Shown: positions 1 through 64,000 of the stretch, piece by piece | Numbering within the stretch: position 1 is the first letter of the stretch | How the letters are laid out: the number at the start of each line of letters is the position of its first letter | DNA from: Octopus vulgaris | Lineage: Eukaryota | NCBI GenBank assembly: GCA_951406725.2 | Contig: OX597826.1 | Span: 49,042,001 to 49,106,000 of the forward strand | Direction: 5' to 3' | DNA length: 64,000 nucleotides | Program-made: the position numbers and the translations under genes | The notes under the pieces: model-generated | The model's input: only the letters and a program-made list of their open reading frames with translations | Databases searched by the model: none | What the model was told of the DNA's origin: nothing

Positions 1-234
1 CAATACCTTAGGAGTGGATTTAGTAGACGGATACAGAAAGCCAGTGTGTGTGTGTGTGTGTGTCTTAGTGTCTGTGTTTGTCCCTCACCACCACTTGACA
101 ACCGGTGCTGGTTTGTTTACATTCCCATAACTTAGTTTTTTTACAAAAAGGACTGAGTTTAATTTATTCAACTAAAAACAGTTCATGACGATGCCCCAAC
201 ATGGCCATAGTCTAATGACTGAAACAAATAAAAG
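1..234 (+). mobile_element. tRNA-derived SINE, family A (3' part)
   Basis: Matches the 3' half of full copies at 27559 and 57044 (gtggattt-gtagacgga...TG tract...catggcc-agtc-aatgactgaaacaa). Confidence 0.8.
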
Positions 235-284
235 TTAAAAGATATATGTATATGTATAAACATATCTATCTATATAGATGGATG

Positions 285-516
<232 letters not shown>

Positions 517-771
517 GTAGAAATGTGTGTGTGTGTGTGTGTGGTGAATTTGTATGGGTGTGCATATATGAGTGCCTGTGTATGCATGTGTGTTTATTCA
601 CACAGAGGAACCAGCAAGCTTTTATGGATGTATACATCAAGTGTTTATGAATATATGAGTATGTACATGTGTGCACTTCTGCATGTGTATATCAATATAT
701 ATATATATATATATAGTGAACAAATGAAATGAAATAAAGAAAGAAATCATTATTATTATCAGTGTTGTTGC

Positions 772-807
<36 letters not shown>

Positions 808-1178
808 CATCATCATTTTTATTATTATCATTGTTGTCGTTGTTGCTGTTGTTGTTGTTGTTATTCAGCAGGCCTTAAAGAATGGCCCTCTCAAAGCTTT
901 TAAACTCTCAATGTGCCCCATTGTCAGTACTCAGTGAACAATTGTAATTCAGAAAGGTGGTGGAAATCAATGAGGTCAAAGTAAGTGAAAGGAATGCGTA
1001 TGTATATACATACATACATACACACACACATATATGTATAGAAAGAGGATATATAAAGCAAGCTTCACACGGTACATGTGTGCGTTTGTGTGTGTGTGTG
1101 TGTCAATGTGTATGTGTCTATATAAGAGAAGAGTATGTATGTATGCATCCATCCATCCTTCCATACATACATACATTC

Positions 1179-1211
<33 letters not shown>

Positions 1212-1475
1212 GCATACAGGTATATCTAAAATACAGGTGTTCTTAGTCATATGGTAAGGTGTCAGCTAATCATGAAAATGTGCTGGTTGGGCAAGGGGTA
1301 AGGGTTGGAGTGGTGGAGTAGGTTTCAATGCATTTGGCGGCAGAGCATGTAGAATGGAGTAATATAATATTGCATGATTTACAAACAATTTTCAAAACTT
1401 TGGAAGATTCTTAAGGGATTGTTTTTTTAAATATCATTTTTCCTTTTCCTTTCCTGGTTAAACATCTTGCAAGTT

Positions 1476-1764
1476 AAATATTCTTTAATAGTCTTTTTTG
1501 CCGAACTGCTAAGTTACGGGGACGTAAACACACCACAATTGGCTGTCAAGCGATGTTGGGGGGGGGGACAAACACAAACACACACATATACATATACATA
1601 TAAGATGGTTTTCTTTCAGTTTCTGTCTACCAAATCCACTCGCAAGGTTTTGGTTGGCCCGAGGCTATAGTAGAAGACACTTACCCAAGGTGCCACGCAG
1701 TGGGACTGAACCCGGAACCATGTGGTTCGTACACAGGCTACTTACCACACAGCCGTTCCTACGC
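1476..1764 (-). mobile_element. SINE family A
   Basis: Reverse complement of the family A head (cttaccacacagcc, gggactgaacccggaacc) and body. Confidence 0.85.
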
Positions 1765-1848
1765 ATATAGAAATATCTAAATATATATATATATATATTC
1801 ATGCATATATATTTTTATATACATGCATTGCAATATGCATGTACAGGA

Positions 1849-2060
1849 AGGTGGCAAACTGGCAGAAATGTTAGCATGCTGGGCCAAATGCTTAGTGGTA
1901 TTTCCTCTGTCTTTATATTCTAAGTTCAAATTCTGCCAAGGTCAACTTTGCCTTTCATCCTTTCAGAGTCAATAAATTAAGTACCAGTTGTGTACTGGGG
2001 TCGATCTAATTGACTGATCCCCACCCCAAAAATTTCAGACCTTGTGCCTAGAGTAAAAAA
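1849..2060 (+). mobile_element. tRNA-derived SINE, family B
   Basis: tggcagaaatgttagca...gttcaaattc (B-box-like)...ctttgcctttcatccttt...aagtaccagtt, homologous to the copy at 30445. Confidence 0.8.
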
Positions 2061-2385
2061 GAATATATGCGTACAGGGTGGACCAAAAATCTCATCCCAA
2101 AACATTTGACATTTTATTTACATTACTCTTTTACTTGTTTCAGTCACTTGACTATGGCCATGCTGGAGCACCGCCTTTTAGTCAAGTAAATCGACCTCAG
2201 GACTTATTCTTTGTAAGCCTAGTACTTATTCTATTAGTCTCTTTTGCCGAACCACTAAGTTATGGGGACGTAAACACGCGAGCAACGGTTGTCATAAGTT
2301 AGGTACATACGTTAGGTACATAAGTTGAGGCACCAGAATTTAGTACAGTATAACCAATACAGTTTCAAAATAAGGCGATTAAAAT

Positions 2386-2561
2386 CAAAATAAGCAACAC
2401 GATATCCAGAGGTAATGCAGTACGATCGTTTCAAGCGACTCCACTTAATTGAACAATTCAATCATTACATCAATTTAAATGCAGAGCAATCCTCAGATGC
2501 ATATGAAGTCACTTGAAAAGATCATACTGCATTGCCTCTGGATATCCTGTTGCTTATTTTG
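2386..2561. mobile_element. Fold-back PLE-like element with hammerhead-like motif on minus strand
   Basis: Inverted arms 2386-2440 and 2507-2561. Minus strand reads tgcat-CTGAGGA-long stem II-GAAA-CGATCG-T-A-ctgca. Related copy at 18468-18584. Confidence 0.65.
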
Positions 2562-2823
2562 TTTATAATATATATATATGAAATGAATACCAGTTGAACA
2601 CTAGGGTCAATGTAATCAACTTACCCCATTCCCAAACTTGTTGGCCTTGAGCCAAAATTTGAGACCATTATTATTACAGTTATGTGCAATATATATTAGT
2701 TTCAATCTTGGTGTTTTGACTTTGCCTCAACACCACCACCACCGTATATATATCTATATACACTTACATTACATTTCTTTCATTTCTTTTATATGTTTCA
2801 GCCCAAAGGTGGTGGCCATGCTG

Positions 2824-2869
<46 letters not shown>

Positions 2870-3607
2870 ATACATATATACGTATACACACACATGTGCA
2901 CACTCACATACACATGAGACGTGTTGAGAGGTGCATATATTCATGCATCCACCATACAACTTAATAATCATAATAATCATAATAATAATAATAATAATAA
3001 TCCTTTCTACTATAGGCACAAGGCATGAAACTTGAGGGGAGGGGACTAGTTCAATACATTGATCCCAGTGTTTAACCGGTACTTATTTTATCGACCCCGA
3101 AAAGATGAAAGTTAAGGTTGACTTTGTTGGAATTTGAACTCAGAATGCCGGAAGAAATGCCGTTAAACATTTCATCCTGGAAGCTAATGATTCTGCTAGG
3201 ATTGTTTCTTACTTTGATCTTTGGGAATGAGGGGACATTACCAGGACAAGATAGAAAAAAAAATTTGAAAACTTAGGGTGGTTACTCAGAACCAAGACCA
3301 ATCGATAAAAGCCATCACAAAACATCAACAATATAAAAGGGAAATGATATGAAGCATTACAAACAGGGGTGCAGATTTGTGAGCAGTGCCATTTTAATCG
3401 CATGGACACACTGAGCAGCTGCCTAAGGGCTTCAAATATTTAGGGGCCCAATTGTAATCTAAGTATGTTGTGACTTACTGTCAATCAGTAAATACCACAG
3501 GGCGAAGTGCATTGATTTACACAGTGCCTTTATATACGACTATGCTGCGAAAACTGCTTGGCCTGTAAGGGATCAATGGTGGGGGGACCCCAAAGGTCTT
3601 TGATTAA

Positions 3608-3829
3608 CCCTTTAGCATTCAGACCACTTTGTCAAGTGTAATGCTCATTTATTCAAATAATTTTGAATCAACCATGTATTATCTTGTAGTTTCAAGATTT
3701 TAATGATATGATTGCTTATCTTTACAATAACATTGTAGGGTGTGTGTGAAAGGTCAAATCTGGTTAGCTTGAGCATAAAAGAGGCAGAATATATCAGAAT
3801 ATATATTGGCTGTTTTGAGTGCTAAGGGG
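3608..3829. mobile_element. piggyBac-like MITE
   Basis: TTAA|CCCTTTAGCATTCA ... TGAGTGCTAAGGGG|TTGA: CCC-terminal inverted repeats with a TTAA-like target site. Confidence 0.7.
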
Positions 3830-4236
3830 TTGATTTTAATGTTAAGGCAAAGTGTTCCCTCTTCTGACAGTGTTATTTGGGCCATGTAAAACAATAACAA
3901 TAGCAACAACTACAACAACAACAAGTATACAATAGTTGTGGTAACTAACCATTGAGTAAATGAAGAAGCAGGTATACAGGTGTTTAATGTCAGAAATAAC
4001 AGCCATATTGACTCAAATTACACATAGGCTACTGTATTAGAGGAAGGACACACTAGGTTGTGTGGTATTGGGTATTCTGAAGCAGGAAAAGGAAGACAGT
4101 TTTAAAATGGCTTTGATGATGGATAAAATGGATCAGGGCTAAACAGCAACAACAATTACACTAATAATAACTTTGACACTACCAACAATAAAAGCAACAA
4201 CAACAATAATCGTTATGGAAGAGGAGAAAGAATGGG

Positions 4237-4267
<31 letters not shown>

Positions 4268-5084
4268 GAGGAAGGAAGGAATGGAGGGAGGGAGGGGGAG
4301 GGAAGGAAGGGAAAAAGGGTGAAAGGACAAAAGAAAAGGGAAAGAGGCAAGAAAGAAAAAGGTGAGAGAAGGAAAGAAGAGAAGAAAGAAATTAAGAAAG
4401 AAAGAAAAGGGGCAAAAGAAAGAAAGAAAGAATAAAAGAAAATGAGCGAGAGAGAATAAAAGAAAAGGAATAAAACATACAATAAAAGAATTTAAAGAAA
4501 GAAAGAAAGAAAAAAGAAAGAAAGAAAAAGAAAGAAAGAAAGAAAGAAGAAAAAAGAAAGAAAGAAAGACAGGAAAAAGAAAGAAAGGAAAAAGAAAAAA
4601 GAAAGAAAGAAAGAAAGTAAAAAAGAAAGAAAGAAAAGCTAATTATGATTCATAAGTGTCAGAATAACATAAAAACAATAACGACAACAGCAAAAACAAT
4701 AATCACAACAACAACAATAATAACAGCAAACGATACTAATAATAACAACAATAATGGTAATAAAAAAAAAGAAAACATATTGGAAAGTCTTTGTGTAGTT
4801 TTTGTCTTTGTAATATTTGTGTAGCCTGTTCTTGCAAATGTTCCAGTGATAAGTTTCCAATGGACTTTGAGAGAATGATTGTGAAAACACTTTTGTTTGT
4901 ATTAGTAAACAGGTTGTTTAACAACACAGAAAGCACATTTTTTTAATTTCTGCATGAGTAAGCAGGTTGTTTCAAATTCTATATAGGTGCTGGCCTAATT
5001 GTGTGGTTAAGAAGATTGCTTCCCAACCATGTGAATTTTTAGGTTCAATCCTACCGCATGGCACCATGGGCAAGTGTATTCTAA

Positions 5085-5500
5085 AAGGGTAAAGACCCCC
5101 TTCGGTCATGAATGACCATGGGGGTTATGCCTAGAAAGTTGCCCTCCGAGGCACAAGTCCAGACAAGGTTGTTTATGGAAACCAGTAGTCACCCATGCAT
5201 ATTAACCTTTTGGGTTCAATCCTACCGCATGGCACCTTGGGCAAGTGTATTCTAAAAGGATAAAGACCCCCTTCAATCATGAATGACCATGGGGTTACGC
5301 CAAAAAAGTTACCCTCCGAGGCACAAGTCCAGGCAAGGTTGTTCATGAAAGACCGGTAATTGCCCATGCATATCAACCTCTCCTCTCCATGCCACAGATG
5401 TTATCCAAGGGAAAGATAAAGGCCGATACAGCTTGCCACCAGTGATGTCGCTACTCATTTCCACAGCTGAGTGAACTGGAAGAACATAGAATAAAGTACA
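5085..5500 (-). mobile_element. SINE family G inserted into a family A head, with tandem duplication
   Basis: Homologous to the plus-strand copy at 14742-15080 (catggtcattcatgacc...tttaccct tail). Confidence 0.7.
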
Positions 5501-5504
5501 TTAT

Positions 5505-5749
5505 TTATATTATTTACATATGATGGATATTTGTCCTCATTGTGTTTATTGTTAACATTTCGGCTGATATACCTTCCAGACTTCACCACATGTCTTGGGG
5601 AAATTTCGAACTTGGGTTCTCATTCCTAAGGTATTTTTCGATGTTATTATTATTATTATTTTTATCATTATTATTCAGGTCACTGCCTGGAATTGAACTC
5701 AGAATCTTGGGGTTAGTAGCCCGTGCTCTTAACCACTGTGCCATATGCC
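5505..5749 (-). mobile_element. tRNA-headed element with (AAT)n linker and hammerhead-like tail
   Basis: Head 5678-5749 has A-box TGGCACAGTGG and B-box GTTCAATTCC. Degenerate hammerhead-like motif at 5554-5592. Confidence 0.55.
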
Positions 5750-5920
5750 TATATTATAACTGTGTGTATATGTATGTATATATATATATATAATTAGGCA
5801 TGGTTAAGTGGTAAGGAGCTTACTTCTCAACTACATTGTTTTGAGTTCAGTCCCACTGCATGGTACCTTGGGTGAGTCTTCAACTATAAACTCAAGCCAA
5901 CCAAAGTACATATATATATG

Positions 5921-5964
<44 letters not shown>

Positions 5965-5966
<2 letters not shown>

Positions 5967-6236
5967 GGGTGCATAACACCAAAGATTCTTTGAAAGCCGT
6001 CATAGTCAGAGTAATGTCCAAATTGAGCCAGGACCACTTGATTCAAGCATGTAGATGATTTAGATCTCATATAGAAGCAGTTGTTGAAGCTGAATGTGGT
6101 TTTATTGAATAATATTATAGAAAAGAAGGTTTATATTTATCGTCATACCATTTTTTGATAAATAAAGTTATCTTTTATTATAAATCTGTTGGGTTTTTTT
6201 ATAAACATAAATCTGTCCTCAAATATCTTATGCACC

Positions 6237-6239
<3 letters not shown>
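5965..6239 (+). mobile_element. Internally deleted Tc1/mariner-type DNA transposon
   Basis: TIRs CAGGGTGCATAA (5965-5976) and TTATGCACCCTG (6228-6239). 5972-6112 translates HNTKDSLKAVIVRVMSKLSQDHLIQACR*FRSHIEAVVEAECGFIE*, a typical transposase C-terminus. Confidence 0.85.
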
Positions 6240-6269
<30 letters not shown>

Positions 6270-6271
<2 letters not shown>

Positions 6272-6483
6272 ACATGTGATCTCTTGAGCACCACCAGCTC
6301 AAATATTTTTTCCTCTGTCTTCCCTTCTTGGGATCTCTCCTTCTCCTTGTTTCCGACGAAGAGCTCCGCTCGAAACGTTAAACCCTCCTTCCCTTCTTTC
6401 CTGAGCGTCAATAATACTTTAATTGTTCCACGTCCTGCGTTGCTGTGTTTTTTTCTCTTTTTTCTGTGTTTTCTTGTTTGGAT

Positions 6484-6488
<5 letters not shown>
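6270..6488 (+). mobile_element. Short (TA)n-flanked PLE-like element, family E1
   Basis: Homologous copies at 46925-47130 (-), 50450-50665 (+) and 61220-61360 (-). Hammerhead-like motif at 6349-6383. Confidence 0.75.
6349..6383 (+). ncRNA. Minimal type I hammerhead-like motif (variant core)
   Basis: GTTT-CCGACGA-A-GAGC(tcc)GCTC-GAAA-CG-T-T-AAAC: stem I 4 bp, stem II 4 bp, palindromic ACGT stem III. Confidence 0.55.
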
Positions 6489-6518
<30 letters not shown>

Positions 6519-6971
6519 ACATGCATACATGCATATATTTATGTATAAAGAAATATATGCATGTATATATGTATGTATATATGTAAATATATGCATGTGT
6601 TTGTGAGGGTTTGTGTATATATGTATGCGCCTCTGTATTTATGTATGTATGAGCAAGTGTATGAGTGTATGTATATAGGTGTGTGTGTGTGTGTGTTTCT
6701 GTAAGCAGGGTCAACTCTGGGTATTAATGCCATTAGCCCGCACATGCACTAGTTGTATGACTAATTACATATCAGCATGGAATATTTGTCAACATGGCTT
6801 TACTAAATAAGTCATTTGTTTGTTGTTTTGTTTATTTTCATTAAAAGTAATTTTAATTACGATTTTGCAAATCACAGCTTTTTTTTTTTTCCCCAGATAA
6901 GACACGTGACTTAGATCTAGGCACTCTCACACCACCAAGTCTTTGCATGTGCACACACACGCACACACACA

Positions 6972-7032
<61 letters not shown>

Positions 7033-7084
7033 AAACACACATATATAAATATATATATATATGTATACATACCATCATCATACA

Positions 7085-7410
7085 TATGGCAGTCTGTCAG
7101 CTACAACAATGAGGGTTCCAAGTTAATCCCATCAACAGAACAGCCTGCTTGTGAAATTAATGCGGTTGAGCACTCCACAGACATGCATACACTTGACGTA
7201 GTTCTCAGGGACATTCAGTGTGACACAGAGTGTGACAAAGCTGGCCCTTTTTTGAAATACAGGTACTACTCATTTGTGCCAGGTAAATGACCTGGAGCAA
7301 TGTAAAATAAAGTGTCTTGCTCAAGGACATGACACATTGCTAGGAACTGAACTCATGATCATAAGATCATGAACTAAGTACCCTAACCACTAACCCATAC
7401 ACTTTCACCA
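7085..7410 (-). mobile_element. tRNA-derived SINE, family F
   Basis: Reverse tRNA-like head (ccctaaccactaa) plus gtgtcttgctcaagga core. Related fragments near 14210-14385 and 50700-50790. Confidence 0.7.
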
Positions 7411-7437
7411 TTATTTATATACATACGTATATATATC

Positions 7438-7769
7438 ATAATCATCATCATCATCGTTTAACGTCCGCCTTCCATGCTAGCATGGGTTGGACGGTTCAAC
7501 TGGGGTCTGGGAAGTCAGAAGACTGCACCAGGCCCAGTCTGATCTGGCAGTGTTTCTACAGCTGGATGCCCTTCCTAATGCTAACCACTTCATGAGTGTA
7601 GTGGGTGCTTTTTACGTGCCAACGGCAAAGGTGCCAGATGAGGCTGGCAACAGCCACGATCGGATGGTGCTTTTTACGTGCCACCAGCACAGAGGCCAGT
7701 CAGGGCGGCGCTGGCTACGGCCACGTTCGGATGGTTCTCTTATGTGCCACCAGCACTGGTATCACAGCT

Positions 7770-7770
<1 letters not shown>
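7438..7770 (-). mobile_element. Retroposon family D ending in (GAT)n
   Basis: Homologous to 14430-14638 (+): aggaagggcatccagctgtagaa...ccaacccatgctagcatggaa..ggacgttaaacgatgatgat. Confidence 0.8.
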
Positions 7771-7810
<40 letters not shown>

Positions 7811-7848
7811 TATATGTTTTTGCATATATTTATATATACACACATATA

Positions 7849-8131
7849 TACAGGATGCATTCAGAAAGTATCTGACTTCATTTTTTCCTGCCAAAACAAA
7901 TACTGCATGGGCAAAATCTTTTTGATGGAAGATGACACCACCCTTCCTGCTCATGTGTGAAAATTTTTTAGCCTGTAGGCCGCATCAGTTCTCAACAGTC
8001 ACACATGGAGCAGAGACATGTAGTGCGAACATTTTCATACATGCACAGGAAGGATGGTGTCACTTCCCACTGAAAGAATTTAGCCCATGTGGCATTAGAT
8101 TTGGTGGGGAAAAAATGATGTCAAAAAGTTT
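7849..8131. mobile_element. MITE with long imperfect inverted repeats (mariner-like)
   Basis: About 90 bp arms (gacttcatttttt...catgtgtgaaaa versus ttttcatacatg...aaaaaatgatgtc); begins TA-CAGG. Confidence 0.7.
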
Positions 8132-8260
8132 ATATATGTTGTGCCCACTCATTATATCTCTCCCCCAACCTTCCGATCCCAGCCACCTTTCAAAATCTTG
8201 TGAACTCACCCATCCATCCACCCTGTACAATGCCCCATCTAGTTCGCTGTATAACCCTTT

Positions 8261-8308
<48 letters not shown>

Positions 8309-8436
8309 ATGTGTCTGTATATATGTGTGTGCATGTGTATGTGTGTGCATGCGTATGTGTGTTCATGTATGTATAACAGTTTATATTGCACAACACTGAT
8401 GTAAGAAAAATAAGAAACACTTCAATCCTTGGATCT

Positions 8437-8487
<51 letters not shown>

Positions 8488-9128
8488 GTTTGTATATATG
8501 TATTTGTATATGTATATGTGTAAGTGTGCATATGTAAAATAATAAAATGTGTGAAAATTTTGGAGGAAGTATTTCCCTTTAAAATGTGTTTCTTTTACTA
8601 ATTTGTATTACTTTTGGGAAAGCACTGGTGCATAATCAAAGTGTATATAGACATTGATATATATACACCAATTTATATATATATATATACATATAAGCAT
8701 ATATATACATGTATGTAAGTATGTGTATGAATTTTGAAACTACTTTTATTCAGTATACAAAAATCTCAATCAAGTTGCATTTGAGAATGGTATTTCCGGC
8801 ATCCTGTCTAAATCAAAGAGAAACAATGTAAGAATTGGCATAAATATAACTTTATTTTTTTTAAAAAAAAACGTAAGAGGAAACTCATTATTCAAAGCCC
8901 ATTTTTAAAAAAATTTATTTTTCTGGCCTCCTTATGAGTTTATGTGTGCACATATAAACACAGTTACATACATATATAGCTATGTGTGTGTGTGTGTATG
9001 TATGTGTGTATGTATGTATATCCATAGTAGATAGAAGCTTCATGCAAATTTCACAATATCATTTATACAAGTGGTAATAAAAATGTTGTTCATTTCGTTC
9101 AACCCACCTTACAATACAGTATCCTATT

Positions 9129-9165
<37 letters not shown>

Positions 9166-9577
9166 CATCATCATTATTATTATCATTTTTTTTCGTTTTG
9201 TTGCTATCATTATTATTATTATTATTATTATTATTGTTGTGGTTTCAGAATCCGATATCCTTGTTATTGACATGTAGCATAATCTAATATCCTTGTTATT
9301 ATATGCATCGCAGTTTCTCTTTGATTTTCATTCCTTTCAACGCTTAAGAAAATTTATTAACTAATTATATTCCGTTTTGGCAATTTCGGATTGCACACCA
9401 TTTTTATTTTAATTATTTTATAATAAAAAAAATATGTGTGTGATTCTGCATGTGTATGAGTATGTGTATGTCTGTGTGTTTACGTGTTCATGTGTCTGTG
9501 AGTCTGTGTACATCAGAGAGGGTGAAAAAGGAGAGTTCTTTGCTAGAAACAATATTTTTCTCATATTTCTTTTCCCT

Positions 9578-9611
<34 letters not shown>

Positions 9612-9856
9612 GTTCTCAAACACTCTTTTTAAAGTACTTGAGAAAAATTCCGGAACAGTAAAAAAACAAATACTTTGCAAAAATGAAAGGAAAAAATTAG
9701 AAAAAGCGGAAATTTTAGAAAAAGTGGGAAAAGAAAATTCTAAAGAAATTTCTTAAATTTCAAATTCATTTGAAAAATATGGTCGAGATAGCAATATATG
9801 TATGTGTTATAGAATCATATACACATACACAAACCACACATAAATATTTGTCATTG

Positions 9857-9901
<45 letters not shown>

Positions 9902-10515
9902 CGCATGCATACATATATATATATATGTGTGTATGTATGTATATGTATGTATTTATGTATGTATATATGTATTATGTATGTATACTCACATTCATAATCA
10001 TTTATTTATGTGAATATACACATGATGTATACACAGTCATTTAGAAGTTATATATACACATCTTTATGCATTCATGGTACATAGAAACAGCATAAGTGAA
10101 GAAATTTATGTTTACCATTCAAATTGTCTGGAAATTTGTTGATTTTCAGAAGACCTGTCCGGATATGTAACTGTACATATATGCATGTATGTCTCTGTGT
10201 ATGTGTATGCATGTTTATATCTCGCCATATGTGTATGTATATGTGTATGTGTTCATGTATATGTGAGAAAGAGAGAGAGAGTAAGAAAGAAAGAGAGATG
10301 AACTGCATATTAAACATCTTCACCTAGAAGTGAGTTCTTAGCCAATGGGTTAGCCTCAACATCGTCATATGACCTGATGGAATTATCCGCTTAGGTGGCT
10401 GAAGCTTTGAAGTATCTGACAACAACATTCTTTTTTAAGAATAATAAATTTGTATTCTGCAAAACTATGGAGTAACTATCGTTTTTATTATAACTGAACA
10501 TAAAAACGAACATTA

Positions 10516-10556
<41 letters not shown>

Positions 10557-11030
10557 TGTGTGTGCATGTGTGTGTGTGTAAGGCATCAAGGTGACAGAAT
10601 CTTTAGCATGCTAGGCAAGATGCTTAGTGACATTTCATCCCTTTTTACGTTCTTGGTTCAAATCCCGCCGAAGTCAACTTTGCCTCTCATCCTCTCAGTA
10701 CCAGTTCTAAACTGTGGTCGATACAATCTATTTATCCCACTCCCAACGAAATTGCTGGCCTTGTGCTAAAATTTGAAACCAATATATATATCTTTATATA
10801 TAGCATACACACACACATACACACAAATATTTGCAATTTCTTACGTTCTTTCATTCTTTTACTTGTTTCAATCACCTGATTGCAACCATGCTGGAGCACC
10901 TCCTTTAGTCCAAGAAAACCCAAACTATATATATATATATATAATATATATATATAATATATATATATATAATATATATATATAGGTAGGAGTGGCTGTG
11001 TGGTAAGCTTGCAAACCCCCGGTTCAAACT

Positions 11031-11061
<31 letters not shown>

Positions 11062-11273
11062 ATAAGTTTAGCATTGCTGATATACTTAGCGGTATAGAAT
11101 AAGTATAAAGAATAAGTATATAAAGGCGGTATCAAATGACTGAAACAAGTAAAAAAAGAAAAAAGAAAGAAAAAAAAGAATATATATATAATATATATAT
11201 ATATATGATCGAAATGGTAAGACAACAAAAGAATGAAAGAGACCTCGATGTTATGTAAATAAAGGAATTTATC

Positions 11274-11518
11274 TGTAAATGTAATATGTGACAATTATTC
11301 AGTAGCCATAATAAAACTCTGAGTTTCGGATGTCGGGGTCGATATTCACACCACCATCTCTTCAGTTATCTGGCCATTGGAAAAAATGCAATCAGAAAAA
11401 GGTATTTTTTTCCGATGGCCGGAAAACTGAAGAGATGGTGGCGTGGATTTCCACCCCAACATCCGAAACTCAGAGTTTTATCATGGCTACCAAATAATTG
11501 TCACATATTACATTTACA
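11274..11518. mobile_element. Fold-back PLE-like element; each arm carries a hammerhead-like motif
   Basis: Inverted arms 11274-11387 and 11404-11518. Motifs at 11305-11374 (-) and 11418-11487 (+). Confidence 0.8.
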
Positions 11519-12054
11519 CACACACACACACACACACATATGTATGTATATATATATATATATATATGACAGGCTTCTTTCAGTTTCTGTTTACCAAATC
11601 CACTCACAAGGCATTGGTTGGCCTGAGGCTGTAGCAGAAGACACTTGCTGCTCAAGGGGCCATGCAGCAGGACTGAACCTGGTACCATATGGCTGGGAAG
11701 CAAGTTTCTTACCACACAGCCATGTCGAGCCAAGCCTTCAGTTTAAAGATCCCTCCCTTGCTATCTCCCACCTGTCACAGAGGGCCCCCACCCCCATAAA
11801 GGGTCATGAGCACTGCCTCCCCACCAGAATAAACTAATGAATAAATAAATAAACAACAAATTGTCTGGACTAAATGTGAACTGTAAGACCTATGAACTAG
11901 TGGTCCAAAACACTGAAGCCATTCAGTTCCTTTAATTTATAAATAACGTTTTGTTTATAAATTCTTTAAATAAAGCAAAAATTTTTCTGCTTGTTTTGAG
12001 AAATCAATCTTTTATTTTTGTCGAAGATTTGATTATGTTGCCAATGTTGCTGTT

Positions 12055-12430
12055 TCGTTGCTGCTGCTGATGATGATAATGATGATGATGATGATGATGG
12101 ATGGTGGTGATGTTGATGGTGATGATGATGATGATGACGATGATGGTGGTGGTGGTGGTGGTGGTGGTGGTGGCGGTGGTGATGTTGATGTTGATGATGA
12201 TGATGATGACGATGATGGTGGTGGTGGTGGTGATGTTGATGGTGATGATGAGGAATAGGGGAAGAAGGTGGAAGGGAAGGGGAGAGAAGGAGAGGAAGAT
12301 GTACAAGATACTGACGATCGTGTTCACGATCATGGTGACAGTGACAATGATGGAGGTGGTGGTAGTAGTGTTGGTGTTGGTGCTGGTGGAGTTGTTGGTT
12401 GCAGTAGTGGTGGTGATGATGTTGATAATA

Positions 12431-12461
<31 letters not shown>

Positions 12462-12492
12462 CGTCGACGAGGATGATGATGATGATGATGAT

Positions 12493-12524
<32 letters not shown>

Positions 12525-12526
12525 CA

Positions 12527-12563
<37 letters not shown>

Positions 12564-12577
12564 CGACGACGACGACA

Positions 12578-12637
<60 letters not shown>

Positions 12638-13000
12638 CTTATAGCAACGACAGCGATGCTGACGATGGCACCAACGATAACAATGTCAATAATGATGTAA
12701 ATGATGATGATGATGATGATGGAGTTGGTGGTGCTGGCGTCGGCGGTGTTGGTGGCGTTGATGATGACGCTGGGGGGGGTTATTATTGTTATTGCTGTTT
12801 TCATTATAATGTTATATGTTGTTACTATTGAGGATAATAATAACTGCTATGTCAACAACAACAACAACAACAACAAGAACTATGGATGTGACGACGATGA
12901 CAACAATAATGATGATGATGATGGCGGTGATGATGGTGTCGATAATAATAACGATAAAGATGATGGTGGTGGTGGTGGTGGTGGTGGTGGTGGTGGTGAA
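12055..13000. repeat. Compound trinucleotide array (GAT/GGT/GAC/AAC)
   Basis: Direct reading; open in several frames because the repeat units lack stop codons. Confidence 0.95.
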
Positions 13001-13231
13001 GATGCTACAAAGGTCACAGACAACCAATTATTTTCTATCAGGGTACATGTCAGAATCTTTTGTGCCCAAGTCAAACCATTCTCTTTATCCGAAGATGTAC
13101 CGAAGACACACGGAACTATTTTGGATAAAACCCTTTCATTGTGTCTGCTAGGTTCCAGGCTAATTAAGCTCATCAGTCCGTAGACACACTTAACACAATC
13201 GACATTGCCCCCCCCCCACCCCGCCTCCATC

Positions 13232-13267
<36 letters not shown>

Positions 13268-14429
13268 CTCAGCTCTTCCCTCTCCTCTTTCAAATAACCA
13301 CTTCCTCTTCTTTTCTTTCTCATTCTTGTTATGTTCCTCTGTGTGTGTGTGTGTTGTGCATATATGTGTGTATATGTACATATGTATGTTTGAATGTATG
13401 TATATGTATGTTTGTGTGTGTGTGTGTACATGTATGTAAGTGTTTCTATGTCTTTATTATGTTTGCGTATGTATGTTAGTGCATGCATGTGTGTGTTTGT
13501 GTGCACATGTTTGTACGCATTTGTGTATGTTTGTGTTTGTAAGAATGTGTCCATGCATGTTTGTATATGTCTGTGTATGTTTGTCTCTGAGTGTGTCTGT
13601 GTGTGAGTGTGTGCACGTGCATTTTTGCGTGTTTGTGTGTGCGTGTGTACATTTTTGTGTGTTTGTGTGTGTGTAATATGTTTGCATATATGTATGTTTG
13701 AGAAAATATACATAAATGTGCTTCTCTATGACTTATCCGTGTGTGTGTATGCTAGTGTGCGTTCATGTGTGTGTGTGTGTGTATTCGCATGTGTTTGTGC
13801 AAGCATGTATGTAAATGTGTGTGAATATGTATGTATGTATGTTTGTATGTATGTATGTGTGTGTTTGTGTGTGTGTGTACCTGTAAGTTTTTGTGCATCT
13901 CTAACATATATGTATGTACCAATGTGTTTACTGCTGTGTGTGTGTGTGCATGTGTGTCTGTATGTTTGTATGTTTGTATGTGTGTGTGTGTGTGTGTGTT
14001 TGTGTTCATGCATGTGTGTGTTTATTTCTCTCAAAAAATACAAGTATAGCTGAATGGTCTTGAAGTTTAGAATGGTTCAGAATGCAGGTTCAATTCAAGT
14101 TGATCGCATCTTGAGCAAATGTATTCATCTGTATCTTCAGGTCAACCCAGGCATTGTGAGTAAAATATTGTAGAGTAGAAACTGTATGGAAGCCTCTTAG
14201 ATTGATTGTACCAGTAATTCAAATGGACAGCCTTGTTACAAAATGTGCCATGCTGAATCTCACTCAGAATAATCATGTTCAGGGTACAATTGTCTGTGGT
14301 GTACTCAGCCACTTATATCAAATTGTAAGGAGTAACTGGTTCAATAGATTGAACAACTAGAATACTCAGGATTGAAACCAATGAAAATACAGTTTTTGTA
14401 TTTTTACATGTAGTTATGCTTACATAGTA

Positions 14430-14638
14430 CTGCCTGACTGGCCCTCGTGCCGGTGGCATGTAAAAGCACCCACTACGCTCTTGGAGTGGTTGGTGTTAGG
14501 AAGGGCATCCAGCTGTAGAAACTCTGCCAGATCAAGATTGGAGCCTGGTGCAGCCATCTGGTTCGCCAGTCCTCAGTCAAATCGTCCAACCCATGCTAGC
14601 ATGGAAAGCGGACGTTAAACGATGATGATGATGATGAT
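14430..14638 (+). mobile_element. Retroposon family D
   Basis: Homologous to 7438-7770; ends in (GAT)n. Confidence 0.8.
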
Positions 14639-14741
14639 GTATGTATGTATGCATATATGCATGATTGTGTGTATGCAAGTGTGCATGTATGCTTGTAGGT
14701 GTGTATAGCTATATACACCTACACATATGTGTGTGGGGGGG

Positions 14742-15080
14742 TGAAGGCCGAGGGTTTAGTGGTTAGAATGCCAGGCTCAATCACGAGGTAGTGAGTTTGA
14801 TTCCTGAGCTGAGCTGTGTGTTGTGTTCTTAAGCAAGACACTTTATTCCTTATCTTTCCAATTCACTCAGCTATAGAAATGAGTTATAACGTCATTGGCG
14901 CCAAGCTATATCAATCTTTGCCTTTCCCTTGGATAACATTGGTGGTTTGGAGAGGGGAAGCTGGTATGCATGAGCGACTGCTGGTCTTCCATAAGCAACC
15001 TTGCCTGGACATAAGCAACCTTGCCTTGGAGGAGAACTTTCCCATGGTCATTCATGACCAAAGGGCTCTTTTACCCTATA
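14742..15080 (+). mobile_element. tRNA-derived SINE, family G
   Basis: tagtggttag A-box, gtttgattcc B-box, gttgtgttcttaagcaagacac core and a distinct tail shared with 5085-5500. Confidence 0.75.
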
Positions 15081-15364
15081 AATATATAAGTTTATATTCA
15101 AATCTATATGTATACATCTGTGTGCATGTGATGTCTGTGAGGGCAAGTATGTATGTATGCGTGTAGTTGCATAAAAGTATGATCCTCTCTATGAAGATGC
15201 ATCACCTTATATGTATAACTGTGTGTATATGTCTGTATATATGTGTGTGTGTGTGTGTGACTGCATTTAGGTGTCAGTGAGTGCAAATTTTTTGTGTATA
15301 TGTGTATATGTGGTATATGTGGTATGTATATACTTACAGATGTCTTTCTCAGCTAGGTGTGTGT

Positions 15365-15477
15365 GGGTTCAGTCCCACTGTATGGCACCATGGATAAGTG
15401 TCTTCTACTATAGCCTCGGGCCGACAAAAGCCTTGTGGGTGGATTTGGTAGACAGAAACTGAAAAAAGCCCATCGTA

Positions 15478-15544
<67 letters not shown>

Positions 15545-15725
15545 TTGTGTGTCTGTGTTTGTCCCCCCAACATCACTCGACAACATATGCTGGTGTGCTT
15601 ACGTCCCCGTAATTTAGCGGTTCGGCAAAAGAGACCAATAGAATAAGTCCTGGGGTCGATTTGCTCGACTAAAAGGCGGTGCTCCAGCATGGCCACAACC
15701 AAATGACTGAAACAAGTAGAAGAGT
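15365..15725 (+). mobile_element. SINE family A
   Basis: B-box to 3' tail with internal (TA)/(TG) tract. Confidence 0.85.
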
Positions 15726-16192
15726 ATATGTTCATGCACACAGGCTATATAGCTATATATACATATGTTGCTGTATAAGAATGTATATTTAAGCAAATTT
15801 GTGTGTCTCTGTCTTTGCCCATGCATGTGCTTTTCTATACGCATACAACGGTATGTTTGTATGTGTGCATGTGCATATGGAGTATAAAATTGATGTGGCC
15901 TATATATGTTAATTTATTGTTATCTTAATTATGATGATGATGGGTCCATGGGAGGGTAGAAGCAAATTATTAATTTTGACTCAATATTCTTGAAATTTTT
16001 AATTTATTTTTAAAGAAAATTGTCAATCATAGACATATATATATACATACACACACACACATATATATATATATATAAATATATTTATATGTATATATAT
16101 AAATCTTTAATATTATATATCAATATGTGAATTATAATTATGTGTGTGTGTGTGTTAATGTATATGTGTTTATATTTAGGTGTGTGCGTATG

Positions 16193-16248
<56 letters not shown>

Positions 16249-16742
16249 GTCTCCGAGAAATATTTGAAGTTTAATAAAGTGTTGTTTCCTCAAATAAACT
16301 AATTCACTAATGAATGACACATTGTAAATAATCCAGTGGTAGTGGTGAAAGGGAGGGGAGCAGTGGTACCAGCAATGATTAGGAAGGGGGAGGTCGTGGA
16401 GAGGGGAAGGGGATGTTGATGATAATGAAAAGGAGAAAGGAAAGGGAGAAGGATGAAGAGGAGGAGGAGAACTGTGGGGGGTGATGAGGAGGAGCGTGAG
16501 GTTAAGAGAGGAAGGGTGACATTAAGAGGAGGAGAGTGATGTAAAATAAAGAAGTAGAGAAGAGGGAGAAGTGGAGGAAGTTTGAGGTGATGATGGTCAT
16601 GCTGATGATGAAGCTGATGATGATGATGATGATGTTGATGAGAAAGAAGAAGAGTGTGGTGATGAGGAGATTGGTGAGATGACAAAGAAGAGGGTGAGGT
16701 GACAAAGAGAAGGGTTGAAGAAGAGGATGAAGATGAGGTGGA

Positions 16743-16774
<32 letters not shown>

Positions 16775-16973
16775 CGATGATTATGGTGATGTCAGCAGTA
16801 GTGGTGGGGTATGACTATATTAATACCATTTTTTCCTGTATTTTTAAAACTTAAATGAAAATTTAATTTCTGTATTGAATTGAATGGTTTTTGTGTATTC
16901 TTGAAACTAATAATGTTAATGGCAATGTCCAACACCAATATGAGACCACACAGGGTGCAATGTGTCTGTATGC

Positions 16974-17015
<42 letters not shown>

Positions 17016-17114
17016 ATTTGCAAATAGATCCAGTCCAGAAGTGAAATATGGGCCCTGTTTCAAGCTACTCAAGTGTTTTAGTATTCAAATACATATGAAT
17101 TATACATGGGCTTG

Positions 17115-17156
<42 letters not shown>

Positions 17157-17157
<1 letters not shown>

Positions 17158-17954
17158 GTAACGGTAGAAGTTTATTTTGTAACGGTTGAGATTAATTTGT
17201 AAACAATAATATAGAACGTCGGAGTTGTCACCAGTTTGTAAAGATTGGTTCTTCGTTGATTTCCATTATGTGAAGATGAAAGAACAGTGATTGAAGTTGT
17301 AAAGAAAATATTTATTTTTCCGTATCCAAAACCACGATGGGTTGGTATGTATAACTAGTAAATGGAAAAGCATGCGAGGTAAAAAAGTTAATTTTGGCGA
17401 GTATGTGTCTACACGTTCTCGTATTAATAATCCACAGATAGAGATAGAATGATGTTGTAAGAGAAAAGAAATTGAGCTAGTGAAAGTTATAGAGTCAAGG
17501 GAAGTTGTGTCTCATAGATGGCTGATTATAACTTACTTTCCCCCTCTGACCATTTGTCTTTAGTAGCTGCCTGGTTGTGGCCATGACTGGTTGTGGCCAT
17601 GACTGGTTGTACCTTTGCTAGCTGATGGTCCTTTTCACTAACTCTGGTTCTCACTAACTCCCTTTAGTTTGGGGATTCTTGCTTTTATAACTATCCAGAA
17701 GGAAAGACATATCGTTGAGAACAAGAGATTTCGTTAGAGGTCTGTGATATCTCTATTCAAGCTATTGGTGAAATAGAAGATGTTAGAAAGGGTTAAGTGG
17801 TGAAGACATTATTTTACCTAGCTAAGGCATCTGGCAAATGTAACTACTGTCACAGAAAAAACTATTGTTTTACCGTGAGAAAAGTGCTGTTGAACACTGT
17901 TAGTTTAAATTTGGCTATCTAGGATCTAATCCATGCCATGCCTGCAAGATCCAC

Positions 17955-17958
<4 letters not shown>
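17157..17958 (-). mobile_element. Probable solo LTR in a (TA)n tract
   Basis: Minus strand begins TGTAGTGG and ends CCGTTACA. TATAAAA (17683-17689) lies upstream of AATAAA (17311-17316). Flanked by (TA)n on both sides. Confidence 0.6.
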
Positions 17959-17998
<40 letters not shown>

Positions 17999-18361
17999 TT
18001 AAGATTAACCAGCCAAAATTGCGAGGATGATCCGGTTTTTGACTGAAGATTAAAGGCTTCGAATGACCCGTCCGTGTTTTTTGTATCGTTTTCTGGATGT
18101 TTTGCGTATTTTTGCATGCTTCAAAAGTTGGGATGCAAGCTTCTTGCTATGCATGAATATTGGACACTATACTTTACATTTTGTAATATTCAAGTTGTCA
18201 CTTTAAAAAATTGTGGTTAGACGGATTACCTTCATTTTCCGAAATGGGGACATTCGAAAATAGCAAAATGTAATGCACGAAACGTAAGGTAATGTCAAAA
18301 ATCTCCAAATGTAGACAGTATTTATTCATCAATGCAATGTTGTGCCTATATTCTCAAGGTA

Positions 18362-18455
<94 letters not shown>

Positions 18456-18583
18456 TCTATTTATTTGTGCAGGTGATGATAGCTCTGCATTTAAATTGAT
18501 GTAATAATTACATTGTTCAATTATATGGAGCCAATTGAAACGTTCATACTACACCACTTCTTGATATCTTGTTGCTTATTTTG

Positions 18584-18641
<58 letters not shown>

Positions 18642-18642
18642 C

Positions 18643-18690
18643 AAAAACTGTCCGACCAACGGGAACGTGAAACTCAGAGTAACAGGTTTT
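18643..18690 (+). ncRNA. Hammerhead-like motif (core partly mutated)
   Basis: AAAAACTGT-CCGACCA-ACG(ggaa)CGT-GAAA-CT(cag)AG-T-A-ACAGGTTTT. Confidence 0.5.
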
Positions 18691-18714
18691 GTTGAATTTC
18701 TGCTGCTTTTAAAG

Positions 18715-18827
<113 letters not shown>

Positions 18828-19259
18828 ATTAGTAATTTCCCACGCGGTATGTTTTAATTTAATTTTTTAGTCTGATTACTGTTACGACCATTTCCAAAAA
18901 ATGGTTGTTTCTTTGCATTTACATAATGATAACCATTTCTTTCAACCAGCTTGTATTAAAGACAAAAATTATAGATGACAGCATTCGTTATCCGGGAGAA
19001 TAGTTCCCTATACCAACGTGTCTGTATTCGATGTCACATATGTATGTATGTAATTATTCAGTTTATTTCAAAATTCTTTTGGCCAATAGAGAAAGAGTTA
19101 GTTACTAGATCTAAAGCTCTTTCATTGGAATTTCAACAGCATCAACAGAATATTTTTGTGTGTATGTGTGTATATGTGCAGTATTTGGAGGCAGTGCATA
19201 TGCAGAATTGTATGTTTTGTTTTATGTATGTACTTTCATGCATGTCTAGATATGCGCAT

Positions 19260-19720
19260 GTATACTTAAATGGTAAACTTCTGAAAGTTTATAAATGTTT
19301 AGTTCCAGTGATGGCTTGGAACTGTAATCCTCGAATCAGTTTTTTTCCTTTCTGGTTTCGAGACGCCTAATTTCTCAGGTTTGGTACTTAGGCAGCATTT
19401 TACATACCCCTGTAGTGCCCCAATAATTACAGGTTTGGATAGAGTAACTGTAGATTTCTCAATAGCTCACTGATCTTTTAGCCTTATGTTTACATTCGCT
19501 GAACGGCTGATTTCAATTACTGTACACAAATTCTCTTTCCAGTCCCAAATCACTATGTCAGGCCTATTATGTTAACATTTCATTGGGGTTTTCACTGGGA
19601 CATTTCACCCGTGTTCATTTTTATGAGTAGCTATGGCTTCTATCATAGTGTCAGTTCACATTTCTTTGGCCTTGGGGTTATTCCTCCAACGGATCTCATT
19701 GTGAATGTATGTAAAAGAAC
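19260..19720 (-). pseudogene. Decayed restriction-like endonuclease C-terminus of an R4/Dong-type non-LTR retrotransposon
   Basis: Minus-strand translation gives NVPVKTPMKC*HNRPDIVIWDWKENLCTVIEISRSANVN and, after frameshifts, ELLRNLQLLYP and PVIIGAL, matching RLE motifs (RPD...E...PI/VIIGALG). Confidence 0.8.
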
Positions 19721-20650
19721 TGACTAAAATAACTTGCACAGTTCATTAAAAAATGGTCATTCTTCACCAAAGGTACCCCACTTTTTCTCTCTAACAGTGG
19801 AGGGAGTAGCTTCGATCCTGCCACCCCACCAACTCGACACTCCCGTCTTAAAATCGTAGGCCCATGCCAACTGCTGACCCCCACACCACACCACCCTACC
19901 CTACCCCACCCCCACCACCACCACCTGCCACCCCCTTCTGTTCTAGCCTGTTCGTGTGAATATCATATATGCGTGTGTCTTGAAGTCGTCTATCTGTGTG
20001 GCTGTGCAAATAATGTAACGTGCCTTGTGGTGAAAAGGTAATAATAAAAACAAAGGAAGGAAGGAAAGAAGAAAGAAAAAGAAAGAAAGAAAAAGGAAAA
20101 ATGAAATAAAAAAAGAAAGGCAAAGTAAGTTAGGGTGGGGTGGGGTGGAAGCACGTCATGTTTGAAAGCATTCCAGATTTTTTTTTTTTCTTTCATTTCA
20201 TTTCATAGTTTAAAGAGAAGTCCCTAGCTGGTCAGTAAAATTGTATTGTGTTATTTATCAACCAACCCTCTCTTGAACCGCCGTTGCCCCCCACCCAACC
20301 GCAAGCATCCCCCCCCCCCAAACTCTCGAGAGTATAAACAATGTAATATTTGAAAAGAATTCCTCAGAGTTCTAATTATGTCTTAAACTCCTACAGAATT
20401 ATTTGGTATCGGATCAGATTTAACTCTTTACTAAAGCTTGTTCATTTTTTGCCGAAATACCTTCTTCAAGCACACAGTCATACGTTTTGTGGATTTAAAG
20501 ATTGTTTTTTCCTTATTTTATCTTATCTTATCTTATTTATTTATTTTATGGATTGCGTGTTTAACTTCGCTTCTCTTTTATTTTATTCTTTTATATTTTT
20601 CTTTTAGTCTCTTGTTTCTGTCGTTCAATTGCTTGCAGTCTGCGGCCAAG

Positions 20651-20890
20651 CTAGAACATAGTCTTAACGAGTTTTGTCTAACAAATCTAGCTAGAACATA
20701 GTCTTAACGAGTTTTGTCTAACAAATCTAGCTAGAACATAGTCTTAACGAGTTTTGTCTAACAAATCTAGCTAGAACATAGTCTTAACGAGTTTTGTCTA
20801 ACAAATCTAGCTAGAACATAGTCTTAACGAGTTTTGTCTAACAAATCTAGCTAGAACATAGTCTTAACGAGTTTTGTCTAACAAATCTAC
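20651..20890. repeat. 40 bp minisatellite, 6 copies
   Basis: CTAGAACATAGTCTTAACGAGTTTTGTCTAACAAATCTAG repeated head to tail with no spacers. Confidence 0.97.
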
Positions 20891-21009
20891 CCCAGAACTT
20901 TAAGGCAGTGGTTCTCACCCATTTATACCCATAAATTCCTTTGATTCCCATTTCCCTCGGGTGGACCCTCGGAGCCATTCGACATTTGAAAAATCCCTTT
21001 ACATTTTTA

Positions 21010-21370
21010 GGCGCAGGCGTGGCTGTGTGGTAAGAAGCTTGCTTCCCAACCACATGGTTCTGGGTTCAGTCCCACTGCGTATTACCTTGGGCAAGTGCCT
21101 TCTTCCATAGCCTTAGGTCGACCAAAACTTGTCAGTGGATTTTGGTAGACGGAAACTGAAAGAAGCCCATCGTATAGTCTTTTACTTGTTTCAGTCATTT
21201 TGTCTGCGACTATGCCGGAGCACCGCCTCTAGTCGAACAAGGGACTTATTCCTTGTAAGCCTAGTACATATTCTATAGGTCTCTTTTGCCGAAATGCTAG
21301 GTTACGGAGATGTAAACACACCAACATCGGTTGTCAAGCGATGACGGGGGACAAACATAGACACACAAAT
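21010..21370. mobile_element. SINE A head (+) joined to SINE A tail (-)
   Basis: Head at 21010-21175 and reverse tail at 21180-21370. Confidence 0.8.
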
Positions 21371-21517
21371 ACATACATATATATATTCTTTAACTTAGTT
21401 TGATGATTATTCTATCGGACTCTTTTGCCAAATCGCTAAGTTACGGAAACGTAAGCAAACCAACACCGGTTTCAAGCAGTGATAAAGAACAAACACAACG
21501 ACCTCACACACATACAT

Positions 21518-21726
21518 CATGGTTCACCTATCGCGGTTTATTATTTAAGCTTACGTCGATTCCTCGCTGGTTTTGTTTTGCAATTATAATAAAAGAAATA
21601 TATGCAAATTATAAAAATAATTTTAAAAAACATACAGTACAGTACTGTTTCTACTTCACGGATTTTCATTTATCGCGGGGAAGGGATTTGGAACGAAATA
21701 TCCGTGATAGTCAAGGGATTACTGTA
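21518..21726. mobile_element. pogo/Tigger-like MITE fragment
   Basis: Terminus reads CAGTAATCCCTTGACTATC on the minus strand next to TA. Second copy of the same end at 60916-61005. Confidence 0.65.
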
Positions 21727-21734
21727 TATATCAT

Positions 21735-21801
<67 letters not shown>

Positions 21802-22958
21802 GACGAGATTCTTTCCGTTTCCATCTACGAAATATGTTTACAAGGCTTAGGTCGGCCAGGCTATCGTAGAAGACACTTGCCCAAGGTACCATGCTGTAGG
21901 ACTGAACCTGGAACCATGTGGTTGGGATGCTTACCATATTGAGGACTATATTATTCAAGTTGTCTAACAAAAATTTAACCCTTTTTTCTCCCCTATATTT
22001 CTGCTGATATGCGTCCTATTTATTTCAATTAATTTCGTAATGAAAATATAAATTAACTTTGTCATTAAGCTAGCAGAATAGTTTGAACGTCAGATAAAAA
22101 GCTAAGCAGCAATTCTTCTGACTCTGTACGTTCTGAGCTCAAATTCTGCCACGGTCGACTTCTTTCCTGGGTCGATAAAATAAAGAAGCAGTCAGGTATT
22201 GGAGTCGATGTAATAAATTAACCCCTGTAATAAATTAACTTCCTCCTTTTGCCAAAATTTGAAGTCATTATTAAACTAATGTTTGGAGGAGTGGCTGTGT
22301 GGTAAGTAGCTTGCTTACCAGCCACATGGTTCCGGGTTCAGTCCCACTGCGTTGTTTTGTTCCTGATCGAGGAGACCTATGACGTAAGCCTTTCCAGCCG
22401 TGATCATCCAGTCAGTTTACAAATATGCCGGACACCATTATACATTGTGTCCTTCCTTGTTTAAGATGATATGGTTCAATTTGAGGAAAAAATTTTTGCC
22501 TGCTATTTCTAGCATGTTCCAAAGACCACGTGGATGTTCTTGTTGGCGGATCACGATTAGTAAAACGCTGAAAAGCAGAAAAAGGAATCAGTAGCAACCA
22601 AAAAAAAAAAAAAACAAAAAAACAAGGGCAATAAATAGATAAAATGTATTTAAGATAAGGAGAAGATAGAGGGATATAAAGGGAGAGCTTGTGACCCTTA
22701 ATTTTTATTTATTTATTTATTTGTTTGAGCCCTTTAATCCTAACTGGACCATTTAGCAAGTTAGAGGGAGATGGGGAAGTCAGAAAGAAGACACATACAT
22801 ATACATCCATACACGCATATACACATACACGTATGTAAACACAAACACATATATACACTTACGCATATACAGTAGCATTCACACACATACACACAGAGAC
22901 GCGTACAGATACACACGGATACAGATATAGACGCATGAACACATATACGTATACAAAT

Positions 22959-23044
<86 letters not shown>

Positions 23045-23752
23045 GCATACACACACGTATATACACACACATAAACGCATACATATAATTATGTAGACAC
23101 ATTTAGACACCCACATACACAGACGCATTTACAAAGGTGCATACATACATACACACACATATATACACGCATACACAAACACGTGTATATACTCACATAA
23201 ACGCATACATACAAGTATACAGACACATTTAGCCACACATATACACAGAGACATTCACACACAAACACAGAGGCGCATACGCATACACATATATGCGTAT
23301 ACAGGCACACACGTACAAATATTCTCATAGACACATGCACATATACATGCATATACAGACACATATACACGCATATACAAACACAGGTATATACACGCAT
23401 AAACGCATACAAACACGTATACAAAGGCACTTTTACACACACATCCACATACACACACACACATATACAGACACACGTATACTCGCATACACGCACATAC
23501 ATATATACACACGCACAGTGCCAAGACCTCACGCACACGCACACATGTACTCTTCCTTATTCATCACTCCATTCCCCTTCCCTTTCTAGAGATGAAAAAG
23601 GCGGGAAAGCGAGAAGAAGGGTTCTTGTTTGTTCTGGTAATAGGATCTTCAACGTATCAAAGACAACCAACTTGGAAAGTATGCTTACGTTTTATTTGTT
23701 GCTATTGTTGTCTTTATTGTTGTTCTTGGCAGCGAGTCCTTTTTTGAGAGGG

Positions 23753-23869
<117 letters not shown>

Positions 23870-24023
23870 CAGATAGATAGATAGATATGTATATACCCAC
23901 ATGGATATCTATCTATCTATCTATCTATCTATCTTACTGTTTATATTTTTGTACTGTCGTTAGAGAGAGAGAGAGAGAGAGAGATGTATATACCCACATC
24001 TATCTATCTATCTATCTATCTAT

Positions 24024-24919
24024 CAAGGAGGGCTGGGCATGCCGTGGTTGATGATGCGCAGACACGCGCTGAGACTGCGGCATCTCTGGCTCTATGTAGA
24101 CGACGGTGAACAGGTGTGGTCGCCGTTTGTGAGGCACGCTTTCCCGCAGCTCGTCTCCATGACCGAACTGCAGTCGTGGATCAAAAAGAGGCCGAGGAAG
24201 GGCGAATGGCACCGCGAGTGTCGCGTTGCTCTCAAGCAACTCTGCCGTCCTGGGTCGACCTTAAGTGACTTCAACACAACCAAAGCATTCTATAGGGGTT
24301 TAGTGGAGGGGAGGTACGACGACGAACTCGGGGCGAACCTGGACGTCGACGAGGAGTACCTGACCCGCCTGTTCAGGACGACCTTCGGGCCAGGGCCCAT
24401 GGACAACTTCCAGAGATCCCTGGCCTGGCAGTGCTACCGAGAAGCGCTACCCGTTCGGGATAAGCTCTACAGACACGGCTCGAGAAACACGGGGCCGACC
24501 TGCCCGAGATGCGGTCAGAGCGACGAAACCGTTCTGCACGCACTCGTTCAGTGTCCAACAATTTCCGACCTGTGGGCTTATGTCGAACAACTGCTGTCAC
24601 GTGTGGGACGAGTCGGTTTATCAGCTGAGTCTATCGTCAATATTGTCACGCCTCCTTCCTTCAAACGGGAAGGAAGAGCTATTTTCATCATCCTTGTGGC
24701 TATGGCGAAAGAATGTATCTGGTGGACGCGTCTGAAAGGATTGGAGACAAACACTTTCCTCTCTGGTCAATCTCTCATCAACTTCTTCAAGTACCACTTG
24801 AAAAGGAAAGTGAGAGTAGAGAGGCAAGTTTTGTCTAGCGAATGTTTTAAAAAAGATGGGTGAATGTAGCAAGAATGGCACGTATGAATGACGAAGCCAC
24901 CTTGAGCATAGTCCTATGA
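24024..24919 (+). pseudogene. ORF2 C-terminus (post-RT region with zf-RVT-type CCHC zinc finger)
   Basis: GGLGMP motif, then W...EALPV and CPRCGQSDETVLHALVQC...LW. A one-base shift in the A-run near 24850 restores F-K-K-R-W...VL* ending at 24919. Confidence 0.85.
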
Positions 24920-25308
24920 ACCCAGAAATCGAAAACAGAGAGTTGCTTATTTGCAAAAAAAAAAAAAAAAAAAAGAAATATAAAATGTGACTTCATTGAC
25001 CGAGGTTACCGTGGTCTTTTCTGTAGGCTTTTCTTTCCACGGGTAAACCTCACCTGTCCTCCCCTTTACACTTCATATTGACATTTCTGTGATAACGATC
25101 CCTATTGATCAATTTTTTTTTCCTCTCCCCCTTTTTTTTTAACCCCCTTTTTTTTTGTCCTCTTTCTCTCCTTTTACGATCCCTTTTGATCGAAACTCCC
25201 CCTTCCTTTTTTTTTTTTTTTTTTTTTCTTTCTTAAACCTTCAAAAGAAAAGCTCTACCTTGTAATTTGTTCTATCTGTGTGCAGCCCTGTGTGGCTAAT
25301 AAAGAAAC
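24024..25308 (+). mobile_element. 5'-truncated Tx1/L1-clade LINE inserted in (TCTA)n
   Basis: GC-rich coding remnant plus T/C-rich 3' UTR ending AATAAA (25298-25303); (CTAT)n on both flanks. Confidence 0.88.
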
Positions 25309-25309
25309 A

Positions 25310-25359
<50 letters not shown>

Positions 25360-25774
25360 ACTGTTTATATTTTTGTACTGTCGTTACTGTCCTGTTTTTT
25401 TACCATTTTTTTACCATTTTTTTACCATTTTTTACCCCTCTGCGAAAAGATCTCAGAATTTTAATTGATTTGCTTTTCGCAGGAAGGAAAGTTTCTTGTC
25501 GAAGATACGTCTCGCTTTTATCCTTCGAAACGTAGAGTAGATGAAACCTTAGCTACTGAAGAAGGGGTTTTTTCGTTGTGTTAATTGTCCTGTACTCCAT
25601 TTTTTGTTGTTTTTAAAAAAATGTCCTGTTCCTTTGGTTTGTGTCTATGTTTTCGTTTCTCTTTGTGTTCGACGTCCCTTTGGTGTCCTGTACTCATATA
25701 TGCGTGTATATGTACATGTAGAGGTAGGTACGTACATATATGTTTATATATATGCATATGTTTTATTTCATTTA

Positions 25775-25811
<37 letters not shown>

Positions 25812-25830
25812 ATTTAACTATCTATCTGCA

Positions 25831-25874
<44 letters not shown>

Positions 25875-27437
25875 TATATGAAATGCAAAATGGGACAAGA
25901 ACGCAAAACATCCGGACAGTTAAGTGATACAAAAATGGGACAACAAAACAATCCAGATAGACGATACAAAAAAGTTTTCTTTCCTCAGTCAAGTACCAGA
26001 TTATCTTCGAAATATCGACTGCGATTGATCTAGTCATCTATTTATCAATCTACCTATATTTACCTATCTGTTTATATGTGTCTATGTGTGTGTGTGTGTG
26101 TATGTATATATGTATGTATTTATGTATCAATGAACGTAGTGTACATATATGACGGTATGTGGCCAAGTGATTCGGGTGTTTGACTCCCGATCTCAAGATC
26201 GTGGTTTCAGTTTCCGAATTGGGCAGTGCGTTGCTCTTGAGCAAATGAGTAAAGCACTTGACTTCACCTTGCTCCGGTCCGTTCAGCGATAATCCTTCCA
26301 AGTTTAGGCAAAAGTCCTAAAAATTTGTGGGGAGGGGACTAGTCGATCACATCGACCCCTCCGATCTCGAAAGGATGAAAGGCGAAGTCGATCTCCGCGG
26401 AATTCTAACTCAGAATGTAAAGACGGGACGAAATGCCGCTAAGCATTTTGTCCGACATACTAATGTTCTGTTAGCTAATCGCCTTTCATTGAGCTATGAT
26501 GAGTACCAGCGAAGGACGAGAGTTCAGGTCGGGTCCTGTGATTCCGGCCATTTGTACGCCATGTATAAAATACATACATAGATGTGTGTATTTTTCCCTT
26601 GTTAACGTTCGTCCAACGAACTGGAACATGAAACTGAGTAACAGTTTTTGTGATATTTCTGCTGCATTTAAATAAAGCATATTACTGTGTACCACTGTGT
26701 ATTTGAGCATCTGTATGTTTGTCAACATTTGCCTTGTTTCACAGATTTATGTGCTTACTGTGTGTGCGTATATATATATATATATATACTTTTATTCAGT
26801 GAACAGGTCGCGGTCTTATGCGAGAACACCATTTTTAAAGGGTTTATATATATATACTACGTGCTTCTTTCAGTCTCCGTCTACCAAATCTACTTACAAG
26901 GCCTTGGTCGGCCCGAGGCTATAGTAGAAGACACTTACCCAAGGTGCCACGCTGTGGGACTGAACCCAGAACCATGTGACTTGGAAGCAAGCTTCTTCTT
27001 ATCACGCAACCACGCCTATATATGTGTGTATGTGTGTGTACGACGGGCTTTAAGTTTCCGTCTACCAAATTTAATCACAAGGTATTGAGTGATCTGGAGC
27101 CCTAGATCCCGCATAAAGGCACCGTGGACTCCGGATGCATTCATAGAGACAGACAGACAGACAGATGGATAGACAGGAATGTTTGCGGTGTAATGTTCGG
27201 TTCCTGTAAATAATTGTTTTTTCCTGTATTAGTGAATCAATGTAATTGTTGTTCATTATATTCTCAATGCTGTTGTTGTTGATGTTGTTGTTGGTGATGG
27301 TGTGAAGAAAAGGTTACAACTATTATACGAAATTACCAACGTCAACATCATTATCAACTTCATTATCAATATCATTAGCGACGAAAAGGAGGGTCTGGGG
27401 CAGTGATGTCTCTTAGTATCAATATATATATATGCTT

Positions 27438-27476
<39 letters not shown>

Positions 27477-27558
27477 CACATACACACACACACGTATATA
27501 TAGTATGTATTAACACGTTATTAGCTATGAAGATGTTTCTAAATATATATTAAGAGTA

Positions 27559-27696
27559 GGCGCACGAGTGGCTGTGTGGTAAGTAGCTTGCTTACCAACC
27601 ACATGGTTCCGGGTTCAGTCCCACTGCGTGGCACCTTGGGCAAGTGTCTTCTACTATAGCCTCGAGTCGACCAAAGACGGAAACTGAAAGAGGGCC

Positions 27697-27728
<32 letters not shown>

Positions 27729-27937
27729 ATGTTTGTGTGTCTGTGTTTGTTCCCCCAACATCGCATGACAACCGATGCTGGTGTGTTTACGTCCGCGTCA
27801 CTTAGCGGTTCGGCAACAGAGACCGATAGAATAAGTACTAGGCTTACAAAGAATAAGTCCTGGGGTCGATTTGCTCGACTAAAGGTGGTGCTGCAGCATG
27901 ACCAGAATCAAACGACTGAAACAAATAAAAGAATAAA
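27559..27937 (+). mobile_element. SINE family A, near full length
   Basis: GGCGCA start, A-box TGGCTGTGTGG, B-box GGTTCAGTCCC, CORE-like caccttgggcaagtgtc, internal TA/TG tract, tail gactgaaacaa(ataaaaga)n. Confidence 0.9.
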
Positions 27938-28225
27938 AAAAGAAAAGACTATGTCATATAAACGTGTGTATGTGTGTGAGTGCGTGTATAAATGTACGTA
28001 TATATCTACGTATATACGTGCTTGTATATATGTACGTGTATGTATGTATGTATGTATGTATGTATGTATGTATGTATGTATGTATGTATGTATGTATGTA
28101 TGTATGGACAAATCAAAAGTAAAAATAAAAACAGAAAAAGAACAAAAGTAGTCAAAAGGATGTATAGCGTGAATATATTAGATTGACGCTCAGTAAAGGT
28201 TTAACGTGGAAGAAAAAAGGGGTGA

Positions 28226-28252
28226 GACGTTTCGAGCATGGCTCTTCGTCAG
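28226..28252 (-). ncRNA. Hammerhead-like motif, family E3
   Basis: CTGACGA-A-GAGC(cat)GCTC-GAAA-CG-T-C: canonical core and GUC triplet, but stem I pairing is not evident. Confidence 0.45.
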
Positions 28253-28432
28253 AAAGAAGAAAGAGGAAAAAGTCTGAGAAAAGCATGTGTACTGTTACGT
28301 GGTTGAAAAATAAGTGTATATGTATGTGTATCTGTGTATTTATGCATCTGTATGTTTGTCAACATTTGCCTATGTACAGATATATGTGTTCGTGTGTGTG
28401 CGTATATATATATATATATATATATACGGATT

Positions 28433-28483
28433 TTTGTCAGTGAACAGGTCGCGGTCTTATAGCGACGAAAATATTTTGACAAA
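28433..28483 (+). ncRNA. Type I hammerhead-like motif with G3-C8 core
   Basis: TTTGTCA-GTGAACA-G-GTCGC(ggtcttata)GCGAC-GAAA-ATAT-T-T-TGACAAA: 7 bp stem I, 5 bp stem II, palindromic AATATT stem III. Confidence 0.7.
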
Positions 28484-28558
28484 TTAAACTTAAATGTTGA
28501 AGTGAATCGAACGGCTTTTGTATGTTTCTTAAATGGCTAAAAACACCTTCCACGCTGC

Positions 28559-28620
<62 letters not shown>

Positions 28621-28626
28621 ATAGAG

Positions 28627-28728
<102 letters not shown>

Positions 28729-28944
28729 GTAGGTAGGTAGAGAGATAGATAGATAGATAGATTATATTCCAGGAGGTGATAAGTTCAAAAGAAGCTATAT
28801 CGGCTACTTAGAATAAGGAACTCAAAGATGGGTCTGAGAGAGAACATTTATTACATAATCATTAGCCTCAAAAAAGTTATCGTCGGGAAAATATATCAAC
28901 CCTAGAATTATGCTCCTGCATGTATATGTGTGTGTGTGCATATA

Positions 28945-29013
<69 letters not shown>

Positions 29014-29262
29014 TAAATCTAAACGAATCCCAGTGCCTTTTCCATTATATATATATATATCTTTGTGTTAATTGTCCTGTATTCTATTTTTTGCTGTTTT
29101 TAAATAAATGTCCAGTTCCTTTGGTTTGTGTCTATGTTTTCGTTTCTCATTGTGTTCGACGTCCCTTTGGTGTCCTGTACTCATATATGCGTGTATATGT
29201 ACATGTAGAGGTAGGTACGTACATATATGTTCATATATATGCATATGTTTTATTTTATTTAT

Positions 29263-29317
<55 letters not shown>

Positions 29318-29336
29318 TATGTTTTATTTTATTTAT

Positions 29337-29395
<59 letters not shown>

Positions 29396-29634
29396 TATGT
29401 GAGCACAGGACGTCATGAAAAGTGTACAACAAAATTATACGATGTACTATTTTTTCGAACAACAAAAGACACAAATGGAAAACAAGATAAACAACATAAA
29501 GAACGACCCTTCATCGGTTGTTGGCTGTTTTTCTACTCTCGTATTTCGAGCATTTATATATATATAAACACACACACAGACACATATACATACCTTCATA
29601 TATATAAATATATACATATATATGTATATTTAAA

Positions 29635-29666
<32 letters not shown>

Positions 29667-30444
29667 TGTATATGACATTTATAATATATATTATATATAA
29701 TATATATACATATATGTGTATATATGTATACATATGTGTGTATATATGTGTGTGCGTGTATGTGTGTGTGTGTGTGTGTGTGTTTGTGTGCATGTGTGTG
29801 CACATTGTGTATATATCTGGTCATGTTTCCTTGTCTATTTGGTAATCTGTACGAGATTCTTGCTACCCCTCCACCCAAAGTCCATGTATCTGTCCACATT
29901 TCATTCTTTCTCATTTACCTACATCTCCCCCTGCAATTCCACTCCACCTCCACCACCACCACCACCTCCGCCATTACCACCACAATTATCACCTCCACCG
30001 TCACCATCACCTCTACCACCTGCACCACCACCATCACAATCATCTCCACCACCACCACCACCACCACCACCACCACCACCACCACCATCCACCATTCACC
30101 AAAGTCTCGTTAATATATTATCTAATTACAACACCTCCACCTACTACGTCTTTCCTGGGAGACTCAGGAAGAGAAGTTGGAAGAGTACGGTGACGTTGGT
30201 GGTGGTGGCCACAGCGGTGGTGGAAGCGGTGGTGGAAGCGGCGGTGGTGGTGGTGGCGGTAGCAAGGGTGGTAGTTGTGGCGGTAGCAAGGGTGACGGTA
30301 GCAAGGGGGGCAGTTGGGGCGACGTCGTTGATTCTAGTGGTGGTGGTGGTAGTTTCTATAGAAGTCAGCTGTGATTTATTGTTGCTGTTGTTGTTTGTTG
30401 CTCGCGTAGTTGTTGCTATCGCTGTGATTATTCTAGTTTGTAAA

Positions 30445-30840
30445 GGCGGTGAGCTGGCAGAAACGTTAGAACACCGGGCGAAATGCTTAGTGGTATTTCG
30501 TCCGCCGTTATATTCTGAGCTCAAATTCCGCCGACGTCGACTTTGCCTTTCATCCTTTCGGGGTCGATTAAATAAGTACCAGTCATGCACTGGGATCGAT
30601 GTAATCGACTTAATCCGTTTGTCTGTCCTTGTTTGTCCCCTCTGTGTGTAGCCCCTTGTGGGCGATAAAGAAATAAGAAACGTTAGCACGCCGGATGAAA
30701 TGCCTAGCGGTATTTCGTCTGCCGCTACGTTCTGAGTTCAAATTCCGCCAAGGTTGATTTTGCTTTTCATCCTTTCAGGGTCGATAAATTAAGTACCAGT
30801 TGTGTACTGGGGTCGATCTAATCGACTCCCCCTCCCCCAA
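30445..30840 (+). mobile_element. SINE family B, head-to-tail dimer
   Basis: Full unit 30445-30677 followed directly by a second unit starting at agaaacgttagcacgccgg. Confidence 0.88.
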
Positions 30841-32248
30841 CGAGCGAAATACTGCTGAGCATTTGTTGATTCCGGCCGGATTTTAGCTCAAAGACTAAAG
30901 ATCCGGAAGAAATATAAAGTATTCAGTCCTTCCTATAATGGTAGTCTCTGCAATTTCTTACTGAACAATCTGCATAAATGATTTGCATATAGAGATCAAA
31001 TAAATGAATGTTCAGTACATTAGCTCACTCAATCCATCCAATCTACTTTGCCTGAAAAGGCGCACGATGTACAACACAACAGGTGTCGAAGCGTCTGCAG
31101 AGCAACGTGAGATGAGGTGTTTTGCTCAAGAACGTGAGGCAACACCCAGTCCAAGAATTGAAACCATGATCTTGTGCTTGTCAGTGCAACATTCTAACCA
31201 CTACGTCATGTGCCCTCTGAGTCCCGCCTAGCGTTCTTTTAACACTACCGACTCACCACCTGAGAAAAAGAACCGATAAGAATTCTTTTATTTTGTTGCT
31301 GCTGTCGTTGTTGTTGTTGCTGCTGCTACTGCTAATTTTGTTGTTGTTGTTGTCACTAATGCGATTGTCTTTTATCTTTATTCTTATCGTTTTTCCTTTT
31401 CTTTTATTTAACGTTTCAAGACATTTATTGTTGTCAATACTGTAGCAGTGGGTTGGGTTTGGGAAGGGGTGAAGGTTTCCCGAAATATTCAGCGACAAAA
31501 GCTAACAAGGAGAATCGTCTTGAAATCACCCTGAACTATTCGAAAAGCAAAGCGAAAACAAAACAAAAAAAAAAAAAAAGGACAAAAACGGCTGGCTGTG
31601 AAGTGTGTCCCGCATATTGGTCGGTGTGGAGGGCATGCTGGGATGGGTGTCATGTGGCAACAAAACCTGTATGGATTCATTGTAAATCTCACCAGTATTT
31701 CTTTAATGTCAACTTCAAAATTCCTCACTAAGCTCTCTGCACACAATGCACAGTTTTCGCAGGACAGGTGTTGGGGCTTTTCTGCTTGGCCTTCGGCTCT
31801 GCTACTGCTGCTCCTGTTGCTGGTGAGGATGGAGGGCTTTTGGTGGTGGTGGTGGGGGTGGGGGTGGGGATTCCTTTTTATTGTTTTATTGTGGTTGTTC
31901 TGGTTGTTGTTAGTGGTGGTGTTCACGTCTTTGGTCAAGAACAAATAAAGAAAAAAGAACGTCTGATAGATAAAAAAAATGGGAGTGTGTGCTTGTCATA
32001 ACACGTGTGTATGTATGTATGTATGTATGTATGTATGTATGTATGTATGTATGTATGTATGTATGTATGTATGGTTATTTGTGTATGTATGTATGAATGT
32101 ATGGTTATTTGTGTATGTATGTATGTATGTATGTATGGTTATTTGTGTATGTATATGCGTATGTATATATTGAAGTCTATGTATATTGTCCGCAAATATA
32201 TATTATTGTATATGCTTACATATTTATGGCTATATATATATGTGCATA

Positions 32249-32377
<129 letters not shown>

Positions 32378-32449
32378 GTATCTATTATATCGACACACAC
32401 ACACATATATATAAATATGTATGTATGTATATATATATATGTGTGTGTG

Positions 32450-32806
32450 TGTTCAGTCCCACTGCATGTCACTTGCGTGTCACCTTGGGCAAGTGCCTTT
32501 TACTATAGCCTCGGGCCGATCAAGCGCCTGTGAGTGGTAGACAGAAACTGAAAGAAGCCCGTCGTGTGCCTGTATGCATACATACATGTGTGTGTGTGTG
32601 TCTTTATGTCTGTGATTGTCTACCACCACCGCTTGACAACCAATGTTGGTGTGTTTACGTCATCATAACTTAGCAGTTCGGCAAAGGTAATCGATAAATA
32701 AAGTATCAGTCTTTAAAAGCAGAAAGGTACTGAAGTAATTCGACTACAAATACTTCAAGGCGGTGCCCCAGCATGGCCGCAGTTTAGTGACTGAAACACG
32801 TAAATG

Positions 32807-32847
<41 letters not shown>

Positions 32848-33240
32848 TACACATTTTTACTTGTTTCAGTCATTTGATGCAGCCATGCTGGAGCACCGCT
32901 TTTAGTCGAAGAAATCGACCCAGGACCTATTCTATGTAAGCCTAGTACTTATTTTATCGGCTCTTTTGCCTAACCGCTAAGTTACGGGGAAGTAAACACA
33001 CCAACAGCGGTTGTCAAGCAAAGATGGGAAGACAAACATAGACGCACAAACATACATACTTACATACATACATACGACGGGCTTCTTTTCAGTTTCCGCC
33101 GACCAAATCTATTCACAAGGCTTTTAGTCGACACGAGGCTATAATAGAAGACATTTAGACACTCGTTCAAGGTGCCACGCAGTGGGACTGAACCTGGAAC
33201 CATGTGGTTGGGAAGCAAGCTTCTTACCACACAGCCACGC
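32450..33240. mobile_element. Inverted pair of SINE A copies
   Basis: Plus copy 32450-32800 and minus copy 32855-33240, tail to tail. Confidence 0.85.
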
Positions 33241-33241
33241 T

Positions 33242-33283
<42 letters not shown>

Positions 33284-33637
33284 TCCGTGTACCAAATTCA
33301 TCCAGAAGGAAGTGGCCGGACCGAAGCTGTATGTAGTTGGAGACACTTGTCCAAGTTGCCGGCGCTGTAGGACTGAACACAGAACCACGTAGCTGCAAAC
33401 CGAACCTGTACCACACAGCCAAGCCGGCGCCTGTTATTAATTTTTTTTTTCTTTAACTGTTTATTTTGTTTACTAATCTGTTTATTTATTTATTTATTTA
33501 TTTATTTATTAAACTTTCTATTCTTTTGCTTCATAAATTTACCGTGTGTGTTTATAGTATTTGCGTATCGGACAGAAACGTTGGGATGGATAAACAAGGA
33601 TTTGGAAGTTTCATTTGATGTGGTTGCTACTGCTGCT

Positions 33638-33693
<56 letters not shown>

Positions 33694-33712
33694 GGTGGTG
33701 GTGGTGGTGGTG

Positions 33713-33764
<52 letters not shown>

Positions 33765-33767
33765 CGA

Positions 33768-33802
<35 letters not shown>

Positions 33803-34012
33803 GTGATGGTGGTGGTGGTGGTGGTGGTGGTGGTGGTGGTGGTGAGGCGGTGGCTTTTTTTTTTTCTTGCTTGTGTGTTTGTTTTTGCTTGTTGCCATTC
33901 CTTTCTTTGGAAGCCAATTAGACGAGGTCTGAGACGGATTTCTTCTGTTGATTCATTCATAAACTCAGGAATGTGTGTGCACGCATGTGTGTGTGTGTGT
34001 TTTTGCATACGC

Positions 34013-34054
<42 letters not shown>

Positions 34055-34488
34055 ATATATATGTGTGTGTTTGAATGTGATAGCACGTGTATTTGTATGT
34101 ACCTCTTTTGAAAATAAACTTAAGTTCGGTAATTCGTTTGGTGAAATGTTGTTGTTGTTGTTGTTGGCATAGAGGATTGTATTGGTGTTGGTAACATAGT
34201 GGTGCTGCTCCGCAATAGTCGTGGTGATGGTGTTGATGGCGGGGATGGTAATATAGTGGCAGTGGCGGATGAGAGCAGCCAGTGATTGTCATGAATGATG
34301 GTGGTGGTTATGATGGTACTTACGATGATAGTGGTGGTGGTTGTCGTGATTGGTATGATAGTGGTGGTGGTGGCAGTGGTGGTGTTGACGATGACTACTT
34401 GAAGTGATTGTACTTGGTACAACAATGGCACACAAACAACCATCCCCTGCAAAAAAAACGAAAAACAAAAGACAACAACAGCGTCAGT

Positions 34489-34680
34489 GGATGCGCAATG
34501 GCCCAGTGGTTAGGGCAGTGGACACGCGGTCGTAAGAACTCGGTTTCGATTCTCAGACCGGGCATTGTGAGTGTTTATAGAGCAAAAACACCTAAGCTCT
34601 AGGAGGCTCCGGCAGCGGGGGGAGGTGAACCCCGCTGTACTCTTTCACTACAACTTTCTCTCACTCTTTTTTCCTACTTC
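34489..34680 (+). mobile_element. tRNA-derived SINE (same family as 52339), 3'-truncated
   Basis: TGGCCCAGTGG A-box, gtttcgattc B-box, shared ggctccggcag and aactttctctcactcttt blocks. Confidence 0.8.
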
Positions 34681-35773
34681 TTCCACAAAACAGAGGAACC
34701 ATGGTGTAATCCACTATGGTGTGGTAAACTTTCAGACCCTAGTCAAGATTGCGAATCCTCTGTACCCCAGGATGGTTCCGCTCTCCACCCGTCAAAAGCC
34801 ACCGTTTACAGAATGAGGATAACAACGTAGCTTTTGCGCCCGTGCAACCGCCAGTCTATCGCGTGTGGTGGGTGGCTCTTCAAGTTGCCACACGCATTCT
34901 TAGTAGCTTAGAGTAGGCTCGAATTAGAGATTATTCTTTGTGGCTAATAGTCAATTTCATATTCTTTTTAGTCTGTCGGGGAAAGATAAAACATGTACCA
35001 ATCGACTTCCTTTGCTTTCATAAGAAAACAATTTATTTTTTCTTGTTCCAGCAAAGCTGTGGTCACAAGCGCTCGAGCCATGACTATCCTGTCGTTTTTA
35101 TAGACATAGTTTATCTAATATAATATCATTTTATGTATCTTCTCGATTTTTTATGATGACGGCGTGTGTTTTGAGGGAGAATTGCTGTGATTTTTAGCAG
35201 CTTGAGAGACTTCCGTCATACTTCATAATGGCGACCTAAATTCACCCAAACCTGTCTTTCACCAATGAAGTAAAACCAGTGCAAAATTTTAGATATAAGC
35301 TAAATCAACTACTCCTTAAGACCTTACAATCCACGAGGGCTGCAATATAAGTTACTCTACATTGGGCACAACATCGGCAATTTTGAAGAGAAGGACAAAT
35401 CGATAATGTCGACTCCAATACCGAAGTGGTACTTATTTTATCGACACCGATATGCTAAAAGACAATGTTGACTTGAGTGGGATTTGAAATCAAAACGTAT
35501 AGAACCGGAAGAAAAGCCATTAAGTATTTTGTCCGACGTGCTAACGATTCTGCCAAGGCCTCAATATAATCTTTTCTAATATCGGTACAAAACCTGAATT
35601 TTGGTCGATTACATCGACCCTAGTACTTAACTGGTACTTATTTCATTGATCCAGAAAAAAATAAAAGCTTTACCGATCCAAAAAAAAATAGCTAAGTCGA
35701 CCTCGGCAGAATTTGTGTTCAGACGAACGAAATGCTGCTAAGCATTTCTCCAAGGCCTAGATAGATAGGTAGG

Positions 35774-35843
<70 letters not shown>

Positions 35844-36210
35844 TACTTATTACAAACACATATTTCCACCCACCTCATCATTTCAAACAAGAATCACCAC
35901 CACCACCACCACTACCCTTACAGCATAAATTTCCCACCGCGTTCCTCTATTCCGTTCCACTCACCCCCGCCTCCATCCAAAAGAGACAGAGAACAAAAAA
36001 GAGAACAAAACCACTACTTCCACTAATGATCTAAGACAATTGACTGTTTTGTTTGGTTCCTCAAGCCCCAAAGAAGTCTTTGTCTTTTTTTGTTTTTCGG
36101 TATCAGCCTTCTTCCATAACTACTTCTCACTCCACCCACCCCTCCGCTTTCTAATCTTACAGTGAGTGATTCTACAACACCACGACCTTAGCACCGTTGC
36201 CACTCTAACC

Positions 36211-36298
36211 CACGTGACACATATTTAGTAACAACAAAAACAACAGTAACAACATGGCGTTACTTCCGGTTCTTTTTTATTTTATTTAAATAGTGAGT
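36211..36298. promoter_or_regulatory. Candidate promoter motif cluster (E-box, YY1-like, ETS)
   Basis: CACGTGAC 36211-36218, AACATGGCG 36251-36259 and ACTTCCGGT 36262-36270 in non-repetitive sequence. Confidence 0.35.
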
Positions 36299-36399
36299 GG
36301 GAGTGTAAATATGTGTGTGTGCGCGCGTTCGTGTGAGTGTATGCGTGAATGTGTGTGTGCGTATGTGTGTATGTGTATGTGTGTGTGTGTGTGTGTGTT

Positions 36400-36430
<31 letters not shown>

Positions 36431-36697
36431 TTTAAAGAGTCAGTCGGAGAGAGAGTGAAAGGGAGTGAATGAACAAGAGTGAAAGAGAAATCTAAACTTG
36501 CGAAGAAAGAGTGAGAAGGCGAGAGAGAGTAAGTCTAGGTATAGAAAGAGAGAGAAAGAGAAAGGAAGAAAGAGTGGAGAAGCGAAAAGGAAGAAAGAGA
36601 GAGAGAGAGAACAAATGAAAGGAAGAGAGATAATAATCATGAATAAATTGTGTAAGGAGAAAGGGAGACAGATATATAGAAAGAAAGAACGAAGGAG

Positions 36698-36733
<36 letters not shown>

Positions 36734-36740
36734 GTGTGTG

Positions 36741-37054
<314 letters not shown>

Positions 37055-37602
37055 AACGGCACGGCGATGACGATAACGACAGCAACAACAACAACAACAA
37101 GTGGTGAAGATAGCAAAAAAAAAAAAAACTTCTGTTGGCCGAAAGAAAGGAAAATTTGTTATCAGGCATTGAAAATTCATCTTCTTCAACAAAGATGGAT
37201 GGATAAGCAGGAACAGTAAAAGACATTGTTGAAAATATAGTTCCTTCTTTTCCTTGTTTACCATTCTTTTTTTTCTTTCCTGCCACCCCTTCCCCCACTA
37301 CCACCACCACCACCACCACCATTTCTGTTCTTTCTTTCCTCATTTTTCTTCTTTTTCTCACTTTCCCTTTTTTTTTTTTTTTTTTTTTTTTTGCTATTTA
37401 GAAGTATTAGCGTCATAAATAAACAAGAATAATATCGCTTTATTAAAATCACTGTCAGGGGTACTCAGCCATACACGGATATTGTAACAAAAGTAACATA
37501 AGACACGAAAATAAGCTGGGATTTGAGGAAGATTTGGCTGTTATTTCTAGCAGCTGCACAAGGTCTATCTCATTTCTTGATTCATATTCGTTTAATTTTT
37601 TC

Positions 37603-37865
37603 CTTGTTTCAGTCATTTGACTGCGGCGATGGTGGAGCACCGTCTATAGTTGAACAAATCGACCCCAGGACTTGTTCTTTGTAAGCCTAGTACTTATTCT
37701 ATCGGTCTCTTTTGACGAACCGTTAATGCTAGTGTGTTTACGTCCCCGTCATCTAGCGGTTCGGCAAAAGACACCGATAGAATAAGTATTAGGCCGGGGT
37801 CGATTTGTTCGACTAAAGACGATGCTCCAGCATGGCCGCAGTCAAATGACTTAAACAAGTAAAAG
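37603..37865. mobile_element. Fold-back made of two SINE A 3' halves
   Basis: Minus tail about 37603-37723 and plus tail about 37755-37865 are complementary around a short loop. Confidence 0.8.
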
Positions 37866-38329
37866 TATATATATATATATATTTTTTTTTTTATACAAGA
37901 TAAGAAAATGGAGAGCATGAAGCAAGCAATGCTGATACTTCTAATAAGTCCATCTAGTATACATAGGTCTATCTCGTTGGGTATTAATATATATACTGTA
38001 AAACAGACGTGCAATTTCCCTTGACCAGAATGAGTAGAAATGTTGAAAGAAGCAACTTTTAAAAGTGTTTTATGTCATACGTAGAAATTCCATTGAATGC
38101 TCGGTACACAACTTCTTTGGAAAAGTAGGATATCAATAGTTCCTGGTTGACTGCCAAGATACAGGGAGACGGACAGTGTGTGAGGAGAAGTGATTGCAGT
38201 TGTGTACCGAATCGAAGAATTTTGGCTGCTATACCTGTCAGGTCATGTGACCGAGGTACACACACATACACATTAGTTCATTTGTGTGCTTTCTCTCTTC
38301 TCTCTCTGTCTTTTCTCTCTCTCTCTCTT

Positions 38330-38360
<31 letters not shown>

Positions 38361-38616
38361 CATACTTCAACTATCTGCATCTACGTTCTCGTATTTTCTC
38401 GTGATTCCTCTTGTTCAAGTATCCTGGTTTGTAAATCGAATAAGCCCATGTGCTCCGAGCCCAAAGATAGCTTGGAGACACAAGGCGTGTTATATCAACG
38501 TGCTTAGACTAGCGTCTTCAATGCACGATACTATTACTTGCTCGTATCTTGATACTCTGTGCATTAGATGATATTTATCTCGCACTGGAGTACATTTTTT
38601 GTTGATCTTACCTGTA

Positions 38617-38673
<57 letters not shown>

Positions 38674-38991
38674 ATGTATAAATGTATGCATGTATGCATA
38701 TGTATACATATGTATACATATGTTTAATGAATGCCAAAGGATGACAAATTGTTTCCTCTCTCATAAATTCAGACAAATTTGCACACGTATACATACACAC
38801 ATACATTCACGCATACTTGCGTACACATAGATATTCATGCATCCTTACATACAAGTGCATAGACATTTACACACACACATATATATATATATATTTACAT
38901 ACATATATTTAACCGTATATACATATACGCTCGTACATTCATATACCCATACAGCCATGCATACATTCATACACACACACACATACACACG

Positions 38992-39055
<64 letters not shown>

Positions 39056-39828
39056 CATATACACACACATACGGTCATAAATATTTACGTATGTGTCTAT
39101 GTGTGTATACACGTGTGCATACCTGCATGCGTACATGTGTTGTATATATTTGTTATATACAAGTATGTCAACACTTTCTCTCTCAGAATGCCAAACTCCA
39201 CATGTCCCTCTGCGATTTCGCTTGCATAAACGTGCATGTGTATTAGTATGTGCATATATATGAATATGAGAGTGCGTGTTTGTGTGTGTGTTGGTAAGGA
39301 ACATTATAGTCTAAAAAAAATGCCATTGTCTTCAGATGATGTCTGCTAGTCAAAGAAATCATCTCTGCACTCCTTCCCTGCTCACTTTCTTATCCCCTAA
39401 CTACTCCTCCAGTGGAATTTCATCAATGGAATGCCAGGCATTTTTCTGCTCTCCCTTTCACTCTCTCTCTCTCTCTCTTCTTTCTTTCTTTATCTAACTC
39501 ACTTTCTTACTCTTTTTCCATCTTGCTTCCTCTCCTTCGTTCTCTCTTTTCCTCTCTTTCTCTTGCTACCTCATTTTCTTTCGTTCTTTTCCTCACTCTT
39601 TCTCTCTGTCTTTCTTTTTCTCTTTTTCTTTCTTTCTCACACTCTCACTTTCTTTCTTTCTCTCTCTCTCTCTCTCCCTCTCTATATCTCTCTTCCTGTC
39701 TTTCTCTCCCTTTCTCTTAGTCTTTTTGTCCCTCTCTCTTTTGTCTCTCTCTCGCTCTCTCTCTCTCTCCTGTCTTTCTCAACGTTTCGCTTTCTGTCTC
39801 ACTATTTATTTGTTTCTTTCTCTCTCTT

Positions 39829-39889
<61 letters not shown>

Positions 39890-40188
39890 AACAAACACAC
39901 ACACACACACACACACACTCACACACATTCAATGGACAAGCTCTTGCGCACGCATACAAGGTTATACGTAACACACGTGTACACAATTACATTGATATAG
40001 GTACATGCTGAGAGATACATTGCGAGACATACATACATTTACATTAACATGTAAATTTATACATACACACCCACATACAAATATCATCACCAACTGCATG
40101 CATGTATATACATACACGGATTCATTTACAAATATGTTTATGTCCATAAACGGAAGAAAACAGTGCTCAATACATAATGAAGTGTTTC

Positions 40189-40267
<79 letters not shown>

Positions 40268-40348
40268 ATTTATGTATGTATGTATATATATATATATACA
40301 CAGTTGTCAATAGAGTAATGCGACTGTCACTGCGTGACATAATGAAGT

Positions 40349-40412
<64 letters not shown>

Positions 40413-40434
40413 GTGAAAAGGAACACACGAGTTG

Positions 40435-40807
40435 ATATATATGAAAAAACAAGTAAAAAATAGAAAATGCTAAAATAATTTTATAGTGAACATTTCAGTA
40501 CCGGTTTCGGTCATTTTGAGACCTTTTCAACTGTAACGATTAAATAATTAAATTTAGAAAAATTAGAAGAAAAGTTTTTTTAAACTACCTCGAACACACA
40601 AGTGCAAACAAGGGAGTCAGAGAAAGGCAGAATGCCACTTAAATCTGAACACTACTATAGAAATATTCTTTTAAAAAAACTTTTCTTCTAATTTTTCTAA
40701 ATTTAATTATTTAATCGTTACAGTTGAAAAGGTCTCAAAATGACCGAAACCGGTACTGAAATGTTCACTATAAAATTATTTTAGCATTTTCTATTTTTTA
40801 CTTGTTT

Positions 40808-40819
<12 letters not shown>
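40435..40819. mobile_element. Fold-back PLE-like element with 150 bp apparently perfect inverted arms
   Basis: Arms 40435-40584 and 40670-40819, 85 bp spacer, (TA)n flanks, one hammerhead motif per arm. Confidence 0.88.
40721..40758 (+). ncRNA. Type I hammerhead-like motif with U3-A8 core (mirror copy 40496-40533, minus)
   Basis: CAG-TTGAAAA-GGTC(tcaaaat)GACC-GAAA-CCGG-T-A-CTG; palindromic ACCGGT stem III. Confidence 0.72.
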
Positions 40820-40877
<58 letters not shown>

Positions 40878-40879
<2 letters not shown>

Positions 40880-41096
40880 GACGCCATGATAGATCGTTAG
40901 CTCCTACACGCATTTTTTTTCTCTCCTTGTTTCTCTCCTTGTTTTTTTCTGTGTATCTTTCTGTCGAAGAGCGTAGGCTCGAAACGTAAAAGACTTTTTC
41001 TATTTCTATTCCTGAGCGCTATACTAATACATCTTTTGTTTATTTTCTTCATCTTTATGCCTTCATCTTTTGTTTATTTTCGTAAACTTTCCCATT
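40878..41096 (+). mobile_element. Short PLE-like element, family E2, with hammerhead-like motif at 40956-40993
   Basis: TCTTT-CTGTCGA-A-GAGC(gtag)GCTC-GAAA-CG-T-A-AAAGA. Related copies at 54170-54350 (-) and 58400-58580 (+). Confidence 0.7.
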
Positions 41097-41154
41097 ATAT
41101 ATATATATATATATATACACAGTTGTCAATTGTGTAACGCAACTGTCACTGCCT

Positions 41155-41192
41155 AAACCTGATGATTGCGTAATGCATGAAAGTACTGGTTT
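41155..41192 (+). ncRNA. Hammerhead-like motif with canonical CUGAUGA core
   Basis: AAAC-CTGATGA-T-TGC(gtaat)GCA-T-GAAA-GTAC-T-G-GTTT; palindromic AGTACT; G at position 17 is predicted non-cleavable. Confidence 0.55.
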
Positions 41193-41365
41193 TATCACAA
41201 TAAATATACAATATTCAAATATTATAATATTGTAAAATTGTAAAAATATGTAAATGATAAAATGTGAAATGTGAAAGTAAGAAAATGTGAAAATGTGAAA
41301 GTAAGACGAGGTTGGAATTTCTTTGGTTAATATATTCTTCTATACACAATCATACAAGTTCGGAG

Positions 41366-41396
<31 letters not shown>

Positions 41397-41505
41397 TGTA
41401 TGTATGTATGTATGTATGTATGTATGTATGTATGTATGTATGTATGTATGTATGTATGTATGTATGTATGTATGTACGTATGTATGTATGTATGAATATA
41501 TGTAC

Positions 41506-41540
<35 letters not shown>

Positions 41541-41934
41541 AAATAAAATAAAATAAAATAAAATAATATATATATATATATATATTAGTCAACAGTCAGA
41601 GAGTTAGCTCAGTTGTTACTCAGAGTTTTATATTGTCACACTCTCTATCGCAAGATCGTGGTTTCGATTCACAGACCGGCTTGCGCATCGAGTTCTTGAG
41701 CAAAACACTTCATTTAACGTTGCTCAGTTCACTCAACTGTAAATGATGAATCCTGCGATGAACTGATGTCTCGTTCAGGGGACAGTGAGTCCTGTGACAC
41801 GCCATCGAAACAGAGTAACTAACTTTATGAATCCTAGGACTCGAAGACTGTCCAGAGGACTTATTTTCTTTGGGTTTTTTTTTTACTTGGTTTACACACG
41901 TGAGAAGTACGTGACTGTGATATTCAAACACTAT

Positions 41935-42473
41935 TGAAGAAGGTGACGGAAGATTTTTATATCCGATCTGTTATTGTAATCTGTAGAGCCGGAATTTTTT
42001 GAAAGCTCGATAATGCCTAGTTGGCATCGATTTTTGTGAGCTCAGTCGGGCGTTTGAATGAAAATTACCATAAAGATGTCATTTTTCCTGCAGCCTTTGC
42101 ATGTTTTGCTCGATTTTGATGAAAATCGATGAGTGGGCGAGGCTCATAGCAGTGAATTGATGTCAGTATATGGCGTTGACAAAAACAATCGATAATTGCG
42201 TTTGAGCAGTGGTTTTATAAAATCAATAGGTTTTTTGCGTGCAAATACCCACTGGGATTTCATTTTTGGCCATAACTTTTGTATTTTTCATCCGATTTTA
42301 ATGAAATTTGAGATTTAGGTAAATTTTGTGGTAGGGGAGACAGTAAAGCTTTTAATTTAATTCCAGACCTGGCACCAACTAAAGGACATGAACTGTAATC
42401 ACGAGTAAAATTTCAACGGTCAGAGGTGGGCTTCAACACGGAAAATACGAGTAACGCCGGGTCCAACAGCTAG
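41935..42473 (+). mobile_element. Non-autonomous Helitron-like element, 3' end
   Basis: Ends cgagtaacgccgggtccaacag-CTAG|T (degenerate subterminal hairpin plus CTAG) with internal cgatttt-atgaaa motifs. 5' boundary uncertain. Confidence 0.55.
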
Positions 42474-43561
42474 TATATAACAGCATTAGTTTTAGTTTAC
42501 ACAATTTCGGAATGGAAGATGGGGTGGGCAAAACTGGAACGCTTTTGAACATTGGTTTACTCGAACATGACTCTCCTCTGCCAAGAGATAACAAGTGCTG
42601 GAACCTCGACGTGGACATTTGATTCGGCAGAAACAAGCCACAGTCTCCCTTCCTTCAAAATGAAACTTGTACATTGTTCTAGATATACAAAAACTTGACG
42701 TGGTCATGGTTGGAACGTCTCGAGTCAAGGGTTCTGTTCCTTCCGAACTGACAACAAAACAGCAATACAAGATTCAAGGAAAACGTGACATTGACGCATT
42801 CGTGTGTACTTGTTCATGATTGTACATGTGTTTATGAGGATGATTTCTGCGCATGTTTGTACGCGATGTCAGAGTATATATGTGAATATGCGTGTGTATG
42901 TGTGTATGTATGATTGTATATGCGTATTTATGTGTATCATTTGCGCGTGTTGGCACGAGATATTAGTGTTTATACGTGTATTTGTGTGTATGTGTGTGTT
43001 TGTGAGAGACAGACAGAGACTATCTCTGTGTATGTGTGTATGTGTGTGTGTGTGCGTGCGTAGGAGTAAATATGTGCATTTTATCATACTTATAGTCCAT
43101 TTAAGCATAGACTATATCCCACGTTTATTTTCAAACTGTCATAATGCTCATTACTGAAGGGGAGAGAGAGGGGAGAGAGACAGATAGACAGACAAGCAGA
43201 CAGACAGACAGGCTGTGGAAGGTATGAAAGTTCTGTTCAGTGAACCACAATTTATTCAGTTCACCTAACTTCCTTAATATCTACTAGTGAAAGACAGACA
43301 GAGAGACAATCGGCGAGAGAGAGGGAGAAAGGTGGGATAGAAAGGCCCTAGTCGACGAACCATAACTAAATCCCACTCAACTATCTTGTTTAGGTTTAAA
43401 GACACTACAGGCTTGATTGAAAAGGATTTAGCTCTTACACTGAGTAGGTCAAGTAACTTTTTAGGAGCTTAGGAACTTATCACTTTCATTGTATCGCTCG
43501 CTTCATTTATCTATCTATCTAGCTAGCTATCTGTTATGTTCTATCCGTCCGACTTTGTCTC

Positions 43562-43603
43562 TTTACATATTCATCACCCTCCCTCGTTTATCTCCCGCTT
43601 CCC

Positions 43604-43642
<39 letters not shown>

Positions 43643-44130
43643 AATATGTATATAACACGCACACTACGTACATACAAAATATGCGCGCATGCGTGCGTTT
43701 TATATATTCATCACCCTCCCTCGTTTATCTCCCGCTTCCCCCTCTCTCTCTCTCTCTATCTCAATATATATATATATATAACACGCACACATTAGAGCAA
43801 CATCATTAATTATATCATAAATATGTTTTAACTAGTGAAACCGGTAGAATACGTAAACATCACATATTACGTCTAAAATATACGTACATACAAAATATGC
43901 GCGCATGCGTGCGTTTTACATATTCATCACCCTCCCTCGTTTATCTCCCGCTTCCCCCTCTCTCTCTCTCTCTCTCTCAATATATATATATATAACACGC
44001 ACACATTAGAGCAACATCATTAATTATATCATAAATATGTTTTAACTAGTGAAACCGGTAGAATACGTAAACATCACATATTACGTCTAAAATATACGTA
44101 CATACAAAATATGCGCGCGTGCGTGCGTTT
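43562..44130. repeat. About 215 bp tandem repeat, roughly 2.5 units
   Basis: tacgtacatacaaaatatgcgcgc recurs at 43665, 43881 and 44095. Confidence 0.9.
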
Positions 44131-44674
44131 GTGCGCTTCCAAGCCACTTTTCATGCCTATTTCAAATTAGACCATATTCTTTGACATTATGTCTTAACTG
44201 TACAATTCTTCAACTAGTTAGAAGACACTTCTTTTCCCAGTCATAACACACACACATACTAACACACAAAACAACTTGCTAAATCAGTTAACACAGCCAT
44301 AATACTTACCAATCCCATTACCGATTCTTTAAAGGAAATAAGTATTGAGACAAAAAGACCTTGTTATCATTCGGAAATATTCCACTTTTAAATAAAAACT
44401 AGAAACGAAAACATAAAATTGAAAAAAAAAAGAACTAGATCAACATATCAATTAAATATGTATTCTTCTGTTTGAAATATTTCTATAATCGTTTTTTTTG
44501 TGTGTGTGTGTGCATGTGTGTGTATGTGTGTGTGTGCGCTTATTTGCGTATGTGTGCGTGCTTGATCGCTTACGTGTCACTGTACATGATTACGTATATG
44601 TGTACCTGAACGGGAGTTTTGGAGCGGAGTATACGCGTTAGGTGGCGGATACACAAAACTGTTTAAGTTAATAT

Positions 44675-44712
<38 letters not shown>

Positions 44713-44826
44713 GTGTTGTATTATATATACATATATATATGTCTGTATGCAAGTACATATGTGCATACATATATATTATATTTACATACATACATTTATA
44801 CATACGTACATACATACATACTAACA

Positions 44827-44862
<36 letters not shown>

Positions 44863-44951
44863 TACATACGTACATTTGATTTGGTTGCGAACAGCAGGAA
44901 AGAGATAAATTATGGCAAAAAAAGTCGTGGATAACAATAATGATAACAATA

Positions 44952-44991
<40 letters not shown>

Positions 44992-45449
44992 GGAGGAGGA
45001 GGAGGAGGAGGAGGAGGAGGAGGAGGAGGACGACGACCACGACGACCACGACGCCGATGATGATGATGGATGGAAGAATTAAGGCAGATCAGATTGATGG
45101 CAGTGATGGTGACGACGGTGGGGGGTGATGGCGGGGGGTCTGGTGGGATGATGGTGGAGCTGGTGAGGGTGAACAACAAAAGCACAAACAAGGAAACAAA
45201 GCTAAAAAACAACAAACAGACAGCTACAAGGAGAAAATGCGAAACAAAAGAAGTAATCGAAGACTCTAGATGAAAGAAGTACCATTAGTCGATGATTATG
45301 GAACATTGGTTGACCAAAAGAATAGAATTACAGAAACTAAACAATTAAAAGAAAAAACCCAGCTTTCTGCGTTTCTATAAAGAAAACTTTGGTTGATCTG
45401 CTGTTCTTTAAAAGCCTCGCTGGATCAACTTATTCCACACACACACACA

Positions 45450-45521
<72 letters not shown>

Positions 45522-45689
45522 TACATATACATATATACATATACATATATACATATAAATATATACATATACATATTCATACATATTCATATATATATAT
45601 ATATATATACATATATAAATACATATACATACATATTTATACATATATAAATACATATACATACATATTTATACATGTATATACATTTG

Positions 45690-45766
<77 letters not shown>

Positions 45767-46868
45767 TACTACGTACATATATAGGTAGACACACATTTAT
45801 GTTATTGGCGTAACGAGGACAAATCAGATTTATTTGTCATTGTTAGAAGAATTGAATAAATTTCTTAAAAGTTTTAATAACTAAACGAGGAAAGATTTGC
45901 GGTTTTTCGAGATATTTTTTTTTTAATCTCCATATCATATTTGCGCTTGTTTGTCTGTTGCACGTATATATGTGTTTGAGTGTGTATGTATCTCTCTGTG
46001 GTTAGAGATGTATATGTGTATATGTGTATGTGCGTTCGTGACTCTGTGTGTGTGTATGTGTCTGTGTGAGTATATGTGTGTGTATGTGTTTGAATATGTG
46101 TGTGTCTATCTACCTGTATGTATGTATTTTTGACTGTGAATATAATGTGGTTATACATATATGTGTGTGTGTCTGTATGTGTTTTTACTTGCTTGTACTG
46201 TATGGGCATATATATATATATATATATATATTTATGCATATGTGTATCTTTGTGTGTTTATGTGTGTGCATGTGTGTGTGTGTGTGTGTGTGTTTGTGTG
46301 TGCATGTCATTGTTTGTACACAATATATTTTCTCCATTATTGATCATTCATAGATAATTTCTAAAGTACAAAACGACACCAGATCAATAAAAAAAGAAGA
46401 ATAGATACTGTTCTTTTATTTTTACTATTTTTTCCTCTTTATTATCTTATTATGCCTTATTGTCTATGAATTAGCCAGCTAGTTAGAACGTCGGACACAA
46501 CCTTCCGTGATTTGAGTTCAATTTCTGCTGGGATCTTTTTGCTGCTTTTTGATTTTTTCTTTTTCTTTTTTGTATTTTCCCCTATCGTTGGTTGAATGAT
46601 TAAGAAGCTCATTATCTTGCAACCGTGTAGTTTCGGGTTCAGTCCCACTGCACAGCACCTTTTGTGGGTGTAGACATAAGCTCACCCCCTTCAATCAGAT
46701 CGACATTACCTGTACAGATGCAACGGGTGTCACATGGCAGATGTCGAAATGATCGTAGAGCAACGTGAAATGAACACAACGCGACGCCCGGTCTGAGAAT
46801 CGAACCCACGGTCACGCAATCGTGAGTGCAACACCTTAACCACTAAGCCGTGCGCCTTCACAGACACA

Positions 46869-46929
<61 letters not shown>

Positions 46930-47130
46930 TTAATCCAAACAAGAAAGCACAAAAAAAACAACAACGCGAGGACGTGGAACAAATAAAGTATTATTGGACG
47001 CTCAGGAAAGAAGGGAAGAAGGAGGATTTAACGTTTCGAGCGGAGCTCTTCGTCGGAAACATAGGAGAAGGAAAGATCCCGAGAAGGGAAGACAGAGGAA
47101 AAAAAATCGCCAGCAGTACTCACGAGGTCG

Positions 47131-47211
<81 letters not shown>

Positions 47212-47276
47212 GGAAAATGAGTTAATGAGAGAGTTAATGAGTGAGTGAGAAATACATAAAAAAATAAATGTTCCAA

Positions 47277-47506
47277 TCTAGGCTCATAAGGGCCGGTTTC
47301 CCGGTTTCAATGTCGTAGAAATTCCCCACCTGGATGGGACGCCGGTCCATCGCAGGATTACTCATTTTTGCCAGCTGGGTGGACTGGAGCAACGTGAAAA
47401 TGAATTGTTTTGCTCAAGAACACAACACATCGCCCGGTCCGAGAATCGAAACCACAACTTTACGATCATGAGTTCAACGCCCCTATCCACTAAGCCACGC
47501 GCCTCC
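47277..47506 (-). mobile_element. tRNA-derived SINE, family C
   Basis: Reverse reads ggaggcgcgtggcttagtgg...gtttcgattc...gttcttgagcaaaac...cctgcgatggaccggcgtccc...gaaaccgggaaaccggcccttatgagcc. Other copies near 26150, 31090, 41630, 46760 and 56750. Confidence 0.85.
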
Positions 47507-47720
47507 ACGAGGAAATACGAAGAGATATAAAATACGATAAAGAAGAAGAAAAGAATTGAGAGATGAATTGGTTGGAGGGATTCACAGATTTGAAGAACCA
47601 TTTGCAGAAGTAGATTATTGTGAAATACGGAACGAGTGGGGAGAAGGGGGGGGTGAGAAGGGATAAAAAGAATAAGATAAATCATGAGAAGAATATATAT
47701 ATATGTGTGCGTGTGTGTGT

Positions 47721-47758
<38 letters not shown>

Positions 47759-47853
47759 ATATATGTATGTATGTATGTGTGTGTATGTATATATGCATTT
47801 ATATATGTATGTATGTATATGTATGTATGTATTTATGTATGTATGTATGTATG

Positions 47854-47887
<34 letters not shown>

Positions 47888-48178
47888 TGTATGTATGTAT
47901 GTATGTATGTATGTATGTATGTATGTATGTGTATGTATGCATGTATGTATGTATGCATGTATGTATGTATGTGAGGGTGTATGTGTATGCGCATAAATGT
48001 ACAAGTATATAAAAGCGTGTGTGTGTGTGTGAGTGTGTACGTACGTTTCGATGTATGTATCTACCTATATATATGTGTGTGTGTAGGTGTGTGAATTTAT
48101 GTGCGTATTTTTATGAATGTATTTATATAAATATACAAATTCATTTATATATGAGTGAGCGTGTGTGTGTGTACGTAC

Positions 48179-48211
<33 letters not shown>

Positions 48212-48362
48212 CATACACTCACAAATACATATACACGTATAGGTATATACATACATATACATACGTATATCCATATATATAAAGGCGGTGCTCCAGCATG
48301 GCCGCAGTCAAATGACTGAAACAAGTAAAAGAATAAAAGAATATATATTTATATATATATAA

Positions 48363-48411
<49 letters not shown>

Positions 48412-48550
48412 CATATATATATGTATATATACATATACATATATATATGCATACATACATATATATATATATACATACATTTATGTATATGTATATGTAT
48501 ATATATATATATACAAACATATACATATACCGAAAGCAGTAGGGAAGTGA

Positions 48551-48594
<44 letters not shown>

Positions 48595-50024
48595 GCGTTC
48601 GTATGTGAGATGGCATATATGTGTATGTGGATGTATGTGAGAAAGAAAGAATGAGTTATTGTCTTGACATAATTACATCTCTTCAGAAGCCGACCCACCC
48701 AAACCAAGTCCTAATCCTACACACACCAGCCCTAACCCTAACTCTAACCCAGCCCAGCCCATACCGAACCCAGATTAGCCCAACCCCCACCACCCTCCAC
48801 CCCACCTCATTCCAACCCGACCCAGCCCAGCCCCAAATATTTCCCTTCCTGGTATTATATTCCGCTAATTGTTTGTGAAGACAAGAGGGTGTGTGAACGT
48901 GAGCGAAGAGTAAGAAATATGGGTGTGGGGTAGCGTAAATGAAGAAAAATCACTGCCCGCAGGAAATCACATAGGGGTGGATAGAGAAGGGAGTTTTGGG
49001 GGTGATTTACACTTCCTTGTTCTTGGTTATTGTCTTTTGTACTGTTTGTCGTTGTTGTTGTTGTTGTTGCTGTTACTGCTGCTGCTGTTTGGGAATTCTT
49101 ATCTTTCTTATTCTTCGCTGACGTTTTATGCCGTTGTTGTTTAGTACCCTTGAGGCAAATAAAGAAGAAAAAAATCTGTGGAAAAACAAAACAAAAAAAA
49201 AACAAAGAGTAAAGAAATAAAGACAGAAACCGGAAGAAACTGTGGAATAAATGTCTTCAACTATTAAGATTCGTCACTTAACTTTTTACTTTCTGGAAAT
49301 GGTAGAATCGGTAGCGCACTCGAACAAAATGAATTGTGATATTTTTATTACATACTATATCATCTCTTTACAACCTCAGTTCAGATTCTATCGGGATTAA
49401 CTCTGCCTTTTTTTATCCCACTCCTATCTATGGTCCATAACATAATGTGTCAGTGTGCACGCGTGAGTGTGGAACTAATTCTATATTCAGAAATTTGGTC
49501 AGTGCCTGCCATCCGTCTTCGTTGTAATCGCTGTTGAAGTGAAGGACAGGAAGTCTTGTGTTTTCATTTGAAGAATTTCGTGTCCGTATTCTTGGCTGGG
49601 AATTTCGAAAAGAAAAAGAGACAAGGAACTGCAATGGACTTTCCTCTTTTATTTTTACTTCTTCCAGTTATCAGAATGCAGCCATGCTGGGGCAACATGT
49701 TGAACAAATTTAGACCAGCTCTTATTTTTAAGTTTAATACTTATTCTATTGGTTCTTTTGCCGAACCGCTAAGTTATGGGGACGTAAACAAACCACTGGT
49801 TGTCAAGCTGTGCTGGAGGGTGGGACACACACACACATGAAAGTATCAAAAAACTCATACATCTTCAACCAGCCTTCACAAATGTACGCACTGACATACA
49901 TAACTAAATATAGTCGCGCTCACATATACACACACATACACATATAAATACCCAGCATGGCCGCAGTTAAATGACTGAAACAAATAAAAGAATAAGAGAA
50001 TGAAAGAATATACATTATATATAC

Positions 50025-50074
<50 letters not shown>

Positions 50075-50077
<3 letters not shown>

Positions 50078-50435
50078 ATAAATTTTTTTGCGTAATGAGA
50101 TAAAAAAACCAAGGCTGTGTAGATTTTAGAACATTTATAGATAGAAGGTCTTACAGCTGTTTCCAGGATATTTATTATATCCCTTCATCGGAGACGGTGT
50201 GAGAGGATGGTTAAGAAATAGTTAATTTAGATAAAATACAAAATAGAGGTGAGTCGGAGGAAAGAAAATAGATGTGAGATATGTAGTGATATTGAATTTG
50301 TAGATCCATTTTTTAGGCACAATGGTATACATGTAAGATTCCAATGCCTTATGAGAAAAATCCAACAGTATTTAAAATTGGTCATCACAAGTATAGAGTT
50401 TATACACAGTGTTATTGAATCAAATGCTTTTATTT
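50075..50435 (-). mobile_element. PLE-like 3' fragment with hammerhead-like motif at 50148-50195
   Basis: Homologous over about 350 bp to 61645-61990 (+). Confidence 0.7.
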
Positions 50436-50660
50436 AAAGTGATATATATAATATGTGACCTCGTGAGTACCACCGGCGATTTTTTTTCCTCTGTCTTCCC
50501 TTCTCGGGATCTTTCCTTCTCCTATGTTTCCGACGAAGAGCTCCGCTCGAAATGTTAAACCCTTCTTCTTCCCTTCTTTCCTGAGCGTCCAATAATACTT
50601 TATTTGTTCCACGTCCTTGCGTTGTTGTGTTTTTTTGTTTTTTTGTTTTCTTGTTTAGAC

Positions 50661-50700
<40 letters not shown>

Positions 50701-50976
50701 TTTTGGCGATGAGGATTCTGTTGTCCGGTTAACTGAATCAATGCGTAAGTGGTTGAATTCTTCGCTAACACGTGTACCCTTAATGTAATTCTTTGCCAGC
50801 ATCAGCATGGTATAGGTAATATATATTTCTGGGTTTCCAGCTGATAGACAAAAGATAACACGATCACAGCTGGAACAGTCTTGATTATGGGTTTGGCCGA
50901 TTGTAATTGACCTGGGGTTAAACAGCAGCAAGATACGGATTCATACATACATACATACATATATACATACATACAT

Positions 50977-51013
<37 letters not shown>

Positions 51014-51921
51014 TACGCACGCATTTACATACATACAGATACATATAGACAGATACACACACACACACGTGCATGCTTGCACACTCGCCAGAACGCGTTC
51101 GTTCCACATCTGGTACATGTTATGTGGTTTCATCTATTATTTTCATCTATTATTAACCGACAATGAAAGAGAGGAAGGGTTTTGCGTGGGTGGTGGGGGG
51201 GGTTGGAAGGAAACAGGGGAGTAGATTTAGGGGCAACCACCTACCCTTGGCACCTTACCACTGCCAACACCCGGCAGTATCATCATCTTCAAAACCACCA
51301 CCCCACCACCACCACCACCACCACCAAGAACCACCAACACCACCACCCCACCACCACCGCCGCCGCCACCACCACCACCACCACAACCACCACCACCACC
51401 ACCACCACCACCACCGCCACCACCACCACTATCACTACCATTATCGCCAACTGCACCTCCACCAAAAACACGAAGAACACCGACACACCACCCCACGCCC
51501 ACATCACCACAGCCAAGACACCCACCCCCACAACCAACACCACCATTATCGCCAACATCACCAACAACATACCATGTCCTTGGTGGTACTTGTGATGGAG
51601 GTGATGGTGGTGGTTTCGGTGGTGGTGGTGGTGCTGGTGGTCGTGGCGGTGCTAGTGGTGTTGGCGCTGCTGTTGGGGGTGCTGGCGGCGGCAGTGGGTG
51701 TTATGGTGAGCTGTGCGTAAAATACGGTAAGGGTGGGGCCGTTTGATGGGGGGGGGGGTGTGACGTTATTTAGTGTTGCAAAAAAAGATGCTGCACCGAG
51801 TCAACTTTTTGGGAGCAAAACTAAGAAAAGTTACCACAACCACCACCACCACCACTACTACTACTACTACTACCAACACCAACACCACAACAACCACCAC
51901 CTCTCCTGCCGCTAGCACTAA

Positions 51922-51976
<55 letters not shown>

Positions 51977-51977
51977 G

Positions 51978-52015
<38 letters not shown>

Positions 52016-52303
52016 GCTACTACTGCTACTACTACTACTGCTACTACTGCTACTACTACTACTACTGCTACTACTACTACTACTACGACTACTACTACTA
52101 CTACTACTAGCACCACTATCAACACCACCCCGCCATTCCTGACCGCCACGACTGTAACAAACAGAGCCAGCTGAGTCCCTTATTATCTCATCTTATTCCT
52201 CCATCCACCACCCATCATCATCATCATCATTGGAATCCTTGCACATGAATATGGGCTTGAGTGAGGATACACCCCTCACACAAACACATCATATATTTGT
52301 ATA

Positions 52304-52338
<35 letters not shown>

Positions 52339-52340
<2 letters not shown>

Positions 52341-52639
52341 AGGTACATGGCCTAGTGGTTAGAACAGTGGACTGGCGGTCGATGGATGGCGGGTTCGAAT
52401 CTCAGAGCGGGCGATGTGTGTGTTTATGAGCGGAACAACCTAAAGCCGCCACCCGGCTCCGGCAGAAGGTAATGGCGAAACTTCTGCTGACTCTTTCGCC
52501 ATAACTTTCTCTCACTCTTTCCTCCTGCATCTTGCAGCTCACCTGCGACGGACCGGCATCCCATCCACGTGGGAAACCTATACGCCAAAGAAACCGGGAA
52601 ACCGGCCCTTATGAGCCAGGCATGGCTCGAGAAGGAACA

Positions 52640-52643
<4 letters not shown>
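52339..52643 (+). mobile_element. tRNA-derived SINE, full length (probably OR-type octopus SINE)
   Basis: TGGCCTAGTGG and GGTTCGAATC boxes; 3' half shared with family C. Family name is from memory and not verified. Confidence 0.8.
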
Positions 52644-52677
<34 letters not shown>

Positions 52678-53876
52678 CTCGTAGCTTAGTTTTTCCTGGG
52701 GGCTGGCCGGATAGGAGCGATCTCAAGATTAATCAGCCGAAATTGCTACGATGATCCGGTTCTACTCTGAAGATTGAGGGCTTCGAATGTCCCGTCCGTG
52801 TTTTTTGTATCGTCTTCTAAGTGTTTTGCGTTCTTGTCCCAGTTTGTATTTTTCTACATATAATAATATATATATATATGTATATATGTATGTATGTATA
52901 CACATAATACATACATACATACATACATACATACATACATACATACATACATACATACATACATACATACATACATACATACATACACACACACCTTTTC
53001 TTCTACGGTAGCCTGGAGTCGTCCAAAAGCTTGAGAGTGGATTTAGGAGACAGAATTTGCGGAAACTCGTCGTGTGTATGTGTGTCTTAGTATTTGTGTT
53101 GTGTTTGTCTTCCGCCACCGTTTGACAACCGGTGTCAGTTTGTTTATGTTCTCGTAAGAGCGTTTCGACAAAGAAACCAATAGAATAGATATCGAACGTT
53201 ATGAAAAGAAGAAATCCTGGCGCCGATCTGTTCGCCTAAAAACCCTTCCCAGTAGTGCCCTAGCATGGTCGCAGTCCAATGACTGGAACAAGTAAAAGAT
53301 CTTTAAAATATTTCTTCCTCTCTTTCCTCTTCTCAATTTATTTCTACCTCCCACCCACCCCACCTCCTCCTTTGGCTTGTTTTCTTTGTATTGTTTTTAG
53401 ATATTTTGGCTCAAATTTTTAACTGAACATTCTGTGTGTGTCTGTGTGTGTGTCTGTGTGTTTGCATTTATTGTGTTCTAATGTGAAGGACTGTTGTTTG
53501 GACGCATTAGTTCTGTCTAGCAGAATATTGGTTCGATGATGCCATCAATATGATGATGATAGTGATGATGATGATGATGATGTTTAGTGAAGCATTGGGC
53601 AGCTTATGTAACAACGGTTAGATACAACATCGGATAATCTCATATAATCTCCTTTTATCTCCTTATCTTTCTTTCTCACTCTTTCTCACTCATTCTTTTT
53701 CTCTCGTGCGCACCAATGCAATTTGTATACACACACACACGCGCGCAAACTCACACACACACACATGCACACATCTGCATACGCACACATATAAACACGG
53801 ATTCATTCGTAGACTTGTTGAACTATACATATGTATTTGAGCGTGCACACACACACACACACGCACACACACACAC

Positions 53877-53914
<38 letters not shown>

Positions 53915-53956
53915 TCGCACACATATACGCACACAAACGCACTAACACATACTCTT

Positions 53957-54003
<47 letters not shown>

Positions 54004-54083
54004 TCTCAAACACACATATCCTCTTTTTTCACACATACACACTTTCTCCCTCTGTCCCTTTCTTCCTCCCCTCTCTCTCCTCT

Positions 54084-54130
<47 letters not shown>

Positions 54131-54348
54131 ACACACACACACACATAGAGCGGAGCGATATATATATATAGCTGAAATTTAAAGAAAAAAACAAAAGACT
54201 AAGACGGGTGTATGAACAAAAAGCAGGTGTATTAGTTTGACGCTCGAGAAAAATGGAAAAGTCTTTTACGTTTCGCGCCTACGCTCTTCAACAGAAAGGA
54301 ATAAGAGAAAATAAACAGAGAATAAAAAAAAAGGTGTTAAGTTCAGTG

Positions 54349-54414
<66 letters not shown>

Positions 54415-54971
54415 CATGAAATTGCATTAGACTCACTGGCCGATAACTGATAAGGAATTGGTAACCTTCTATGTCTGTTTTCCGTTCGTCTGTGCATTTA
54501 CTATATGCATTTTAACTTGCCATTCTGTATCTGCATTTCGTTTGTGCGTTTACAATACGTTTTTTTTTCTTCTTCACTTATTAAGTGAATATATTTGTAT
54601 ACATATATATAATATCAAAGTTGTCCATAGACCAGCTAAAACTGGGACTCAGATTAGACTGCCAACCTTGATGTATGCGTAACAAATATATATTTTCGTG
54701 TGTGTGTGTGTGTATGTGTGTGTTGATAAAGAGAGAGAGTGTGTGTGTGTGTGTCACAATCACATCAAGTCACAATCCTCTCCAGCTCACCTTGCATACA
54801 CACACACATATATACGCACACACACATTCACACACATACATACATACGTACATACATGCATACATAGATAGACACACACACACACACAGCAGTGGCAGTG
54901 GCGGCAGTGTTGGTGATGTTAGTGATGGCGGAGAGTTAGAAGGAACTGTGTGGTGGCGGCGCCGATAGTAT

Positions 54972-55200
54972 CTATTTCTTTATTGCTCACAAGGGGCTAA
55001 ACATAGAGGGGACAAACAAGGACAGACAAACGGATTAAGTCGATTACATCTACCCCAGTGCGTAACTGGTACTTAATTTATCGACCCCCGAAAGGATGAA
55101 AGGCAAAGTCGACCTCGGCGGAATTTGAAATCAGAACGTAACGGCAGACGAAATAGGGCTACGCATTTCGCCCGGCGTGCTAACGTTTCTGCCAGCTCGC
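54972..55200 (-). mobile_element. SINE family B, full length
   Basis: Close reverse-complement match to 30445-30677. Confidence 0.9.
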
Positions 55201-55250
55201 TGATATTACCGGTGGTGGTGCTGCTGCTGTTGCTGCTGCTGCTTTTGTTG

Positions 55251-55282
<32 letters not shown>

Positions 55283-55335
55283 GGTGGTGGTTATGGTAGT
55301 GTTACAGCTGTTGCTAGTGGTGGTGGTGCTGCTGC

Positions 55336-55384
<49 letters not shown>

Positions 55385-55583
55385 GGTGGTGGTGGTGGTG
55401 GTGGTGGTGGTAGTGGTGGTAGTGTTATTGCTGTTGCTGGTGGTGTTGCTACTGCTGCTGCTGCCGGTGTCGGTATTGCAGTGATACTGGGGTTAGGGGG
55501 CTAGGGAAGAGAAACCGATGCCAATGAGTACAATGAATGAATACAAGAAATATTTCTTCGGTGCTTTGCTTCAAGAATACCAA

Positions 55584-55629
<46 letters not shown>

Positions 55630-55833
55630 GTAGTTCTTTATTGTTCTGCTGTTTCTTATTTTTTTATTGTTATTTATCATTTTTTTTCTTTTTTGCTTTT
55701 GCGATACAACCAGAACAAAGTCTATCTCCACCCTTATTTACTTACCTACCCCCCAAAATACCCTCAAAATGCCCCTACAAACTATCCAACTACTAACCTT
55801 ACCCATGTATCAATTCCACCCACATTGTATCCT

Positions 55834-55893
<60 letters not shown>

Positions 55894-56499
55894 CTTCAGA
55901 CTTTCACATCCCACCTCCACCCCACCCGCACACACGCATACACCCACGCCCTTCTCGCCCTCCCCCTTCCAACAAACTGGAGGAAATTGGGGGAACTTTT
56001 CTGTTGTCAGTGAACCCTAACTAACCAAGTCAGTAAATTAGAACAAAGGAACATCACACCGCCATCACAGTTACCACCCCGCCGCCACCGCCGACTGCTC
56101 CAGCGTCGCCATCACTATTACCATCGTCATCATCATCATCATCATCATCATTATCTTCATCACCAATGTCATTGTCACCAAAAGTGATGTACCACCATCA
56201 TCATAACAACAATCATCATCTCCATCATCATCAACACCGTCGTCATCATCATCATCGTCGTCGTTGTCATCGCCATCATCTTCATCATCATCATCATCAT
56301 GAACGTCATTGTTACCATCGTCACCATCATCTAAATGATCCTATTCATCATCATCATCACCATCATCATCCTAATCATCATCATCCTTAATAATAATAAG
56401 AAGAATCATCGTCATCATGGTTGTCATCACCGTCATCGTCATCATGTCGTCGTCAATCATTATGGTCATCATCATTTCTTCTTCTTCTTCTTCTTCTTC

Positions 56500-56540
<41 letters not shown>

Positions 56541-57043
56541 GTTATTATTATTATTATTCACCACATCACAACAACAACAGAAACAGGAGTAAAGATACTT
56601 AAAGTGATCACTGACTTTCTCGATACAATTGCCAAACCTCACTCCAATCATATCATACTTTAGTGGTTCGCAACACTTAGAACCCTTGTGGGACATCGGA
56701 GGTCATGCTTTGGTCAGTCATGAGACCTAGGTCTTGTAAGGCCAGAGTTTAATCCAGTATCCATGGCGTGCAAGTGACAGAAGTTATAACACCACCTACT
56801 CCTGAACGGGATGCCAGTCCATCTCAGGATTAATTTCCCTGCTATTACTGAAACTTACTTTCAACTGAATGGATTCGAGCAACATTGAATGAAATTCTTT
56901 GCTGAAAAACACAAATTACCACACGGTCCGAGAATCGAAACCACGTACTTATGATCGTCAGGGTAGCACCCTAGCCACTTTGCCAGGCGCCTTTTCATTG
57001 TATATCAGGAAAAAAAATAGATGAAATAAAATTGGCGTACATG

Positions 57044-57458
57044 GGCGCAGGCGTAGCTGTGGGGTAAGAAGCTTGCTTCCCAACCACATGGTTCTTGATT
57101 CAGTCCCACTGCGTAGTACCTTGGGCAAGTATCTTCTACTATAGCCTCAGGCTGACCAAATCCTTGTAAGTGGATTTCGTAGACGGAAACTGAAAGAAGC
57201 CCACCGTATTTGTATATATGTATGCCTCTATGTGTGTGTCTTTCTGTTTGTATTTGTCCCCCATCACCGCTTGACAACTGGTGTTGGTGTATTTACATCC
57301 CCCGTAACTTAGCGGTTCGGCAAAAGAAAACCGATAGAATAATTACTAGGCTTACAAAGGATAAGTCACGGGGTTAATTTCTTCGACTAAAATCCTTCAA
57401 GGTGATGCTCCGGCATGGCTGCAGTCAAATGACCGAAACAAGTAAAAGAATAAAAGAA
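57044..57458 (+). mobile_element. SINE family A, full length
   Basis: Same layout as 27559-27937. Confidence 0.9.
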
Positions 57459-58009
57459 TTAGCTTTCAAATTAAAAATTTAGAAAAAGAATCGAGAAAAT
57501 TATTATCTAAGCTGGAGAGCTCCAGCATGACCGCAATCCAATGACTAGATTACTTCAAAGAACACGCCTTGTTTTATTAATTATATTAATTATACAAAGC
57601 CGTAATTTGTATTTGTAAAATTACTCAAGGTGCTTGGGTACCCATGACGGTGAACCAGGACGCTGTAATACCCCGTTTGCGAAATGTCCGATTGCTTTAA
57701 AACGTGGACATGCTAGTTAATGTGGTCCTTGATGCATTATGTCTGAGAGATCGACTGAATGGACATGGCTAGAACGTCTTTGCTTATAGATCTGTGTTTA
57801 GTCTTTGAAGACAGTGAAGTTAGTGTTAACAGGTTTGACTGTGTGGGTAAGATGTCTGCTTCACAACCACTTTCAATCAGGTTCAGAGCCACTGCACTGC
57901 ACCTTGGGCAAGTGTTTTCTGCTATAGCCTCGGGCCGACGAAAAGCTTGTGAGGAGATTTGGTAGACGGAAACTGAAAGAATCCCGTCGTTTATACACAC
58001 ACACACATA

Positions 58010-58150
58010 TCTAATATAATAAAAGCGAAAATTAATTTCTGTGTGTCACTGTGTCACACTTAGATCCCGTCTCTCACTGTTCAATGACACTCATCAGGCG
58101 AGACTCATCAAGGAACCGCCAGATCTCGTGATTTCAGTGTACTGCACTAT
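58010..58150 (+). mobile_element. Possible Helitron 5' end
   Basis: A|TC start followed by TAATATAATAAAAG, typical of non-autonomous Helitron 5' termini; no matching 3' end found downstream. Confidence 0.35.
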
Positions 58151-58578
58151 ATCAGTGGCATACGTATGCATGCATCTATGGATGGATAGATAGATGGATG
58201 CATGCATGGACATGTGTGTGTGTGTGTGTGCATGTTTATGTATGTATGTGTGTGTGTGTATGTATGTATGTATGCATGTATGTGTGTGTGTATGTATGTA
58301 TGTATGTATGTATGTATGTATGTATGTATGTATGTATGCATGCATGTATGTATGTATGTATGTATGTATGTATGTATGTATGTATGTATGTATGTATGTA
58401 GATCGCTAGCCACTACGCATTCTTTATTTTCTCTCCTTGTTTCTTTCTGTGTTCCTTTCTGTGGAAGAGCGTAGGCTCGAAATGTTAAAGACATTTTTAC
58501 TTCCCGAGTGTTAAACTAATACATCTGTCTGTTGTCTACACCACCTGTCTTCGTCTTTTTTTTGTGTGAATTCTCCCC

Positions 58579-58613
<35 letters not shown>

Positions 58614-59070
58614 GTATGCATGTATGTATGTATGTATGTATGTATGTATGTATGTATGTATGTATGTATGTATGTATGTATGTATGTATGTATGTATGTG
58701 TCAACATGATTATGTTTTAGTGTCTCACTGCTTGACAACCAGCGTTGGTTTGTTTATGTCTCCATAATATAAACGGATAGAATAAGTACAGTTTTTGTTT
58801 GTTTTAATCATACAAATTAATACGAGTTCTAGCGAAAATTTTTCGTTATTCTTTTTCTATAGATATAAAAACAATTTGTAGCGATTGATCTCGCAGGTTT
58901 AGATTTGACTATGATTCGCTGATGAGGTCCATACGACCAGAACATGTCAACTATCACCTTACCTTGTAAGCAAGGATCCGATTTTCTTTACGAATGTCAA
59001 TTAATATTTTTATAAAATTAGCTCTTAATTTCACATACATACATACATAAATATTCACACACACACACAC

Positions 59071-59122
<52 letters not shown>

Positions 59123-60267
59123 TCTCTCTCACACACACACACACATACACACACGCATATATCTTTTATTTGTTTGTAATAGGACTGCGGCCACGTTGGG
59201 GTATTGAAGGGTTTTAGTTGTACGAATCGACCCCAGCACTTGAATATTTTCGTTTGCATGTATGTGTGCATGTGTATGTATCTGTGTATGTATATGTGTA
59301 TACATGCATACATACATACATACATAAATAAATACATGTGTATGTGTATACATACATACATACATACATACATACATACATACATACACACACACATGCA
59401 CACATACATACATACATACATACACACACACACATACATACATACATACATACATACGCACATACATACATACATACATACATACATACATACATACATA
59501 CACACATGCACACATACATACATACATACATACACACACACATACATACATACATACATACATACATACATACATACATACATACATACATACATACATA
59601 CATACATACATACTTACATACATACAAATTTATACACACACATAAAAACACTCACACACATTCTCACACACACACTCACACGCACTCATACATTCACATT
59701 TAAATTGAAAACAACAACAACAACAACAACAAAACAATTGGTCTGTGAAAAACGCAATAAAGGACACTGAAGAACTAAATGAGGCCAAAGCTGGTAGATA
59801 AAGAAAGAGATGAGATGCTAATCTAAGAACATTTCTATGAGGAGAATGGGACACAGGGTTGGGGTGGGGGTGGGGGTAGGTGAGTAAGGACAAACTGGCC
59901 AGCCCCTCGACTGCACTAAGTAACCTATTAGTTTCACTGACCCACAGAAAACCCCATTAGAAATTAATGACTAGTACTTAATTATTCCACTTGTCCAGAC
60001 CATCTGTAACTACTCGGTTTTTACGAGTCAATGAGAATGCTGCCCTTCGTATGTGGACCGTTAGAGCAACCTGTTAGAAACAACAGTCAAACCTCGATTA
60101 AAATCAGAATGGAAGTCACGCTCGATAATGTAGTCTTGCATCCAGTGTTGTCTCAAGACATGGACAAACTTGACAGTTTGCGCAGCGGTCTTTGCGGGTC
60201 TAGCGGCTCCAATTCTGATCTATGTACATCGTGGTTTTGCTGTCAAGAAATATGTAATATATGTACA

Positions 60268-60850
60268 GGCGCAGGTGCGGCTGTGTGGTAAGAAGCTTGC
60301 TTCCCAGCCACACGGTTCCGGGTTCAGTCTCACAGCGTTGCATCTTGAGCAGGTGTCTTCTACTATAGCCTCGAACGAACTGACCAAAGGCTTGTAAGTG
60401 GATTTGGTAGACGGAATCTGAAAGAAGTCCGTCACATATACACACATACATACATGCATACATATATATATACATACATACATACATACATACATACATA
60501 CATACATGCATACATACATATATACATACATACATACTATACATATGCACACACACACACACATACACACACATATATATGCACACACACATATATATAT
60601 ATGCACTCACGCGATGGGCTATATACACATGTCGGTGTGAGTTTGTATCTTTGTGTCAGTGTTTGTACCCCACCACCGCTTAAAAACTGGTCTTGGTTTG
60701 TTGACGTCCTTGGCCGACAGAATAAGTAACTGGCTTAAAAACAGCGGGAAAAAACTACTGGCGGTCGATTCGTTCGATTAAAAACCCTTGAAGGCGATGC
60801 TCCAGCATGGCCACCGTACAATAACATAAACAAGTGAAACAAAAGATAAA
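60268..60850 (+). mobile_element. SINE family A with expanded internal microsatellite
   Basis: Head 60268-60433, (CATA/CA)n expansion, tail to 60850. Confidence 0.85.
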
Positions 60851-61384
60851 ATATATAAGGCGCAGGGCATTGTTTCGACCGGGGGTTTATAATGTTGCTT
60901 CGACGACCCTACCAGTACTGTAATCCCTCGATTATCGCGGGTGTTACGTTCCAAACCCACTCACCCCGCGATATGTGAAAATCCGCGATGTAGAAACAGT
61001 ACTCTACACATTAACTCTTCTACTTGTTTCAGTCATTTGACTGCGGCCATGCTGGAGCACCGCCTTTAGTCGAACAAATCGACTTCAGGACTTATTCTTT
61101 GTAAGCCTACTATTTATTCTATCTGTAGGTTATAAATATTCACTATTTGACGAAGGTCTAATAATACCAAGGACTTTCCAGAAAGATCCTATTTTTCTAT
61201 CCAGGGATATATATATATACAGTTAATCCAAACGAGAAAACACAAAGAGAAAACACAACAACGCGATGGCGTGGAACAAATATAGTATTATTGGACGCTC
61301 AGGGGGTTTAACGTTTCGAGCGGAGCTCTTCGTCGGAAACATAGGAGAAGGAAAGATCCAGATATATATATATATATATATATA

Positions 61385-61620
61385 TAAACTTAGATTTTAA
61401 AAATTAGATATGTTTCGACCAAAGATTGGTTCAGGCCATGCCTAACTTAATCGCACCACCAGACAGGATTATCTAAATCCTTTTAAAGTCAAATTTTGTT
61501 TATGGTCCATTTAAGTAGTGAGTTCTTGTTGAGTGAGTTGTATCCAGGTATGGGTGGCTTATCTGGTATTCCTTGAAGAAATCTGTCCAGAAATCTTTAA
61601 TCAGTTTTGGGGCAATGTTT
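61385..61620 (-). pseudogene. 3' end of a CR1/L2-group LINE
   Basis: Minus strand translates NIAPKLIK then RFLDRFLQGIPDKPPIPGYNSLNKNSLLKW, resembling the LD-FL--IPD-P---GY---NSL C-terminus of invertebrate CR1-like ORF2; short 3' UTR follows. Confidence 0.7.
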
Positions 61621-61876
61621 ATTTATTTATTTATTTAAAAAAAAAACCTCGATTCAATAACACCGTTTACAAACTCTATGCTTGGAATACCAATTTTAAA
61701 TACTATTGGAACTTATTCACAAAGTACGGGAATCTTATATGTAAACCATTCTGCCTAAATAATGGAACTGAAGTTAAAATATCCCTGCATATCTCACGTC
61801 TATTTCCATTCCTCCACTTCACTTTCTGTTTCATATCTTATCTAGAATAACTATTGCCTAACCATTCTCTCACACC

Positions 61877-61924
61877 GTCTCCGATGAGGGGATATATAAA
61901 ATATCCCGGAAACAGCTGTAAGAC
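61877..61924 (+). ncRNA. Type I hammerhead-like motif
   Basis: GTCT-CCGATGA-G-GGGATA(tataaaa)TATCCC-G-GAAA-CAGCTG-T-A-AGAC; 8 nt palindromic ACAGCTGT stem III. Confidence 0.65.
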
Positions 61925-62479
61925 CTTGTATTTATAAATGTTCTGAAATCTTTCACAGCTTTGGATTTTTATCTCATTCTGTCAATTTATATATATAGGT
62001 GGTTAAAGTTTCTTTTTTCCTTTTTTTTTTTACTTTTTTTGGTTTTTGCAATTGTGAATCTGGATGAAGGAACACAACCCATGACCCTTGCAAGTTTTCT
62101 GAGACAAGACAGTTTGATACCGTTAATGCTCTTTTTAAGCCGTATCAGATTAACACTTATAATAAGAACTGAAGACTCTGGAGGGATTATGTTGTGGGGT
62201 TGAAGGACTAGAAATAACGATTCGTGCAGGACCTACGTGTTTGATGCACCAGTAGTGCAAGAGATGGAAAGAAGAGTGCTATGCACGAATCTCTAGCCTT
62301 CTGTGTCTCTTTTGCTACTTCAGCCGACTCCAAAATTATGTGTATATATATATTCTTTGAACTTCAGACGTTTCCGAAACTACACTGATTCTAGTCTTCA
62401 TGACTGATGAAAGGTGTTCCACATTTGGTTCTCCTTTTCTGATTGATAATCGTTTCCATGTTCCATTTCCATTCTCATA

Positions 62480-62537
<58 letters not shown>

Positions 62538-63359
62538 ACACACACACACACACACACGCACACACATATATATACGCACATATGGGGCTGGCAATCGTCT
62601 TCCCAAACTCACCAAGAAAATTATGCGTCCATTGTCAATCAAACTGACCGCTTTAGCTGTGTCCTACTTTATACTTCCACATACATACATACATACATAC
62701 ATACATACATACATACACGCATACATACATACATACATACATGCATGCATACTTATATACATACACTATTTAGCTATAAGCTACTAACTCTCCGTGGACA
62801 TATAAAATTTCTCAATCCTTCCCTGATGAATGTCTGAAGGCAAAAAACTAGTTTCAGCCCCTCTCTTCTGTCCAAACTAAGACACAAACCTGTTGTTAAA
62901 TCACTTCGTGCGCACAGCAAGGTCAAAATCATGTTTTGTTTTGTTTTTATAACAGATAAAAAATCCTTACATGACATGTTTCTTTATTTAGGAAGACAGT
63001 GATGTTGGAAACTCTTGTAAAAAAGGGGAAAAAAAACCCACAAAAAACAAAGCTAAGAAAAAAATTTGACAAAAGATGAAATTCCAGGATTGTTAAGTTT
63101 AACAATAGGAATTGCTGTGTGCATATTTGTGTAGTGTAAGAACTAGAGGCGGCGGTGGCGGTGGCGGTGGAAGTGGTGGTGGTAGAGGCGGCGGTGGTGA
63201 TGGTGGTGGACGTGGCAGTAGTGGTGGTGGTGGTGGACGTGGCAGTAGTGGTGGTGGTGGTGGTGGTGGGAGAATTGGTTGTGGTGATGTTGAAGTTAGT
63301 ATTTGACAGGGATACTCGTGGTGACAGTACTAGCAGAGATGACGCGATAGTTGAACTAG

Positions 63360-63433
63360 TGGTGGTGGTGGTGGTAGTAGTAGTAGTAGCAGCAGCAGCA
63401 GCAGCAGTAGTAGCAGCTGCTGCTGCTGCTGCT

Positions 63434-63488
<55 letters not shown>

Positions 63489-63558
63489 CAGTAGTAATAG
63501 TAGTAGTAGTAGTAGTAGTAGTAGCGGCAGTAGTAATAGTAGTAGTAGTAGCAGTGGC

Positions 63559-63599
<41 letters not shown>

Positions 63600-63633
63600 C
63601 GGCAGTAGTAATAGTAGTAGTAGTAGCAGTGGC

Positions 63634-63686
<53 letters not shown>

Positions 63687-63770
63687 CAGCGGCAGTAGTA
63701 ATAGTAGTAGTAGCAGCAGCAGCAGTGGTGGTGGTGGTAGTGGTGGTAGTGGTGGTGGTGGTGGTGGTGT
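63360..63770. repeat. Compound (GTA/GCA/GGT)n array
   Basis: Direct reading. Confidence 0.95.
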
Positions 63771-64000
63771 GTTGGTCTTCTTTGTGACGTTAGTCGTCGT
63801 GGTAATAGTAGGAGCAGTAGTAGCAGTAGCAGCAACAGTGAAGATTGATGGTAGTGGTGAATTAAGGCTGAAGGCCGAGGCTAGCGCAACAGGTTATTAT
63901 TTAGCTCCAGGTCAGTTTTGATTTCATCAGACCTTTGACCAAAGATGTCCCAACAGTCACGATCTCACCCCTTTCTCACTCTCTCTCTCTCTCTCTCTCT

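Follow-up and report, generated by a model that had tools for sequence, protein, structure and literature searches.

The locus at 28433..28483 of a 64,000-nucleotide stretch of Octopus vulgaris DNA (GenBank assembly GCA_951406725.2, contig OX597826.1, positions 49,042,001 to 49,106,000 of the forward strand; the whole of this stretch is referred to as the window) has the outline of a hammerhead ribozyme with G at core position 3 and C at position 8, where the canonical core has C3 and G8. One may ask if it is a true hammerhead and, if so, whether the exchanged pair has been kept by selection, has arisen by accident in one element, or serves some role other than cleavage.

Anatomy of the motif and its neighbors in the window

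The motif and its core strand are placed as follows.

28433..28483, plus strand: minimal type I hammerhead motif with a G3-C8 core, recognized from its sequence, a descriptor scan, its fold, and 4,951 G3-C8 copies with exact flanks genome-wide
28440..28446, plus strand: core strand, positions 3–9, with G3 at 28440, C8 at 28445, and A9 at 28446

The first-pass annotation had placed this core within paired stems, and helices I and II, the core, and the GAA are all located. Helix I is formed by seven base pairs between 28433–28439 and 28477–28483, and encloses the core G3-U-G-A-A-C8-A9, a single extra G at 28447 between A9 and G10.1, and a five-base-pair helix II (28448–28452 with 28462–28466) that has G10.1-C11.1 as its closing pair and a 9-nt loop. 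The GAA at 28467–28469 is followed by a palindromic AATATT (28470–28475) corresponding to helix III, and by U17 at 28476; the cut is predicted between 28476 and 28477. The motif has U4, G5, and A6, A9, G12, A13, and A14, the A15.1-U16.1 pair, and an H17 (here U). The literal C3-U-G-A-N-G8-A9 core is absent, with G3 and C8 in its place, so that the motif is a variant and not a canonical member; positions 3 and 8 are Watson-Crick complementary (G-C).

The minimum free energy and centroid structures of a 56-nt stretch both contain helices I and II (z −2.9; 3 of 200 shuffles are as good), and a 111-nt stretch around the motif has a folding z of ~0 and is no stabler than shuffles. The AAUAUU duplex is near neutral in energy (−0.2 kcal/mol), and cofolding yields a strand-swapped dimer rather than a hammerhead dimer, the topology of which is pseudoknotted. 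A strict descriptor in which positions 3 and 8 are free has three matches in the window, versus a mean of 0.055 in 200 shuffles, and 13 matches in 864 kb (80 arbitrary 10-kb stretches plus the window, out of a repeat-rich 2.8 Gb genome), versus none in the same sequence reversed. The first-pass annotation had proposed counting the 3-8 combinations across the genome, and in this 864-kb sample all 13 are Watson-Crick (G-C 5, C-G 4, U-A 3, A-U 1).

It had also expected that a standard search with a fixed core would miss such motifs, and the Rfam covariance models indeed report no hammerhead family at E ≤ 10 in 28428–28545; for the whole window, the 150 of 292 matches listed are microsatellite-driven miRNA matches only. 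The lack of an Rfam hammerhead match and the folding z of ~0 in the longer context are what would be expected of a chance hairpin within a repeat, not derived from a hammerhead. We regard this as extremely improbable, since the descriptor controls given above are at or close to zero and the motif occupies the same position in the pLTR as the canonical-core motifs of its relatives; judged from that position and from homology, a chance hairpin is refuted for practical purposes, and the motif is almost certainly of hammerhead ancestry.

Further motifs in the window are the following.

26790..26823, plus strand: truncated local duplicate of the main motif, with the core and the 5' half of helix II only
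40721..40757, plus strand: U3-A8 hammerhead from a different, very young Penelope-like element (PLE) family, with an inverted partner on the minus strand (position 3 at 40530)
41155..41192, plus strand: C3-G8 hammerhead of an older family
11422..11483, plus strand: C3-G8 hammerhead of another repeat family, with an inverted partner on the minus strand (position 3 at 11365)

The second G3-C8 core, at 26799, had been described as lying inside paired stems, and this is incorrect. It breaks off inside helix II; GAAA and helix III are missing, as is the 3' arm of helix I. Because it has ~90 nt of upstream flank in common with the 28440 copy (85% identity over 138 nt), it is a local duplicate of that copy rather than a second, independent example. 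The cores at 40724 (U3-A8), 41159, and 11427 (both C3-G8) are present with their stems as reported. In the 40724 family, all 41 matches listed are 100% identical over 161 nt, so that the U3-A8 family at 40500–40800 is probably still mobile, and the end of a GIY-YIG ORF lies ~0.7 kb upstream in 9 of 20 loci. The 41159 copy has G17 (A17 in 12 of the 15 family loci fetched) and a U-U in place of G10.1-C11.1, and the 11427 copy has one helix I mismatch relative to its own family.

Missing from the first-pass annotation is a canonical C3-G8 minimal hammerhead of a common repeat on the minus strand at 28200–28260 (position 3 near 28249), with the palindrome ACGT and C17, about 190 nt from the G3-C8 motif. 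We also note a 299-aa open frame on the plus strand (23964–24860), which we take to resemble the zinc-finger region at the C terminus of ORF2 in a Tx1/L1-type LINE, and, in one of the randomly drawn stretches (L168), a long C2H2 zinc-finger array in a 396-aa frame on the minus strand, presumably of the kind typical of the cephalopod expansion.

The Penelope-like element that carries the motif

The main motif lies within a larger feature.

28426..28562, plus strand: solo 5'-truncated pLTR fragment of a PLE family, comprising 5' UTR and the first ORF codons, with an ATG near 28533

The fragment has (TA)n on either side, and genome copies are 96–98% identical over the stretch. Most family copies are pLTR pieces of ~200 nt that end after codon 31 at (TA)n, often with an inverted partner, and in the longer copies an ORF stop lies ~1 kb upstream of the motif. 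The sequence of the fragment recurs twice in the full-length copy L391, before the ATG and again ~1 kb past the ORF stop, giving the order hammerhead, ATG, ORF, hammerhead, with the motif in both pLTRs and the second 4.26 kb after the first; the ATG is 92 nt behind position 3, and the ORF has a few breaks. All 27 ORF-linked rows (from 26 places) are G3-C8-A9.

The ORF codes for a telomerase-like RT with a YVDD motif, followed at the C terminus by GIY-YIG. Its structural model has a pLDDT of 83, and the best PDB fold match, a weak one, is Tetrahymena TERT (E 1.3e-6, TM 0.31); a PDB sequence search returned nothing meaningful. Of 40 homologues, nine have a Pfam match to RVT_1 and five one to GIY-YIG; the query protein itself has no Pfam match. 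By motif reading, the ORF translations have the C-terminal GIY-YIG with CCHH residues and a CX2-5CxxC linker, and the family has PLE traits in its direct pLTRs around the ORF, inverted 5'-truncated copies, and microsatellite targets.

Here and below, comparisons with published systems refer to the portions of the cited papers that were available. By the criteria described in Craig et al. (2021, PMC8557442), the element is classed as an EN+ PLE of the Neptune/Nematis type. It is like these in the C-terminal GIY-YIG with CCHH-type residues, the CX2-5CxxC linker, a DKxG motif, pLTRs, inverted 5'-truncated copies, and (TA)n targets, but unlike them in that the query protein has no Pfam match; the tree of its clade contains no named reference elements. 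A 3.4-kb tandem (L088–L090) was considered as a full-length element and rejected, as it has no ORF and is a local tandem duplication. A non-LTR retrozyme was likewise rejected; there are no head-to-tail non-coding tandem units, and the copies are solo, in inverted pairs, or ORF-linked. No hammerhead was found behind the ORFs of L240, L242, L245, L247, L248, L278, and L295, in contigs that often end early, nor behind the 85%-identity copies L385–L387.

The motif is like the minimal type I hammerheads (min-HHRs) of metazoan PLEs (Cervera and de la Pena 2014, PMC4209133) in its pLTR location, palindromic short helix III, G10.1-C11.1 pair, extra nucleotide between 9 and 10.1, and U17, which is common there, as well as in the many solo and opposite-strand copies and the presence of U3-A8 covariant families. 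All four of the min-HHR traits that the paper lists (consensus families with covariation, the 9/10.1 nucleotide, G10.1-C11.1, and a palindromic 15.2–16.2) are present or matched here. The difference is the G3-C8 pair, versus C3-G8 and U3-A8 in that paper, where 12 of the 12 alignment rows compared read CUGA.

Upstream of the motif, a branch-point/polypyrimidine/YAG signal is present ~22 nt before position 3 in 645 genome copies (e.g. L210). Among 104 copies examined, 46 end no more than 2–3 nt from the YAG and seven run through it, and this clustering of the 5' ends of short copies suggests a putative intron ending just before helix I, where the intron of D. virilis Penelope also ends (PMC4209133). 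No GT-AG splice joint for the putative intron was found in four contig sets, and contigs showed no molecule ends; as assembled contigs do not display RNA ends, neither result carries weight in either direction.

Positions 3 and 8 within and among families

With the flanks fixed and positions 3, 7, and 8 free, 4,951 of 5,498 genomic copies (90%) are G3-C8, and reversed-pattern controls give 0; G3-C8 is thus the state of the family, in keeping with the first-pass annotation, and not a private mutation of one copy. The other copies include 357 with G3 and a different base at 8, and 190 with a different base at 3; among the first 100 of the latter, 92 keep C8, two are A3-U8, and none is C3-G8. Inserted copies drift neutrally, with changes no rarer at positions 3 (3.5%) and 8 (at least 6.5%) than at the free position 7 (3 of the first 100 copies). 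The copies that are not G3-C8 look like the products of decay after insertion, and selection can apply to the source elements only, not to inserted copies. Mismatch copies, as seen at loci picked for their mismatches, are scattered over loop II haplotypes, mostly the older one; a propagating G3-G8 subfamily was considered as an intermediate and rejected, with the G-G copies falling in different loop II haplotypes. Contigs from three other organism labels (B, C, and D) have no change of ≥3% at 28440 or 28445; contigs drop rare variants, so that this result shows presence only.

The co-occurrence of three pairings in one window had been put forward as the strongest evidence for true hammerheads under past selection. 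All three pairings are present, but the trio is a weak test of covariation because the window families are not close relatives: the 40724 family is distant and falls outside the clade of the G3-C8 family, on a long branch of a quick tree. A stronger test is provided by sister families elsewhere in the genome that have homologous pLTRs.

The first of these is an older homologous family (342 candidates). Most of its aligned copies are G3-C8, helix II differs by paired changes, and the downstream sequence is clearly homologous (z 12.9). The closest relative at the protein level (57% identity) belongs to a family that the quick tree places as sister to the G3-C8 family (SH-aLRT 100). A pattern for its motif matches 3,757 times; the first 100 matches comprise 98 with C3 and 100 with G8, and at position 9 there is C in 94 of them, A in three, and T in three. 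The 1,311-aa ORFs of this sister family are intact, and 13 of the 29 loci listed carry the motif in both pLTRs, for example L312, where the motifs are at 54–110 and 4642–4700 on the plus strand and helix III is non-palindromic. The three A9 copies may represent an older subfamily of this C3-G8/C9 family. A natural A9C hammerhead was not found in the literature searched; a natural A9-to-U variant is mentioned in PMC10085705.

A further family (L215, minus strand near 1958; L163:1137; L076; L144; and L013) has U3-A8 in four of five copies. In helix II and helix III it shares sequence with the older G3-C8 family. At the N terminus, its peptide has homology to the peptide of the sister family (z 17.4 and 11.2) and, more weakly, to that of the G3-C8 family (z 5.2 and 2.5); the RT of this relative was not found. 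The U-G-A at 4–6, the GAAA, and U16.1 are kept in four of four related families, and helix II covaries between them. Metagenome elements in the same 24-row clade are either U3-A8 (L236, L243, and L244) or C3-G8 (L239 and L246).

Independent variation of positions 3 and 8 from family to family had been named as the observation that would count against the hammerhead claim, and it is not what the families show. With one state per family, the pair is Watson-Crick in 24 of 26 overall (0 of 200,000 permutations), in 12 of 13 genome families (permutation p 2.5e-5), and in 12 of 13 metagenome loci (p 0.003), the p-values being too small because the families are related. The tally was compiled by hand, with several families fetched on purpose and with relatives that are not independent; it left out 26 single-copy matches (13 of them Watson-Crick; a reversed control has eight matches, two of them Watson-Crick) and one weak G3-U8 match inside L305, and near-identical metagenome motifs were merged. 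The pair counts left out one alignment with a misplaced row and a shifted helix II. The sole non-pairing core among the 13 ORF-linked metagenome motifs tallied is that of L300.

The L300 motif, at position 1735 behind a distant PLE-like ORF, has A3-G8 and is otherwise well formed.

G3-C8 maps to one branch, and so represents a single event of two transversions that has been retained since. The chance that one G-C swap event is Watson-Crick is about one in four. The G3-C8 pair could be a neutral accident, with two substitutions, complementary by chance and fixed in one master element while selection was lacking, that were then amplified. The single branch agrees with this, as do the free drift of copies and the fact that no intermediate state is seen as a family. 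However, G3-C8 is still the state of two diverged families and of several subfamilies despite changes to loop II and the flanks, the mismatch copies form no lineage among the subfamilies over which they are scattered, and the pair is kept at family level throughout nearly all of the tally; an accident of this sort is therefore improbable in our judgment. The claim of true hammerheads under past selection stands to the extent that these are PLE-type hammerheads in which the 3-8 pair is kept, with the restriction that any selection would act in the source elements only.

Cleavage, retention of the swap, and novelty

In hammerhead chemistry the part of the base is taken by G12 and that of the acid by the 2'-OH at position 8 (PMC6155905), so that the base at 8 matters mainly through its pairing with 3. 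In the hammerhead of the Anolis PLE PAc (PMC11167929), C3G or G8C alone abolishes cleavage, and the C3G/G8C double mutant restores it only partly; the view that compensatory 3-8 swaps retain activity thus holds for partial rescue and not for full activity. PAc cleavage needs the element's protein, hammerhead mutants insert normally in vitro, such that cleavage is dispensable for insertion, no RNA-seq read ends were seen at the cut site, and the RT start is 111–118 nt into the ORF (PMC11167929). Cleavage of min-HHRs in vitro is poor, and it takes place only in dimers or when helix III is extended (PMC4209133).

The octopus family is like engineered PAc in that the core swap is identical and that the PAc RT start parallels the 3' ends of octopus copies. 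It differs in that the PAc swap is a laboratory mutant whereas in the octopus a family of several thousand copies carries the swap naturally, and in that PAc is a Poseidon-type element with an ORF that starts in helix II, versus an octopus ATG ~92 nt behind position 3 (PMC11167929).

The reading that we favor, with a probability of roughly 0.6 for the whole account including present activity, is that of a PLE pLTR hammerhead in which the G3-C8 swap has likely been kept by selection. The swap would be kept in replicating source elements, likely because it would preserve weak self-cleavage; the G3-C8 pair would replace C3-G8, with the 2'-OH of position 8 as general acid and G12 as base. Because helix III amounts to no more than a 6-nt palindrome, two motifs would have to pair, or the element's protein would have to assist, for the RNA to be cut. 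A weak cut after U17 would shorten the transcript ~56 nt ahead of the ATG, and also at the 3' repeat. Reverse transcription would begin at an internal point of the RNA, ~95 nt into the ORF, and insertion would use uncut RNA primed internally, which would explain why copies keep the uncut motif.

The young, intact sister family speaks against current function in its non-palindromic helix III and in the C9 of 94 of its first 100 copies, and C9 there indicates that the core constraint is not absolute in the lineage. The neutral drift of inserted copies, the near-neutral AAUAUU duplex, the merely partial rescue by C3G/G8C, the dispensability of PAc cleavage, and the poor cleavage of min-HHRs count on the same side. 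The C9 would fit a hammerhead descendant in which selection still maintains the fold with its 3-8 pair but cleavage is no longer meaningful, the structure acting instead in the binding of protein, in splicing, or in the start of translation. The placement of the motif, with a putative 3' splice site before it and the ATG after it, would suit such a role, as would the dispensability of PAc cleavage for insertion in vitro and the missing cut ends in PAc RNA-seq (PMC11167929), and other functions are not excluded by Cervera and de la Pena (PMC4209133). It is at odds with the fact that the covarying feature is the 3-8 pair, and with the U-G-A, GAAA, and U16.1 retained in all four related families. 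The 3-8 pair belongs to the catalytically active conformation of the hammerhead. On balance we think a non-cleaving role unlikely, though it deserves serious consideration, and retain weakly cleaving hammerheads as the preferred account.

Hammerheads in PLE pLTRs and the natural U3-A8 swap are already published (PMC3088659, PMC4209133). The octopus family is like the natural U3-A8 variants of Perreault et al. (2011, PMC3088659) in being a compensatory 3-8 change in nature; U3-A8 involves two transitions, whereas G3-C8 involves two transversions, with purine and pyrimidine swapped at the general-acid nucleotide, and no G3-C8 is listed among the natural variants in the available text of that paper. 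A G3-C8 laboratory variant is mentioned in PMC3884650, and in the literature searched, as distinct from print as a whole, there are engineered G3-C8 variants only (PMC3884650, PMC11167929) and no natural ones; the portions available of PMC2920678, bioRxiv 10.64898/2026.07.22.740005, PMC6765202, and PMC11014351 contain nothing bearing on the swap. The same searches returned no paper on octopus hammerheads, and the O. vulgaris repeat annotation (PMC13282606) lists Penelope elements and, in its available text, never mentions hammerheads. Within these limits, the natural G3-C8 family would be new.

A broader proposal, which we offer tentatively and with the odds somewhat against it, is that one small octopus Penelope group has walked positions 3 and 8 through C-G, U-A, and G-C, with C9 fixed in an intact, recently active sister; that no active G3-C8 hammerhead precedes it in nature's known repertoire; and that core changes beyond the tolerance of free ribozymes are tolerated by protein-assisted hammerheads of PLEs. 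If so, censuses based on CUGANGA would miss whole families of thousands of copies. At least 5,000 motifs of the G3-C8 family escape Rfam and searches with a fixed core, and ~3,700 of the C9 sister would escape likewise. A natural G3-C8 family would add a pairing so far known, in the literature searched, only as a laboratory rescue mutant, and the related families form a natural series in one scaffold (G-C, C-G with C9, and U-A), with which one can test whether the spread of a PLE requires cleavage by its hammerhead.

Follow-up and report, generated by a model that had tools for sequence, protein, structure and literature searches.

In L1 twin priming, two nicks in the target prime two cDNAs, which are joined through microhomology to give an inversion; the second primer anneals at an internal position, and there is hardly any overlap of the two pieces. 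Inverted copies have also been described for Penelope-like elements (PLEs), and two papers call it an open question how these copies and the accompanying tails are formed (PMC8557442, PMC11167929). The purified protein of an Anolis PLE nicks and extends both strands, with reverse transcription starting from two internal sites, which delimit the tail (PMC11167929). PLEs may also carry hammerheads: the U3-A8 core is a published PLE hammerhead variant, and Schistosoma PLEs bear dual hammerheads on opposite strands, 100-700 bp apart (PMC4209133). Minimal PLE hammerheads in the literature cleave poorly or require the protein of the element (PMC4209133, PMC11167929). The layout of the locus described below (an inverted copy, a tail and a U3-A8 core) is already published for PLEs, and the locus is a further case of it.

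We analysed a 64-kb stretch of octopus DNA (the window; C13:49042001-49106000), in which an earlier note, made from the sequence alone, had described a fold-back with perfect 150-bp arms. The arms, 40435-40584 and 40670-40819, are indeed exact reverse complements (150 out of 150 positions), lie 85 nt apart, and show no outward or inward extension of this complementarity at either end. The note gave the fold-back as 40435..40819 and spoke of a spacer. We found that the element continues to the left through a tail (40410-40434) overlooked earlier, and that the 85 nt belong to the right copy, being contiguous element sequence that forms the unpaired 5′ part of this longer copy. The features of the locus and of its right-hand neighbourhood are as follows (copies are mapped in coordinates of the element).

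40352..40409, no strand: left part of the (TA)n target tract, read from the sequence
40401..40584, minus strand: left copy, an inverted, shorter 3′ end running through the tail to the second site (+42); maps to -141..+42
40410..40434, minus strand: non-TA part of the 34-nt tail, on the left arm only
40491..40538, minus strand: mirror hammerhead, predicted cut after position 40499 (arm complementarity, descriptor)
40583..40584, no strand: head-to-head junction with 2-nt microhomology (AA), from the BLAST-mapped ends of both copies
40583..40819, plus strand: right copy, a 5′-truncated PLE 3′ end (pLTR); maps to -228..+8
40716..40763, plus strand: minimal type I hammerhead with U3-A8 core and palindromic ACCGGT, predicted cut after A40755 (descriptor, folding)
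40812..40845, no strand: right part of the (TA)n target tract, read from the sequence; its first 8 nt are common to the element end
40880..41096, plus strand: fragment of an older hammerhead-bearing family, likely another PLE; best other copies 88-92% identical
41116..41365, plus strand: fragment of a still older hammerhead-bearing family; other copies 69-91% identical, with opposite-strand partners at some loci

The right copy is 100% identical over 237 nt to a native parent unit in L067 and stops at the short site (+8, C-ATATATAT) inside the (TA)n tract, while the left copy is 98.9% identical to the parent unit over 184 nt. In tandem arrays the sequence of the tail sits between the short end and the following ORF1. 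Because the target is (TA)n, a target-site duplication is unreadable at the locus. The right 248 nt of the locus have 100% matches at 33 other loci (40 candidates were scored), six other fold-backs of similar size were found, and the scored part of either locus arm carries no substitution relative to the family majority. The locus is almost certainly a non-coding stub of a young PLE, and we are fairly confident that it consists of two PLE 3′ ends placed head to head in (TA)n by reverse transcription primed from both strands. Similar insertions number roughly a thousand or more, and the locus itself is probably without function. A six-frame scan revealed no clear coding exon of a host gene near it, no PLE RT was found elsewhere in the 64-kb window, and no RNA record was listed as holding the locus sequence.

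Each arm holds the hammerhead motif reported earlier, CAG-TTGAAAA-GGTC(7)GACC-GAAA-CCGG-TA-CTG, at 40721-40758 on the plus strand and at 40496-40533 on the minus strand. The elements of a minimal type I hammerhead (3-8 pair, stems I and II, palindromic helix III and an NUH site) are present; stem II has 4 bp and is closed by a G-C pair, the GUA site lies at 40753-40755 with A40755 as position 17, and stem I is extendable to 7 pairs with one A-A mismatch. A relaxed hammerhead descriptor gave two matches in the window, both of them the locus arms, and one match in 30 shuffles of the window. Rfam returned nothing at gathering score for the locus; Hammerhead_HH9 was seen on both arms below threshold only (19.7 bits, E 0.071). 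MicroRNA matches in the Rfam search were rejected as chance matches on microsatellites. The 38-nt hammerhead has 1,765 exact copies in the genome (0 for the control) and is nearly invariant, with 130 out of 144 scored copies identical in a selected sample.

The earlier note regarded the locus as the best candidate for a functional, dimer-cleaving ribozyme. In silico, two free copies of the motif do cofold to a dimer with an intermolecular ACCGGU helix III (-25.7 kcal/mol, versus -9.1 kcal/mol for one copy). The idea of a dimer, however, holds for two separate copies and not for the locus, where a hairpin is predicted to mask the motif. Since the hammerheads are on opposite strands, one transcript contains one sense motif and its perfect antisense. 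In the plus-strand transcript of the fold-back the pair probabilities of stems I and II were 0, and both strands, the minimum-free-energy structure of the minus strand included, folded to one long hairpin (-235 and -243). When the inverted arm was left out, the stems were still weakly populated (0.15-0.23 for stem II and about 0.01 for stem I). The hammerhead in the fold-back is thus predicted to be locked in a duplex of 150 bp. Predicted masking, weak stems and the published poor or protein-dependent cleavage together make the locus a poor place for ribozyme activity. The hammerhead would be cargo of the pseudo-LTR, and its activity, if it has any at all, would be found in tandem parent transcripts or with the protein of the element.

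A search for the autonomous parent, as the earlier note had suggested, was successful: the parent is present in the same genome as a 4.4-kb PLE that encodes RT plus GIY-YIG, instead of the DDE transposase named in the note as the contrary outcome. On their upstream side, longer copies of the family cross a microsatellite and continue into an ORF that contains an RT domain (RVT_1, E 3.5e-8, YLDD motif) and a GIY-YIG domain. The latter matches PF01541 at 21.1 bits (E 3.8e-4), slightly under the 22.6 cut-off; inspection revealed IYSLTCSGC...YIG with two His downstream and the Cys/His arrangement of the CCHH type, and PF01541 is present in many homologs of the parent RT-EN protein. At E ≤1e-30 there are 498 homologs of the parent ORF among 7,995 scored proteins. 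Six homologs of the parent protein (P0029, P0072, P0074, P0077, P0078 and P0092) are filed under bacterial gill symbionts of bivalves, which is probably host contamination of those assemblies; comparable cases are noted in PMC8557442.

A complete unit of about 4.42 kb is found in a tandem array on C9, in the order tail, ORF1 (411 aa), 784-codon frame in -1, 3′ region and hammerhead. Tandem or partial-tandem units forming pseudo-LTRs were seen in this array and at L071, L103, L104 and L108. The hammerhead sits in the pseudo-LTR, with the predicted cut 124 nt before the ORF1 ATG. Both frames are open in 5 out of 11 distinct full-length units, which, together with the number of exact hammerhead copies and the arms free of substitutions, agrees with the earlier suggestion of a recent insertion from a possibly active family. 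The linker CGRPNCGIC (CxxxxCxxC) is located at residue 650, with RT before EN, and the 3′ flanks of the family are TA runs in nearly all loci inspected. A CX2-5CxxC linker is common to Neptune and Nematis (PMC8557442). As judged from sequence, the linker motif and the (TA)n targeting point to an EN+ PLE of the Neptune type.

In the parent element the two ORFs (L066:5001-6236 and 2710-5064, minus strand) meet at a slippery-type site, U UUU UUA. The ORF junction reads CAT TTT TTA GAC in 34 out of 34 matches (some of them from overlapping loci), with RT-EN in the -1 frame. The top homologs span 95-96% of the RT-EN frame, versus 91% starting at the first internal ATG, and frameshifting is therefore favoured at the junction. 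No stable structure was found 3′ of the slippery site (-1.8 kcal/mol), and a stimulatory pseudoknot is therefore unsupported. ORF1 has no Pfam match at cut-off. The ORF1 of PLEs may be separated by a frameshift (Craig et al., PMC8557442, Fig. 1 legend). A literature search for Penelope-like frameshifting with slippery site or GIY-YIG returned nothing, and the present family was not found described, by title or abstract, in the literature on octopus PLEs and hammerheads, the supplements of which may hold it.

The arms of the locus are thus the 3′ end of an RT element, and this makes it difficult to see the fold-back as a self-contained mini-element, MITE-like or ribozyme-based, that would transpose whole and carry two working hammerheads. 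In favour of such an element are the perfect terminal inverted repeats in a TA target and the six other fold-backs of similar size. Each fold-back, however, has its own breakpoints, and sizes differ by locus from about 60 nt to over 4 kb; the junction pattern of the locus has a single match genome-wide (2.8-Gb assembly, 227 contigs); and the two hammerheads lie on opposite strands, with masking predicted. We consider this explanation extremely improbable. Membership was likewise rejected for MITEs or Foldback DNA transposons, on the unique junction, the variable breakpoints and the RT parent, and for non-LTR retrozymes (in bioRxiv 10.64898/2026.07.22.740005, non-coding head-to-tail hammerhead units), since the copies are head to head and the tandem unit is coding and 4.4 kb long.

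Two more hammerheads, at 40956 and 41155, had been noted to the right of the fold-back. These are real hammerhead-like repeats of two families, but they are older and their cores depart from the hammerhead, one being CUGUCGA and the other having G at position 17; both fail the relaxed descriptor. The CUGUCGA core is found in 5 out of 8 inspected copies of the 40880-41096 family, with U or other letters, not A, at position 6, and may be either a family-level variant or decay. Relatives of this family are located at positions 58399, 54317 and 36718 of the window, and at one out of 11 other loci (L155) a PLE-like RT-EN frame lies just upstream of the relative. A 37-nt piece of the other family (41116-41152) is also present within 40297-40353 (89%), adjoining the left of the target tract; this piece and a microsatellite are flanked by a 16-nt direct repeat (at about 40172 and 40337). 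The (TA)n tract of the locus looks like a repeated landing site of PLEs. Far to the left, at 23964-24860 (plus strand), the window contains a 299-codon open frame with a CxxC...H motif, which we take to resemble the C-terminal region encoded by non-LTR retrotransposon ORFs.

The 3′ end of the element comes in two forms, +8 (short) and +42 (with the 34-nt tail), both entering (TA)n. In the query-selected sets, that is loci chosen via end-bearing or ORF queries, 53 out of 54 fold-backs had one short and one tailed end. Since these sets were chosen by ends or ORF, a second sample was taken by the exact motif alone, comprising all 61 exact-motif loci on C1:1-114.1 Mb, with ends read directly from the sequence. 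Fold-backs make up 22 of these 61 loci, about a third. All 21 fold-backs with two motifs had one short and one tailed end (one of the tails stops near +29), the chance of which is at most 0.5^21 if the ends are independent; the 22nd has a tiny inverted arm with a partial tail. The single copies were short at 29 loci and tailed at 8, and 2 further loci were set aside. By-eye assignments were made for L192 (short), L183 (dropped, 3′ end missing), L220 (fold-back) and L184 (set aside, two same-strand copies). In both sets combined, 73 out of 74 distinct fold-backs are short and tailed and none has two short ends, the exception being L101, whose arms both carry a tail (to about +29 and +42). At L101, L177 and L220, minor 3′ ends fall within the tail (about +26 to +29), TTTTCA there mimicking the short end. 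L139 (C1:133.33 Mb) and the L097 region contain fold-backs of the family that adjoin or are nested in one another. The near-strict pairing of short and tailed ends is what this family adds to the published picture, although supplements or subscription papers may already state it.

Two other origins of the fold-back were considered. If two independent insertions had occurred, the second into the 5′ end of the first, and had later been homogenised, strict pairing of ends would not be expected, nor would direct head-to-head junctions without TA between the arms, or fold-backs at as many as 22 out of 61 loci. Such nesting is very improbable, even though (TA)n tracts attract repeated PLE insertion and two other families lie within 550 bp of the locus. 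An assembly artefact, in which a read folded on itself or two repeat copies collapsed, appears just as improbable. A mirrored read would mirror flanks and ends as well, whereas here the tail and the flanks differ and the spacer is one-sided. Furthermore, 74 fold-backs of the same biology are distributed over a large number of contigs, and each of the four independent runs, whose contigs cover 30 out of 30 bins of the sequence, has contigs with other inverted joints within the locus sequence. An artefact would be compatible with the identical arms and with the homopolymer slips common among family copies; there is also no junction-spanning contig among those listed, which is uninformative.

To describe how the arms are joined, we used the 49 simple fold-backs (54 minus 5 complex loci). 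The arm reaching further 5′ was the tailed one in 18 and the short-ended one in 21; the two ended within 20 nt of each other in 9, and 1 was unclassified. An overlap of at least 2 nt was found at 23 out of 35 junctions without filler, versus 15% for random joins (p about 1e-11), though the overlaps were read from BLAST ends and may be inflated. The remaining 14 of the 49 junctions contain filler instead of microhomology. Fillers of 13-30 nt at the L004, L072, L095, L103 and L106 junctions are short repeats of nearby element sequence, as if two cDNA ends had primed on each other more than once.

Variants were compared between the arms of 47 fold-backs; the comparison leaves out 17 loci that are tandem or complex, and within the arms the internal microsatellite, indels and 12 nt per 5′ end. 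The arms share 48 variants, versus 5.7 expected (14 private, 0.2 expected, and 34 segregating, 5.5 expected), and differ at 8 segregating sites, versus 69.6 expected. This excess indicates that both arms usually trace to one source, and could in part be due to gene conversion between the arms or to polishing of the assembly. The 8 discordant segregating sites, in turn, do not fit a single template molecule. Private differences between arms amounted to 52 in 31,999 nt; therefore about four in five arm pairs of 150 nt are expected to be identical, and the perfect arms of the locus are unremarkable.

Variants common to both arms far above chance, microhomology at junctions and the nearly symmetric junctions in 9 out of 49 fold-backs would also be explained by snap-back or self-priming, where a single strand folds back and serves as its own template, a mechanism put forward for the inverted repeats of PLEs on an antisense template (PMC3846280). 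This explanation is also compatible with the 18 cases in which the tailed arm is longer. Snap-back, however, copies one arm from the other, and the copy therefore cannot gain sequence absent from its template. In 21 out of 49 fold-backs, including the locus, the loop-bearing arm is tail-less and the other arm tailed; the shorter tailed arm is therefore not a copy of the tail-less one. Snap-back thus seems unlikely to us as the origin of the fold-backs. The short and tailed pairing, the free arm lengths and the shared variants favour two-strand priming, and the inverted copies of the family probably arise by priming from both nicked strands.

In this two-strand scheme, the GIY-YIG domain would nick both strands of (TA)n. 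One 3′-OH would pair with AUAUAUAU, 56 nt beyond the hammerhead site (+8), and the other with UAUACAUAU, 34 nt further (+42). The two sites could be in a single RNA, or in a pair of RNAs or units that stem from one source locus. Both cDNAs would halt early at independent points and be joined via a few matching bases or a short filler, whereas extension of one end alone would produce an ordinary single copy, usually short-ended. Since the starts of the Anolis element are non-homologous to its target and the ends of the present family match (TA)n, the mechanism is transferred by analogy. The 8 tailed single copies indicate that +42 is usable alone, which counts against the scheme, as do L101 with tails on both arms, the 14 out of 49 junctions with filler and the 8 discordant sites.

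More tentatively, and with somewhat less than an even chance in our view, one PLE RNP may use two (TA)-matching pads 34 nt apart, either on one RNA, where the second RT would displace the first cDNA, or on a pair of sister RNAs joined by the ACCGGU dimer helix. If true, two-ended integration of PLEs would normally yield a fold-back with a tail, and the hammerhead might serve for pairing and not for cutting alone. A young, high-copy family with open ORFs and two sharp ends gives countable rules that separate snap-back from two-ended priming. In addition, about one in three sampled insertions is a perfect inverted repeat of up to several kb, and such repeats are a predicted source of dsRNA that could feed silencing or editing.

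The proposed scheme differs from L1 twin priming in that both octopus cDNAs would start at the 3′ end, 34 nt apart, and would overlap to give a palindrome. Among described PLEs, the family resembles the Neptune-type EN+ elements (PMC8557442; a similar layout is described for Adineta Pen2a_Av, PMC3846280), which have RT with C-terminal GIY-YIG and a CX2-5CxxC linker. Like the octopus family, Neptune-type elements form partial tandems, have an inverted 5′-truncated copy and a tail of 30-40 bp at one end, carry a hammerhead near the 3′ end, target microsatellites and may have a frameshifted ORF1 (PMC8557442). In these papers the tail is ‘optional’ or ‘often only at one end’ (PMC8557442, PMC3846280), whereas in the octopus family the pairing of short and tailed ends was counted and is near-strict. 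PAc/Poseidon_Ac of Anolis carolinensis shares with the family two RT starts that bound the tail, an AT-rich target and a minimal hammerhead upstream (PMC11167929). Its starts, however, lie in an AC-rich stem-loop described as non-homologous to the DNA that is cut, and there is overlap between its hammerhead and the start of the ORF (PMC11167929); in the octopus family 8-9 nt of both ends match (TA)n, and the predicted cut precedes the ORF1 ATG by 124 nt. Finally, the hammerhead of Schistosoma mansoni Cercyon has the same U3-A8 core, G10.1-C11.1 pair, palindromic helix III and dimer design as the octopus motif, but the S. mansoni helix II is 7-8 bp long with a 5′ bulge (PMC4209133), whereas the octopus helix II has 4 bp and no bulge.
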